Of a stretch of DNA of 64,000 bases, positions 1-64,000 are shown piece after piece. Made by a program: the position numbers and the translations under genes. Source of the DNA: Cirrosporium novae-zelandiae (Eukaryota); contig JAPETS010000032.1 of assembly GCA_026023565.1 (NCBI GenBank), forward strand, positions 248,001 through 312,000. Reading direction: 5' to 3'. Below the pieces are notes generated by a model. It did not search any database and was not told the DNA's origin. It saw only the letters and a program-made list of their open reading frames with translations. Numbering within the stretch: position 1 is the stretch's first letter; each line of letters starts with the position of its first letter.

Positions 1-1314
1 CCTTTTCGCCCAAAGCATCTCTCAGGAACGTTTCCACATCCGTTAACTTCATATCCGGCAATAGCTTGTTCCATGTAGGTGGAACGTCAACTGCGCCATT
101 CGAAGCCACGAGCGCGTATGATGAAAGGACCATGCGCTTGAATTCCGGCGTCTTCATTTCAGGCGGCATGTGAGGGTGGTTCATTGGGGGAATCCAATCA
201 GAGTTAAGCTCGCCTTTTGCTAGGTCGGCTTTTTGTACACGATGGATTGTCATAGGACGGCCTGAGGTGGTGTCAGGGAACAGGACCAATTCATATCTGA
301 ATTTCCAGAGGGGTAATGCATGGCTAGATGAACAAAGAAGAACCTACCTGCGTATTTCTCAATCAATTTTACCAACTCTTTCTCTTGGATTCTACTCCCC
401 ACAATACCACCAACCTCTGGCCACTTTCCCTCATAGTCAATTGCGGCCGCGACCACTTTTGCAACGTCCTGGATGGTCGTCCAGACCCGCCAATCCTCGC
501 CTTCTTCCACCATTATAGCATGTCCACCTTCACAATCATAGCCGATACAGGTGATGAAAAGGTGTTCGGTTGTCACTTTCGGATAGGCCAAATAATTCAT
601 GAAGACCCCACATTGGAATAGGCAGTATTCAAGAACTGGCTTTTCAGCGTTAAGCTCTTTCAGGTGGGCGTGCAATTCGTCTTTGTATGCGTAGCCCGGG
701 AAGTGAGAGTCGCATCGTCTAAAAATCAAGAGAGACAAATTAGCGAACGAGTTCATATGATAATGATAGACCAGAGCCAGTGAAAATTCTTCCTCTGATC
801 TCCTTCCATTCTCTCAAGGAGAAACCCCCCTTTCCAACCCAGGAAAAGGAAGCAAGGAAATCCTTACGTAGCCCATTCACTCGGCGCGAACCTCTTCACC
901 CCAGCGTCCACGCACGCCGCCACCAAATTATTCTGCGCCAAGTTCTGTTGATCCCCCACCAAGAACGACAGAACCGTATGAACCCCCTTGAGAGCGGCCG
1001 TCAATTCTGCCTTATCAAGATAGTTCACCTTTACGACATCGATACCAGCGGCTGTGAGCTCAGGTGCTCCCTAGATGACGTACGAACGTCAACATTTCCC
1101 CTACATGTATGGAACAATCCACAAAGCCGAGCAAGCAAACGTACATTCCTCGAAAAAACAGTCACCTGATGCTTTCCCTGATTGAAAAGCTCTTGGGTAA
1201 TCTCCCAACCAACATCTATAAAAAATTGTATATCAGCTTGGTGTACGTGCAGTTTAAACAAGATTGAGAAAATAACATACTCCCGGAACCACCTGCAAGA
1301 ACCACGTGAACCAT
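1..1314 (-). CDS. NmrA-like NAD(P)-binding Rossmann-fold protein (multi-exon, runs off the left edge)
   Basis: Exon 1 reads MVHVVLAGGSG then a GTATGT donor. Exon 2 reads DVGWEITQELFNQGKHQVTVFSRN. Later exons include LEYCLFQCGVFMNY and TTIQDVAKVVAAAIDYEGKWPEVGGIVG, typical of fungal NmrA-like proteins. Confidence 0.8.
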
Positions 1315-1940
1315 TTTCCGTCTGGTTGAGGGTCTTTGTACTTGTGATGATACTGGTACTGGTGTTGAGGTAATCGCTGGCTTTTTTCTCTTTTTTTTTT
1401 TGAAAAAGAGAATATTCTTTGTATGTTATGTAGAGGAAATAAAACCAATGAAGGTCGATGAGTATTGATGAGGTTAATGATGAGGATGATGATGATGATG
1501 ATAATTCAAAAGTCCTCCACAGCCATCTCTTTTATATATAATCATTCTTTACGTCTACCAAACACCAATCGAGTGAGTGGTTGTTGCATATGTGAAACGT
1601 CGCCGAAGCCGAAGCCGAATCGGTCCCACCAAAAGGTCGCCGAACAAGGCTGGTCCGCCGAATCCGAAAAGATAAAAGTCAAATCAAGTCAAAACCTCAA
1701 CAAGTCAACGACATGCCTTGACAACGGGAACCTGCTCGACTCAATTTAACCCCATTCCTTTCCTATCATTTGTCCCAAAGGTAGAATATCTTGACCTCAA
1801 AAACATTACTCACTGCTATCGGAGTAATCCTAACAATATCTTCAAATACAGCTCGAAAGTAAGATTCTTTCTAGCTATATTCAGCTCAACTAAATCAATA
1901 TCAATTTTTTTTTTCAATCTTCTTTTACTGTTACAACTAT

Positions 1941-2390
1941 GAGGATACGGAAACAACAAACATCACAGCTTTTCACAATTCTAATGATATCTTTGGTTTT
2001 AACCATGCTCGGCCACTATGTGAAAGTTTCTTTCAGCTTTTGTTTGTTTGACGCTTGCGAACAGAGGTTCATTTAATGCTGTGGCTGAGGACATGAAAAC
2101 AACAAACATCACAGCTTTTCACAATTCTAATAACATCTTTGGCCTTAACCATGTTCAGCTATTGTGTGAACGTTTCATTCAGCTTTTGTTTGACGCATGC
2201 GGACAGAGGTTTATTTAATGCTGCGACTGGGGACATGGAAATCAGAATCATTATAGCTTTCCACAATCCTAAAGATATCTTTGGGTTTGACTATAATGAT
2301 GATGATTCATTATCTTGTTCATATATCACTATGTTTAGTTTGACTAAATCTAGCCACCGCGCAAAGGTTTCTTTCAGTTTTATTTCATGA
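1941..2390. repeat. Degenerate tandem repeat, ~142-146 bp unit, about 3 copies
   Basis: Units begin at 1941 (gaggatacggaaacaacaaacatcacagcttttcacaattctaa), 2087 (gaggacatgaaaacaacaaacatcacagcttttcacaattctaa) and 2229 (ggggacatggaaatcagaatcattatagctttccacaatcctaa). Confidence 0.85.
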
Positions 2391-2517
2391 CAGGCAAAGA
2401 ATTGCAGCCTTATTTTTTTGAACAGGATTTCTTTGTCTATTTAACAATACTTATATCGGAATGTTTCCTCAGGTCTTAAACATTTCAACGCATGTCTCAC
2501 AGCATATATTCTTCAGC

Positions 2518-3694
2518 ATGGTGAAAAGTCAGACTCAGCGGCAGCGTGCCGCTATTGAAAGCAACGATGAACAATTGCCTGAGCTGGATATTCAGGAATT
2601 AACGGCGCAAGGCAAGTTTTGTCTATATGAACATCTGTCCCCCCTAAAAATTAAATACTAACAAGATTGCTTAAGATCCCCAAAGTGAATTAGATTCAGA
2701 TAAGGATGAACTAGATTCCCTCGCCGGCTATGATTCAGATGAAAGGGTAGAAATCGAAACAGAAAGAATGGATATAGCAGCATTGAAGAACTCTCTCTTT
2801 GCACACAACATCTACTTTGACCGGCGTACAGAGTTGCCAAAAGCGCTTGCAGCACTTTTCGCGTCAGTTACGCTATCACGAGAAGGGCCACCGTCGCCAA
2901 AATCCAAAGAGGTTTCTCAAGTTAGCCGTTTTACGTCAAAAATGTCGGAGCTTGATGCAATGATTTATCTTGAGAACTATTTCGGTTTCCCCCCAACTCA
3001 CACGCTTGGTGGTGGCGGCGATGAGAATATTTGTCGAACCCATAGTCAACTATGGACCGCGAGTAGTATCCCAACACCAAATAGCCTAACCGACAACCTA
3101 GCTGCCATACTAGATGCTGTAGGATCCCCGCCGCGGCCTAAACCAGATATCACGTATGGCTACACGCGGTCAACCTTTTCAAATCTTGAATTTACCAAAC
3201 TAGCGTCCCTTCCGTCTTCTACAACTGGGACCAGAGGTGCCGAACCACTATTCCCCTTTTTAATTTTCGAATGGAAGTCAGGACTGGGAATGGCCGAAAC
3301 CGCCGAACTACAGGCGATGCGAGATGGCGCCGCTGCAGTAAACACCCACCGGCATTTTTTTGTCGAGACCGGTATAGCACAGCCGTCGGAGAGCGACACG
3401 GCCATGTTCTGCGTCTACGTCGGCCCCAGAAACATTGATATCTATCTGAGCTGGCGGCGGGAGCATCCCAGGGATGGGATCTCGTGGGAGATGGACAAGG
3501 TGTTTGCGGGACTCCTGGAGCGTCCCGAGGACGTTTTCTTTGCGCGTACCATCCTCCTGAATATTCGGAATTGGGCGTTGCAGCAGCGGCTGAAGCGCAT
3601 CAAGGCCGCGCTGAGGTCATTCAAAAAAAGAAAGGCTGAAGATGATAGTGTTGGGGAGGAACGCCAGGGCCGGCCGAAGCGAAGAAGAGGATGA
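2518..3694 (+). CDS. PD-(D/E)XK restriction-endonuclease-fold protein (DUF7924-like), two exons
   Basis: 308-aa ORF with PKPDITYGY...PFLIFEWKS...AELQAMRDG motifs and a basic C-terminal NLS-like tail. Upstream exon 2518-2611 joins in frame through a GC-AG intron at 2612-2675 with a TACTAAC branch point. Confidence 0.75.
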
Positions 3695-4399
3695 GGAGGA
3701 GGCTAGGGGGGTTGTAATCGATTAAAGAAGGGTTTTTTTTTTTTTTGCATTCTAATTAGTTGAAGCTGATAGGTAAATTTTGGATATTCGAATTAATTAA
3801 TAAGTGCTCTCTAGTCGGTGGATGTTCTTTCTAACCATTGTACCGTACCTTTTTTTTTTCACCAAATGTTTTCATTAGTCAATTAATAGAGATAACAAAG
3901 TCCTTTTTTTTTGTTTTTTTTTTGCTCATTATCCTAAATCATTTTATAAAAAAAAAAAAAAAATCCTAACCTACCTACCTACCTATCCTTTCCACACACA
4001 AAACTTAACTTAACTTACCCTTATCCTTACCCTTACACTTTTTTTCAAAATCCAATCCAATCCCCCTTTCTTTTCTTTTCTTTTTCTTTTTCTTCAGTCG
4101 AAGAATCAAGAAGGGTTGGGTCGGGTCGGGTCGGGTCGGGTCGGGGAGGAGGGGAGGAGCAGGAGAGGAGATTGGAGAGATAGAATACCTAACCACCTTA
4201 GATAACTACAATATTTGGGTGAAAGTTTTCTCTCCCCCCCCCCCCGTAAGGGCATCCAGTCCCATCTCCCCTTTAATTAATCAATTAGGCCAATTCGAGT
4301 TTGAGTCTGAGTCTGAGTTCAAGCAGCCCAAGTCTGAGTCAGAAATAGGACTAGGACTAGGACTGGGACTGGAACTATCAAGCCCTCATGAGTCGATTC

Positions 4400-4550
4400 A
4401 TGGGGTTTATGGGGTTTATGGATTTATGGGTTTATGGGTTTATGGGTTTATGGGTTTATGGATTTATGAGTTTATGGGTTTATGGGTTTATGGGTTTATG
4501 GATTTATGAGTTTATGGGTTTATGGGTTTATGGGTTTATGGGTTTATGGG
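4400..4550. repeat. (TTTATGGG)n minisatellite, about 18 copies
   Basis: Directly visible tandem 8-mer with GAT/GAG variants. It lies in a simple-repeat-rich spacer that also contains (GTCGG)n, (GGACTA)n, (GATAG)n, poly-C and poly-G. Confidence 0.95.
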
Positions 4551-5240
4551 CTTTATAAGCTTTATAGGACAATCGTCGACGTTGATGCATAACCTCTTCT
4601 ATTATAACATGAGAGGATAGGATAGGATAGGATAGGATAGGACAGGACATAACATGACAATAAATCTTTACTGTTCTATTTAGTCAATCAATATCAATAT
4701 CAATATCAATGTTTCTCTCTCCACTCACTTTTACTTTTTATTTTTTTGCTTTTTTTACTTCTTTACTTAAATAAACCCATCTAAGCTCGAAGCTCACACA
4801 AAACATATCCATCTCTAATCCCCCCCCCCCCCCCCCCCTGTTTCTGCGAATGCGAAGACTATACCTAGCTGGCTGGCTGGCTCAATTGAGGGTGGGGGTT
4901 GGGGGGATAGGCATAATTATAGCTATCTACTATCTCTCTGTTTCTTTCTTTCTTTCTTAGAATTGGAATTAGGTACATAAGAGGGTGTATGTATATGTAT
5001 ATATCTATCTCTCTAATTGGTTTATTATTTATCTATATATTCTGTTTTTATGGGGGAAAAATGTTTCTTTTTTTTGGGGGGGGGGGGGGGGGATGATTGT
5101 GTGTGTGTATGTGTGCATGAAAGGATTGTTGGGATGGGTGGGTGGATGAATGGAGTGTAGTTTGTTTAAATGATTTTGTTGGTGCGACAATTTTTGTACA
5201 TATATATATGTACACGGCACAAAAAATCCCATTCTTCTTC

Positions 5241-7415
5241 TCATTTCTTCTCAGATTCAGTCATAAGTACATCCCAACCCTTCTTCCAGAACCGAAGAAG
5301 AAGCTTGGATCTAGGTTCTGTTGTTCTTGTTGCTGTTGCTATCGCAATTTCCTCGGCTTTCTTCCGATCAAATTCGTCAAACCATTCCGCCTGGCGAAAA
5401 TTCATATCCTTGCCTCTTACGAATTTGGTTTTGAAATACCACTTGAGGAGTTTGTTAGCGTGGGAGGTGTTTTTTTTTTTCGTCAACTATAGGGAGGGGG
5501 CGACATGGGGGGTTGTCTTACCTTGTATAGCAAAAAATCTATCGCGAACAGCGGAGGGGAGATATAGGTAGAGAAGAAGCCCTCAGCGCTTGGTTCCCCG
5601 CCGAATGGCCACAGGGCAAAGTAGAGTTCGGCAGCCAGGAAGCAGAAGCAGAGGACAAGGCCCAAATATTGACCCCACGGAACCATCCAGCTGTAGAACG
5701 GGAGGGAGCGGTGGTCGATACCCTGAGCCCTCAGCCCGGCTCGAAAGCGCAGGTGGGAAATGTAAATCAGGGCCCAACCGAGAAACGCGGAGACCCCGAC
5801 GAGCGAGGATAACCACGAGTAGACGACCTGCGCCGTATCGTTGCAGTTGAGGTATGTGAGACCCCCGCCGAGGGTGCCGCTGACGATTAGAGCCAGCCGT
5901 GGGCGGCCCCGGGTATCCTTTTTGCTGAAGATGGGGTGGATGATTCCCAGCTCGGACATTGAGGTTAGGGCTCTGCTTGCGATGTAGATGGCGGTGATTC
6001 CGCATGCGGTGACGGTTATGAGGATCAGCCCGTTGAGGATGTCGGCCAGGACGGGCACCCCGGCTCGCTTTACGGCTATAATAAAGGGGGATGCGAGCGT
6101 GCCGGATTTGTTGTTGAGATCGGGGTCATTCCATGGTACGCACATTGTCACTAACCTTTGGAGAGAGAGGGGTCAGTGGGGGGATGTGTTCGGGGAATGG
6201 TGGAGCCTTCAGGCTTGCGCTTACCAGATGTTGACTACGTAGAAGAGAACCATGCGCCAGAATAGAGGTTGGATTGCTTTCTTGATGGTTCTACGGGGGT
6301 TGATCATCTCGCCGGCGCACACGGCGATATATCCGGCTTTGTTTATGTTAGTGTCTCTGCTCTTATTTGTAGATATTTACACATTGTGAATACAGCATGA
6401 GATGGCATAATACGTACCGGAGGTACAGCTGAAGGCTGCTTGAAGCACTGCCTTGCAAATGCCCTTGAATCCATTAGGGAACGCTCCTGGATCCTTCCAA
6501 TACCGAAATTCGATAGGGCCATGGGTGGCCGGTATACCGCCGCTCGTCATTATTACCATGAAGAACATGATGATCATGAGAGCCGTGACTTTTATCATGT
6601 TCATCACCACTTCAACATGGCCATACCATTTCACCTCGAAGATGTTGAAAAGACTCATGAATACTAAAAAGATGGTGATGTAGCCAGCGATAGGGATCTT
6701 TTCAGTGATAGGCCAGTATTGGAGAACCGAGACGCAGGCAATGATTTCTGCGGGTATGATAAGAACCCACTGGATAGTGGGAGTTAGTCTTCGATATGAT
6801 ATCACTATTGTCCCGAAAACGAGACGTGGAAAGAGGTGCCAGGCTTGTACTAACAGCGAACCAATAATTCATACCAAGAGCAAATGCGGCCGCCTTGTCC
6901 ACATACTCCATGGTTTGCCGAATATATCCTCCATACAAGGGCTTGTAACATGTCATTTCTCCAATAGACATAAACTCGATGTAAATGGCAATACTTCGTG
7001 GTGAATTGCAGGTTAGCTAATATAAACCGACAAGTAGCAGCATGCCTGGGGCTCTACTAACGCCACTAGGATGTATCCAATAGCACAGGCGCCGGGGCCA
7101 CCTAAAATGCATTCTATCAGCAAAAGTATTCTTTCTAAGAAGGTCACAGAAAGTCTGCGTCGGGAGCCACATACCTTTCGCAAGTGCTGTCCCGGTTCCA
7201 ACCCAAAGACCCGTACCGATGCCTCCTCCTATCGAAAGCATGACAACTTGCCGAGCAGTGAGACTTCGACGCCATCCGTTGTCATCGCTATTCTCTAGGT
7301 CGATGACAGAGCCTGGGATGATACCTGTGTCTGAACCCGCTTCAGTGGTGATGTTAGCACACGACTTGCCCTCCGGGCTTGCCTCTAAAGGCCCAGACTT
7401 GAGTTGAGAGCTCAT
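5241..7415 (-). CDS. Amino-acid permease (APC superfamily, fungal YAT type), multi-exon
   Basis: Motifs RRSLTARQVVMLSIGGGIGTGLWVGTG, FRYWKDPGAF, AGEMINPRRTIKKA, SPFIIAVKRAG and HLRFRAGLRAQG occur across exons with canonical introns. Confidence 0.93.
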
Positions 7416-7499
7416 GTTGATAGCTGATGCATGGGGGGGGGGGTATATTGCTGTAGAGAGGAATAAGGGAAGATGAATGGCTGACAACTCCGTTGGACG

Positions 7500-7965
7500 A
7501 GCTCCCTTTATATCTCCTCCATCATTTCGAATATCTCAGCCTCCCACACACATTTGGCACCTATCATTTTATGCGAGATAGCCTCCCATGTCTGGAAGAA
7601 ATCTCAAGATAGCAATGGAACAAGGGCTATCATCCAGTGGTAATTCTCATGCAACTTTATCAATTGATTCAGTTCTTGAGAATGAAAGATAATATGGCGG
7701 CAGTTGGGGTTTTGCATGGTCGGAGTTATCCGCTCGATGATTTCGTTTCAACGTCAGTATTGCTGCAAGCCACCAATTCATCGAGACGTCACCTTATCGG
7801 GCTTTGTTGATGCCCTAGGATCTTGATAATGGATTCAGGTTTTGGAGTTCAAGGCCATTGTTATAAAGGTCCAAACTTGAAGTGATTATCTTTTCTCAGC
7901 TTGGCTTTTTGAATCTAATATGCTGGCTAATCGCTCTTATCAGTACGCCGTCGAGATAATCGTTC
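7500..7965 (-). promoter_or_regulatory. GATA (HGATAR)-rich promoter of the permease; candidate AreA/Nit2 sites plus TATA box
   Basis: About eleven HGATAR hexamers on both strands between 7561 and 7960. TATAAA on the minus strand near 7507-7512. Confidence 0.6.
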
Positions 7966-8303
7966 ACTTGCATTCAGTCACATTTGTCAAGATGCATGAG
8001 TATGGAGTTGGCCATTTGATTTACTCCAGTAGATGGTTATTCGCTAAGTTGGCTTGAGCCCTGGGAATAGGCTTCATCAACCCGGTACCCCTACAACATG
8101 AGTTTAAATCCCTACGCAGAAGCATATTGATAGCAACTTGCAATTTATCTTGCAATTTATCTTGCAATTTATATATTTGATGACTGCTGAGCGACCCAAT
8201 GCTTACAAGTAACGTTTTAATTACCAAATTATTAGAGAACAAATTGTTCTATAACATTTAGCCTTATGAATATCCGACTTTCACGTTCTGGCTGCTTTGA
8301 AAA

Positions 8304-10127
8304 TTAAATATCTTCAAAACAACGAATTAAATCTAAAAAGCCAACCATCGTTAGTCAACTCCCCAATAGATATTATCAAAAGACCGAAGAGCAAAAAATT
8401 AAAATGACAAAAAAAATAGATTATATACCATAATAAAACATCATAACTTCAACATGAGTTTGCATATCGAGCCTCTCGTTAACCGTGTGGGCATTCACGC
8501 GTGTTCCAGTTCGAGAAGGACTCCAACGATAAATGTTTTGTGTGAGGTTCCAGTATCGGCTCGTATCAGTGTTCCCCGTCATTATGTCCCCGCTGACGAC
8601 GACAGTCTTACCTTTGAGGCTAGGAACCGACTCAAAAACTGAGCGGGCCACACCAGAGAAGCGGGCCCAAGTATGGTTATTGTGGACGTCTGTGGGACTA
8701 ACTGGCGCAACTTCTAGAGAATGGGCCAAGACACTCATGGCCAGATGGTTGACAGGTTCGTCAGAGACACCGTCTTCGAAGGCGCTGAAGGTGAGATTAT
8801 ACTTGGCCACAATGGGACTGATGATCTTTACCGCACGATCCCTGAGCATCCCTACCGTCTCGTGTAGTGCCACACGGTAATTGACATTCGTAAAGATCTT
8901 TTCAGGAAGTGCATTCACCTTGACCCCGCCGCCGATGACGTCCACGGCCTGTGAGGTCTGAAATTTAAACCGATCTGTGATTCCGCGAGACCTTGCGATG
9001 GCTTCTGCCACACCAGTGAAATCATCGGATGCTAAAGCCGATGCTAACCACGGTTCCACAAAGTCCGGAGAATAGCGTGTTTGGCATTCGAGAGTTCTCC
9101 TGGTCGGGTGTTCTTTTCCTAGTCTTGGAAAGAATAGATCCTGCCTCTCCAGCTCATAGATGATTTCAGATATTATTCCAATACCCGTGTGAGATGGTGG
9201 TACCGAGCTGTGCCCCCCTTTTACACTTAGCGCCAGGTGAAAATCCACAGCCCCCTTTTCACCAACACCCGGTAATGCGTATACAATATCACCAATGGTT
9301 TCTAGACCCATTCCACCTTCATCGAGGATAAGCTCGAAACCGTAGTGGCCATACCTCTCTTCCAAAAACTCTGCTATAGATGCCGCTCCCAAACCCCCAG
9401 ACTCTTCGTCATATCCAAAAGCAAGAACGACGGTCCTCTTTGGGGTCCAGCCTTGGGATATCAAATCCTCCATAACGGATAGCAGCCCAATAAGGTTGTT
9501 CTTGCAGTCAACTGCGCCACGCCCCCACATCCATTTGCCATCGAAATAGCCTTTGAATGGAGGATATGTCCAATCCGAAGGATCGTCGGTGGGAACCACA
9601 TCTTGATGCGCTGTAAGCATAATCGGTTTCAGGGTCTTGCTGGTGCCATTGAACGTATAGACCAACCCAAGCCGATTGACATGCTCAAGCTGAGCGTACG
9701 AGTGTCTTGCCTCCCCTGTTAACTACTTCCTCATCCAAATCTTCTGACTGGGCTTTATGACGTACGATATAGGAAAAAGCTTTCGCAAAAGCGTATGGAA
9801 CTGGATAAAGGAGTCGAATCGAGAGTCATAAGGATCGTTCATGTCATCGGTCACAACCGTTGGAATCCGCACCGCCTTGGACAGGCGCTCGACCTGCAAG
9901 GCTCTCACAGCGTCATCGGTAATAAAGTCAAGCGGCGGGTGCAATCCGTCATTAGGAGCCTTTATTTTCAGTGCCAAAGGACAGACGCCCTTGTCCAATT
10001 GAGCTTCTTCATGGTGGTTTGCCTGTGACTGTAGATGAATCTGCCCCTGTGGATATAGAGCTACGGCCGCTATCTCAAACGATAGCAGCGAAGTAATAAT
10101 AACGATAGCAGCAAAAAAAATCCGCAT
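8304..10127 (-). CDS. Gly-Xaa carboxypeptidase (peptidase M20, Cps1-like), 3 exons
   Basis: N-terminal hydrophobic segment, then LTAHQDVVP, GRGAVDCKN, FGYDEESGG, ILDEGG, GGHSSVPP, MTGNTDT and AHTVNE motifs. Last exon encodes DLIRCFEDI*. Confidence 0.93.
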
Positions 10128-11161
10128 GATTTTTTTTGAGTATGAACACAAAAGAGAAGTTGAAAAGAAAAGAAAAGAAAAAAGAAAAAAGAAAAAAAAG
10201 GGAAGAGAAAAAAGAAAAGAAAATGAGACCAAGGACGTAATGGAGTACAGTAAAAGTGTAGGTTGTACAGTACAGTACATACTACAAATCCAACCCGCCA
10301 AGATAAGAACCTTTGAGCAATATATCCGATAGGGGTCATGGGTAGGTGGGTGGGTGTGTTATCGCTTATCTTCTGGACCTATCCTATAGATATTAAACGG
10401 TGTCACCAAAGACGTCAAAGGCTAGCTTACCGACCGAGACAACTTAGTCTACTTGATCTTGATTCATTAATTAACTTGGACCGATGAATGCTTTTTTTTT
10501 CAATTGAGTTGGTGTGTACATATGGTGTGAAGGTGTGAGGGTGTGAGGGTGTGAGGGTGTGAGGGGTAAATAAAGCATCAGTGATATTTATCGTATTTCA
10601 TCATTCAATGATGATGGTTGATGGTGATGTATTCCTATATACAATCCGACTTTCGACTTATTTTTTCTCTCTTACTTTCGAACGTAAATTATCTAGAGTA
10701 GTACAGTACTTAGTAGTAGTTAGATCTATCCACAGGTCAATAAATAAATAAAATAAACACATAGGCAATATTAAGGAATATATCACCGGGATCAATATCT
10801 AGGTCATTTAGCCATGCATAGATCGAGGAAGGAAACACATTTACCAATATATCTATATTACATCGAACTGCGTTTTAAGGAGGGGGGGCAAAGGTTGATA
10901 AGGATTCATGTCAAGCAAGAATCGTTCCTAATTAGTGTAGGCAGCGCGACCAAGGCTCCACTGCCTGCTCCGTATAATATAATATAATATAGATATATAT
11001 ATATAACTGGAGGATCTACTCTAGTGAATATAAAACCAAAAACCGGCCTCTTTTTTTAGCCTTCTTTGTTTCTTCTATAAGGATCCTCTCTTCCACTTTA
11101 TGTCGTGCTTTCCCTTCATCTCGTCTTCATCGTCAGGGCATACTCCCTAATCCGATTCTCT

Positions 11162-11460
11162 ATGCCTCGCGCCCCGCCCCGCTCCACCCCTGGGCCGCTT
11201 GTTCGTGACATCCTGCTAGAACGGGACAGGAATGTGCAAGATCGTCGTGGATATTTGGTAGGTAGGCAACGTTGTTCGGAAAATGCTGACAGTCAGAATA
11301 GAACAAGGAACGGCAGTAAAGCTGTTCCGGTTGATGAGGGAACCAAAAATAGGTATCTTCGACGAGTATAATAATAGTATATACAGAGCAGGAAGCTCGG
11401 CATTAATACACATAAGAACAGGAAATATAAAATTTAACACATATTTTTTAGACCCGCCAT
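11162..11460 (+). pseudogene. Short truncated gene relic, possibly the 5' end of a tyrosine recombinase (Starship captain-like)
   Basis: TATAAA near 11030, ATG at 11162, and a possible in-frame intron at 11258-11296. The peptide ends GTKNRYLRRV followed by TAA-TAA-TAG, which could derive from CAA-CAA-TGG. The family assignment is only a resemblance. Confidence 0.25.
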
Positions 11461-11469
11461 AGCTTAAGA

Positions 11470-11578
11470 GCGACATAAGGGTAATAAAATGAATCATCAT
11501 CGTCATCAACACATATTTATACTAAAGGTGACATATGAACAGTAAAATGAATCATCATAATCAACACATATTTACACT
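11470..11578. repeat. ~58-bp imperfect tandem duplication
   Basis: gacata...taaaatgaatcatcat...atcaacacatattta occurs twice in succession. Confidence 0.75.
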
Positions 11579-11731
11579 GTACAGGAGCGAACAGCGAAAA
11601 ATGCTCGTGCGGGGCCAGGGAGCAGACAGTAAGACATGTCTTACTGGAATGTGACCTATTTGCAACGCAACCCAATGACACGTTATGGGATGGAGGAAAG
11701 TTAACCAATCCCAAACACCTTTCTTGGAGGC

Positions 11732-13278
11732 TTATTTCGTAATTAAAGCAGAATCATTCAGAAGGTCTAAGAACCATTGTTCATAAACCGTGGTTGCCCA
11801 AGTGTATACTCGGGCGAGAACATTTACAATGGATATAATGTCGACGAACGAAAAGGTACTGAAGACTCTTAGAGGGCCTTGGATGATCTGGGTTTGAATG
11901 AGTTGGCTGTTTCTTCAAGTATTCGACTGTCATTGCTTACCACTTTGTCGGCGGTTGGCTTGCTTGCGATATACAAGCTCCATTTATCCCCTTCCACCGC
12001 CCAGACCGGGATAGATTTCGGTGCCCAGTTGACATCACGGCCTACCAATGTTTCATCTGTATGGCTTAGGTTGTATAGCTTGGCGAAACCTGCAGCGCAC
12101 CAAGTGCCGAGCTGAATCTCTGGATTTTGCCCAGCATGTAGTTTCTTGATTTCCAGATTAGAAAAAATTGGTCGCTTTCGCAACATTTTCTCCGTGGTTT
12201 GGTTGACAGAGGGATGATCGGCATCGGACCTCATAATCGCATCTCCTATCAATTGCAGATGGCTTTGGTCGGACACGTTGAGGCAAAAAGTATAATCAAT
12301 CTTTTTTGCAGGAACCGATATACCATTGTAAATGGGAAGCAGGTAAGATGGATCAACCGAGACCGCTTTCCTAACAGGAACCATATTAGTCTCAATAGCC
12401 ATACTCATCTAACGTCCCAAACCCCCATCACATACATATTAAGTATCGCAACTTTATTTCTCAGTCCTGCATATTCAATTGACTTACGCAGGATGGGGTA
12501 GATGACTTCATCGCTCCAACTGTCTTCGGCCCGCTCTTCATCATGACAGGTACTGGTTGCCTGGCGGATCTCCGTGATGAAGGTCCATAGGTCTGGACAA
12601 GAAGGATTGGGGGAATTTAATTCATCATCAATAAATTCGTATCCTCGTAACTGAATTTTCGGCCGGAAATTTTGTAGATGGACCTGTAAATATATTAGCA
12701 TCTTATATAAAGTTATCCTGAGAATCGCATACTTTAAAGCGCAACGGTAACTGATAAGCGACTACGTCCAACTGATCGTATAATTCGGTCGCATCATCTG
12801 GTAGATCGGTATGGGCCTGGAAGCGTATTTCGGGGTAACTGAGATCATAATCGATTTTCCGTTTGATAGAACTTCGCGATCGACTGGTCGTGGTACTGGT
12901 CGTACTCGATCGTTGCGACAGATGCCTTGTGCTTTTCCGTGGCCGTGGAGTGATGTTAATGTCCCCATTCTCTCCTGTGCCTGTGCTACTCGGCGACGGT
13001 GATGTTGATATAGGATCCAAATCAATTGGCGCTTGAAGTACGGGGGATGGTGAATTGTGATCGCTCAGCATGCGACGCTTGGATGAAGGACCCATTGAGG
13101 ATAAAACTGAAGCACGGCGCTTCTTTGGCGACGTTGGGTGAATCTGAGTTGGTGAATCAGAGCGGGCCAGATGACTGTCAATAAGAGTGTTGGAAAGGTT
13201 GGAACGATGTTGCTCCTGTTCTTGTTCTTGTTCTGGAATGGAAGAAAGCCACTCCTCAACTTTTGAAAAGGGTGGCAT
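11732..13278 (-). CDS. PD-(D/E)XK nuclease-like protein (fungal PDDEXK_12 type), 4 exons
   Basis: Disordered Ser/Pro-rich N-terminus, then CHDEERAEDSWSDEV, KKIDYTFCL, SVNQT...LRKRPIFSNLEIKK, QLGTWCAA and WAVEGDKWSL. The last exon ends WATTVYEQWF...K*. All introns are canonical. Confidence 0.82.
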
Positions 13279-13636
13279 TGAAAAACGCGTTAAAAACGAA
13301 TTTGAACTTGGACAGCATGATGAATAGCATGGTCAATATAATCAATAATGAAGACGGTGAGGGTTCAAGGATACAATCGGACCGGGAGACGGAAGACGGA
13401 GGACGGACGTCGGAGGTTGGTACCTAGCCGGCATGTGATACCTAAAACTGACTAGTGTGCTACCATTGTTATGGATGCCAAGCTACATCCATGCCTCAGG
13501 CTTCAGTTGAACGTGACGTCATGACCTCACTTTATATAGATCCCTGAGCTCACCCCTTAGATTCTAGACCTCAATCATCAATATCCACACATCAGTCATA
13601 CACCTAGCTGTCGTGACAACCATCTTACCCATCCAT

Positions 13637-14545
13637 ATGACCACAAATTCCCAATTGAAGGAAATTTCTCTTCAAAATGCCATTTCTGAATTCAACCAGG
13701 GGCTTTTCCCCTCGTTCAACGCTTGCGCAAAAGCACACGGAGTCAGTCGCGTGACATTGCAGCGGCGACTGCGAGGGGCTGTTGACCGCCATAAAGCCCA
13801 TGAGGAACAACAGCTTATAAGCGCCATACAAGAAAAGATGATATCTGGATGGATAGTTGAGCTAGATGGATGCGGTCACCCCCTTAGTTATGGAATTTTC
13901 AAGCAGTTGGTTGCGGTTCTAATTGAATTGAACGAGACGTCCCCCAACAAAACAAACACACCAGGAAAACGCTGGATTTCACGTTTCCTACGGCGCAACC
14001 CCGAAGTTAGATCTAAATTCAGCTTTAAGACCGCAACCACCAGGGAATCCATCATGGCCTTCCTAGATTCTCCCGGCTTATATGACCCTCGGAGACACCA
14101 TGAGAAGGCTTCCCCCGCCTCGCCAGACTTTACAATACCTAAAAATAGCGAGGAATTTTGCCAATCAGTCGAAAAATTGGATTCTATCTATGGTGAGGAT
14201 AGAGCTAGATTGGTTAATAAGATCATGGAGTGGTTTGAGATATTGATTGCAAAACAAGCTTTCAATATTGTGAAAGGGGCTTACCAGAAAGCACTATTGA
14301 GTGATATGCAAAGCGAACGACGTACCAAGATCAGGGTAGACCCAAAGGTTCGACCTGCAGACATGATATGGACTGAGGAGGCCAAGGAGAAATCAAATGA
14401 AAACCCCAACGAGAATGCCCTTAGGGAGTTACAAAACCCCCCGAATGCTCAGAATAATAAAGCTGAGGAGGAGGCTAAAAAAACGTCTGAAGGTTTATTA
14501 AGGTCTAATATGGAAAACTGTATGTTCCAATTTCAATTGGAATAG
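13637..14545 (+). mobile_element. Fot1/pogo-family transposase derivative: HTH_psq plus CENP-B HTH fused in frame to the transposase C-tail, DDE domain missing
   Basis: CAKAHGVSRVTLQRRLRG...AHEEQQLIS..QE..WI..L...GHP...GKRWISRFLRRNP is the Fot1/pogo DNA-binding region. It is followed directly by a coiled-coil/RRTKIRVDP tail with no catalytic core. Confidence 0.8.
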
Positions 14546-14576
14546 TATATAATAATTCTAGGAATATATATAAGGT

Positions 14577-14664
14577 CAAGGGAGGGTCGCATGTTTAAAG
14601 GCGTAGTCGCTTAATGCTGCGCTCTGTGTAATGCACCTTTAAACAGGCGACTGACCTTCCCTTG
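14577..14664. repeat. Imperfect inverted repeat (hairpin); probable TIR remnant
   Basis: caagggagggtcgcatgtttaaagg (14577-14601) pairs with cctttaaacaggcgac-tgac-cttcccttg (14636-14664). It lies about 30 bp after the transposase-derived ORF. Confidence 0.65.
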
Positions 14665-14912
14665 GGCGTTGTGTTGGAAATGGTCCAAGGTTTGGGAGGG
14701 TTTTGCTAAGTCAAGAGGTAATTACTTGTTGGATGCCATAAATACCAAAGTTGGGTTCAAATTCCCAAGAGCGCTAATTAGTGATTGGTCATACTACTGG
14801 TATCAGTGTTCTTTTGTAATTAACTTCATACTGGTACTGTGACACGTGCTAAGTTCCCCTCAATATACATGTACATGTACAAGCGCATAAGCTCAGTAAT
14901 TCTAGTAGTGCT

Positions 14913-16430
14913 CTATAATATCCTCTTCCTCGTCCATTTCCACGTCGCGTTTCTCGCTTTCAAGTACTCCTTGCTCTCGATAGCCTTGCGGATTCCCCAC
15001 ACCCCACCTATGGGCCAGAAGGAGAGGTACCTGAGCAGCCGTGGTTCGCGGAATGCCTTTTCCTCGCTCTCAGCATCGACCTTCACCTTGTCGTAAACGC
15101 TGGGTAACGACGTAGCATGGTACTTCGCACGGAGATTATCGTACCACCGGCGGTCGAACATTTCCCAGAATTCATTTTCTGAGTAATATGTGTGTGCATA
15201 TAGCCATTTCATACCGCCGAGCTCGCGGAGCTTATGTTCTAGACGGCGGTTTGCAGCTAAGGCAGTAGTGCGGCCTGAGGGGCCAAATCCCCAAAGGCCA
15301 ATGTTTAGCATGCCTTTCTGGGTCTTGCCATCCGCTTCCATCTCGGAGGAGTGGGGGTGCATGGTTGGCAGTGGGCTCTGTTTCAAGGGACAGAGCCAGA
15401 GTGGATAGATTCCAAAGGTGGCGTCGGTGAAATCAACAAACTCCTCGGCGGTGGAGTAGGGCAAGGCTAGATCTTGAACAATATACTGTTTCGAAAATCC
15501 ACTAGCATTTAGAGCTTTATACAGCATCCGTGTATGCAAGAAGTCATCAAGGAACCAACGGGTTAGGTTATTGAATGGGAACATGAAGTACTTGAACGCA
15601 GAGCGACCGACCCAGAACCCGCCACGGTCATAACGGAAAAGATATTCAGCAAGTGGGATTGTTTCTGTAATTGGGCTGGTACTCCTGCTGACTGCGTTTT
15701 GTACGTGCAGGTAGAACCAAGGATCACTAGGACCGCTGAAGGTTTGGACCTTGGAGCAGTCTTCAATAGTGTCTATCGACTGACCTGTAATGATTGCACC
15801 TTTAGATTTGGAAAAAAGAATTCCATCGACATAGTCGATCTCAGGATCCGCCATGACCTCTTTTAATTTTGGTATGGCCTCGGCCATACCACCAGATATA
15901 GGATGGAAGGTCGCTTTAATAAAAGGCTTCGCTTTTTTCAGCTGCAGCTCAACAAGAGTCGTAATACCCAAGCTTCCAACAGCTCCAGCTGCGCCATGAA
16001 AGAGGTCAGCATTTTTATCATTTGAGGCGGTGACTACTTCGCCGTTGGCAAGCACCATTTCAATGGAATTGATAGTGCGGTTAAAAAACCCGTACTTGAA
16101 CGAGCTGCTTTCTCCAGATGTACCCGAATAACCTCCCCCGACAGTTATCCCGGGGAACTCCATGACGACAGGCGGAACTAAACCATGCTTCATGGTCGCT
16201 TCTACCAGACGATCCATAGGAACGTTGGGTTCCACCAAGGCCGTCCGAGCTTGTGTGTCGATTTTCAAGACATTTGATAGTAAGCTTGTGTCAACCATTC
16301 TTGTGCGCTTAAACATGGAGTCACGAGTGCTATTAGTAGAGCCATGAAATATCCGAAACGGCTCCTTGCGGTTATAGAATGTCCGTACATTGGCGGCAAT
16401 GGCGGCGATGACTCTTTTGTGACGCTCCAT
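14913..16430 (-). CDS. FAD-binding oxidoreductase, delta(24)-sterol reductase (DHCR24/DWF1)-like, intronless
   Basis: 505-aa ORF with VEPNVPMDRLV, EFPGITVGGGYSGTSGESSSFKYG, YLFRYDRGGFW, IYPLWLCP and GGMKWLYAHTYY. Confidence 0.9.
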   Translation of the reverse strand: MERHKRVIAAIAANVRTFYNRKEPFRIFHGSTNSTRDSMFKRTRMVDTSLLSNVLKIDTQARTALVEPNVPMDRLVEATMKHGLVPPVVMEFPGITVGGGYSGTSGESSSFKYGFFNRTINSIEMVLANGEVVTASNDKNADLFHGAAGAVGSLGITTLVELQLKKAKPFIKATFHPISGGMAEAIPKLKEVMADPEIDYVDGILFSKSKGAIITGQSIDTIEDCSKVQTFSGPSDPWFYLHVQNAVSRSTSPITETIPLAEYLFRYDRGGFWVGRSAFKYFMFPFNNLTRWFLDDFLHTRMLYKALNASGFSKQYIVQDLALPYSTAEEFVDFTDATFGIYPLWLCPLKQSPLPTMHPHSSEMEADGKTQKGMLNIGLWGFGPSGRTTALAANRRLEHKLRELGGMKWLYAHTYYSENEFWEMFDRRWYDNLRAKYHATSLPSVYDKVKVDAESEEKAFREPRLLRYLSFWPIGGVWGIRKAIESKEYLKARNATWKWTRKRIL

Positions 16431-17489
16431 GGTGGGAATAGGATATGTCTGCTTTGATGTAAGGCCATGGTTCTCTTGCGCCGTCTTTGTTTCAAGAATA
16501 TCATACCACGATAAAAAATAAAGGATGAAGGTAAAACTCAGGAATTGTTAAACAACCTCCCCATCTAAATATATGTAGTTCAAGCAACGAAACGGGTATC
16601 TACATGCATACTATTTGCTAGCATAGCGCAAGATATGTAGTGAAGATCATAAAAACAATAAAATTAGCGACATAACATTCCAGATTAAATTTAGTTTAAT
16701 CTTTCTTTTAACGAGCAATAGCATACTAAATAGAATAGTCGTATTGTATCTGTATATACTAACCGTAAGCGATGATGATGATACTTTCGACGGATAGAAA
16801 TGAAAGCAACTAGCTTCCTCAGATTTTGGAGAGATCTTTAAGTCGATTTTTTATTAAAAGTTGACTTGCCCTTTCACTTGATAGGTGCGATATGATGCTC
16901 ATAGTTAGGTAATTAGGATGTCATGTTCTAGGGTGATTGTTGAGCTTAGAGCCAAGTGATCGTAACAATACTGTAGTATTAATTACAACGAAATTCCCAG
17001 TTAAAATACAGGCACCGAAAACCCTTATGTAGAAATATTATCTTATCTTATCTTATCTTATCTCTAAGGCTAGTTTATCTATTAAGTCTAAAACAAAATT
17101 GGAAATTAGGGTGTAAGACAACTTTGCAACAACAACAACAACAACAATAATATTCAGAATATTTATATGTACTTGGGTACATAGCCCAAGAGTCCTCTAA
17201 AACTATTGTAATTATCTCTCTTGATTACTCCTACTCCTCCTCTTCCTCCTACTACTAACCACCACCACCAAACCCTTTTCTGTTCGCTTCCTCATTCAAA
17301 ATTCAGCACTACTAATACTAATTTAATCTTGAAAACAATAACGTTGATAACAGCAACAGGTTATGCGTAAGTGTGTGTGTTTGATTTTTTCGATGTATTG
17401 ATTTGCTGCTGCTGCTCTATTTTGTTCTTCTGTTCTAGAGCTAGAAAATTGAAGGGTTCGAGCAACTGATGAAGATGGAAAAACCACCA

Positions 17490-18228
17490 CTACCACCAGC
17501 ATGTAATACTATTATAGAATAAGGTTAGTGTGTGTGTGTATGTATTGTGGACCAAATATATAATGTTTTTAGAACCCCCCCCCAAAAAAAAAACATGAAG
17601 GTAAAAAACTTACACGCAGACACAAAATCCCCATATATCGCAAGAAGCTGAGGTTTGAATGTGTTTTCCAGCACAGAGAGTGTTGGCCTTGCTGGTGCAC
17701 TGTTTTTTGTTGGCGAATATGATGGTTATACGTTAGCCCCGTGTACATATATAAATACACATACACACTCTCTTTCTCTTAACGAAACAAAAGAAAAGAT
17801 TGGATCGACAAACGTACCCAGCTAGTGCAGGAAAAGCGTCTCTGAAGTCTACGTTTCGTGTCATCGTTGGAACACATGCCGGTTTCTTGGGATTTGATCG
17901 TTGTTGTTGTGGTGGTGGTTACGCTGCTGGTCTCCGTTGTAGGGCTTGCGGCTGAGCTGGCTACTAATGTAGTTATTGTTGTTGTTGCTGTTGGGCCTGC
18001 GCTCAGCGCAGTTGAACTGGCTGTCAACGTAGTAACCATGGTGGTAGTAGTCGTCGTCGTCGGGGTGACCGTGTTAGAACTAGCAGTTGAGCTGCTGGTT
18101 GCACTAACGGTCAACGTGGTAGGGGTCGTATTAGTGCTAACAGCAGTCACTGCCGTAGCAGAAGGCTTAGTAGCGGCCATGCATGACGCAAAGAATATGA
18201 ACAAAGATAAAGTAATTGAAGTCTTCAT
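17490..18228 (-). CDS. Secreted protein: signal peptide, Thr/Ser mucin-like stalk and C-terminal 8-Cys defensin-like domain (3 exons)
   Basis: Exons 18228-17818, 17699-17614 and 17508-17490, with GTACGT and GTAAGT donors, CTAAC branch points and YAG acceptors. The C-terminus reads GMCSNDDTKRRLQRRFSCTSWCTSKANTLCAGKHIQTSASCDIWGFCVCVITCWW*. Confidence 0.78.
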
Positions 18229-18769
18229 TTTGGAAAGAAGCTTGCACTTTGATATGTAATTTTCTCTTGGTTGCTTATGACTCCCGAATCGTTCTTGTTT
18301 TAGGATCCTGTTTGTAGTGGTGCTGAAGTGCTTTGTGAACTTCTTCAACGAAAAAAAAAACAACCGACGATACTATTTTTTTTATAATCTGATCAGATCG
18401 TGCTGGTATAAGACATATATAATGAATGTTATGGAAATATGTATACAGCAGCCAGCTCAGACATTTTGTGAAACCTAAATTTGGAAATATTTATCTGGTA
18501 TGGAACCCCCCTTACTCGATTTTGTTCGTTTGTTATGCTATATAGTTTTAATTTGCTTTTTCATGACCGATTTTAGATCAAATATGGCCTTTTGGCGTCA
18601 CCTAGGTCTGATGAAGGCACTTTTTTGTTACAAAAGTGTTCTGGTAAAGGAAAACCTCGGCTAGATCTAGAGTCAAACCAAAGGAAAGAGAGAGAGAGGA
18701 ACAGGATCAGGTGAGTTTAGGATATTTAGAACATTGCTAGCATAGGGGCTTATAGAGAGACATTCAAGG

Positions 18770-19288
18770 GAGACGCAAAAAAAGAGCGCTCCCGATTTGA
18801 AAGTCGGACAAGCACGGTATGACAAGGATTCCTGAGCACTGGCACTTCCCGGTAAGCCCCCCAGTTCTCCGTCGCCGCCGTTGAGTTACCAAACCCACTT
18901 ACACCCTATCTTAACCGAAATCAGAAAACCCAGGATTATATAACGAAGCCCCAAAAATTAAAATTTTGAAAAAAAAAAGAAAAAACATACTGTAGCAGAG
19001 CATCTAATACCAAATTCCCTCATGGCGTCTTCGATTAGCAACAGCTCCATCGGTTGCTTCGGGTGCAACGCAGAAACCGGGCCCTGAAGATGGGATTGGG
19101 AATTCCGTCGAGTATCCATCGGTTGGGGTTATAGTTAATGTGGGAGCTAAGGCCTCCTTCGTGGTCACCGGACTCGGGGTTTCTGTATCAGCAGTCGGCT
19201 GGACATCGGATTTGGCGGTTGCTTTAGTGATAACTAGAACCGGCGTCGAGGAGACGAAGAGGAAGAATAAAAGACTTGGAATTTTCAT
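18770..19288 (-). pseudogene. Second secreted Thr/Pro-stalk gene, likely a decayed paralogue of the neighbour (or a short 94-aa secreted protein)
   Basis: Signal peptide MKIPSLLFFLFVSS, T/P-rich stalk, GFC...NRRR, then TAG followed by MLCY and a GTATGT donor. A downstream frame encodes TGKCQCS. Confidence 0.5.
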
Positions 19289-19660
19289 CTTTTTAAGAAA
19301 GGTTGATGAATATTTATTAGTAGTTGGGTAAGTTAGGCGGTAATTGTTTAAAGCCCTTCTTTCTCCAATGGTTTTTATAATGCCGAGAGACTTTATTTTT
19401 TATATCTGGTCAATGCCTCCTACTACAAAGATAGAGTGATATGGAATTAGTAGTTTACACATCCATCACACGGATAATGCGAGGCATCACGTAAACACTA
19501 TAGGCCAATTTGTGTAGTATTTGCTTTCTATTGTACATGTCAATATAGATAGATAATGTTATGGCTTGTTGATATACAGACTACTTACTATCTAGCGTCT
19601 CTCAGGATAGTCTTGTCTATGTTCTTGAGTGGCATATAAAACGCACCACGAATTTCCGTG

Positions 19661-21661
19661 TTACCCTTCCCCTAGCTCAAGTTGTGATATTAATGCTGCA
19701 GCTTTTTGATCGGATCGATTTGCTTTTTTCAAAAAAATGTGGCTTGCCAAGTCTGAAAGTTCCTTTTCCTTCCAAAGGGGTGATAAAGAATCAATATAAT
19801 TATTGGTCTTGCCGCACATGGGCTTAAGAAATCGCGATCTGTTTTTAACTAGTATACTTGGATTCCTGGGCATCTGCTGCCAAACTTCCACGGAAGTGGT
19901 GTTCTACTAAAGCGAAGAGAAGTGTAAGTCAATTTTTCATCGGAGCATTCCCAACTGTTACTGACCTTAGCCATCTCGTATGGTACTTTTGAGACATGTC
20001 CTCCATCGCCTCAATCCTTTGCCGTTTCCGGGGATATACCTCCTTTCGAATGGAACCGTAGAACACTTGCTATTGTGGAAGATTGTTGTCATATCCTCTA
20101 CAAAAAGCTGCTATGCGCCTTAGGCCATTTTCTAGGTATGAACGGGTCACTTCGGACCTATAGTCTATCTTTTGACCCTAACGGTCTGCAGTGGCATCAG
20201 TTAAGCGAATCACCAATGGTTGGCCAATTGAAGGACCGTCTTTCAAGGATGTACCGCTAAATTCGGAGTCTAGAGTCATTCTTGGTTACACGTTTACCAA
20301 CAACCTCGAGTCAACCTGGATCCCTTTCTGGTGGAATGCCTTTCAGTTCTAGTCAATATTCCGCGGATTCTGCATTACTGAGGCAGTAAACCATTGCTAT
20401 CCTCGAACCGAGATCCATGCTCTACAGAAGACATTGCTGGTTGAGTCTAGCCGGGAAAGTTACAATATACAGGCTGCATAACCCATAAGCAAATCCGTAT
20501 ACAATCAACCCGTTCAGCTTCTGTAAAGTTCCTTACGGCAGCATTGAAACAGGGTTGTCTTTCATAGGAACATTGCGACTTTAAGGTTTTCATACTCTCG
20601 ACCCACTCCCGTGAGGTCAAATAAGGGTCAAGGCGCTTCGTTTCCCAATCGTCGGGTAATTGCTTAGAGACTCCGCAGATCTTGTCTGAGTCTCTGGATG
20701 TCTAGGTTCCACTCATGCAGGGACATTTCTTTAAGCTGCATACGTGAGAGTAGATACCTTGCTTGAGCTCTCTGGTTACTCCCCGAGATGCTACTGTCGT
20801 GCTTAGGTTTAGCCTAGAAATCCCTTACACGGCTGCCACAGCTCCTTGGTCTCCGATGAGAGAGTTGAGTCTGGGTTTTTCCAAGTGCAGAAACTAAGTC
20901 TTTACCAGACCGGCGTCTCATCAAGAGTTTCAAAAACCAGGAGGTCTGCCTTGACCGGTCTAAGGAACCTTGCGTCACCGCAATTGAACGGAACAATGTG
21001 AAGCAACCGAGGGAAAGTACCTGGTAGCATTTCAACGAGCGGGGTGAGAACCTCAACAGACGCTGTTTTCTGGTGGCACCTGTGTCATATCTCGTTGCGC
21101 TGTTTCGACATGGGAACTGAGTTCCTGGCACTGATGAAAGTTGGAAGTGATTAGACCCCTTTCAAAATCGCTTTCCACAGAGGAATCCGTGCGAATATTG
21201 GCATGATAGACATTCTAGCGATGCTGGCTGACCCGTTTTTCTTTTGCAGGCGAGGCCTAGAACCAGAGCTGTGATAGATCGTCCAAACCACAGAGCAATC
21301 CTTGATAATATGGCTGATTTATAATTGAGACTTCTTCTTGATCGATGTATGTGATGTCAACTCAGACGAAGCCCGATGAAGATACGATTGATTTAAGGAT
21401 TTCTAAGAACTCCTTAACTGTAAATCGGTCTTCGTTAATGATAGGAATTTTCTAGGAAATTCCTTTCACTGGCAGTCGAGGACCGGAGGGGATTTCACAA
21501 CGGCCCCAGGTGTAGGATAGAGCATTGTAGGGCGGTTCGAAAACGCCTACATATGTGTTCGGGGCCTCTCTCTAGTATGATAACATCGTGGGGACATGGA
21601 GAAGCCTCCAGGGCCATTGGCGTGGTTGAGCTTTGGGGATACCATTCGGCTGAGGATCCAT
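19661..21661 (-). pseudogene. HET-domain (heterokaryon incompatibility) pseudogene
   Basis: Minus-strand translation from 21661 reads WPWRLLHVPTMLSY*REAPNTYVGVFEPPYNALSYTWGR...VKGIS*KIPII...FV*VDITYIDQ. These are HET motifs interrupted by stop codons, and the downstream frames are fragmented. The 3' end is approximate. Confidence 0.82.
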
Positions 21662-23776
21662 CGTTTTGATGCGATGTTATAAATGATCAGTCAATAATGA
21701 GCCTTTTTGAAGAATGTTTGAATTAAAACCAAACTAGGTATGCATCTCCTAGGTGACTTGACAGTAAGAAGAGAGCGAACTGCGTAGAACCTACAGAGAG
21801 TAGCAACGGTTGAGTTGTTATATCAATGGGCTGGATAGATATTTCTACGCCAATATCGCCCGTGGGAGTGTACCTAGACAGCAGGCAGGTACGGGAGCCA
21901 TTGCGTATGTATTTAGACCGACCGTGGGCCTCATAGGCTCTTTGGCTTTAGGGAAATTCATACCCTAAATCATTGCTCCCTGGGTCTCCTAGCCCCTTAT
22001 ATCGCCAATTTTATGATTTGAATCCACCTCGTTCTTTTAGGAAATGAAGCCAAAGCCATCAACACTTTTTATCGTCTCTTATAGTAGGTATAGATGTCGT
22101 TGAGTCACAATCAAGCGGAGATCTTAGCACCATAATTATAAGTCCGTATTCTTAACCATGACAGTTGTCCGACATCATAGGTTCACGCATTTGATTGATC
22201 TTTCTTCGAGTGACATCGAGGGTATAGACAGTAAACAGCGCAAGGCAATGTGATGGAAACCGATTCATATAGATGAGATATGGTAATGGCGGAGGCAAGA
22301 CTTCGGATTGGCAGGCCCTAAAGGAGACAGGCTAGCAAAACAAATACACGCTGTGTTGATCCCATGAGCAGGGGAGGGATTCGAAAGACCATTGACTAGT
22401 AAGAGCCATTCAGCAGCTGGATCCAAAGGATGAAGATGAATATAACCAAAGGGATTTGCAGATGCAAGGACACAAAGAGAAAGCAGATGTACACATGTTC
22501 CCTTTCTTATGGAACCTTCTCTCGTTAAGCGCTTCGAACATCCGCTGTGCCGGGACATTCCTAGGGAAACAATCTTCCTTGCTGTCAAGCCACGACCTCA
22601 CCACCAAAAATCGCGCAAAAAACAGGGGTTCTCCAGATTCTCGAGACCCAGATGCTTAATGCTGTCCTGCATTAGCTTGACAAGTCTCTCTAAAGCTAAA
22701 ATCAACATCCTCTGTCACAAATGTAATTAAATCGCGCAATAAATGGCCCCCAGTAGTAAAAGTTGGGGAAGCCCATCTGAATTCGCTTATCAAAAGAACG
22801 CTTTGAGGCTAATTACCTACTTCTTGGCAACCGACGGCGAGTTCTATTTCAACCTTCAAAATATAGACAACAATCAAAAATCAGGCTAGATGAACAAGAA
22901 AAGGCCTAAATAAGGCAGAAGAAAAGGAAATCAAAGCTGGAACAACATTGAAAAGAAAAAAAACATATATTTGAAGCTCGTTTTTGCTGTGGGAGATCCC
23001 TTGCGTGTTAAAGGATGGTCAAGGCAACATAATGATCGGAGCCCGTAAACAAATCATCAGGATCGATAATGAGCAGTAAATATCAAAAACAGACAGACAT
23101 TGGATGCTATGTGACTATAAGGAGTTAGGTATGTTAATGTTTGTTGAAGTTATGTGTTCATGAACTTGTTTTCAAATGAGTTGCTTCAATGGTTGGGATT
23201 GATTGCCTAGGTAGCTATGTGATGTTGAGGAAATAAAGCCGAGGCCGACCTGGTACACTTAGAAGAATATCTTCTATCCTATCCTTGACCTAAGCTATTG
23301 GGAATAACGAACCTCTCCGTATTCGCAAATGTCGGTGATTATCTAAATGACTAGATTTCTAGGTGGGATTTGAGTTCTAGGCTTGTTTACTGCCTAAAGT
23401 AGCAAAGGCTTACACAATGCGAAATGACGAAGGCATGGCATCATCCAAATCGTTCAGGCAAGATAAGGGTCAAAACAGGCCAAGATTAAGGCGCTGCTCT
23501 GTAGTCATATTGAAATCTAACCATCTAAATCTAAAGATATTTTTAATCCATCAACACGGCCGCCAGTGGGTACCAAGTAAATCGCTAAACCAATCCCCAT
23601 CCACCCACCAGCAAAAGGTCAATGAATGGCAAACTCCGAAGCACCTCCACCTCAAAACACCATATTACCTGGAAACGTATCGTGCTTGCGCTCTATGCTG
23701 TTCTTATCCTTGGTTTTTACGAAGATCCTGCTTCTATACCTTGATGATTGGGGGGGAAGTTGGGGGCTAAGGAAAC

Positions 23777-24717
23777 TTAGTCTCGCTTCGTACCTGGCAT
23801 TGGGAAAACTGGCACCCTGATAGGGGTATTAAATGCCCAAAGGTTGTGGGCTCCGAGAATGACTAAGTACTGTTAGAGTCTGTCTGGAATGGACCGTATT
23901 TCAAGGGAACCCACAAGTCAAGAATGCACAAACATATCCCAAAGCACTGCCTGCTTTGCTGCATGCTGTGTTGTCGTTCATATTTCCGATAGCGAGGAGC
24001 ATGAAAACGAGATCAAGGACTACGAGGTCGATAAATAGAACCCAATTGGTCTTAATGGCGCCGACTACAAAGATAAAGGTGACGATAAACCAGGCCCAGA
24101 GGAATAGCGCTACAGCCGGGGCGAATTGGTCGTTGAGTTCTCCGGTCTTCGAATCGGTATAGGCGTCCATAATTCCGGAACCGGGAACATAAATAATACC
24201 ATACGCTAGGTTGAAAGCGCCATAAGCCGGGAAGACCGTTCCTTCGTACTGAGAATATAATATTAGCTATCGGTTTGTTAGTGGGCGAATAGGGAACATA
24301 CCGTATTACCAGCAATCCAGCAGAAGATTCCACCCACAAACTGAGCGATACCACTGAAAAAGACCAACATGCCAACGAGAATGTTAGGGGTTGCAACGCC
24401 CCGGACGGCAAGACCACAGCTAGATATCAAGAATATACCTGTGATTCGCAAATCAGCCACTATCCAACTGTCACGAAATCATGCTGATTCATACCGGCCG
24501 AGAATCCCAACAGGGCGAGCGGGGAGCCATCAGCGTAGGTCCGTTGCGGTAACTCGTGGATGAGGTGTTCGTGGCCATGCTCATGAAGTGTACGGTCTGA
24601 ATGGCTATCCCTCTTCATATGCCCCCCCTCCTTCATCTGTTCCAGGCTCTCCTCAAGATTTGAGGGTTGAGCATTGGACTCAAGCTTGTTAGCTTGATCA
24701 AAAGATTCCGAAGACAT
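23777..24717 (-). CDS. GPR1/FUN34/YaaH family acetate/monocarboxylate transporter (Ady2/AcpA/AlcS-like), 4 exons
   Basis: YADGSPLALLGFS, VATPNILVGMLVFFSGIAQFVGG, GNTYEGTVFPAYGAFNL and FAPAVALFLWAWFI. The last exon ends PGTKRD*. Confidence 0.9.
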
Positions 24718-26949
24718 GGTTGGTAACGTGGTCAAGAGTTTAGTTGATCAAACAAAGCAGGAATTATCTCCTCGGAGTAAAGTAGAATATGTTGATAATG
24801 ACTAACGTACTTCGGAGAAAACAATAAAGGATGAAAGAGGAAGACCGAAAAGACTGCTATCACGGAGAAAACCACGGCTTTGAAGGAATGTAGAACTTTG
24901 TAGGAAACAAAAAATTTGGAAAGAAGAACGGGTGACGATGATAAATCCCAACCCAAGACAGGAGAAAACTTTTCCAAGACCCAGTAAATCTTCACTAGAA
25001 TATTAACCGGCGGTATTCTGCAAAGTGGTTCACCAGATTGTCGAAAACGGGCGGTGCCTCCAAGCGGCTCCGATTGCTTAGAGTTGTCAAATCGAGGAAT
25101 GATCTCCAATCAGAGACAAAGTGCAGCAAAGAAGCAACAGTTCGCTAGGCAAGTATCTTCGGGAAGAGCCTTGGCTTAAAGAGCATAATTCACGCTTGAA
25201 CGCTCTAGAGCTAGGAACGGTTTGAGCTGACAGGCAGTGACAGGGAGCCCAACCAGTTTTCTGATATTATGGAGCAGGGGAAGGTGGACCAGAAATGTGA
25301 ATAGTAGTGAGACGGTAGCAACGTGGCGGTCGCCGAGCCTCGAACAAGACTTTGGGCACATACTGGCTGCTAGGACCTCCATCCATAAAGGGAAATATAT
25401 GCATACAAAGTAGACAATAATCCGAAAAGGTTCTTCGAGGTTCTCAGATACCAAGCGCCAGGCTTGGGCCTTGTATGGAAGCTGGTACAAGTAAGTAGCG
25501 ATAACTACCAAAAGCATAAAATCATAGGGGAACAGCGAGTGTAATCCCGTTGGTTAAACTACAGAGGATGCCAAAGTAAGAGGGATCATTAGTGGTCAGG
25601 AGATGAGTGAGCCTCCATGGCCGTTCCTGGGAATGTTTCAAATCTCGGAATCGGACTAGTTAGTAGATTTTGTTCTGCGCCTCACCTGATTTCGCATCAA
25701 CAAAGGCCGGACCATTATTTGGGAGCCGAGTCCCCTTGGGGGGCAGATAAATTTAAAAAGCGGAGGCGGTGCGCTCGTTTATCTGTGGAAATTTGGAAAA
25801 ATGGAAAATTAGAAATTCGCGGCCTCCCCATCAATTTGGAATTTCGAGACTCCCACGCAGAAAATCTTCCTGAGAACGGCTGTTTGCAGGAAGGAAGTCC
25901 CCGTATCACATTTCGCGTGGCACCGACAGCAATAAATGTTGGATTATTATTATATGTTGTATTTGGTTGTGAACTTCATCGACCAACTACCTAGATACCC
26001 AAGGCCTTAAAGATTAGTATTACGCAAATAATTCCAACCTTGCAGGCAGGATGTGTCTTGGTAGATTCTAGAGCAGTTAAGAACTGGAGACGTGCAGAAG
26101 GTTTAACAGATGAAAATTTGCCAAGCAGCATACCAATGCGTCGACAAGTAATTTCTGCCAAAACCCGCCGGTGCCGCGATAATAATTAATTATTGGGGGG
26201 GGGGGGGGCGAGACGCTGGCCAGTGGGCACTGACAGCTTGCTCTGACTTCGATTCATCCTAATGCCATCGTAGAGCAAGGACAGTTCGTCTATTAAACTT
26301 GAACGGTAAAATGATGATCTGCACATCCTTTGTCTTTGCTCACTGCATTGTCCCAAGCCATTTCCTCATAGCTGTTCAACGGCTTCAGCCATCTCTGCAC
26401 ATTTCCATCATCAATTCATCATGGTTCATTGTGGTATCCCTGAATTGAACCACCTCCTGTGGTAACTTCTATGTGTGTGCTTTATAATTTGATCCAATCA
26501 TTGCGATGGGGGGAGAAGGTGGACTGACGGCTAGGATTTGGCGTGGAACGGTGCAATGGTGAGCAGGAAGGAGAGGACCGAAGTGAAGCCGATCCGATGG
26601 TGAAGAGACGGTCGAGTGTTTAAATTTAGAGGAGAGGGATATTAAGCTCATGCTGGTCCAATGTTGAAGTTTGTTGAAGTAAGGGTTACTCGGAAGCCGG
26701 CAAGGGCTTGATCAATAGTAAACCCTAATCAGGCTACAAGGCATCAAAATATACTTAAGGTAGAAATCTATAAATATATTTGCCTCAGGTGTCTACTTAC
26801 ATCCTTGTTGCTCGTTAACCAATACTCCCAGCATCTCGCACATCGTAGGTCGCATCAGTAATTTTTCCTTTTCATCCTTCAAATTCGCATGCCAATGACA
26901 TATATTATATATACTTCAAACATCCGGAAGGATCAGAAAGATGGCATTC

Positions 26950-27410
26950 CTCCCGCACCCTGAAGCCTAAGGCTGGTCCCAAACCATTATTATACACATT
27001 TCCAATGGTCAGGTCTAACCCACTCTGATTTCTAATTTTCAACACAAAACCCTTCGAAAGTTAGAAAGCCAGCCTCGGCCCTTAGAAGTCGCTTCGGAAC
27101 GATACCGCATCATAGACTATCGTCGACAATGCCAATCTTCATCCCCCGCATTTGCTTCCCCGCACCCGGGCAGGGAATTCACGTATCATCAATTAGGTGG
27201 TGGGAATCCCAAGATCCAACTAGATCTAGATGGGAAACATACGGTCAATTAAGGTCTATTCCATGAGATAAGAGATGGAGCTTATTCTTGGGATTCTGTG
27301 CGACGATATCCCGTTTTCTAGCACGGGATCCGAGGACGGGTATTGGGAGCCTTCAGAAGCAGAATAATGATGTCGTATACCTGAATAGTAGGACAGCAAT
27401 AATATAAAAA
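26950..27410 (+). promoter_or_regulatory. ADH promoter with CCGCA/CCCCGC motifs (AlcR-like core, CreA SYGGRG) and TATA
   Basis: CCCCGCA direct repeat at 27144-27150 and 27158-27164. Further CCGCA near 26953 and 27105. TATAAAA at 27403. Confidence 0.45.
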
Positions 27411-27593
27411 GGGTGCACAAATACCCCTCTTTCACCCCCAGCATTTGTTGTTGGCTATCATCTCATTCACCATCTCAGGTTGTATACCTGATACTTTGCA
27501 CGTTGACCATTTATTCCTGACACCTGCTGCAAAATACCCTTCTCTTCCATTGATTTTCTCAACTGCAATCCATCAAAGTTCATTCCAAGCACA

Positions 27594-28910
27594 ATGGGTT
27601 CCCGGTTCGATCTCCCCAAACAATACAAGGCGGTCGTCTATGACAAGCCTGGATCTATTAGTACCAAAATCGAAATGCTAGACGTGCCCGAGCCCGGATT
27701 CGGGGAAGTTTTAATAAACTTGACTCACTCTGGTGTCTGTCATTCAGATCTGGGTGTCATGACGAATTCGGTGAGGCGTTCTCTTCGTTAACCGAAAACG
27801 CCCGAGCCAGAAGCTAATTATATTGTCGTCCTTCAGTGGCACCATCTTCCCTTTCCTACTCCTCCTGGACAAGTTGGTGGCCATGAAGGCGTAGGAATAG
27901 TGGTGAAGCTGGGACCAGGAGCCGAGAAGTCAACTGTGAAAGTAGGAGATCGCGTAGGTGTAAAGTGGGTTAGTGCTACTTGTGGGACATGTCGTGGGTA
28001 CCCATCTTCTCTTCTATTCCAGCAACCTGTTATCACGAATAAAATACATTAATGCGCCGATTCCCCAGCTGCATGTCTTGAATATGAAGATGGCATTTGC
28101 TTCAACCAGAAGATCAGTGGATATTACACCCCTGGAACATTCCAGCAATATGTCCTCGGTCCGGCGAATTACATCACACCAATTCCCGAGGAACTTTCCT
28201 CTGCTGACGCCGCTCCGATGTTATGTGCAGGCGTAACCACATACTCCGCTCTCAAGAAATCTGGAGCGAAGCCCGGTCAATGGGTTATCATATCCGGTGC
28301 AGGTGGGGGTCTTGGTCATATAGCTGTGCAACTTGCGGCCAAGGGAATGGGGTTTCGCGTCCTTGGAATAGATCACGGATCTAAAGCTCAATTCGTGAAA
28401 GATAGCGGTGCCGAAGCATTCATCGACATCACAGCTCATGACGACGAGTCCATTGTTGATGAGGTCAAGGGCCATACAGGTGGTCTAGGTGCTAAGGCAG
28501 TGATTGTGTGTACAGCGAGTAATCGGGCCTATGCTCAGGCCATAGATATGTTGCGGTTCGGAGGAACATTGGTGTGTGTAGGAATGCCGGAAGGAGACCC
28601 TGTACCGATTGCGAAATCATATCCGGCGGCGATGGTGTTTAAGCATGCGACGATCACGAGTAGTGCTGTAGGGGATCGGATGGAGGCTATTGAGGCCCTG
28701 GATTTTGCTGCTAGAGGCATTGTGAAGACACACCATAGGATTGAAAAGATGGAGAAGTTAACTGAGGTAAGCTTATCTCTCTTTTTTTTTTGCTTAGTTA
28801 TAATGAAAATCTTGAAAGCCATACCCATGTATATGCTGACTATTTCGTAGGTTTTCAAAGAAATGGAAGCACAGAAGCTGCAAGGCAGGGTTGTTCTTGA
28901 TCTCTCCTGA
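27594..28910 (+). CDS. Zinc-dependent alcohol dehydrogenase (MDR family, ADH II/AlcB-like), 4 exons
   Basis: SGVCHSDL, GGHEGVG, structural Zn cysteines, APMLCAGVT, GAGGGLGH and terminal LQGRVVLDLS*. Confidence 0.95.
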
Positions 28911-29348
28911 TTCCTCGGAGTTATAATTTTCAAATAACGTCACGGACACATTAACTTCAGAAACTCATATTTTCGCTAGCAACTCATTATGAACCAGAGA
29001 AATAACCTTGATGGAATAAAGTCTCGCTGTATGATACCAAACTGCAGAATATTCACTTTGACAAACCATGACATGACAAACATTGTGTTGAACTCGGGCA
29101 AAGTTATATACGCCAACGCGGCAGAAGCACGAGGTTGAGCTCGAGCATCAAAATCAACATAATAGAAAGGTAGTAGCAAAAGAGAACTAATTGAGACCTG
29201 AACTGAAAAGTCCCCTCCCTCGCATCCATGGGTATCACTTCAATAAACCTGCCCAAGAATATATCAAGACAGCCACCAGCTTCACTTCATCTATGGCATT
29301 TGGTTAGTTAAACCGAGTAAGCCTCCCAGATAAATTCCATCCCAGTCA

Positions 29349-30062
29349 TCACCCTAAAAGAGCATCCAGCTTTGGAGTATAGCCTATATTATCGATCCTA
29401 TTCGCGATTGTTGTTCGAACCTCGTATAGTCTATTCCTAATGGACTCGGGGTCTCGTGCGGGCCAAAGATTTGCAGCCCTAAGGCCGTTGAAGGCGTACG
29501 TTAATACCTCCATGATAGAGTCCGCAAGAGCTCTATCGCCAGGTGTAGGGTTGCCGATTAGAGCATTGAACAAGCTCGAGCCACCTCCCGGATACGTGTC
29601 CCGCCTGCATATGTCTATTAATATCCCCAGCAGAACCTTGGCCCCATTCGCCGCTGCTTCAGGACGATGGCGATATCGTCCACGGATGTTCATATGTATG
29701 CTTCCAACCAACCTAGAAAGCTCCCTGACAGTTTGTCCAAAGTCGGCGCGACGTGTATCAAGGCCACTGAAGATCCCTGCCGCTTGAGTTGTTAATTTCT
29801 CAAAGCAGACAGCTTCACAATGCTGAACGGGCAGCATCTCCCGGAAGCGACTGAAAACAACTTCATCGTTGATGGCCATCTCTTGGATGGTTCTATGCAG
29901 GTCACCCTGCTCATAACAAGATCGAAGAGGTTTGTTACCAGATGGCTCGGGTTCATTTGGAACCAGCACTATCGGCGCTCCTCCTTGGTCAAAAACTGAC
30001 AACATGTCTTTGACTTGTTGAGTACGAGTCATGACAAATGTCATTGGATATGGTGCTGCCAT
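29349..30062 (-). CDS. Hypothetical protein (237 aa)
   Basis: Uninterrupted ORF with ATG in good context (gcgatcATGG) and protein-like composition. No recognisable family. Confidence 0.55.
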   Translation of the reverse strand: MAAPYPMTFVMTRTQQVKDMLSVFDQGGAPIVLVPNEPEPSGNKPLRSCYEQGDLHRTIQEMAINDEVVFSRFREMLPVQHCEAVCFEKLTTQAAGIFSGLDTRRADFGQTVRELSRLVGSIHMNIRGRYRHRPEAAANGAKVLLGILIDICRRDTYPGGGSSLFNALIGNPTPGDRALADSIMEVLTYAFNGLRAANLWPARDPESIRNRLYEVRTTIANRIDNIGYTPKLDALLG

Positions 30063-31596
30063 GATCGCTTTGTTACTTTTCGTCCCACCTTCGGCTAGGT
30101 GGCAGTGTCACTTGATGTTATCAGAGGTCGATTTCTCGGATTCAGCTTTGCTCGAAAAGGTAGACTTTAGGGGATCTGTGAAACGAAAAGGCCTTGTTGA
30201 CATTTGAAAAGGGGGGTTCTATGTCCTTCTTGTACTTGTTGCAGACCAACATGAGCCGCATATCGAATTCAAGAACAGTGTCTTCAATGAACCGTCGAGC
30301 GCTCTTCCCACCAAGACCATTATGGCAGAAATGATGGGAGTTGCCCTAAGGGTGAGGTGGTCCTCCATGGTGGGGTGGGTACTGGAAGCAGGAATCAGCC
30401 TCAATGAGAGAATCAATCTGATCAGTAAGTAAGCCGATATTCGGGAAGGATGGTTGTGCTAGTTTAGACAAGACAGGACTTACCAATGATATGAGGGGCA
30501 CACCTAAGGATTACAACTTCTTTCGTCCTCGATCGCTCCCCGCAACCCCCACATTGATGAACAGAAACGTCGTGATTGGGAGCCGAGACGTGGGAACGTC
30601 TAGCGTGGAAACGTGATCGCAAGTCAATGCGGCCCAAGCAATTGCTCTCCAGGCGTGTGGGAAGAATCCCTATCGGAGGGTAAAAAGTCAAGGTCAATCA
30701 CCAATCCAAAGCCCAAGGCTTCCAACAACTCGGCGGGGTTTAGCGTCACTGTGGAAATGAAATCCAGACAGAGACCACTGCCCTCCTCTCGGAAGGTGGT
30801 TGAACGTCTTGGAAGATGCTCTGATCGGAAAGATGAGGATGGTTGGGGCTCGGTAGGGTTCAGTATTCTCAAGAATGGATGCGGCGTAGGGTACTGATAG
30901 AGGCTGAAATTCGGATAAACGGAGTATTACATTGGGAATATGGTGATGGTCTCGACGATGAAAGAGATGATACTGGTGACAGAGAGAGAAAGGAGGGAAT
31001 TGATCAAAGATAGTTTCGCGGTTGTGTAGGTTCCGCAAAGGATAATCCTAGTTGAGCCTCAAAGTTAAGGTACCAACATCAATTCTCAGTTCCCTTGATT
31101 CGTTAGTGGTTCGGACAACACATCAACCAGAAATTCTTAGCCATCGCATGATAACAAATTCCCTGAGAAAACCCTTTACTAAGTGGGTGTGAAACATCAT
31201 CCTCTGGGGCGCCTAGGCGTTAGTCTACAGTCGCTGTGCCGCGCGAAGCTATATGAACCTCACGACGTACACTTCCCATGATTATTTAGCGTACTGACAT
31301 TTGATGAATACTATGCACGGCTGGAAGTTGATCGGGATGAGGTAATTATGCCGATTGAAATGCAATATGTTGCCCGTAAAAACTGTATCCTAACCCTTTG
31401 CCCTTCTTTTTTTCTCAAGAGCCTCCACGCCCACAATCAAACACCGTCTCGCAGGGCATACCCAAGATGATGCATTCTAGAAAAAAAAATTCATTCCATC
31501 CGATACAAATCTTGACTGGACGAATCAGACGGAATAACGTCAACGCCCAAACCCCCCTTGGATCAATGCACGCGATAACGATAATTATGACCCGCC

Positions 31597-31979
31597 TTAA
31601 TATTGACGCCGCTTTTGCCTTTCCTTTTCCTTCCCTTTGGTGATAATATGTTTCATAGGTACACTCCCCCAGGGGAGACCAGAAGTTCCGTTATCTTCCC
31701 CGAGGTCTTTGGGGTCTGGAGCATACGCTGCACCAGCGGCTTCTTGGTTGCTCATATCCCGTGCTTGGTCTTCCTTCTTTTGCTTCCTCTTTTCTCCTAT
31801 TGAAAATCAGCTCCGGGTTAAACACCGCCATTTTGATTAGGAAAATTCTTACGGAACTTCCTTTGTGCTATCCTATTCTGCCTCCTTCGCCTTTCGTTCG
31901 GATCAGCTATCTGAGACCAGTCGTCGGGGCCCCCTTCGTCACTGTCCAGATGTTCTTCATGCTGTTCTCGGTCGCCCAT
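31597..31979 (-). CDS. Small bZIP-type transcription factor, 2 exons
   Basis: DWSQIADPNERRRRQNRIAQRKFR basic region, intron 31852-31797, then EKRKQKKED...GLPWGSVPMKHII...Y*. Confidence 0.85.
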
Positions 31980-33980
31980 GTTGATTTCTACAGACGGTTT
32001 CAATATCAAATGTCACAGATATTGCTTGAATGGAGGAGATGTCGGTATCAGGAGGAAGAAATATACGTGTGATCTAATGGTATAGTGATGTGCTTTTCGG
32101 AAACTAAGAACATATTCCAAAGTACTAATGAACATATATATATCAAAGTTTAAAGATCCAAAAGAGAAATTGCTCATACAATGTTGTATTCCAATGTGCT
32201 CGCCTGAAATTCAGCCGCAGAAGGATTCTCAGAGATGCAGGTTGAGAACTGCCACTATAGATGCTGCAGGCATCATAGAGGATATCAAAGAGCTTGGGAC
32301 GCAATAGTGAATATTGAAAATGAAACTGATAAAAGGGCGCCCAGCTAAGGCTGGGTTGTACTCAGGTGGTGTTGGACCAGGTAAGGGTGGTTGATAGCAG
32401 GATATACGGTCAATAGTGAGATCCCCAACTGTTACAAGTTGAGTAAGAGGAATCAGAAAGCGGAGTCCCGTACATTGAATGAACAGTTGAATATAGAAAC
32501 CCATTGAAAGCTCAAGGTTCATCAATCCTCCATTGGACCCCCGAGGTTTGTTGATCCTCCATTGTAACCCGTGTACAAAAGTTGGTTGTCACCAGGACAG
32601 TCAATTCTAGGCAAACGGGGCAACATCCCACGATAGGTGGGCCAGATGGAGGAACAACATGATGGCCCTAAAGACTCGACGGCATGATGCGATAGGGCTG
32701 ATGATACTTTGCGCGACCTTCCAGTTCTGTTAATCTAAATTAGTTCTCCAGAGCACATATGTTGGATTGAACAGATCGACTCACTAGAGCACGGTGCAGG
32801 GAGTGGCGCAGACACCATGTAGGAGTCTGTACCTGCAGAAGGATTGAAGAAATGATAATGATGAAGAGTAGAGCAGTTAGTCAGTAAGGTGTTGGAGCTA
32901 GATAGTGATGGGATGTATCAAGTATCGATGGGCTGTCAGCCTCGGTCGGGCCATGGCCTGCCTGGGTTTCTATTTCCTCACAATTAGCCATAATTTGTAA
33001 ATGCAACAACGTGGGCAGATGCAGGAGTTTCAGAGAGTCTTTGAAGTGAAAAGCAAAAGTAGAAACAATGTTGAAGAGTATTAGCGGGGGCTATCGATAG
33101 AGCTGGACATGTTAGTTGACACCATCATGTCAGCGGTCAGTTAAGTGAAGCCATAGGATGAGGCTCAAGAAGAATCCCGGCGCTTGGACTCGCAAGCACG
33201 GCAAACTGTAGGATTCAGCCGTATCAGGACCCTGTCAGCCGAAGGATCCGGGGACTGAAGGGCATAACCTACGATACCCAAATAAACCAAATAAACCTGG
33301 AGAGTGAGCACTACAGTCGAATAAGAAAAGAAAGAATGCAGTACATTTGATTGTTGTTGTCCCGAATTCTTGAACGTTGGGTCATGGAAACATGGCATTC
33401 TCGGTATTCTCGGCATTCTGGGTTTAAAAAGATATTAATAATTATATATACTTTTTCTTTTTGTATAATTATATACAGTTACTTTTGACTATCTAATTTA
33501 CAGTTTGATATGGATTATTAACTTAGCTACCATGGTTCATGGATCATGGTTCATCAGACAGTACATCCACACCAAAGAGTCGAAGTGTCAAAGTACATAC
33601 CCCTCATGTTCATCTCCATCATCTTTTAGTATAATCATGGGTTGTTGATAAATGATAAATGATAAAAATAAAATATTAAATTACTCGAGTAGTTGGATGG
33701 AATGGTTGAGGTTGCCCTGGTGGTGGTGGTGGTGAAATGGTTCGTGGGGTTGTTGAGCCCAAGGCCGTTGAGCTGCCCAGTGGTTCGTTAACCAATCATC
33801 GCCCCTAATCTCCCCCTCCTCTGCATTTTCCTTTCGCATTCTCATGTTACGTTACACAATATTCATCTACACTACTTACTGTATATATCAACGTAATACA
33901 GTATGAAAATACAAAAATACAAAGTACATCAACTGTTGGAGTTAATCTCATTTCTCGTCTCTCAATTCTCAATTGAAGCT

Positions 33981-35446
33981 ATGTTCGCCAACATGACTCC
34001 AAATACCTCTTCATATCTTCTGAGTCGTGTGTTTCAAGCATGGAATCCTTTCATGTCCTATCTCTTTTATCCCATTGTTCTTATTCTCTCTGTTACTATC
34101 GTACGCTTAACACTTGCTCTTCTAGTTTTCCTTCCGCTCTACATAACCATCCAAGGTTTTCTTGCCTCCATCACAGGACTTAAAAACGCCCATCTTCTAC
34201 TCACATCGACCGGCCGACGTACATTGATCAGAGATTCCGATTGCTGGAGACACTACGAGTACTATTACTATCACAATATACCCATTAGGGATGTGTTCCG
34301 AACGGATGTCAATACATGTCTAAAAATTGCAGCATGGTCGCCACATGTGGAAGAATTCGATCTCCATGACATGAGGGTTCGCTTCGTCCATGAAAAACCT
34401 CTAGATAGGGGGGTCCAGCCTTCGGGGCAGACAATCATATTGTTGCATGGAAATCCAAGTTGGTCGTTTATGTGGCGAAAAGTATGGTTTTGGAAAGACT
34501 GATATAGCTGTCGGTGTGAACCTCCTAACTAATCTTTAAAGATAATTCCTGTCCTCACGCAGCATGGTCATGAAGTCTATGCTTTAGATTGGATAGGCTA
34601 TGGCCTAAGCGACAAGCCTTTGAAGCCTTTTGAAATAGCTCCCGGTCTTCATGGGGTTACATTGAAAACATTGATCCGTCTTTACTCCATTACCGATTGC
34701 TACATTGTTGCTCATGACTGGGGAGGGTACTTTACCATTTTGGCATATGACTCTTTATAAGAATTGAACCGTTTCTGACAGCAGTCCACAGATGCATAGC
34801 TCTATCGACAATTCCAGACCTCCCACTAGGAACGTGTAAAGGTCTCTTTCTCCTCAACTCCTTCTTTCTCCCTCGGCCAAATGATAGTAGTCTCAACTCC
34901 TACACCCGCTATGTTATATGGTTCTTCGTGACTGGTGCTCTTGGTGTTCTTCTCCCGGAGTGGGCTATCATGCACTATATGAACCCTCAAATTTCCTCCC
35001 ACGCCCTCCGAGGGTTCTCGGCCCCATTCTATGGTGGAATCAAAACAAAAACGAGCATTAAGCGCTTCACGCAAATCCTACCAGGGATTCCAGACTTCAT
35101 ACTCTCATTACGATGTACCCCTAGATGGAGGATGATCGAGGGTCTTCTTGGCCCGCCAAAATTCACAAACATAAACGAGCAAGCTACATTGGCTGCTCAA
35201 AACCACGTACACAGAAACTGGTGGAAATCAATATCTAAAGGTCAGCCAAAAGTTACGATCATATTTGGTAGAAATGGTCCTCTTGTGGATTTCAAGGAGG
35301 TACTTGAAAACGGGATCAATGCGCGCTTACGCGTTGATGGCTTAAACCGGGGGTGGATCGATGGAGCAGGACATTATCCTTCGGAGGACAAGCCATTAGA
35401 GGTGGCCAATGCCATATTACTATTCCTTGACAAAGTAAATGCATGA
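33981..35446 (+). CDS. Haloalkane-dehalogenase-like alpha/beta hydrolase with N-terminal membrane segment, 3 exons
   Basis: LLHGNPSWSFMWRK, DWIGYGLSDKP, VAHDWGG nucleophile elbow and AGHYPSEDKP catalytic His. The start codon is uncertain (33903 or 33981). Confidence 0.85.
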
Positions 35447-36130
35447 TAAACATGGATTAATTTCCTTAATGTATATTATTTAGGTAGGCTATCATGAAAG
35501 ATACGGTCATTATAAAAATACTAATAATACTTAAAGTAGCTCTACTGCTTAAGAGTGCTGAGGCTTCGTTTTATACGATCTACCTTTCTAGAACTAAGAT
35601 AAACCACTTCTCGATCCGATGCTAGAAATCTCAAGTAGAAAATGGCTGAATCGGCTAGGGAGAATAACATTTACCAACATCAGAGACGTATTTTAATGCT
35701 CGACAGTTGGGATAATTCCATATGATTATATTACATTGTTTAGAACTAATTGCACTTTGAAGCCTCGAAAGTGCTTCGGATTTGACTTTCGATGCCGATA
35801 ATGTTCCTCTAAAGTTCAAGATTTCAAAGCATTTACTTATTAAATAGATGATTGGCTGACTGTATTTTCCAAGAAAATACCCGATTGATATTTCTTGTTT
35901 GCTGCTCTGAACTTCCTTTTGGCTTTTACGGTTGGATGACTGATGCACAGTCATCCTATTAGCTGACGTTTCTTATTCATACAGTGAGCTGCTCAGGGGA
36001 TTGCTCATTGAACCGAACAACTATAAGAATTTCTTCCCCAATATTTGAAATGATATTCTAACACAATCTCTTCTCTTATTGCCAAGTATATAACTTTTTG
36101 AATATCGCTGCCGTCGTACAAGAAAATCCC

Positions 36131-37396
36131 ATGTCTTTTGCTCCGAGTAGCCGATTTGGGGGTGCTCAGCCCAAGTCAGTTGACGACAAGGCACAGAATG
36201 ACCTTCCTCCATCTGAACAGGTGCATGGACCAGTAAAATCGCCACAAGATGGTATCCAACAAGCGGCAATGTTCAAAGGCTCGTTTGCACCTAAAGATCG
36301 AGGACCGCAAATACCAGCTTGTCGTAAAGACCCCAATGCAGGAACAGCAAGGAGATTATATATATATTTCACTCAAGGATGGCTTGATCCAGATGTCTGG
36401 AAATCCGCTGTACGTACTCCTTGAGTATCAGTCTCTCCATTTCCTTCTTCTAAATCGGAACCTCAAAGCTGTCTTCTAGATGTTGAACGTTTATAGTTTG
36501 TGGAAGCCATGGGAACGATGTGTATATGCTATTTATCTGCTCTCATGGGCATCACTATCGTCAACACGGAGACTAGGCAATTCCCAGCATATGTTGGTAT
36601 TGGGAATAGTGTCCTCATAATGCTCTTTATTTATGCTACATCCCCAGCTTCGGGAGGTCACCTCAACCCAGCTATCTCATTTGCGACCATGTTATCTGGG
36701 CTTACCGGATTTCCAAGAGCAATCCTATACATGTTAGCACAATTATTCGGTTCCGCTGTTGCAGGGGGTTTGATCAGAGCAAGTTTTGGGTTCGCAAATA
36801 CCGAGAAGTGAGTTTTTATTAGGATCAGATAGACTCCTTTGCGAGTTGTTCGGTATTATGTGCGCTCGTGATCTCGTCCTGACGCTTTTATGGCAGATAT
36901 CGAGGAGGTGGCTGCTACCTCATTACTCCCCAGGTTTCTCCTGGCCAAGCATTTGTCATTGAGATGATGTCCACGTTCATTCTTCTGTACTATATCTTCT
37001 ACCCCCTGCTTTCTCCTAGCTAACATCCATGACCAAGTGTCCTAGCTTTTGGTGTAGGTCTTGATCCCCGAGCAGCTGAAAACTTTGGTCCTCTTGGTCC
37101 ACCGCTTGTCGGTCTCTCCCTTGGTCTTGTTACATTTGCTGGATCCAATTTAGTTGCGAATGGAGGTTATACGGGACCATCGATAAATCCGACTAGATGC
37201 TTTGCGTTTGCTGTTGCGAGAGGAGCAGGAGGGTTTGACAGTACGGCTTATGTTGGTATTCATTATTATAAAAAAATGCTGATGAGGTTGCCTAGATCAA
37301 TGGATCTGGTGGATTGGGCCTATGGCTGGAGCAGTATTGCAGGCTGCAGCTTACCATATCGCTCCACCTTATCATTCGCAAGTGAGAGAATTTTGA
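36131..37396 (+). CDS. Aquaporin (MIP), XIP-like, 5 exons
   Basis: SGGHLNPAISF, loop-C GGGC, AFGVGLDPR, GYTGPSINPTRCF and QWIWWIGP. Confidence 0.92.
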
Positions 37397-38381
37397 GGGG
37401 ACTGTATGTTGATCGCGAGGCTCGAGGCTTAGGTCAGCCATAAACTTATGGGAACCTCATACCTCGTGCCTCATTTTATATATATATATATTCTGTATAG
37501 TGAAAAAAAAGCAGAAAATGAAAACCCCGAGGGCTCAGCTCCCCGACGGCCCTGGCTCAAGGCGAATTGCAAGACTATGTTTGATTAATTGGCAGTAGAG
37601 AAGGATTGTTGCGTGCCTGAGGCATGAAACATGCACCAGCGAAATTTACCCTTTGCCTACTCCAACCAATCTCATCCAACTACTTTGTCTGCAACAATCC
37701 ATTACATGGAATAAAAAGAATGAGCGGCAAGCGCCAGTATGCAATTTAAACTGTGCCTCCAGAGCCGCAAGAACATTGCTATCTGACGCACAAACTCCAA
37801 TAAGGCTGTATCACCTGGTTTATAGCCGCCTCTTAACATACACCTCCGTGCCTCGTCTTTGCATCCAGCTCCCACCTCCACCACCGACAATCACTTGATT
37901 CTACCAAACAAGGCTTAGGTCTCAAAGCCTTTTTATGAGAACTTTTTGATATGACCATGCCGCGAAATTGCATATCTCGACCTTGGGGATTCCTGAAATT
38001 AAAGGCTAATGCTAGAAACCCACAATTAAAATCCTTCGGCAGGGAGATTAAGCGGCTCCGCCTCTCTGCCTTGGGGGTCGCAACAGGACGACACAAGACT
38101 GGGATGACCATATGAGCCTCTTCCTCTGGAGTTCTTGCTGCAGTCGGGCGCACACCTCCTACCTGGAATGAATAGTAAAATATGCTTTTGAGGAGGTCGT
38201 GTAGGTATTAAACGTAGATGGTCATTATTATGTGCTTTTTTTTATTACCATCACATTCCACCTTGGACTGAATCGAATAGACCCTTCATTCAATACCCAA
38301 AGATATCCTCAAATGCTCTAGAGCTTTTCAACTCAACATCTCATGCTTCAAGCCTCGAAAATTTCCGTTCTACAAAACAAA

Positions 38382-38624
38382 ATGTCTCCAGTCACCTCAG
38401 CACAGATGGTCCCTCGCCTCGGTTCGCTCCTCCATCACCGCATCGAACTCTCCCGTCGCGATTCGATCACCATGTCCGACAGCGCTGCAGTCCCAATTAT
38501 CTTAATGGCGGTTGCCGCCTTCATCATCGTTGTGATCGGGATTATCTTCTCGCGACGGAGACGAAGGCAGCAGCAGGAAATGGAACGAGAGAAGATGATG
38601 GGGGATTGGTGGGATGGTGTTTAA
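38382..38624 (+). CDS. Small single-pass membrane protein (hypothetical)
   Basis: Hydrophobic helix AVPIILMAVAAFIIVVIGIIFS followed by an RRRRR stop-transfer. The gene may have further exons. Confidence 0.4.
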   Translation: MSPVTSAQMVPRLGSLLHHRIELSRRDSITMSDSAAVPIILMAVAAFIIVVIGIIFSRRRRRQQQEMEREKMMGDWWDGV

Positions 38625-40156
38625 ATCAGCGAAAAGAACCATGGATGAGAATGAATATGAAGGCCCTACGATATGAGAGATTGATTGACCGTTTAACTCG
38701 ACAATATGTCGGGCAAAAAAAAAAAAAGAATTGACAACAAGGATTACTTCGTGGGGAAAATCCTAAATACCTTTTGTCCTAGGATACCGGACGATGAGAT
38801 CTTTGGCCGACGGCAGCAGGAACAGCCAATGAGCCACTCCCTTCCTTCCCCTCTCCCATTTCTCTCTCCCTCGGGATCCTCAACACGAACAGATATTTGA
38901 ACACCCCTCAACGAAAGAGACTCGTTTCAGAAATTCTTCCTCGAAACCATCCTTTCCCACCTTCCACCAAACCTTCCATCCAAAACCCACACTCTCCTCC
39001 TTCCCCTCCCAGTCTAGGCACCACCACCACCACCACCAAACCAAACACCCAGAAACAAGTCCCGAACCCTCCCACCCAAAAAATCAAACGAAACCAAAAA
39101 CGAAACATGCCGAAATGACGTCCTTATAAAAGGACCCAGCTGCTAGCCGTGGGGGACCGGGGGAGAGGGGAGAGAAATAGCTCACCCATTGTATTACTAC
39201 TATATTACTTACTACATGCAACCCTGAACGAAGCTTCCCTTTGGAAAGGGAGAGAGAGAAGGGGAGGGGGAAGAGAGAGGGCAATGGATCCAGAGGTTTC
39301 TTTTACAGAATAACCCGGGTTACTGTACGATTTATGATTTAATCATGAAGTTTATAGCTACAATGTACTTTTATATCTATATCTATATCTATATCCGTAT
39401 CTGTACATATATATATATATATATATTATACCCATTCATCCCCCCCCGACCCCCTCATTACTGGTAGTCTTCTCAGGTTAATCAATTCCATATTAGTCAG
39501 TATATGAAGTTTCGTAATGAATGAATGAATGAATTATTCCCATCCTCATCCCCATGCCCCCCTAAACTCCTTTATTATTTTTATTATTTCCATTATTCTG
39601 ACTGATGTATCCTATACCCCCCTCATTCATCCATCTATCCACAAACCAAAACCCTCCCGATTACTTAACTAACCAACAAAAAAAGCCCTTTTATCCATTC
39701 AAAAACCTTTTCTTTATATAAAAACACCTAAAGAAAAACCAAATAAATGAAAAAAAAAAAAATAGGCATAAAATCGCCCCCATGTCTGTCTGTCTAGTTA
39801 AATAACTAGAGAGAGAAAGGGAAGGGATGGAGACACAGCATCTCGAAAAAAAACAACTTATTTGTTTGTTAACTTGTTTGTTCACTTGTTCCTCCTAACT
39901 AACCGTAAATTGAATTGTAATTGAATTGTGTGAAATGACAGACAGGATAGGATTAATTAGATAAGACAGGACAGGATGGTTATTGCTCGCTTCCTTCCTT
40001 ATTCACTCGCTCGCTCAGAACGTAATGTGTAATGTAAATGTAAAAGTAATATAAATCCCCCGCCGCACACACGTTATCGTTAGTTATAGAGAAACCTAAC
40101 CCAACCCCGCATAATCTCATCTCATTCCCCCTCTTCATCATATAACCGACCCTACT

Positions 40157-43100
40157 CTACCGTCCAAACTCCAACCCGGGCACAACAACCGGTCCAAACT
40201 TGACAACCCCCATTCCCATCCCACTAGCAAAACCCGCACCCTGATCGCCCTGAACGACAAAGTCCGCAGCCAAACTCAGCTTCCCCCCACCACGACTCAT
40301 ATCCGTTCTTCCAAACGTGCTCGTTACAACCTCAGGATCGTACGCGCACATGGCGACGTAGTTTCTGCGGCCCATGATCTTAGGGCTGGCTCCGGAGCCA
40401 CCGCCGCCGCCGGGGTGGCTTGAAGAGGATGGAGGGAGACCACCGAGGAGTTCGTTAGCGCCTTTGAAGATTTCGAGCATATCTTCTTTAGTGTCGGAGG
40501 GGACGCCGGGTTGGGAGCGGTGGGCATTTAGGGGAACGTATAGGCCGCCTTTGTTTGAATTTTGGGTTAGGAGTTTGAGAACGTACGAGGGTGGGGGCGT
40601 GTTCACGACCGCCGACGCGATTAGTTGATACATTGTTTTGTGGTCTTGCGGGTGGGATGGGTCGTGGAGAAGGCCAGTAGCGCAAGCATTTACGGCACCG
40701 CTGAGGAACGTTATCCTTAATGCTTTTTGGTGTGCTATACCCTGGAGTGTGCGGATTAAGTAAGTGCGTTCCAGGTCCTTCGATTCGTGGGTCCATTGGT
40801 CGCGCAACTCATCCAGCACATCAATATCGCCAAAGGGAGAAAGGATATTATTCATAAGACCGGATTTTCCTACTGCGCGCTTAATGCTGTCGAAAGATGA
40901 ATTTACGGCTGACTTGGCACCCACAACCCCGGCGACAGAAGAAGTGACACGACCCAGAATGTTGTAGGCGCCTGTGACAGCCTTCTTGCCAGTGGTAATC
41001 GTGTGAGCTATGCTTTCCGCAGCTTCAAGACGTGGATACACTATCGGTACAGGGGACAAGATGAGACAGTGCTGTACGCTGGGAGGCAAGAGCGCAATCT
41101 TTGGAAAAAGACCTTGATATGTTGGTCCGGCCATTACCTGGTGAGGATTTCGTTCTGAGCGGGTATCAGGCCCCACAAGGACAACAGCAGGGCCGAGGTA
41201 TTTCACAAAGTGCCAACCGGTGCCCGTGACGGTGAAGAGATCGGTGTCGTTAGAGACGTTGCGGAGGATTTCGAGCGTCGTGTGATGTTGGAAGAGAAGA
41301 TACATTTCTATGCCGATACGGCCAATGTTTTTGAACATGTTGGAGAATTGCATGTAATCAGGGTACGAGCCAAAGCCGTCGAAGCTAATAAAATTAGTTT
41401 CAAAGATGGAAAGTAGGGCCGGTCAAGACTTACATATCATGATCGTCAACCGTGAGAATGTGAGGGATCTGGGCAAATGCTTCACGGAGGTAAGGCTGAT
41501 CAAAGTGACTGGTGTAGTAGTGGAAGTAGGCGTGGGTGACATCGTCTTCGTGTTGAGCCGTCCAAGGAGTATTCTTTCGAATATCTTTCCCACTTGTCGA
41601 GAGCCATTGTTTGAGGAGAGGTATTTCTCTCCATAATCTGTCCGCATAAATCTGCCCGCCAAGTCCAAGCTGTGCATGAAAACCTCCGCATTCAACATGC
41701 TTCTGCATAATATCTTTCCACATATATCCTACACCACCCAGCTTCGCTCGCTCATTCGCGTTGACATTAATAGAAAAGTCGTTTCCAGAAGTAGCAATCC
41801 ATCTCCAGCCAGTTTCATTACGGCCGGCAACAAGGAATTCATAACGTGTACAACCTAGATGGGAGGTGATGGCATAAGTCCATTTCGTACTTGGTTGATC
41901 TTCCATCTGAAGATCAACCTCATACTTATAAAATGTCCATCGCTGGTGGACATGAATAGCAATAGCCTTTAGCTGTCTCGGGTTTGGAGAAAGATCAGCA
42001 CTTTGATGGATGTGGATCGTTGGAGGCTGAGGAGCATCCGTCACCAACAGAATGGATCCTAACCAGAGGCCCCGTTCAAGGTCCATATTAGTATAACGCA
42101 GATAGGGACCGAAATAAACTCCATTTGTTGGTGCAACTTTATAAACTTCAACGCCGTTGCTGGGCGGAGGAGCTGCAATTCCTGAGAATCCCGCCATGGT
42201 TGGTGTTCCGGGATTCATACTAAAGACGCTTTCTGCATACCCAGGAGTTGGGGGAGCAAACCCTGGAGAAGCCATCGGTTTTGCCGCAAAGGCACTACTA
42301 AGGCCTGGAGAGGCCAGAGGGTGCCCTCCATACGCACTTTGGGTTGGGGAGATAGGGGCTTCATTCAAGTTCAAAGGTGTAGGTCCTTTTGGAAACTCCC
42401 ACTGGGTCGATTGCGTAGGTAGATGAATATAATAATACTGCCCCGAGTTCGGATCCAGGTGTGCGATCCATCCTTCAGGCAGAGGGGGAGGTGACGCAGG
42501 GACTTGACTCGGGGGTGCGGGTGAAGTATTGCTATGCTGGGATGCTCCTTCGGGATGACTTTGCTGATTTTGTTGTGTGGAGGGTGATGACTGTTGTCCA
42601 GGATCATTCGCAAAGGCTGGATGGCCCTGTTGGCGAGCAACAAGTGATCCAGAAGGAGCAACACCTGCAGCATTGTTGCTATTTTGTCGTTTCTCGTCAG
42701 GATAACCTTGCGCCGTCGTCGGACCTTGACCAGAAGGTCGACTGACGCTGGAGTAAGCAGGTGGGGGTGATGAGGACATGTTCATCCGCTGAAAGTCGTG
42801 CTCTAATGCAGTCTCTCCAGGCCGCGGGGAGGCGCTGTTGGTCTGGGGGATGATTTGCCGACCAGGAGTCGGAGATTGTATTGGAGGGGACGTAGCTACC
42901 TGGTTTGGTCCTTGATAGACAGTTGGTGGACCATGTGGTTGGGACCCCGGCTGTTCAGTTGGTGTCCATGGCCTTCGCGCCGGCTCTTGAGCTTGGGGCC
43001 GAGGCTGCTGCTGCTGCTGCTGCTGTCCAGCGTACTGATGTGCCCGCTGTGTCGCTGCGGCATTGTGGGCCTGTAAGCTATTTAGCGTGGAGGTGCCAGC

Positions 43101-43955
43101 GATTCCAGCCGCGGCATATCGAGCTTCAATTCCTCCTCCATGCTGATCATCAGGTCCAGCAACAGGGGTCTCTGGCGGAGGTGGCGATCCTCGTTGAGCC
43201 TTCGTTGTTGAGACCGAGGCCACCGAGTCCATTCTATTGACGGAATTTGGATCCGCCATATTAAGTCTTTGAGCCGGTGGCGACTTCAAGGGTTTGGGAC
43301 CCGATTGAGAGGGCCAATATTGCTGATGATATTCTGGATAGGGATTAATCTCCGCTTGCGAGGGCCGTCGTGGATCGGGCGAGGCAGGGTTGCGTTGAGG
43401 TATCCTCTGAGATAGCCCTTCTTTATCTGGTGTTTCTGGACCAGGAGAATCGGGCAAGGGCTTCACGGCAGCTCCTCTTCTCTCGGCCAATTTTGATGTG
43501 TGCTGTTGTCCATCACGGCCACCTCTAATTTGAAGAGGAGCAGGATATGTCGAGGGGTCAGTAGCAGAGGCAGGACTTGATTTTGGCGGAGGAGAATAAG
43601 AATGTTGGACCCGCGGAGAGGTTGCTCCCCTTTGGTCAGGGGAAGCAATGCGACCTGACTGTGGATATGGCAAACCATTTGTCGCAGATTGCTGCTGCTG
43701 CTGCTGCTGCTGCACTCTTGAGCGATCATCTGGGTAAGGAAGTGGAGTGGCAGAGCTGGTGGCTCCCGGGGGAAGTGGGAAGGCGGAAGGCTGCGCGGCG
43801 CCGTACGGTTGGCTTCCTGCAGACGCCGTCCTTGTTTCAGAAGAGGCAGAATCTCTCTTGGATATTTTCAAAGGTTCGATGGTAGGAGAGTCGACGGGTC
43901 CGGGTTTCTGCAGAAACATCTCCGTATCCGGAATTCCACGCTCAGTTGCACTCAT
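40157..43955 (-). CDS. Pro/Gln-rich WW-domain plus PhoD-like phosphatase-fold protein, 2 exons
   Basis: WW domain LPEGWIAHLDPNSGQYYYIHLPTQSTQWEFP. PhoD-like motifs QIYAD, DDHD-IFDGFGSYP, LFQHH and VPIVYPRL. Confidence 0.9.
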
Positions 43956-44289
43956 CTTGCCTGTAACATATCCCACTCAACGGGTGTTTGAGGGTAGGAA
44001 ACGGTGATGGAAGCGGTTGGTCGTGGCAAGCGTAATCCAGCTGCAGCAAGGGAAGGGCTCGAAGATTCGCGGACGTGCAGATTTGCAGACTCGTATTTCA
44101 AGGCTGAAGGCGGGGGGGTTGTGTGGGGTGCGATGGGGCTTGTCGAGGGCGATAACTATAAAATTTGTTTAGAACTTTGAAGGATTTGAGCTTAAGGAGG
44201 ACTGAAATCTGAATTTGAAATATATTTTTGGATAGGAATATGAGGAACATACAGAAAAATGATAATTAGATGAAAGGGCCAGTCTACCG

Positions 44290-44320
<31 letters not shown>

Positions 44321-45251
44321 CTCTCTTTCTCTCTTGCATCGTGATGACACCCTTGGCCCAATAGGCGCCCAGGTCAAGGGTGAAGGGGTGAAAGGGTGAT
44401 CCAGTCCTTCCAATTAACTGGGGGAGTTTCTCTTGGTTCCCCCACCACAAACACAAACTTCTACCAGTCGGATACATTGATTGCGCCTAATCTGCTTAGT
44501 CTAAGGCTCCGTGGGCTCCTCTTAGGCCCCAAGGCCCCAAACCTCTTAAGGATCTCGGGCGTCAAAGGCACCCCCCTGTCATTGTTAATTATATTAGTCA
44601 TCACTTGCATCATCATTCCCCCCCTATCCTTTCCTTTCCTTCTCATTGGCTTCCATTGTTTCTACAGCTTTCTTCATTAAGCGCCCAAGGTGTCTGGCAA
44701 GATTGGAAACCGTTGGCTATTCACCCCTTTACATTGGACGGATATAAATACTTTTAATAGGTAGCACTGATAATAGGCGTTGAGTGTCTATAACATGGTC
44801 TTTCATCTGAGACTTGGCATTCTATCACCCCCCTCAAGCTACAAAAGTAACTTGATAAAGATATAATATTTCGTCAAGAAGAAGAATCCAATTCACTCTC
44901 AATTGATCTCTCATCACACAAGACTTAATTAGGTCCTGGTTATTTCGCCAACCTTTCCTCGCCCCTGGTATCATCGTTGACCTTCATTCTAAACCTTCAT
45001 CCCGGAAAAAAAAAGTTCCAAGACGGAAAATTCACAATACCTCCCATTCATATCAGATCATTTCTCATATCCTTCACTCCTTCCCCAATATTGATTAATT
45101 CCCTTGTCAGCTTCCCGACCTAGGATGAACGGGGGGGCTGTGACCAGATAAGAAACTGCTAACAGCTTCTCGTGATCCCCCGTGAGATCTCTGGGCGCCG
45201 CCCCTAGTGCGTCGTTTTCTTCTGCTCCCTGCAAGTATCAATTTCTTCTTG

Positions 45252-47810
45252 TCACACCCCAAAGTTCACCAGCTGCAATCCCTGTTCGTTCATTACTTCC
45301 ATCCAATCCACCCCTAGGAAATGTCCATCAGTCTCGACGCTAGCCTCTTGTCGTTCAAAGACGAGCCGCAGTAGTTGTTTTGTAGCCCTCAGGTTCTTCC
45401 CGATGCAGTCCAGCTCCAGTGCACTCATTAAATTTAGGGAAAGCACCTTATCGGAGTTTGAAGTTGCTGCAAACCCTGCCATGAAGAGTGAGAACATAAT
45501 AAAACGTTGTCCCGGTAGCCGGGTAACCATGAATCGTTTCCCGCTTTCTAAAATCTCGGTCACCCGTTGTTGAACTTCACCACCACCTGCGTATTCAATA
45601 TCTAGCCGTTGTCCTGACCACATGCTTGTCTGCAAGTAGATTAAACAAGCTCGGTACAATGATACGGCCTGGGCCAAGTCAATACTGCGAATAATATCTT
45701 CATTGTAAATATGGAATGCAACTCACATGAGTATATACCGCCCTTGTTCGATCGGGGAGGTTGTCTTCATTGCAGTTTGCAATGACATTTCTGCCATGCG
45801 TGCTGTATGCTCGCTTCAGTGCTTCTTGGAGTTCTGCAATTCGTCGGTGCCGGTAATGAAGTGCTGTTAACACGGTGTGGCCATCATTCATGCTTCGTAT
45901 ATCATCAGCTCGAAACTCCTTGGCCGCTTGTCCCGTTTGGCCCGCAAGAATGCGGATATCATGACCGAACTTAAGTGCCGCTGGAAGGGTCGACTGTTCA
46001 TCTGGGTAAATAATGCTGATACCGTCTGAATTCAAAGGCAGTAGATACTTGTTGTATAGTGGGAACATATTGTTTTGAATGAGCATAGAGAAAAAATGGC
46101 CTCCTCCACTACCGCAGAGCGAGGCATGAATATCAAGACATAAAATGCGATACAGCAGTGAGGGATATGGTTCGCTGCCGTACATTTCTCGACGGGCAAG
46201 AAAGATGCGAGAAAGTTGGTTTAAGTGGTGTTCCCATAAATTGGAACCTTGCGGCTCTGCTGCGCCGATCTAATGCATTATTAGTGCTGTGTAGGGTAAA
46301 TGGAACGAACGTAGAGGATATACCTCATATATTAAGAGTAGAAAATGTGTCAAAAGAGCACCATCAGCTGAAAGGTCTTCTGTAATTTGCAGGTTTAGTG
46401 ATAGAGATGGAAAAACCTGCTGGTAATGCTGCAGTGCCTCTAAATCTTGGTCTAAGCCCAAAGCTGATAGTGCCATCATGGCATGATATAGCTAAGAAAG
46501 CATCAGCATAAAATAGAAGACCGAATGAGAACAAACTAGGAATTGACAAGGACATACTGGTGGAAATGTAAGGGCGTGGTGCTCAAAAATATCCAACAGG
46601 CGAGTCAACTGATGATTGCTTGTATCAATCTCATCCCGATATATTTGGTCCATCTGCGTAGCAATGCGGCATCGAAAATTATCAAGTAATCTCCCTGGCG
46701 AGTATTGTTCTCTGGTGAGAGTGTAAAGACAAGAAGGTGCTCCGTTATTCGTTTGACTTAGATGTTGCGGTGACAATTGCTGCAATGTAAGAGTCACTGA
46801 AGGTGATGTAGACGTAGGCGATGTCGGTAGCTTTGAAGATGGCATACGGCGTGCGGTCTCCTCGAAACTGGATAAGATGACTACATCTGGATCATTGACA
46901 TCTCTGGCTGGTGATTGTGTTGGTGCATAATTTGTCTCGTCGAAAAGGGTTCCCGTCGGAGGCGAGCCGTGGTAGCTCGACGTCGAGTTCTCCCTGCTCA
47001 CATCACGATATTCCGAATCTCTATATTCAGGGAGGCTAGAAAAGCTGTCCGGGTTAACAATAACATGAAACGTCCCTGGGTTGCGATGTTCAGCTTTCTT
47101 TTCTCGTTCTTCATCACTGGTCAAAAGTGCAAATGGGGGAAGTGTATCTTCCTCCATATCTTGGCCACGGCCGTGCTTGCTGCATGACTTTGACGAGGCT
47201 ATTCACGTCTCAGTAGGAAAGTAATCAGTTTCTCAGGTACAACATACAATCCCAAACATGATTACCTCTGACAAGTACTTCTCGCATACGCTCGATGATT
47301 CGATGCGTATCATCTCGGAAGGAAAGCCTTGGGCTGTAGTCACATGCATGACCAAGTCGAAAGCATTGCTTTCTGGTCGTCAGCTACTAGATGTATGTAA
47401 TGATCAAGACACATACTCCACAGGTTGGCCGTCCCTCATCACATTTGACTGCTTCAAATAAGTATATATTGGTAACCAAGTATGTGGTTAGAAACCTTTG
47501 CGGGTCTAAAAGGTCAAGAGTAAGTATCAAAGCATATGCCACAGGGAAGGAGTTGCAAGTACCCTGCATGTCCTACAAGATGCTAGTGTCAGCATTCTCT
47601 TCGTCACAACAGCGGGGAAGGTAGTTACCAGCATCCTGTTCTCGACCGAGGAGGTAGCCTTGATCGTGGAGTAATCTGCATAATCGGGGGAACGCTGTCA
47701 CGTCTGGAGAGTGCAGGCAGGTCATCTTTGGGGGCGATCACCGGTAAACGCCCTGGCTTTTTTGACAGGTCCTCGCGCTTGGCATGCATCTGCATCAACG
47801 CAACTGCCAT
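45252..47810 (-). CDS. Zn(II)2Cys6 transcription factor with fungal-specific C-terminal domain, multi-exon
   Basis: Spliced cluster [38 protein letters not shown]. C-terminal motifs LLTHFLLLIYE and LFMAGFA...VDWMEVM. The start is uncertain. Confidence 0.9.
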
Positions 47811-49166
47811 ATGGTGTGGCCTTTTGAAACGTCTCGCGGCTCTAACCGAAGGATGGTGGCTGTAACACTGAACGGCGATGATGAAGTGCCTAGATGGAAG
47901 GGGTCTTGTCTAAGATATATCTGGCAGAGATGGTTGTCGGATAGGCTCGACTAGTTGTAATGACCCCGATGGACCGCAGTGACAATCTCTTAGATTATCA
48001 ATAGAGGGGTTCCGGTTGATATAACGGGGGAGTTTGTCGGCTGATAGCAGACGCCGATGATTGGGTAGTTATGGTGTAGAGATGCATTCATCCCTAAATC
48101 TGGGCAGGGATCAACAGGGAAAAGTATAGCGGATAATTGGCTCAGCTGAAAACAAGGGCCCGCCGAATAATCACAATCAGGGTGGCGATCATTAGACATC
48201 AGGTCCCTGTGAGGGTTTGAGTAGTGGTAAACAGGGAGAAAAAGAGTTAATGGATAATGATATCTCCCAAGGGAGAGGTATTGGACGCATGAGTTTCCGT
48301 AAGGCAATGAATAGTTTGGGTAGGCTACTGGGTAGTGACACGCCGGTTTCTCCAGAGAATCGGATTTGTGGAAGAGAGAAGGAATAACCGCTTGGAATGC
48401 TGCAGTTATATGCGGAACCTAGCCGTCATCTCAACTTAGAAGCCTGGGAACTCGACCTGATCAGCACAAGTAAGATTCAAACAGGGGAATGCGAACAATC
48501 AACACTGCCAATTATTGTCATAGGCAGAGAACGCCCAGTGCCAAGTCCCTCACCAGATCGTCCCAGATTTCTCAGACTCTGAACCGTCGGGATAGGTTCC
48601 GCCTACTCTAATTGAAATAATATTAGCTTTCGAGGGGTTGATAAATAGAGAAATGGTGCACTTTGAGGGACGGGAGGAACTGATCCGAGAAAAGATAAAT
48701 GGAATCTGTCTTTAAGCTAAAGAGCTTTGTCCACTATCAATTCGAGATGTAATCCTGGATGACATATCGGTGAATGCATTAAGTTTAAGAGTTTGCTAAC
48801 TGACTTTAGAATTATCTGTGCACACCTAGAGAGTGGAGAAACCTGTGGGGGTTGGGAGGGATATGGATGGCCAAAAGACCTTGAAAAGAAGAAGAAGAAG
48901 ATGAAGAAGAAAAAGAAAACAAATAGGGGGGGGACTATGAATCAAACAGAATATGGTACTAGATAACGGTAATTTTTGTGGTGGGTATCAAAGTATCTAA
49001 GTTATTGTTGCTATTGTTGTTTTCATTATTTGGTAATTCTGGAATGAAATTGAATTAATTGAAGAAGGGGTAAATATCTAAGTTAAAGTTAATAGTTCCC
49101 GCATTAGATATCAAAATGAAGAATGGGGTTCAAAAGGCTTGATTTGAAAGACCAGGAGGGAGAGAG

Positions 49167-49376
49167 TGGTGAGTGAGTGAGTGAGTGAGTGAGTGAGTGA
49201 ATGAGTGAGTGAATGAGTGAGTGAGAGAAAAGGCTGAAAAGGCTGAAAAGGCTGAAAAGGCTGATTTCATCAGCCCAGCGGTACGAGGGTTGCAGGAATT
49301 TTACAAAGTTACCAAAGTTACTTAAGTTACCAACTAGAAGAAACAAAGACAAAGACAAAGACAAAGACAAAGACAA
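49167..49376. repeat. Compound microsatellites (GAGT)n, (AAAAGGCTG)4, (ACAAAG)n
   Basis: Directly visible. Confidence 0.9.
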
Positions 49377-50704
49377 CGGAAGAGTGAGCCGAATGTATCA
49401 TTCACCTTCATGACCCTTAACCTTTTTTTTTTTTTTTTTCATATTGTTCATCTGTTGTTCATCATTCGTTCTTCTTTCCAGATTTCCATCTTTTGTGTGA
49501 CCATTCTTCCTTCAATGATGATGCTGCTTTTACCAGGATGAATATCAATTAACTCATCTCTTGGCGAGTGAATTAATTATCGACAAGGTCAGGGTTAATG
49601 GGTTCTGAATTAGAAAAGAATTTCCTATCATGTCAATACAGTAGTATTCGTATTAAATGGTCTTTCATAATTTTCATAATAGATTATTACCTGCTTGACA
49701 AGACCAAGGCATGTCTTGTGTCGTAGGACGATGTAATGGATTAGAAAGAGAGAGAGAGAGAAAGGTTGATTTGACGATAATTGCCACCTCAGGGAATATT
49801 CAGAGCGGCAATGGAATCCTCCCAAGATTGTCGATAATAAAACTGAATTTGATGGATTTGCTGGTTTGTCATTGAAGTCAAGAGTCTCAGCCCATAATGA
49901 CAAGCGTCATTGGCCCTTGGCCCTGTTTCTTAACTTCTTCTTCCTTGGCTGCAGCGAATGAACCAACCCCATTTCGTCGCCTAAATTTCCTTCTTCTTCC
50001 ACCTCTTCCACCTTTTCTCACTTCTCCTCCATCCTTTTCACCTTCCCCCCTTGTCCTCGCACTCTGTGCTCCAGACCCCAAATCGAACCTTGAGTAAACC
50101 CTTAGAAACCTTGAAACTTTGATGCTCATACCCTTGAAAGCTTCATTCACCATCCACGGAAATCTCTCTAAAATACGGGCCAATCTTCATCCTATTCGCC
50201 CTTGATCTACTTGGCCTGGATGCTGACGTTGATCAACATAATCCAACAAACCACCCAGGTAACCTACCATGCCTACGTTCCTTCTCCCCCTCAAGAAGTC
50301 CCATCTGGCTCCCCCAGTTGTCACTTGTCTTCAATCCCTGGCTGCCTCCATCAAACTGATACTAAGCTATTCCATGTACCCTGCTTCCCATGCAGATGAG
50401 CAGTCATATCCTGCCCTGCGGTTACCTGCAGTTGGGTTAGCATTTGTCTTGAGGCTATTAAACACTATCACTTGGAAGCTCCAGTCCATCGACTTGGTAG
50501 ACCCGGACCATTCTTGCTTTATCTCTGTTCCATTCCTGCTTTTGCATTATTGCCCCGTAGCTAAGTCCTACTTGACAGTCTGACTTGGTTCAAGCAACTC
50601 TAATCTATACAGCACGCTTCGCACCCGCCACAACAACATGATCCCCAATCGGAAAAGAAATCATGCTGAGTAGCGTTTGCATTAACCACCTTTGCTCTGG
50701 CGGT

Positions 50705-50745
50705 TCATGCTAGGTCATGCTAGGTCATGCTAGGTCATGCTAGGT
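50705..50745. repeat. (TCATGCTAGG)4 tandem repeat
   Basis: Directly visible. It is followed by a degenerate (ATGACTYGAA)3 near 50778-50805. Confidence 0.9.
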
Positions 50746-51194
50746 AATATCGTACAGGACTTCGCGTGATTCAAGCATGACTCGAAATGACTTGAAATGA
50801 CTCGACCAAGCTGCTTGAAGAAACACTCGGTCGGGAACGTTGCCAAGATTATTCTGTAAATTGAAATGTGCAGAGCATGCATCAGCCATGCGCCAATGTA
50901 TGCTACCGCATTCTCCTATCGTGGGAAGGTGGGTAGACCCGGCATATTAACTCCCTACTAGTTTTCTTCAGACCAGAACAAGGTCCACCCGATCGGGCGG
51001 GTGCTTGACTGGGCAGGGTCCTCTTTATACCCTCGTGTTATTACGATCATCAAATGTCGACAATTATCAAAGGTGCAAAGTAGGATTTGACCATCGGTGG
51101 GAACACTGATGCTTTTGCTTCTGACACGACGGATGCGGATTCCCATATTGGGAGGTCCCTGAGGATCCGCCTAATCCATGCTTTCCATTCCCTT

Positions 51195-54100
51195 TCATTC
51201 CTTTTCAAGAACCGCCAAGACGGTATTAAGTTCCTGCCTGACGAGTTGGGATCGCTCTTGCGTCTGCGCATCCTTCACGTCCCGACCCCAAGTCTTCAAT
51301 AAGCGGAAACCACATTTGTGTGACAGTCGAGCTAACCCTAGCAATGCCTTTGTCCGAGTGAGGCGTACGTCTTCCGGGAGATCGCTCGGTCCGATTATCA
51401 AGATACCCCATAATCTCGATAGAAGCTCTTCCGAGAATTGTTGCGGAGACGTTAGACTTATTTGACATTGAGATGACTGGTCGATAAGTTTATTGAACAA
51501 TGCCACCATACCCTCGTAAAGTCCTAATTTAGCATTCCACTTCGTATGTGTCAAGGCACCAGATGTAATCTCTTGGATTTGGCTAAGTTGCGCCTCCAAT
51601 TCTTGATGTAGAGATTTGGTGTTAGTTAGGGCTTCCTAGATCGGTTCGGCTAAGAATTTGGAACCACTTACCTGCCTGAGAACATGCCAATGGATTAATG
51701 GATCGATAAAGTGTATTCAGTGCGTTCGTCATCGACGTTTCGGAACTATATCCAGATAAAAGTTCGATTAGTTAAAGTCTAAGGTGCCACCCCAGGCATA
51801 AGCTGAAGGACCAGCGAACGGACCTTGCTTTGTTTGATGGATCGTTCCGGGGGGAATCAATGTCCATTGCCGTAATGTCATCGTCGCACAATTCCTTGAT
51901 AATAGGCTTCACAACGTCAATGACCTCCTGACCGAGGTTTAGGTCAATGCGAGCTTCTGCAAAGTCTCCCAGACAAGTCAACGCATTTACCCGGTAATCG
52001 GCATTCCGACGCCTAATTTCAATGAAGATAAGGGTCTAGATTCAACGGGTGATCAGCATGGTGGCATAGTAATCGCTGCCCCTTTGATGATCCGTGGGGA
52101 GAACAAGTGGTCCAAGTGGCATGCGCTCAGATGGTTCCCGAAGCTCCAAAACCCCATTTTTGTCGTGGAGATGGGGCTAGCTGGGATGTGCTTGGATGGT
52201 GGGAAATAACTTACCTTCATTCGCTCAGCTACCAACGGCTTGCTGCGCCAATACCCTTTTGCAGCAGCCACAAATTTCACAAATGATTGCAATACGATTT
52301 CTTTGCCTTCCCATGATTTTCCCTGGACGGTTTTTTCAAGATAGGGCCAAATCTCTTCAGCCATCGCATCGTTCATATGATTTGCTGTTGACTGGACAAC
52401 GTCCGCAATCGCGAGAGCACACGCGTGCTTAATTACCCAGCGGGTGGAATCCAGGTGTTCTGATGCAAGTTGAAGGATTTCCTGCATATACAGCGATACA
52501 GTACGGGAGCCACCTACGTTGTCGTTCCAAGTTTTCTGGAACAGCTCCTTGACTGGTTCGTGGCCGTCACGCTTGGCAACAAAAACGAAAGGGAGGGAGA
52601 TCTCCTCCATAGCTTTGAATCTATCGGGCGAGAACTTGGATATCGAATAAATCAGCTCGCCTGCTACAATCCTGTGAGCTTCATCCTCAGAATTAAAGTA
52701 CTGTTGTTTTGCAAACTCGATGAGTTTAATGACTTGCTCTTTTGTCGCGAGACGAGTCAAGTAGCCTGCCGCTGCCGCATTGGAGGCGCTAACCGTAGCG
52801 TTGCGATCTAGCATGAGTTTCTCCAACAGTCGAAGGAAGCTATCCGCATATGGTTGAAGGAGAAAACCCTTTCGCGTGCTTAGAGACACGAGAACTCTAC
52901 TGCAGCCGACCTTTTTGCAGATTGATTAGTTGGAATTCACTATTGTTAATGTATTTACTTCGTAGTAAACCACTGTCACCATGTGAGCCTCCAACAAAAA
53001 ATCGTTGGAGGACTGCGTCCCAAAGATACGGGTTTTCTGCATGCTAGCTCGCTGACTGTGGCTCACCGGTATAATAGTGTAGGACGGGCATTTCTCACCT
53101 TTGATGGCAAATCTACTCCAGCTCTCATCACATGCTCTAGCGAATGGCTCAATGATTTCATAGACAGCTCATCAAGCATATCCAAACATCTTTCGATTGC
53201 CTCCATCATAGGAGATCCACGAACACTATTCATCCTCTTTTCATCAATTTCATTTCCAGTCAATCCATACTTGTCAGCATTCAAGCGTATGTAGTTAACC
53301 GCTGGTGACTCAAGTCCGCTCAGTAAACCAAGCAACTTTCCCACAATATCGGGAATAAACGGTCGTAATGAACGCGGGCTTCCTTTCTTGATGATTTTAA
53401 GAAGGGTAGTGATGGCAAAACCTTGGACTTCGGGTGCGTTGGCTTCAAGACTTGCTGGGCTAAGAAGAAATGGAATAACATGCTGCAGCATAGTCTCCGA
53501 GCGCTTAGATGAAGTTTCGCCTGCCTCGAGACTGCGCACGACGGTAGCAGTTAGAGTCTTCACAAGACCCATGGCCGCAAGTCGAACCGTCTCTTTGATA
53601 TCATCTAATACCTTGAAGCTTGCAGTCCATACGCGGTCAATATATTGCTCATATTTTTCCAGGGGCCTTCCAGAGACCAGGTCTGCTATTGCCGCACAAC
53701 TTGCCTGTCGTACCCTCCATTCCTTCCCCAGAATTGTCTTCAGAAGGTCTTCCATAATAGAATCGAAGTATTCATCAATAGTAGCCGAAGGATCCTTGAC
53801 CAAAGCAGACCAAATATCGTTCATTGAGCGTTGCACATTGGGATTGGGATCAAACCGATAACGAAATAATTTCGGGTATAGCTTAGTATTGCGGGACATA
53901 TATCCATCGATACTGGAGTCCGCTAGTATATTGCTGAGACCGAATCGTCCAAAGGCAGCACGGCTAGACCAAATGGCATTATTTGATGCCAATGACATGA
54001 AACGGTACACCAGACTTGGGTCTCCAACTTCGGAAGCGAGACTCATGATGTCTTTGTATGTTGTAACGGAGCCATCACCAGTAGGTAGTGCACCCGGTTC

Positions 54101-57100
54101 GAACAGCTGCGTCTCCTTGGAAACAGTACCACTCAGATTGCTTCCGGATCCAGTAAATGCTCCAACGAGGTCGCGTATGAGATCTTCTTTCATCGATTTG
54201 TCCTCCATCCGTTGGTACACAAGGGTGAGACCTCTCGATCCAGTTTCTTGCACTAGATCATCTCTTGCACTTAAAAGACCCATGAAGGCAGCTTGGCATT
54301 CTCTTAATTTACTCTGCACAGAGTCAAGGTGACCACAAAATTGTACCAGACACAGCAGCCAGATCCCTGATGCCTTCTTCAACCCGGGTTTTGTTGTCCT
54401 GCAATCTTTAAGAATCTTTTTGAGCAGTTCCTGGAGGACCGTGCTTGGCGGCATGGATTTTTGAATGGATCCTTCAACATCGAATGCTGCTATCAAAGAT
54501 TTCGATTCCCATCCAGCAGCCGCAACAGATAATGCTTCGCCAACCGCGAAATGTATTTCAGATGACTTGATTGTATAGAGATCACAAAGCTTATCAATGA
54601 TTTTAGTACTTACATCAGTGCTTTCGTGATAAAAGTTTGTTGCAAAGTGGCCCAAAGCAAGAATGGCCTTCTCGTGAGCTTTTTGTGCCATGCCACCGAG
54701 TCTGTCAATTACTTCGGTGGCGAAAGCCAGGTTTTCTTTAGCAAGAACACCTGAGAGACTCAGCTGACTAATAGCCATGCAAGAGGCTGTGGCCAGAGTA
54801 TCGTCCTCAGATTTGACCAAAACATTATGAAGAAGTGTGATGATGGGCTGCACAGAACTATCGGATATTCTGTGAAGCTGTTGCCGATAACTCAGCCTAC
54901 TTAGTAAAAATGAAACAGCTAATATTGCGCCATGGACTTGATTGATATTAGCACCGACAGCTTCTTCCCATTTGTCGATCTTCATTCTGTATTCCTCAAT
55001 ATATGCAAGTTGTTGGTCCACAGTGCAGGTTTCAGATGAAGCTAGCAGGCCAAAGGCGCGTGTTGCGTTTTCCCTCACTGAAATATCGTTTGAGTAAATG
55101 GCTTCCTTCAAACCGACTGCTCTGGATGATAGTTGATTAACAATATCATTGGAGCAAAATGAACAAATCTCAACAAATATTTGTGGACATCTTCCCAGTC
55201 CCTTTCCGTGGCTCCAAATAAGACCACTCAAGGAAGCCCCGAGGAATCTTAACAAGATAGAGGGGTCCATATGTAGAAGCTTGTTCCGTATAATCTGACG
55301 ACTATCCTCATCGGTATCAACCACACCATCTAATTTCTTCTCCCAATCCACGTCCACTGTTAGTGCTGCTGATGTGTCTGCCAAGGCTTGCCAGAAGAGG
55401 ACATTTCGACAGTACTCTATGGCATGAGAAAAAGAAGTGGCCGTAGAGTTGTTGATGGTCAATAAAGCTGAATCGTCAACACATCGGCCAGCAAAATGAG
55501 AAATCGTCTCTGTGAGTAATTCTCCAAATCTTGGAAATTCATACTGTTCATCATCGATCGGCATTTTCTCACTTGGTGGATTTAACATTCGAAACCAGTA
55601 TGGGTTTAGACCTTTAAATCCTTCTTCGACAAGTTCGTGTCGCTGGGTTTGCGATGCACCAGTAGCAATCAAATCAATCTTCCGACCAACAACATCGCTA
55701 TATGGGAGACTTCTGTTAGCAAACCGAACGGATGCATATTGTGTGCTCCTGATAGCTGTATGCCCTATGGATCCAATTTCTTGTCCTGGTTCGATTGTCA
55801 TTTGGTGACTCAGAATAGCTTTCAGGTTATTCCTAATCTCGTTTGAGGTGGCTCTAGAAAAACGATTGAGAATACTTCCAAGAGCTTGATCGATGCTAAC
55901 AGCAATTTCGCTCCCAGATCCGTCAAAGGCTAATGAGTTGAAGAGCCATCGAAGGAGTTGAAGATTTGGTTCAAGCAGAACCTGGTCACAAGACTTGGCA
56001 AGAAGCCCAATCATAACATAAGCTTGTCCTCTCAGGTCCAAGTCAGATACAGATAATCGCTGGGTTGAAGTAGGCCAGCCTTGAAGTTCGATATAGTCTC
56101 TAAGTTTCTCTATCAAATCAGGGGCAATTCTAGATAATTCGGCTGCAGGACCCATCCGAGCAGCCCAGTTGATGAAATTCATCAACTGGCCATGGAGCTT
56201 GGATGCCTCCAATCCACGCTTTCTAACAGACCCTTCAGAATCGGGTTCGGCGATACCCCACCCACCGAACCCCTGCTCAATCACCTTCTGTATCTCTGCT
56301 GTATGTTTTGTTGCTCTGATTGATTTTGATAGAGTTGCCAGAACTTTCATTTTTAGTCGAGAGGAAGCCGGAAGGCATCCGTTTTCCTCAGTTCCTAAAT
56401 ACACTTTGTATAGCTCTTGGATTAGCTTCTCCTTCTCCAAATCTGGAGTGAACCTCTTCAATGCACCATCTGCAATATCAGAAAGTCGTGAATTTACGTC
56501 AGCTGAAGCAAAGAGCAAAGGTAGGAATCGCTCGTCATCCAAAAAGGCACCACTTGACAGGAATCTTGCTATGGCTGCCTTCACGTCTGTAATTGTGAGG
56601 CCCCATTCTGGAGCAGACTTCCATATATTTGGCTTATCCGGAGGATCAAGGAAATCGTACTCTGCAGGGGATACACCAGGGAAAGTTATAGAACTGGGAG
56701 AGATTGTGGACTCTCTCAATGACCGAGGGAGTAAGATAGCCTTTCCAAACCAAAACACAAGGAATGCAGCATCACTAGTGTCCTCCAACAGACCTAACTT
56801 TTCACGAAGAATCTCATCCTCAGGGCTTCCCCGCTCAGGGAAGGAAAGAAGTGGCAATACTCGTAATATCAGATTGAATATGGCCGATGCTTCAGCAGCC
56901 TGTGAAATGCCTCCTAATAGAGTTGGCAGTAACGACGTACGTTCCTATCAAACAAGTCAGTCTTCACATAACAGAATAAATTAGCGATTCACCTGCCTCT
57001 GCGGGTAGTCGTTCTAGGCCTAACTGAATGTAGTGCAAGTCAAAATGACGAACTAAGGGTTTGGTGGTGTTCTTGCACTGCTCTAAAAGCTTTGATACTG

Positions 57101-57578
57101 GAAGTTTGATGGAACTGGTTTGATTAGCATTTGTATATTAGCATATTGTATCCAGGAATGGTATCTTAGGTCTGAATACACCATGCTTAAAGCAGTCGAA
57201 ACGAAAGGGAAACATGATGAGAGTGAAAAGGCATACGCTGGCTTTACTCGAGTGTTGATGTGCTGACAGACTGAGATGACCTGCGAAGGATAAGAAAATG
57301 GGAGTCAGCAATTAATTTCCGAAATGCCAACTCAGAGCATAGCTTCAAAGGGAAGCGACATCAAGGATAGATGCGTCTCTGGCAGATGCAATGCCCTGAC
57401 GTACCTTGTTTCTCACGGCAACATGCTCAGATGCAAGTTTCAACAGTAATGGAGCAAGATAAGTGCCCAAGAGAGATTCCAATCTCTTGTCCGAGTCTGC
57501 GAGAGCAATTCGGAGCTCTACCTTGCCAATTAATTCAAGCTCTCTCGCCTCTAGAGCTTCATCTCCTATGGATGACAT
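51195..57578 (-). CDS. ECM29: Proteasome adaptor Ecm29 (HEAT repeats), multi-exon
   Basis: ELELIGKVELRIALAD...YLAPLLLKLAS N-terminus, LVYRFMSLASNNAIWSSRAAFGRFG, LYPKLFRYRFDPNPNVQRSM, WRVRQASC and GKSWEGKE. Confidence 0.95.
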
Positions 57579-57960
57579 ATTGAGGTATTCTTCACTGTCC
57601 AATAAAAATCATTTGATTGCAGACTCAGTAACAGACAGGTTTTTGGGGTCTTGAGGAACTATCTTCAGCTTTAAATATTTTTTATCTTTTCTAGGCAAGT
57701 AATGATGGCGTAAGTAACTACGATGACAGGACCAGGCTTAAGATGTCCATTTACGGTTAGTGCCCTCGGGTTCTCCCACAAGGTTAACGAACATAACGGA
57801 CTAAAAAATCCGGAAGCTTGAATATTTAATTACACGTTCCGGATCTCTCTTGGTCACCGAAGTTCATTGTAGCCCTATCATTACTATCATTGGCATTCGC
57901 ATTCTAATATTTTACTTGATTTCTACAAATTAGGTCTACTAGGTCTACAGTTTCAAAGCC

Positions 57961-58800
57961 ATGAGTCCTGACCGTCGCATTACCGTGCTTATTTCGGTGT
58001 GTGCAATTATCTCCATGCCCCGCTATACCCCGCCTTCTATGAATATATCAATATAATCATGGAACATTGCTAACTCTGTACAGGGAAACGGAAGTAATCT
58101 TCAAGCTCTCATCGACAAGGCGGGAACACCGGATCTTCCTTCAATTACTATTGTAAAGGTCATCTCAAATAGGGTTAAAGCCTACGGAAGGGAACGGGCG
58201 CGCAATGCTGGTATTAGTGAAGAATACCATAATTTGGTGAAATACAAAAAGGATTTATATCCTGGAGACGAAAAGGCTGCCCGAGAACACTACGATGCTG
58301 ACTTGGCACAAATGGTCATTCGTGACAAACCAGACTTAGTTGTCTGCGCAGGTTGGATGCATATTTTGGCGCCAACGTTTCTTTTGCCTCTGGAACAAGC
58401 ACAGGTAATTTGCTTCCGCATATAAATTATTTGTTCTATCGTTGGACTAATATTTTACAAGATACCCGTCATAAATCTTCACCCGGCTCTACCTGGCAAG
58501 GTAAGTCCTATCGCCATTATTTATTCCATCGGATAAACCATCAACATTTTCTAGTTTAATGGATCGCACGCAATACATAGAGCCTACGAAGCTTTCCAGA
58601 AAGGAGAAATCCAAGAAACGGGCATTATGGTTCATTATGTGATTAAGGAGGTGGATGAGGGAACGCCTATCAAGGTCGAAAAGATATCCATGATCAAAGA
58701 TGAACCTGAAGAAAATTTAGAGAACAGAATACACCAAGCGGAATGGAAATTGATCGTCGAGGGTACAAGGATGGCACTCGATAGGCTGCAAAAGCAATAA
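57961..58800 (+). CDS. ADE8: Phosphoribosylglycinamide formyltransferase (GAR transformylase), 4 exons
   Basis: RITVLISGNGSNLQALID, VISNR, PDLVVCAGWMHIL, INLHPALPG and TGIMVHYVIKEVDEG. Confidence 0.95.
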
Positions 58801-58891
58801 ATGCAACAGTCCACAGCGTTCCAGCAGTTTCATATTTTAGCCAGCTATGCATAACCGGAGTTTGCATTCTAGGGTCGATCACTCTTGGACT

Positions 58892-60449
58892 TTAAGAGAA
58901 TATCAACATGTCGGAGCCGACTGGGATATCATCCTCCATCGGTTGAACACCATCCTTCTGCATTTTAGCAGCGACTGAATCAACGTCTCTCCAGACACGC
59001 AAGATATTACCCCCGATCACCTTAGCTGCGTCTTTATCACTGATCCCCCTGTGGAGCATTTCCGCAACCAGATCGGGAAATTTGCTCACGTCATCTAAGC
59101 CCTCAGGGGTCTCAAAAATGCCATCGAAATCACTACCGATACCCACATAATCGTATCCGATCAAATCTCCGATATATTTTACATGCGATACGACATGCTG
59201 CAGAGTAGAGTTTTGTGGATAAAAATCAGGGACGCCACTGCTGGAGTTAGAGGCAACACAAGATACAAAACCTGGGTTAAAGTTAATCATGACGACGGAA
59301 TTTGTTTTGCGGACAAGTTTTAGTACGTCATCAGGAACGTTTCGAGGGTGAGGGCATATCGTGAATGCAGAGCTGTGACTAAACATGGCTGGGGCAATAC
59401 TCCCATGCCACTTCTCTGGTCGACCGCCGAGAACGTCAAGCATAGTATCCTTGCTTACATGAGAAAGGTCTACAAGCATCCCCAGACGGTTCATCTCCTT
59501 GACCAGGAGTTCTCCCATTTCACTCACACCTCCCCAATGTGGAGGTGCTGTAATAACACTGTCATCAGGTGTTTCGATAAGAGCAGCATCTGCAAAAGCA
59601 TTATGGCAATTATGTGTCAACGTGGCATAACGGACACCTAGCGAGTAGAATAGTCGGAGGTTTGCCACCGAGTTTCCAATTTGATGAAGTCCTTCAATGG
59701 CCAGCGGTGAGATCAATTGGTCTTGGTCAGTAAAGGCAAGAAGTGCAGAAGTTCCGTTGAGATGAGGATCTGAGAAAACTGAGGGATAGGCACTACGAAG
59801 TCGGTGCAAGAGATCAATCTGGGAAAGGGTGGTCTTAACGGCTTGATAACATTAGTAGTAATCCATTATTATGCATGCAAAGGATGCCAACCTTCAACAT
59901 AGTTGTCATCCGAGAAATCAGTGCCATTTTTAGGGCAAGCGACCCATGCGCTCCAAAATGTACCTCCAACCTTACCATGCCTAAGGCGAGGCAGATCTAC
60001 GTGGCCCAAAAGACCACCATTCTCAAAGGGTCCAGTAAAATTCTTATCATATATATGATTCCCATGTAAAAAGCGAATTAAGATGGCGAGATCATTATGA
60101 CCATCTAGAGATGAAATTAACAGATTAGAAGAAGGTTCGCATGGAATGTTTAATACGGGACAGAGACGTAGAGAGAATGACCTATTAAAGGTGTATTTGT
60201 AAGGATCTTATCAACTCGCTCAGCAATAGATAATTCAGAATCAGGACGGCTGTCATGTGAGATTGGATTGCACCAAAAGTAAAAGAGGAAGAGGATTCCA
60301 AGCAGAGGTGTAATGAAGATGATCAGGTGCGAAAATGATAATTTTGATGCTCTAGACGAAGGAGTCATCTGGAGGTGTTTTTGGTCCTCATGATGTAGGG
60401 AGGTCTTCTCATGACTGTTAGATAGAAGTGGATCAGATTCAGAGGACAT
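58892..60449 (-). CDS. Membrane dipeptidase (peptidase M19), 3 exons
   Basis: N-terminal TM helix, PLIDGHNDL, GHVDLPRL, IEGLHQ, TLTHNCHN, VDLSHVS, FSHSSA, HPRNVPD and GIGSDFDG. Confidence 0.94.
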
Positions 60450-61245
60450 GATAGATAGCAACTTATTGAAAATATTTTTATCTCAAAGAAGACATAAAAG
60501 TAAAGAATCAATTCCAAAATAATGAAAATTACAAGTTTAGATCTTATCTATGGATGGATAATTAGTAATTAATAAGGGTAGTTTATCTATTATGAGCGGG
60601 AAGTTTTGCTGCCTGACAATTTACAAGGGGGATACTTAACTGACAATACACAATACACAATACCCAATGCACAATACGACAATACCATTAATACAAATCC
60701 GTACAAGGGTTACGAATACGAATACATAGTTGCATGAAGTGCCCCTGAGGTCTACCGAATAATGCAAACGCGGATTCTAAGCTTCCCTGTGCCAGCAATG
60801 TCCAGGTCCAAAGAATTACTATTCCTGACATCCCATCAATTATAAACATCTGGCTTTGAAAGCTTCCAGTAACATATTTGTTCCCCTGTCACTCCTGCTC
60901 TTTTCACCTCGCTTCCGACCAAGCCTTTCTTTCCGCATCTTCTAGAAAATTGCCCTCTTTACGACTGTACGACCTCCAAGACCGCTAATTTTGTACCCTG
61001 TTTGCAAATCTGCTGGGATATCCAGACATCACCTTGGACCCTCAAGTCGCCTTCCTCCTTAACCCTCCTGAATCCTTCTACACGAATCTGTCCCAAAATA
61101 TATACTTGCCTAGTACCCACAACGCTATTCTCTCTTCGTACTGTGGTTTCTGGTAAACCAGTTGCTACATTGAGACTAGTTTTTGAACCACAACCTAGTT
61201 TTATATCCCTTCTACTCTGATCCTCAATCTCCAACATCATCAATC

Positions 61246-64000
61246 ATGCCCGGTTTTGCGGACTCGTTCTGGTCCGGCGACTATGCCGGAGGCCTCGGCG
61301 TGCTGTTTGGGAAGTTGCAGCAAGGAGTGGTGGAGAACCAACAAGTGTTGACGATCGCAAGTATGCGTGCCGATGCCGAAGAAGCGTATGGAGACAAGAT
61401 GGAAGATATTGCGCCGGCAGTAGACAAATTGACTGGAGGCTTCAACAAGGACGAAGGTGCAAGTGTGCGCAAGGTGAGAGCTTACCGCTATTCTTACATG
61501 AATCTCAAATGACTGATGGATATGTCTTTTTAGGCGTACGAGGGTGTTCGAAATGAAATGGTCGAGGCTTCGAAGAGCCACCACAAAATCGCTTCCAATA
61601 TCCGAGAACTAGTCGTTAATCCCTTCAGTCGATGGTGCGCCGCACATTCAGCTCGGGTTCAAAATTCCCAAGATGACCTTCAGACAAGAATCAAAGCCCA
61701 CGACAAACAAGCGGATGTTGTACGGAAGCTTAGAAGTCAGTATTTTAACAAGTGCCGAATGGCGGAGGACCTGGAGGAGGAAAATAAACTTGCGTTCCAG
61801 GAGCCAGAGAAACCCACGAGCCCGAAACCTCTGTCACCGCCTATAATTAAGCTTCCGGAAGATAGCGATGAAGAAGAGCCAGAAATCGTAGAGATTGGCG
61901 ACGAGGAATACTCACCGGAGAAGTTAAAGGCGTTCCTGACCGACATGTTAAATAACATCAAGCTTGGAGAAGCGAAGGTGCCAATTTTGGGAACATACCT
62001 GAATGTATCTACCGGCTCGGACATTGTTGACTACCTTCGGGAAAAGAAGGGCGCTTCAAGCGTCAGCTATGCGGAACGGATAGGCCAAGATCTCGTGTCG
62101 ACTGGCTTCCTTAGACTCGTTGGTAACGTCGGGCGGCTTTTTGCCAACAGTTCGAAGATGAATTACCAATGGCGAACAAAGGCATTCCTGATAACTGGCA
62201 TCCCAGAGAAAAAGAAGGAACTTGACAGAGTATCATCTATTAGTTCCGCCGCCGAAAGCGTGGTCGATTCTCCTCTTGTTGGCTCCGTTGGAGAAATGCT
62301 TGCAGGGTGGAATCCTCTTAACAATGCTCATCCGAATGAAACTCCAGCAGAGAAACTCAAGCGGGAAGCAAAGGAGGCAGATGATCGATATAAAGCTGGC
62401 GTCAGAAAATTGGACCTTTTGCGGTGCAACCTCGAGGAGTCCATAGTGGATCATCTAAAATTCATGGAACGATGTGAGCTTGACCGGCTGAAAGCTATCA
62501 AGGCTGTTATTCTTGATTTCTCTGGAGCTATCAGCAATGTTATCCCTAGCTTACAGAGTACTGTGGACAATATGATGTTATACCAAGAAACAGTACAACC
62601 TCTTGGGGATTTAAGGTACTTGTTGGAGAATTACCGCACTGGAGCTTTCATCCCAAAAGTGCAGGTCTACGACAATTATTATAACTCTGTCGATGGTAAG
62701 GTTACGCCAATGCATCAATCGGGAACCCTTGCTGACTAGGTGCAGAACAATCGTTTGGAGTTGACCTTGAAGCCCGAGCCCGTGCAGATCGCAAAAGAGT
62801 ACCAATCATCATCACTACTATCCTTACCTTCCTCGATAACCGTAAGATTCACCAACGCTTCCAAACTCCCACAATCATCCTTCATTCGGCTGTGCTAACA
62901 TCTTAGTCAGATTACCCCGACCTTGAAGGCGATGAAGCTCGTCGTAGTATATGGCTTGTCGAGGTTCCCTTAGCAGCAACCCATCATCTCCGCAATGTCA
63001 TCAACAATGGCAGTGCAGTACCCCGCGAAGTCTTGGAACGTTATGAGATACCCATTGTCGCCAGTGTTTTGAAATTATACTTGCTTGAACTTCCTGGTAT
63101 TATTTCTTTCCATCGCCTTGCATTTTCCATCTCTAACCTTTTGACGAATAGATTCCCTCGTTTCCAACCAAGTTTATGAGATCATCAAATCCATCTACTC
63201 AACTGCCGGCTCCCCTACCGCCGAAGAAGCCCGCATCACAGTCCTTCAAAACACTTTAGGCCAACTTCGCCTGGCCAACATCGCTACCCTTGATGCCATC
63301 GTCACACACTTCACCCGTTTGATCGAACTCACATCAGCAGACGAAGAATATATTTCCGCACTCGCCCACTCACTCTCGCCATGTATCCTAAGACCAAGGA
63401 CAGAGACAACGCTTACAATGCAGGAACGCCATGCGTATAGATTGTTGAGGGATCTATTTGCGCACAAAGATGCCATTTTCGGAGAGTTGAAACGACAATC
63501 TAGTCATTCTTCGCATCGACCTCGTGGCATGACTGATGAATCCTCCCGAAGAGCAGCCATGGAAGAGCGTCAGAGAGCAATCGCATCACGCTCAAGGGCT
63601 TCCAGTCCTGCTCCACCACGTCATCGACGTGATAGATCAGTAGGAAATCCCAGTGATACACGCTTCCCAATAAACCCAAGCGGCGCCGGCTCTCCATCAA
63701 CAGCCTCTAGTTCCACAAAGCGAAGCTCACTACGAAACTCACTCGATGTTCCAGGCGCTGTCACCATGTCCGCAACTTTATCCTCACCGCCTGCTGATGC
63801 CGTTGCTTTCCAAAACGGCACGGGAGCTGATCATACGCACACAGACTCGGATTCCACAACCACATCTGTCACCTCTCCCGTAACCACATCCACAACCGCA
63901 TCAAGCTTCCAAGAAAAGAGAAATTCGCTAGGAAGATCTGCAATAGTGGGACGAGGTGGACGAAGAGGAACCGCAAGCAGTATGGGCGGAAGTAGTCTAA
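61246..64000 (+). CDS. F-BAR/DEP/RhoGAP protein (Rgd2/Rga8-like), runs off the right edge
   Basis: MPGFADSFWSGDYAGG F-BAR start, DEP region (AERIGQDLV..GFLRLVGNVG), and FGVDLEARARADRKRVP and VLKLYLLELPDSLV GAP-domain motifs. Confidence 0.92.

Follow-up and report, generated by a model that had tools for sequence, protein, structure and literature searches.

A gene with three exons, apparently unannotated and belonging to a filamentous ascomycete (Pezizomycotina), was found on the minus strand of the 64-kb window, that is, the whole stretch of DNA that was analysed. Its predicted product of 171 aa would be a secreted protein made up of a signal peptide, an O-mannosylated Thr/Ser-rich segment of ∼92 residues and a 53-residue C-terminal domain with eight Cys. 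This domain may be defensin-like, as a divergent member of the CS-alpha-beta (cis-defensin) superfamily, a reading to which we give a little less than an even chance.

The preliminary description had placed two canonical introns in this region and deduced a C-terminal splice product from them. Translation of the minus strand by coordinates reproduced that gene model and resulted in a product of 171 aa when both predicted introns were removed. The features are as follows.

18175..18228, minus strand: start codon and predicted signal peptide, residues 1-18 (from the sequence; cleavage site judged by eye with the -3/-1 rule)
17893..18174, minus strand: Thr/Ser-rich stalk or pro-region, residues ∼19-112 (from composition and codon log-likelihood)
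18228-17818, minus strand: exon 1, 411 nt or 137 codons, with the ATG at 18228 and closing on a codon boundary
17818..17892, minus strand: end of exon 1, with C119 and C134 and, separating them, a basic loop of 14 residues (from the sequence)
17836..17856, minus strand: multibasic sites KRR (125-127) and RR (130-131), which may be Kex2 sites or no more than a cationic loop
17817-17700, minus strand: predicted intron 1 of 118 nt, in phase 0, separating W137 from C138 and thereby the two Cys of CxxxC
17699-17614, minus strand: exon 2, 86 nt, with five Cys (138, 146, 157, 163, 165), among them those of CxC and the second one of CxxxC
17613-17509, minus strand: predicted intron 2 of 105 nt, in phase 2, interrupting the V166 codon
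17508-17490, minus strand: exon 3 and TAG stop, the last five and a third codons, with C169 and the terminal WW

Intron 1 has a GTACGT donor and a GCTAAC branch point ∼33 nt upstream of a CAG acceptor; in intron 2, a GTAAGT donor is combined with a CACTAAC branch point 15 nt upstream of a TAG acceptor. Over the full 64-kb minus strand, a strict intron pattern (a strong donor, a CTRAC branch point and YAG, spanning 45-130 nt) had six matches at four separate sites. The two proposed introns account for four of these matches, and three have the common acceptor 17700. In 30 second-order Markov simulations, the same pattern occurred on average 3.0 times per strand. GC content amounted to 0.50 in exon 1, 0.36 in intron 1, 0.48 in exon 2, 0.31 in intron 2 and 0.35-0.37 in the flanks; it thus steps at each of the four boundaries between exons and introns. 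The codon usage in exon 2 did not discriminate, ranking at the 49th percentile among random windows. When intron 1 is left unspliced, an in-frame stop follows 12 codons past the donor, giving rise to a 149-aa Thr-rich protein. Retention of intron 2, the first bases of which make a TAA stop right after CVCV, results in 166 aa with seven domain Cys. The domain Cys add up to an even number (eight) only after removal of both introns. Intron signals, GC steps and Cys density are each above what chance would give, and from the sequence we infer that both introns are removed.

Residues 1-18 contain a hydrophobic core, with values of 1.5-2.6 on the Kyte-Doolittle scale for the N-terminal nine-residue windows 3-12, and carry small residues at -3/-1 before Ala19; the protein is probably secreted. 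Residues 21-112 comprise 39 T, 16 S and 12 A out of 92, corresponding to 60% Thr/Ser. The codon log-likelihood of this segment was +13.0 in its own frame versus -36 and -27 in the other two. No real tandem repeat was detected in its DNA, only one weak 26-nt row of period 3. The segment is presumably heavily O-mannosylated.

The last 53 residues read C-x14-C-x3-C-x7-C-x10-C-x5-C-x-C-x3-C. Translation recovered the gaps of this spacing (14, 3, 7, 10, 5, 1, 3) just as they had been described earlier. The domain Cys are found at 119, 134, 138, 146, 157, 163, 165 and 169, and one further Cys (16) is part of the signal peptide. Their order is C, CxxxC, C, C, CxC, C, with a first loop of 14 residues. 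The domain is net basic, with 7 K+R versus 3 D+E in 53 residues. For eight Cys in 53 residues, the binomial P equals 2e-4. At least five Cys were present in 165 of 39,041 stop-free 29-codon windows over six frames, spread over 28 loci, and such stretches are therefore not rare genome-wide; the chance of at least five Cys in the one frame dictated by splicing is about 0.002-0.004. When eight Cys were placed at random in 53 residues 200,000 times, the minimal order arose in 7.6% of cases and the exact order plus loop in 0.48%, the mapping to the eight-Cys array having been made after the sequence was seen.

The cysteine-stabilised helix motif is present, as C134-x3-C138 is followed by C163-x-C165. 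Positions of a third Cys pair are also filled, by C119, 14 residues before C134, and by C157, between C138 and C163. A gamma-core GxC is absent at the strand-2 Cys, C157 being preceded by A-S, and the sole GxC is found at C163. The segment from CxxxC to the strand-2 Cys has 18 residues, which seems long for a helix-to-strand connection. In solved relatives this segment has ∼9-11 residues, and in the eight-Cys peptides of molluscs and nematodes and in maurotoxin it is likewise shorter. Structure was modelled by exon with AlphaFold2. No secondary structure emerged for the exon-1 tail when modelled by itself (mean pLDDT 64.4); the exon-2 fragment, carrying 11 intron-derived residues, was helical at 138-147 and formed a strand at 162-165, at a weak mean pLDDT of 69.9. 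At low confidence, these fragment models agree with an order of coil, helix and strand. A helix at CxxxC was not predicted by the Chou-Fasman method, which was uninformative on this point.

The likeness to defensins is closer than the preliminary description supposed, though with other comparators; plant defensins and drosomycin fit poorly. These do share with the present domain eight Cys, a terminal CxCxxxC and a small, basic, secreted nature. Their CxxxC, however, consists of the third and fourth of eight Cys and they have an extra bond C1-C10 (PMC5116183); here CxxxC is formed by the second and third Cys, and the layout therefore does not correspond to theirs. That source also sets out a ten-Cys reference array for CS-alpha-beta sequences, in which the motif is CxxxC with a later CxC. 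Mollusc defensins, nematode ABFs and maurotoxin occupy eight of its positions (C2-C6, C8, C9, C10), with bonds C2-C6, C3-C8, C4-C9 and C5-C10. The n-loop is given there as 4-16 residues, tending to be longer in nematode peptides, and GxC (or CxG) as only a tendency, also shifted in mytilin B. The order of the eight Cys in mollusc peptides (MGD-type defensins, myticins, mytilins), nematode ABFs and maurotoxin is identical to that of the domain described here, and the n-loop of 14 residues is long, as nematode peptides tend to have. Unlike the present product, however, these are animal peptides with no mucin-like N-terminal region, and no sequence similarity between them and the domain was found. 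Most fungal families have a six-Cys insect-type spacing or fungus-specific patterns, according to PMC5116183.

A fungal likeness was found in gene structure. Intron 1, being in phase 0, splits CxxxC, so that exon 1 carries the first two domain Cys. In micasin-type genes (fDEF2/fDEF8, Pezizomycotina; PMC4165938), the first intron is a phase-0 intron that interrupts the alpha-helical region and separates the first from the second Cys of CxxxC, and the second intron is in phase 2, both as here; where exons 2 and 3 were lost, the last four of six Cys are gone. The signal peptide, CxxxC plus CxC and the total of three exons are common to both. By the same source, micasin-type peptides differ in having six Cys in ∼38-42 residues instead of eight in 53, and in a propeptide that is short and acidic or absent, where the present product has a neutral 92-residue Thr-rich segment. 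Their basic residues stand just before the mature peptide, whereas here the basic sites follow the first domain Cys, and their intron 2 lies in the c-loop, between Cys 4 and Cys 5, whereas here it interrupts codon 166, after CxC. Other fungal defensin genes have entirely different exon layouts (PMC5234102). The phase-0 intron inside CxxxC, shared with micasin-type genes and independent of Cys order, is by analogy a hint of defensin likeness.

Similarity of the exon fragments to micasin-type peptides was not detectable in Pfam, protein representatives or PDB sequences. Using phmmer, the 40-aa exon-2 frame was compared with 1,835,955,588 representatives and no homologue was obtained; the sole match with E ≤ 0.001 (P0001), a 1709-aa bacterial repeat protein aligned over 19 residues with no Cys, was judged spurious. 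Among proteins of 75-240 aa, none was found by a word-indexed search with residues 96-137 of exon 1, and a scan of metagenome contigs with exon 1 gave 589 pattern matches, of which 0 were confirmed. The exon-wise fragments (137 and 40 aa, with low power) matched no Pfam family at E ≤ 1 and no PDB sequence at E ≤ 10, and gave no usable match in the ESM Atlas. With tblastn, the spliced protein retrieved from the 64-kb window only itself and low-complexity noise, and no paralogue. No product of the locus was found in the protein collection, where the product of the neighbouring gene is present with 100% identity. Hydrophobins have eight Cys including two adjacent CC pairs; the domain contains 0 CC pairs and this family was rejected. 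CFEM, CBM1, hevein/CBM18, EGF-like, nsLTP 8CM and inhibitor cystine knot were excluded on Cys spacing alone, by comparison with the general patterns of these folds. Titles and abstract openings were searched for a Thr-rich or mucin-linked fungal defensin and none was found. Cylindracin/PRI3 of Cyclocybe (PMC11532979) likewise begins with a signal peptide and a pro-like segment and ends in a basic domain with eight Cys; it is antifungal and secreted into the surface polysaccharide layer. It differs in being a basidiomycete protein with a short acidic 16-residue pro segment and a Gly-rich domain.

Three other explanations were weighed. The product could be a GPI-anchored, O-glycosylated, mucin-like protein of the wall or plasma membrane, the C-terminus of which would be a GPI signal removed in the ER, leaving the Thr-rich stalk and a four-Cys knot (119, 134, 138, 146) on the cell surface; we consider this unlikely. 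A signal peptide, a Ser/Thr-rich body and a hydrophobic C-terminus are the standard layout of fungal GPI proteins, and the spliced product matches it, its C-terminal windows 157-163 reaching 1.6-2.7 on the Kyte-Doolittle scale. The earlier reading had left the GPI fit of this hydrophobic spliced C-terminus unconsidered. The fungal GPI consensus, given in PMC5555451 as [NSGDAC]-[GASVIETKDLF]-[GASV]-X(4,19)-[FILMVAGPSTCYWNQ](10) at the end, fits the spliced product at omega candidates 140, 146 and 154, and neither the unspliced nor the intron-2-retained C-terminus; it is permissive by design, however, and serves as a screen, not as proof. Omega at 154 would leave an even number of Cys (four). 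Two multibasic sites close together also occur in Ywp1, a GPI wall protein of Candida albicans, in which both sites are cut Kex2-dependently and the propeptide stays associated (PMC6258133). Ywp1 has in common with the present product the signal peptide, the O-glycosylated Ser/Thr-rich body and the two multibasic sites few residues apart, but its propeptide is N-terminal, N-glycosylated and held non-covalently. Against a GPI signal, the uncharged terminal run has only 13 residues, with three Cys and three Trp, and the eight Cys are clustered in the last 53 residues, unlike in fungal GPI wall proteins. Short tails with several Cys and Trp are atypical for GPI signals. Anchoring would also make coincidences of the Cys density, at its binomial P of 2e-4, of the exact CS-alpha-beta order and of the defensin-like intron position.

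It is equally improbable that the domain is a small, secreted Cys-rich protein of some other, possibly new disulfide fold, such as a lineage-specific effector or matrix protein, in which the likeness of CxxxC and CxC would be fortuitous. The lack of sequence or profile similarity to any family in searches of the exon fragments speaks for it, as do loop lengths unusual for CS-alpha-beta, the 7.6% of random eight-Cys layouts with the minimal order, the location of the gene in a lower-GC stretch (0.39-0.41) adjoining a gene-poor region, and a neighbouring gene for another small signal-peptide protein. Fungal defensin relatives with altered motif spacing did change fold (PMC5234102). The exact eight-Cys order plus loop, with its chance of 0.48%, argues against another fold, and so does the phase-0 intron inside CxxxC, which is independent of Cys order. 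Still less probable is a wrong gene model, or a locus not expressed as proposed, the real product being the 149-aa unspliced or the 166-aa intron-2-retained form and the Cys-rich reading partly an accident of TG-rich DNA. The CVCV stretch does sit in TG-rich sequence, the window has Cys-rich frames free of stops at 28 loci and exon 2 codon usage does not discriminate. The introns of 118 and 105 nt are about twice as long as the clear introns of neighbouring genes (49-80 nt, partly by inspection), and the locus, unlike the neighbouring gene, has no product in the protein collection. However, two strict intron-pattern matches fall exactly at the needed positions, GC steps at all four boundaries, the frame is open and Cys-rich only as dictated by splicing, and the Cys count is even only with both introns out.

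If the domain is indeed defensin-like, C134-C163 and C138-C165 bonds would pin the CxxxC helix to the CxC strand, and a C119-C157 bond would join the n-loop to strand 2. C146-C169 would be the fourth bond, possible only with intron 2 spliced. This putative pairing follows the array of the mollusc/nematode type. The domain would likely act as an antimicrobial, or serve some other function directed at surfaces or partners, within the secreted matrix. As for the Thr-rich segment, it would be a glycosylated pro-region or spacer, in the place that a short acidic propeptide takes in the fungal defensins known so far.

The positions of KRR (125-127) and RR (130-131) between the first two domain Cys were confirmed by translation, and the 40-residue, seven-Cys piece ending in WW that had been predicted from them is arithmetically right for a cut after R131. 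The candidate cleavage contexts are DTKR|RLQR, TKRR|LQRR and LQRR|FSCT. In known defensin precursors, basic sites stand in front of the fold; here they are located inside the putative n-loop. Yeast killer toxins K1 and K28 are cut by Kex2 inside a folded secretory precursor, resulting in two disulfide-linked chains. By analogy, the likeness would lie in the proposed Kex2 cut in a folded precursor leaving disulfide-held chains; the sequences and folds of K1 and K28 are unrelated to the domain here. In a study of Kex2 substrates, acidic residues were preferred at P1', P2' and P4' (PMC2515848). None of the three contexts has an acidic residue at these positions (P1' = R, L or F), and Kex2 cleavage is a conjecture because the dibasic sites are without the preferred acidic P' residues. 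A Kex2 cut with a disulfide-tethered two-chain product would be purely inferential. Very unlikely, in our estimate, is the full combination, in which this would be the first fungal defensin of the mollusc/nematode eight-Cys layout, a mucin-defensin chimera with the O-mannosylated stalk still attached, the n-loop nicked by Kex2 and the stalk held only by C119-C157, making it a latent or matrix-retained two-chain antimicrobial. As the nearest sequenced relatives of the fungus include lichen-associated lineages, such a protein could police bacteria or partners in the extracellular matrix.

The candidate is a single orphan gene and its present value is that of a lead. Short 3' exons coding for the whole functional domain of small secreted proteins escape ORF-based annotation. 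If the defensin reading is true, fungal defensin-like peptides would gain a layout with eight Cys that has to date been reported from molluscs, nematodes and scorpion toxins, and the gene would be one more case of intron position and phase keeping homology after sequence similarity is gone. Compared with the cited literature on fungal defensins, it would also represent a new precursor type, with a long glycosylated Thr-rich segment instead of a short acidic propeptide.

The predicted three-exon gene was assembled on the minus strand (18228-17490) from the following features.

18228, minus strand: ATG in an A-rich context, opening a 137-codon frame (18228-17818)
17817-17700, minus strand: predicted intron 1, 118 nt, with GTACGT donor, GCTAAC branch point and CAG acceptor
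17613-17509, minus strand: predicted intron 2, 105 nt, with GTAAGT donor and CACTAAC 15 nt before TAG

Codon log-likelihood strongly preferred the 137-codon frame (+13.0 versus -36 and -27 in the other two frames). The N-terminus was hydrophobic and signal-peptide-like (Kyte-Doolittle windows 3-12, 1.5-2.6), and the 92 residues of the stalk preceding the Cys-rich domain included 39 Thr and 16 Ser (55 in total). The GTACGT donor fell exactly on the codon boundary at the end of the frame; read-through without splicing met a stop 12 codons on. Removal of both introns resulted in a 171-aa product with eight Cys in its last 53 residues (the domain), separated by gaps of 14, 3, 7, 10, 5, 1 and 3 residues. 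The two-intron splice and eight-Cys C-terminus of the preliminary description were reproduced exactly from the sequence, its KRR and RR sites were present, and its peptide of ~40 aa with 7 Cys corresponded to the 40 residues after R131. The domain Cys count was even in the fully spliced form only (8). When intron 2 was retained, the frame ended directly after CVCV, leaving 7 domain Cys. Within 17488-17613 (minus strand), the 105 nt of intron 2 are divisible by three and read on into exon 3 without a frame shift; the joint reading frame is interrupted solely by the TAA at the start of the intron. The unspliced form ends right after CxC, as six-Cys defensins do; the eighth Cys added by splicing recalls the C-terminal extension of hymenopteran defensins, ascribed to intron/exon change in PMC4165938.

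The whole window was scanned with a strict intron pattern (GT[AG][ACT]GT, CT[AG]AC, then [CT]AG 5-32 nt on; total ~45-130 nt), yielding five matches on the plus and six on the minus strand. The latter represented four sites; four of the six belonged to the two proposed introns, and three had a common acceptor at 17700. Simulated strands (30 second-order Markov runs) gave 3.0 ± 1.9 matches. Since two matches are positioned just as the open frame requires, an accidental origin of the two is unlikely. GC content was 0.50, 0.36, 0.48 and 0.31 in exon 1, intron 1, exon 2 and intron 2 (flanks 0.35-0.37), with a step at every proposed exon-intron boundary; the surrounding stretch has a GC of 0.39-0.41. 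Cys-rich open frames are not rare in themselves: at least five Cys were found in 165 of 39,041 stop-free 29-codon windows (six frames), at 28 loci, several of them simple repeats. The chance of such richness in the one splice-fixed frame was about 0.2-0.4%, and eight Cys in 53 residues had a binomial P of 2e-4.

For codon statistics, exon 2 has too few codons and too many of them for Cys, and the codons for CVCV sit within TG-rich DNA. Introns 1 and 2 are about twice as long as clear introns in neighbouring genes: 49 nt in the phosphatase gene, which served as reference for the intron style of the organism, and 49-80 nt in others judged by eye. The spliced form is nevertheless very likely the correct gene model. 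The surroundings were annotated as follows.

40157-43955, minus strand: PhoD_2 phosphatase gene with N-terminal WW domain and a 49-nt GTAAGT...TTAG intron (41433-41385)
2768-3694 (plus), 11869-12408 (minus) and 13637-14545 (plus): mobile-element-like frames, 4-15 kb from the gene
Window, neighbouring Pfam domains: PhoD_2, ECM29, DUF7924, PDDEXK_12, amino-acid permease, peptidases M19 and M20

Neighbouring genes had the short introns and Pfam domains usual in filamentous ascomycetes. The mobile-element-like frames matched DUF7924, PD-(D/E)XK nuclease (PDDEXK_12) and, weakly, a Tc5-transposase HTH, and may be mobile element remnants. Beside the gene, ~8 kb (19500-27400) held few long open frames at a GC of 0.42-0.47; one frame (23901-24266, minus strand) resembles a membrane protein fragment. 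The adjacent upstream gene (19004-19288, minus strand; open frame of 95 aa from ATG) encodes a signal-peptide-like N-terminus, then a Thr/Pro-rich segment, then one Cys, and an RRR site that precedes the stop by seven residues. Its only Pfam match was sub-threshold (DUF7096, E = 0.033). Because the downstream sequence (18650-19000) offers GTATGT and GTAAGT donors as well as a pyrimidine-rich acceptor region, it may also have hidden 3′ exons.

The preliminary description compared the domain with plant defensins and drosomycin while noting a misfit. CxxxC is formed by the third and fourth of eight Cys in those peptides and by the second and third here; CxC is formed by the sixth and seventh. A closer layout is the mollusc/nematode eight-Cys type. 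In the reference numbering C1-C10 (PMC5116183), C3, C4, C8 and C9 make up the helix-stabilising CxxxC/CxC motif and C2 and C6 complete the fold. Mollusc and nematode eight-Cys peptides occupy C2-C6, C8, C9 and C10, with bonds C2-C6, C3-C8, C4-C9 and C5-C10; maurotoxin and some other scorpion potassium-channel toxins have the same layout. The domain maps one to one on this array (119=C2, 134=C3, 138=C4, 146=C5, 157=C6, 163=C8, 165=C9, 169=C10). Its n-loop (C2 to C3) has 14 residues; the range in that paper is 4-16, longer ones tending to be nematode. When eight Cys were placed randomly in 53 positions (n = 200,000), the minimal order arose in 7.6%, and 0.48% combined the exact order with 4-16 n-loop residues, figures that somewhat overstate the evidence because the mapping was made post hoc, with the sequence already seen.

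Intron positions were compared with those of micasin-type defensin genes of Pezizomycotina (all fDEF8, three fDEF2), which according to Wu, Gao and Zhu (PMC4165938) have two introns, the first in phase 0 within the alpha-helical region and the second in phase 2 within the c-loop. In a pseudogene of this type, loss of exons 2 and 3 has removed the four C-terminal Cys of six, which places the first intron between both Cys of CxxxC. Intron 1 likewise lies inside C134-x3-C138, in phase 0 between W137 and C138. Intron 2 shares phase 2 with the micasin type but follows CxC (codon 166) instead of falling in the c-loop. Conserved intron position and phase have been taken by the same group as a homology relic among divergent fungal defensin relatives, some with altered CxxxC or CxC spacing, and the Zytrisin genes have a different layout (PMC5234102). 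The agreement of one intron in two is a suggestive, not decisive, hint of kinship independent of Cys order.

Relatives and families were searched exon-wise with unspliced fragments; power was low because queries were limited to such fragments. Residues 96-137 of exon 1, in a word-indexed search of proteins of 75-240 aa, matched nothing, not even the product of this locus. In a metagenome scan, exon 1 matched 589 pattern stretches, of which 0 were confirmed. The fragments gave 0 Pfam families at E <= 1, 0 PDB sequences at E <= 10 and no usable ESM Atlas match, and the window held no paralogue. The exon-2 frame gave a single phmmer match among 1,835,955,588 representatives (P0001, E = 3.2e-5). 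This 1709-aa bacterial repeat protein was rejected, with 19 aligned residues and no Cys among them; it scored only because its many near-identical ~90-residue repeats include 15 residues similar to the exon-2 segment that separates C138 from C157, and shows that repeats inflate the scores of short queries. A search of the protein collection recovered the product of the adjoining single-exon FAD-binding gene (14913-16430) with 100% identity. Among the best 120 of 8000 scored candidates, its next relatives were 62-70% identical; those named were Pezizomycotina, including lichen-associated MAGs (Sclerophora, Circinaria, Chaenotheca, Psora, Xylographa) and Leotiomycetes (Lachnellula). By these low identities the lineage is poorly sampled, so that absent relatives of a fast-evolving small secreted protein would mean little.

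AlphaFold2 without alignment modelled the exon-2 frame (40 aa, the first 11 residues derived from intron 1) at a mean pLDDT of 69.9, with residues 138-147 helical and 162-165 in a strand. The first strand of this model consisted of intron-derived residues and was discarded as meaningless. For the C-terminal 41 residues encoded by exon 1, the model (pLDDT 64.4) showed no secondary structure. These fragment models agree weakly with a loop, then a helix, then a strand; Chou-Fasman prediction gave strand for 158-171 and was uninformative for helix.

The candidate Kex2 sites have R, L or F at P1′ and no acidic residue after. After Kex2 cleavage in the would-be n-loop, stalk and peptide would stay joined via the predicted C119-C157 bond. 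Yeast killer toxins consist of two chains linked by disulfides. In Ywp1, twin multibasic sites are both cut Kex2-dependently and the propeptide stays associated (PMC6258133). Such a tether would be structurally coherent, with precedents in principle. In a study of fungal Kex2 substrates, acidic residues were preferred at P1′, P2′ and P4′ and structural constraints were found (PMC2515848). The propeptide of known defensin precursors finishes with the basic site, ahead of the first Cys (PMC4165938), as with RQKR in an insect example (PMC11116330), whereas the sites of the present protein fall after the first domain Cys and before the second, where the n-loop would be, and could simply form a cationic loop.

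Signal peptide, Ser/Thr-rich body and hydrophobic C-terminus are hallmarks of fungal GPI-anchored wall proteins, a rival on which the preliminary description was silent. The fungal GPI consensus, as given in PMC5555451, finds three omega candidates in the spliced product (140, 146 and 154) and fits neither alternative C-terminus; omega at 154 would leave four Cys. The terminal uncharged run, however, is just 13 residues and holds three Cys and three Trp, and a mucin-like wall protein would turn Cys order and intron position into coincidences. We consider it unlikely, and another Cys fold equally so. A wrong or unexpressed gene model is less likely still, the model being probably right.

The eight-Cys observation is confirmed in the sequence. 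Among the titles and abstract openings surveyed, none described a fungal defensin that is Thr-rich or joined to a mucin. For now this is one orphan gene; its best reading, tentatively held, is a divergent defensin-like domain of the cysteine-stabilised alpha-beta fold, with the eight-Cys layout of molluscs and nematodes, borne by a Thr-rich segment that would be glycosylated.
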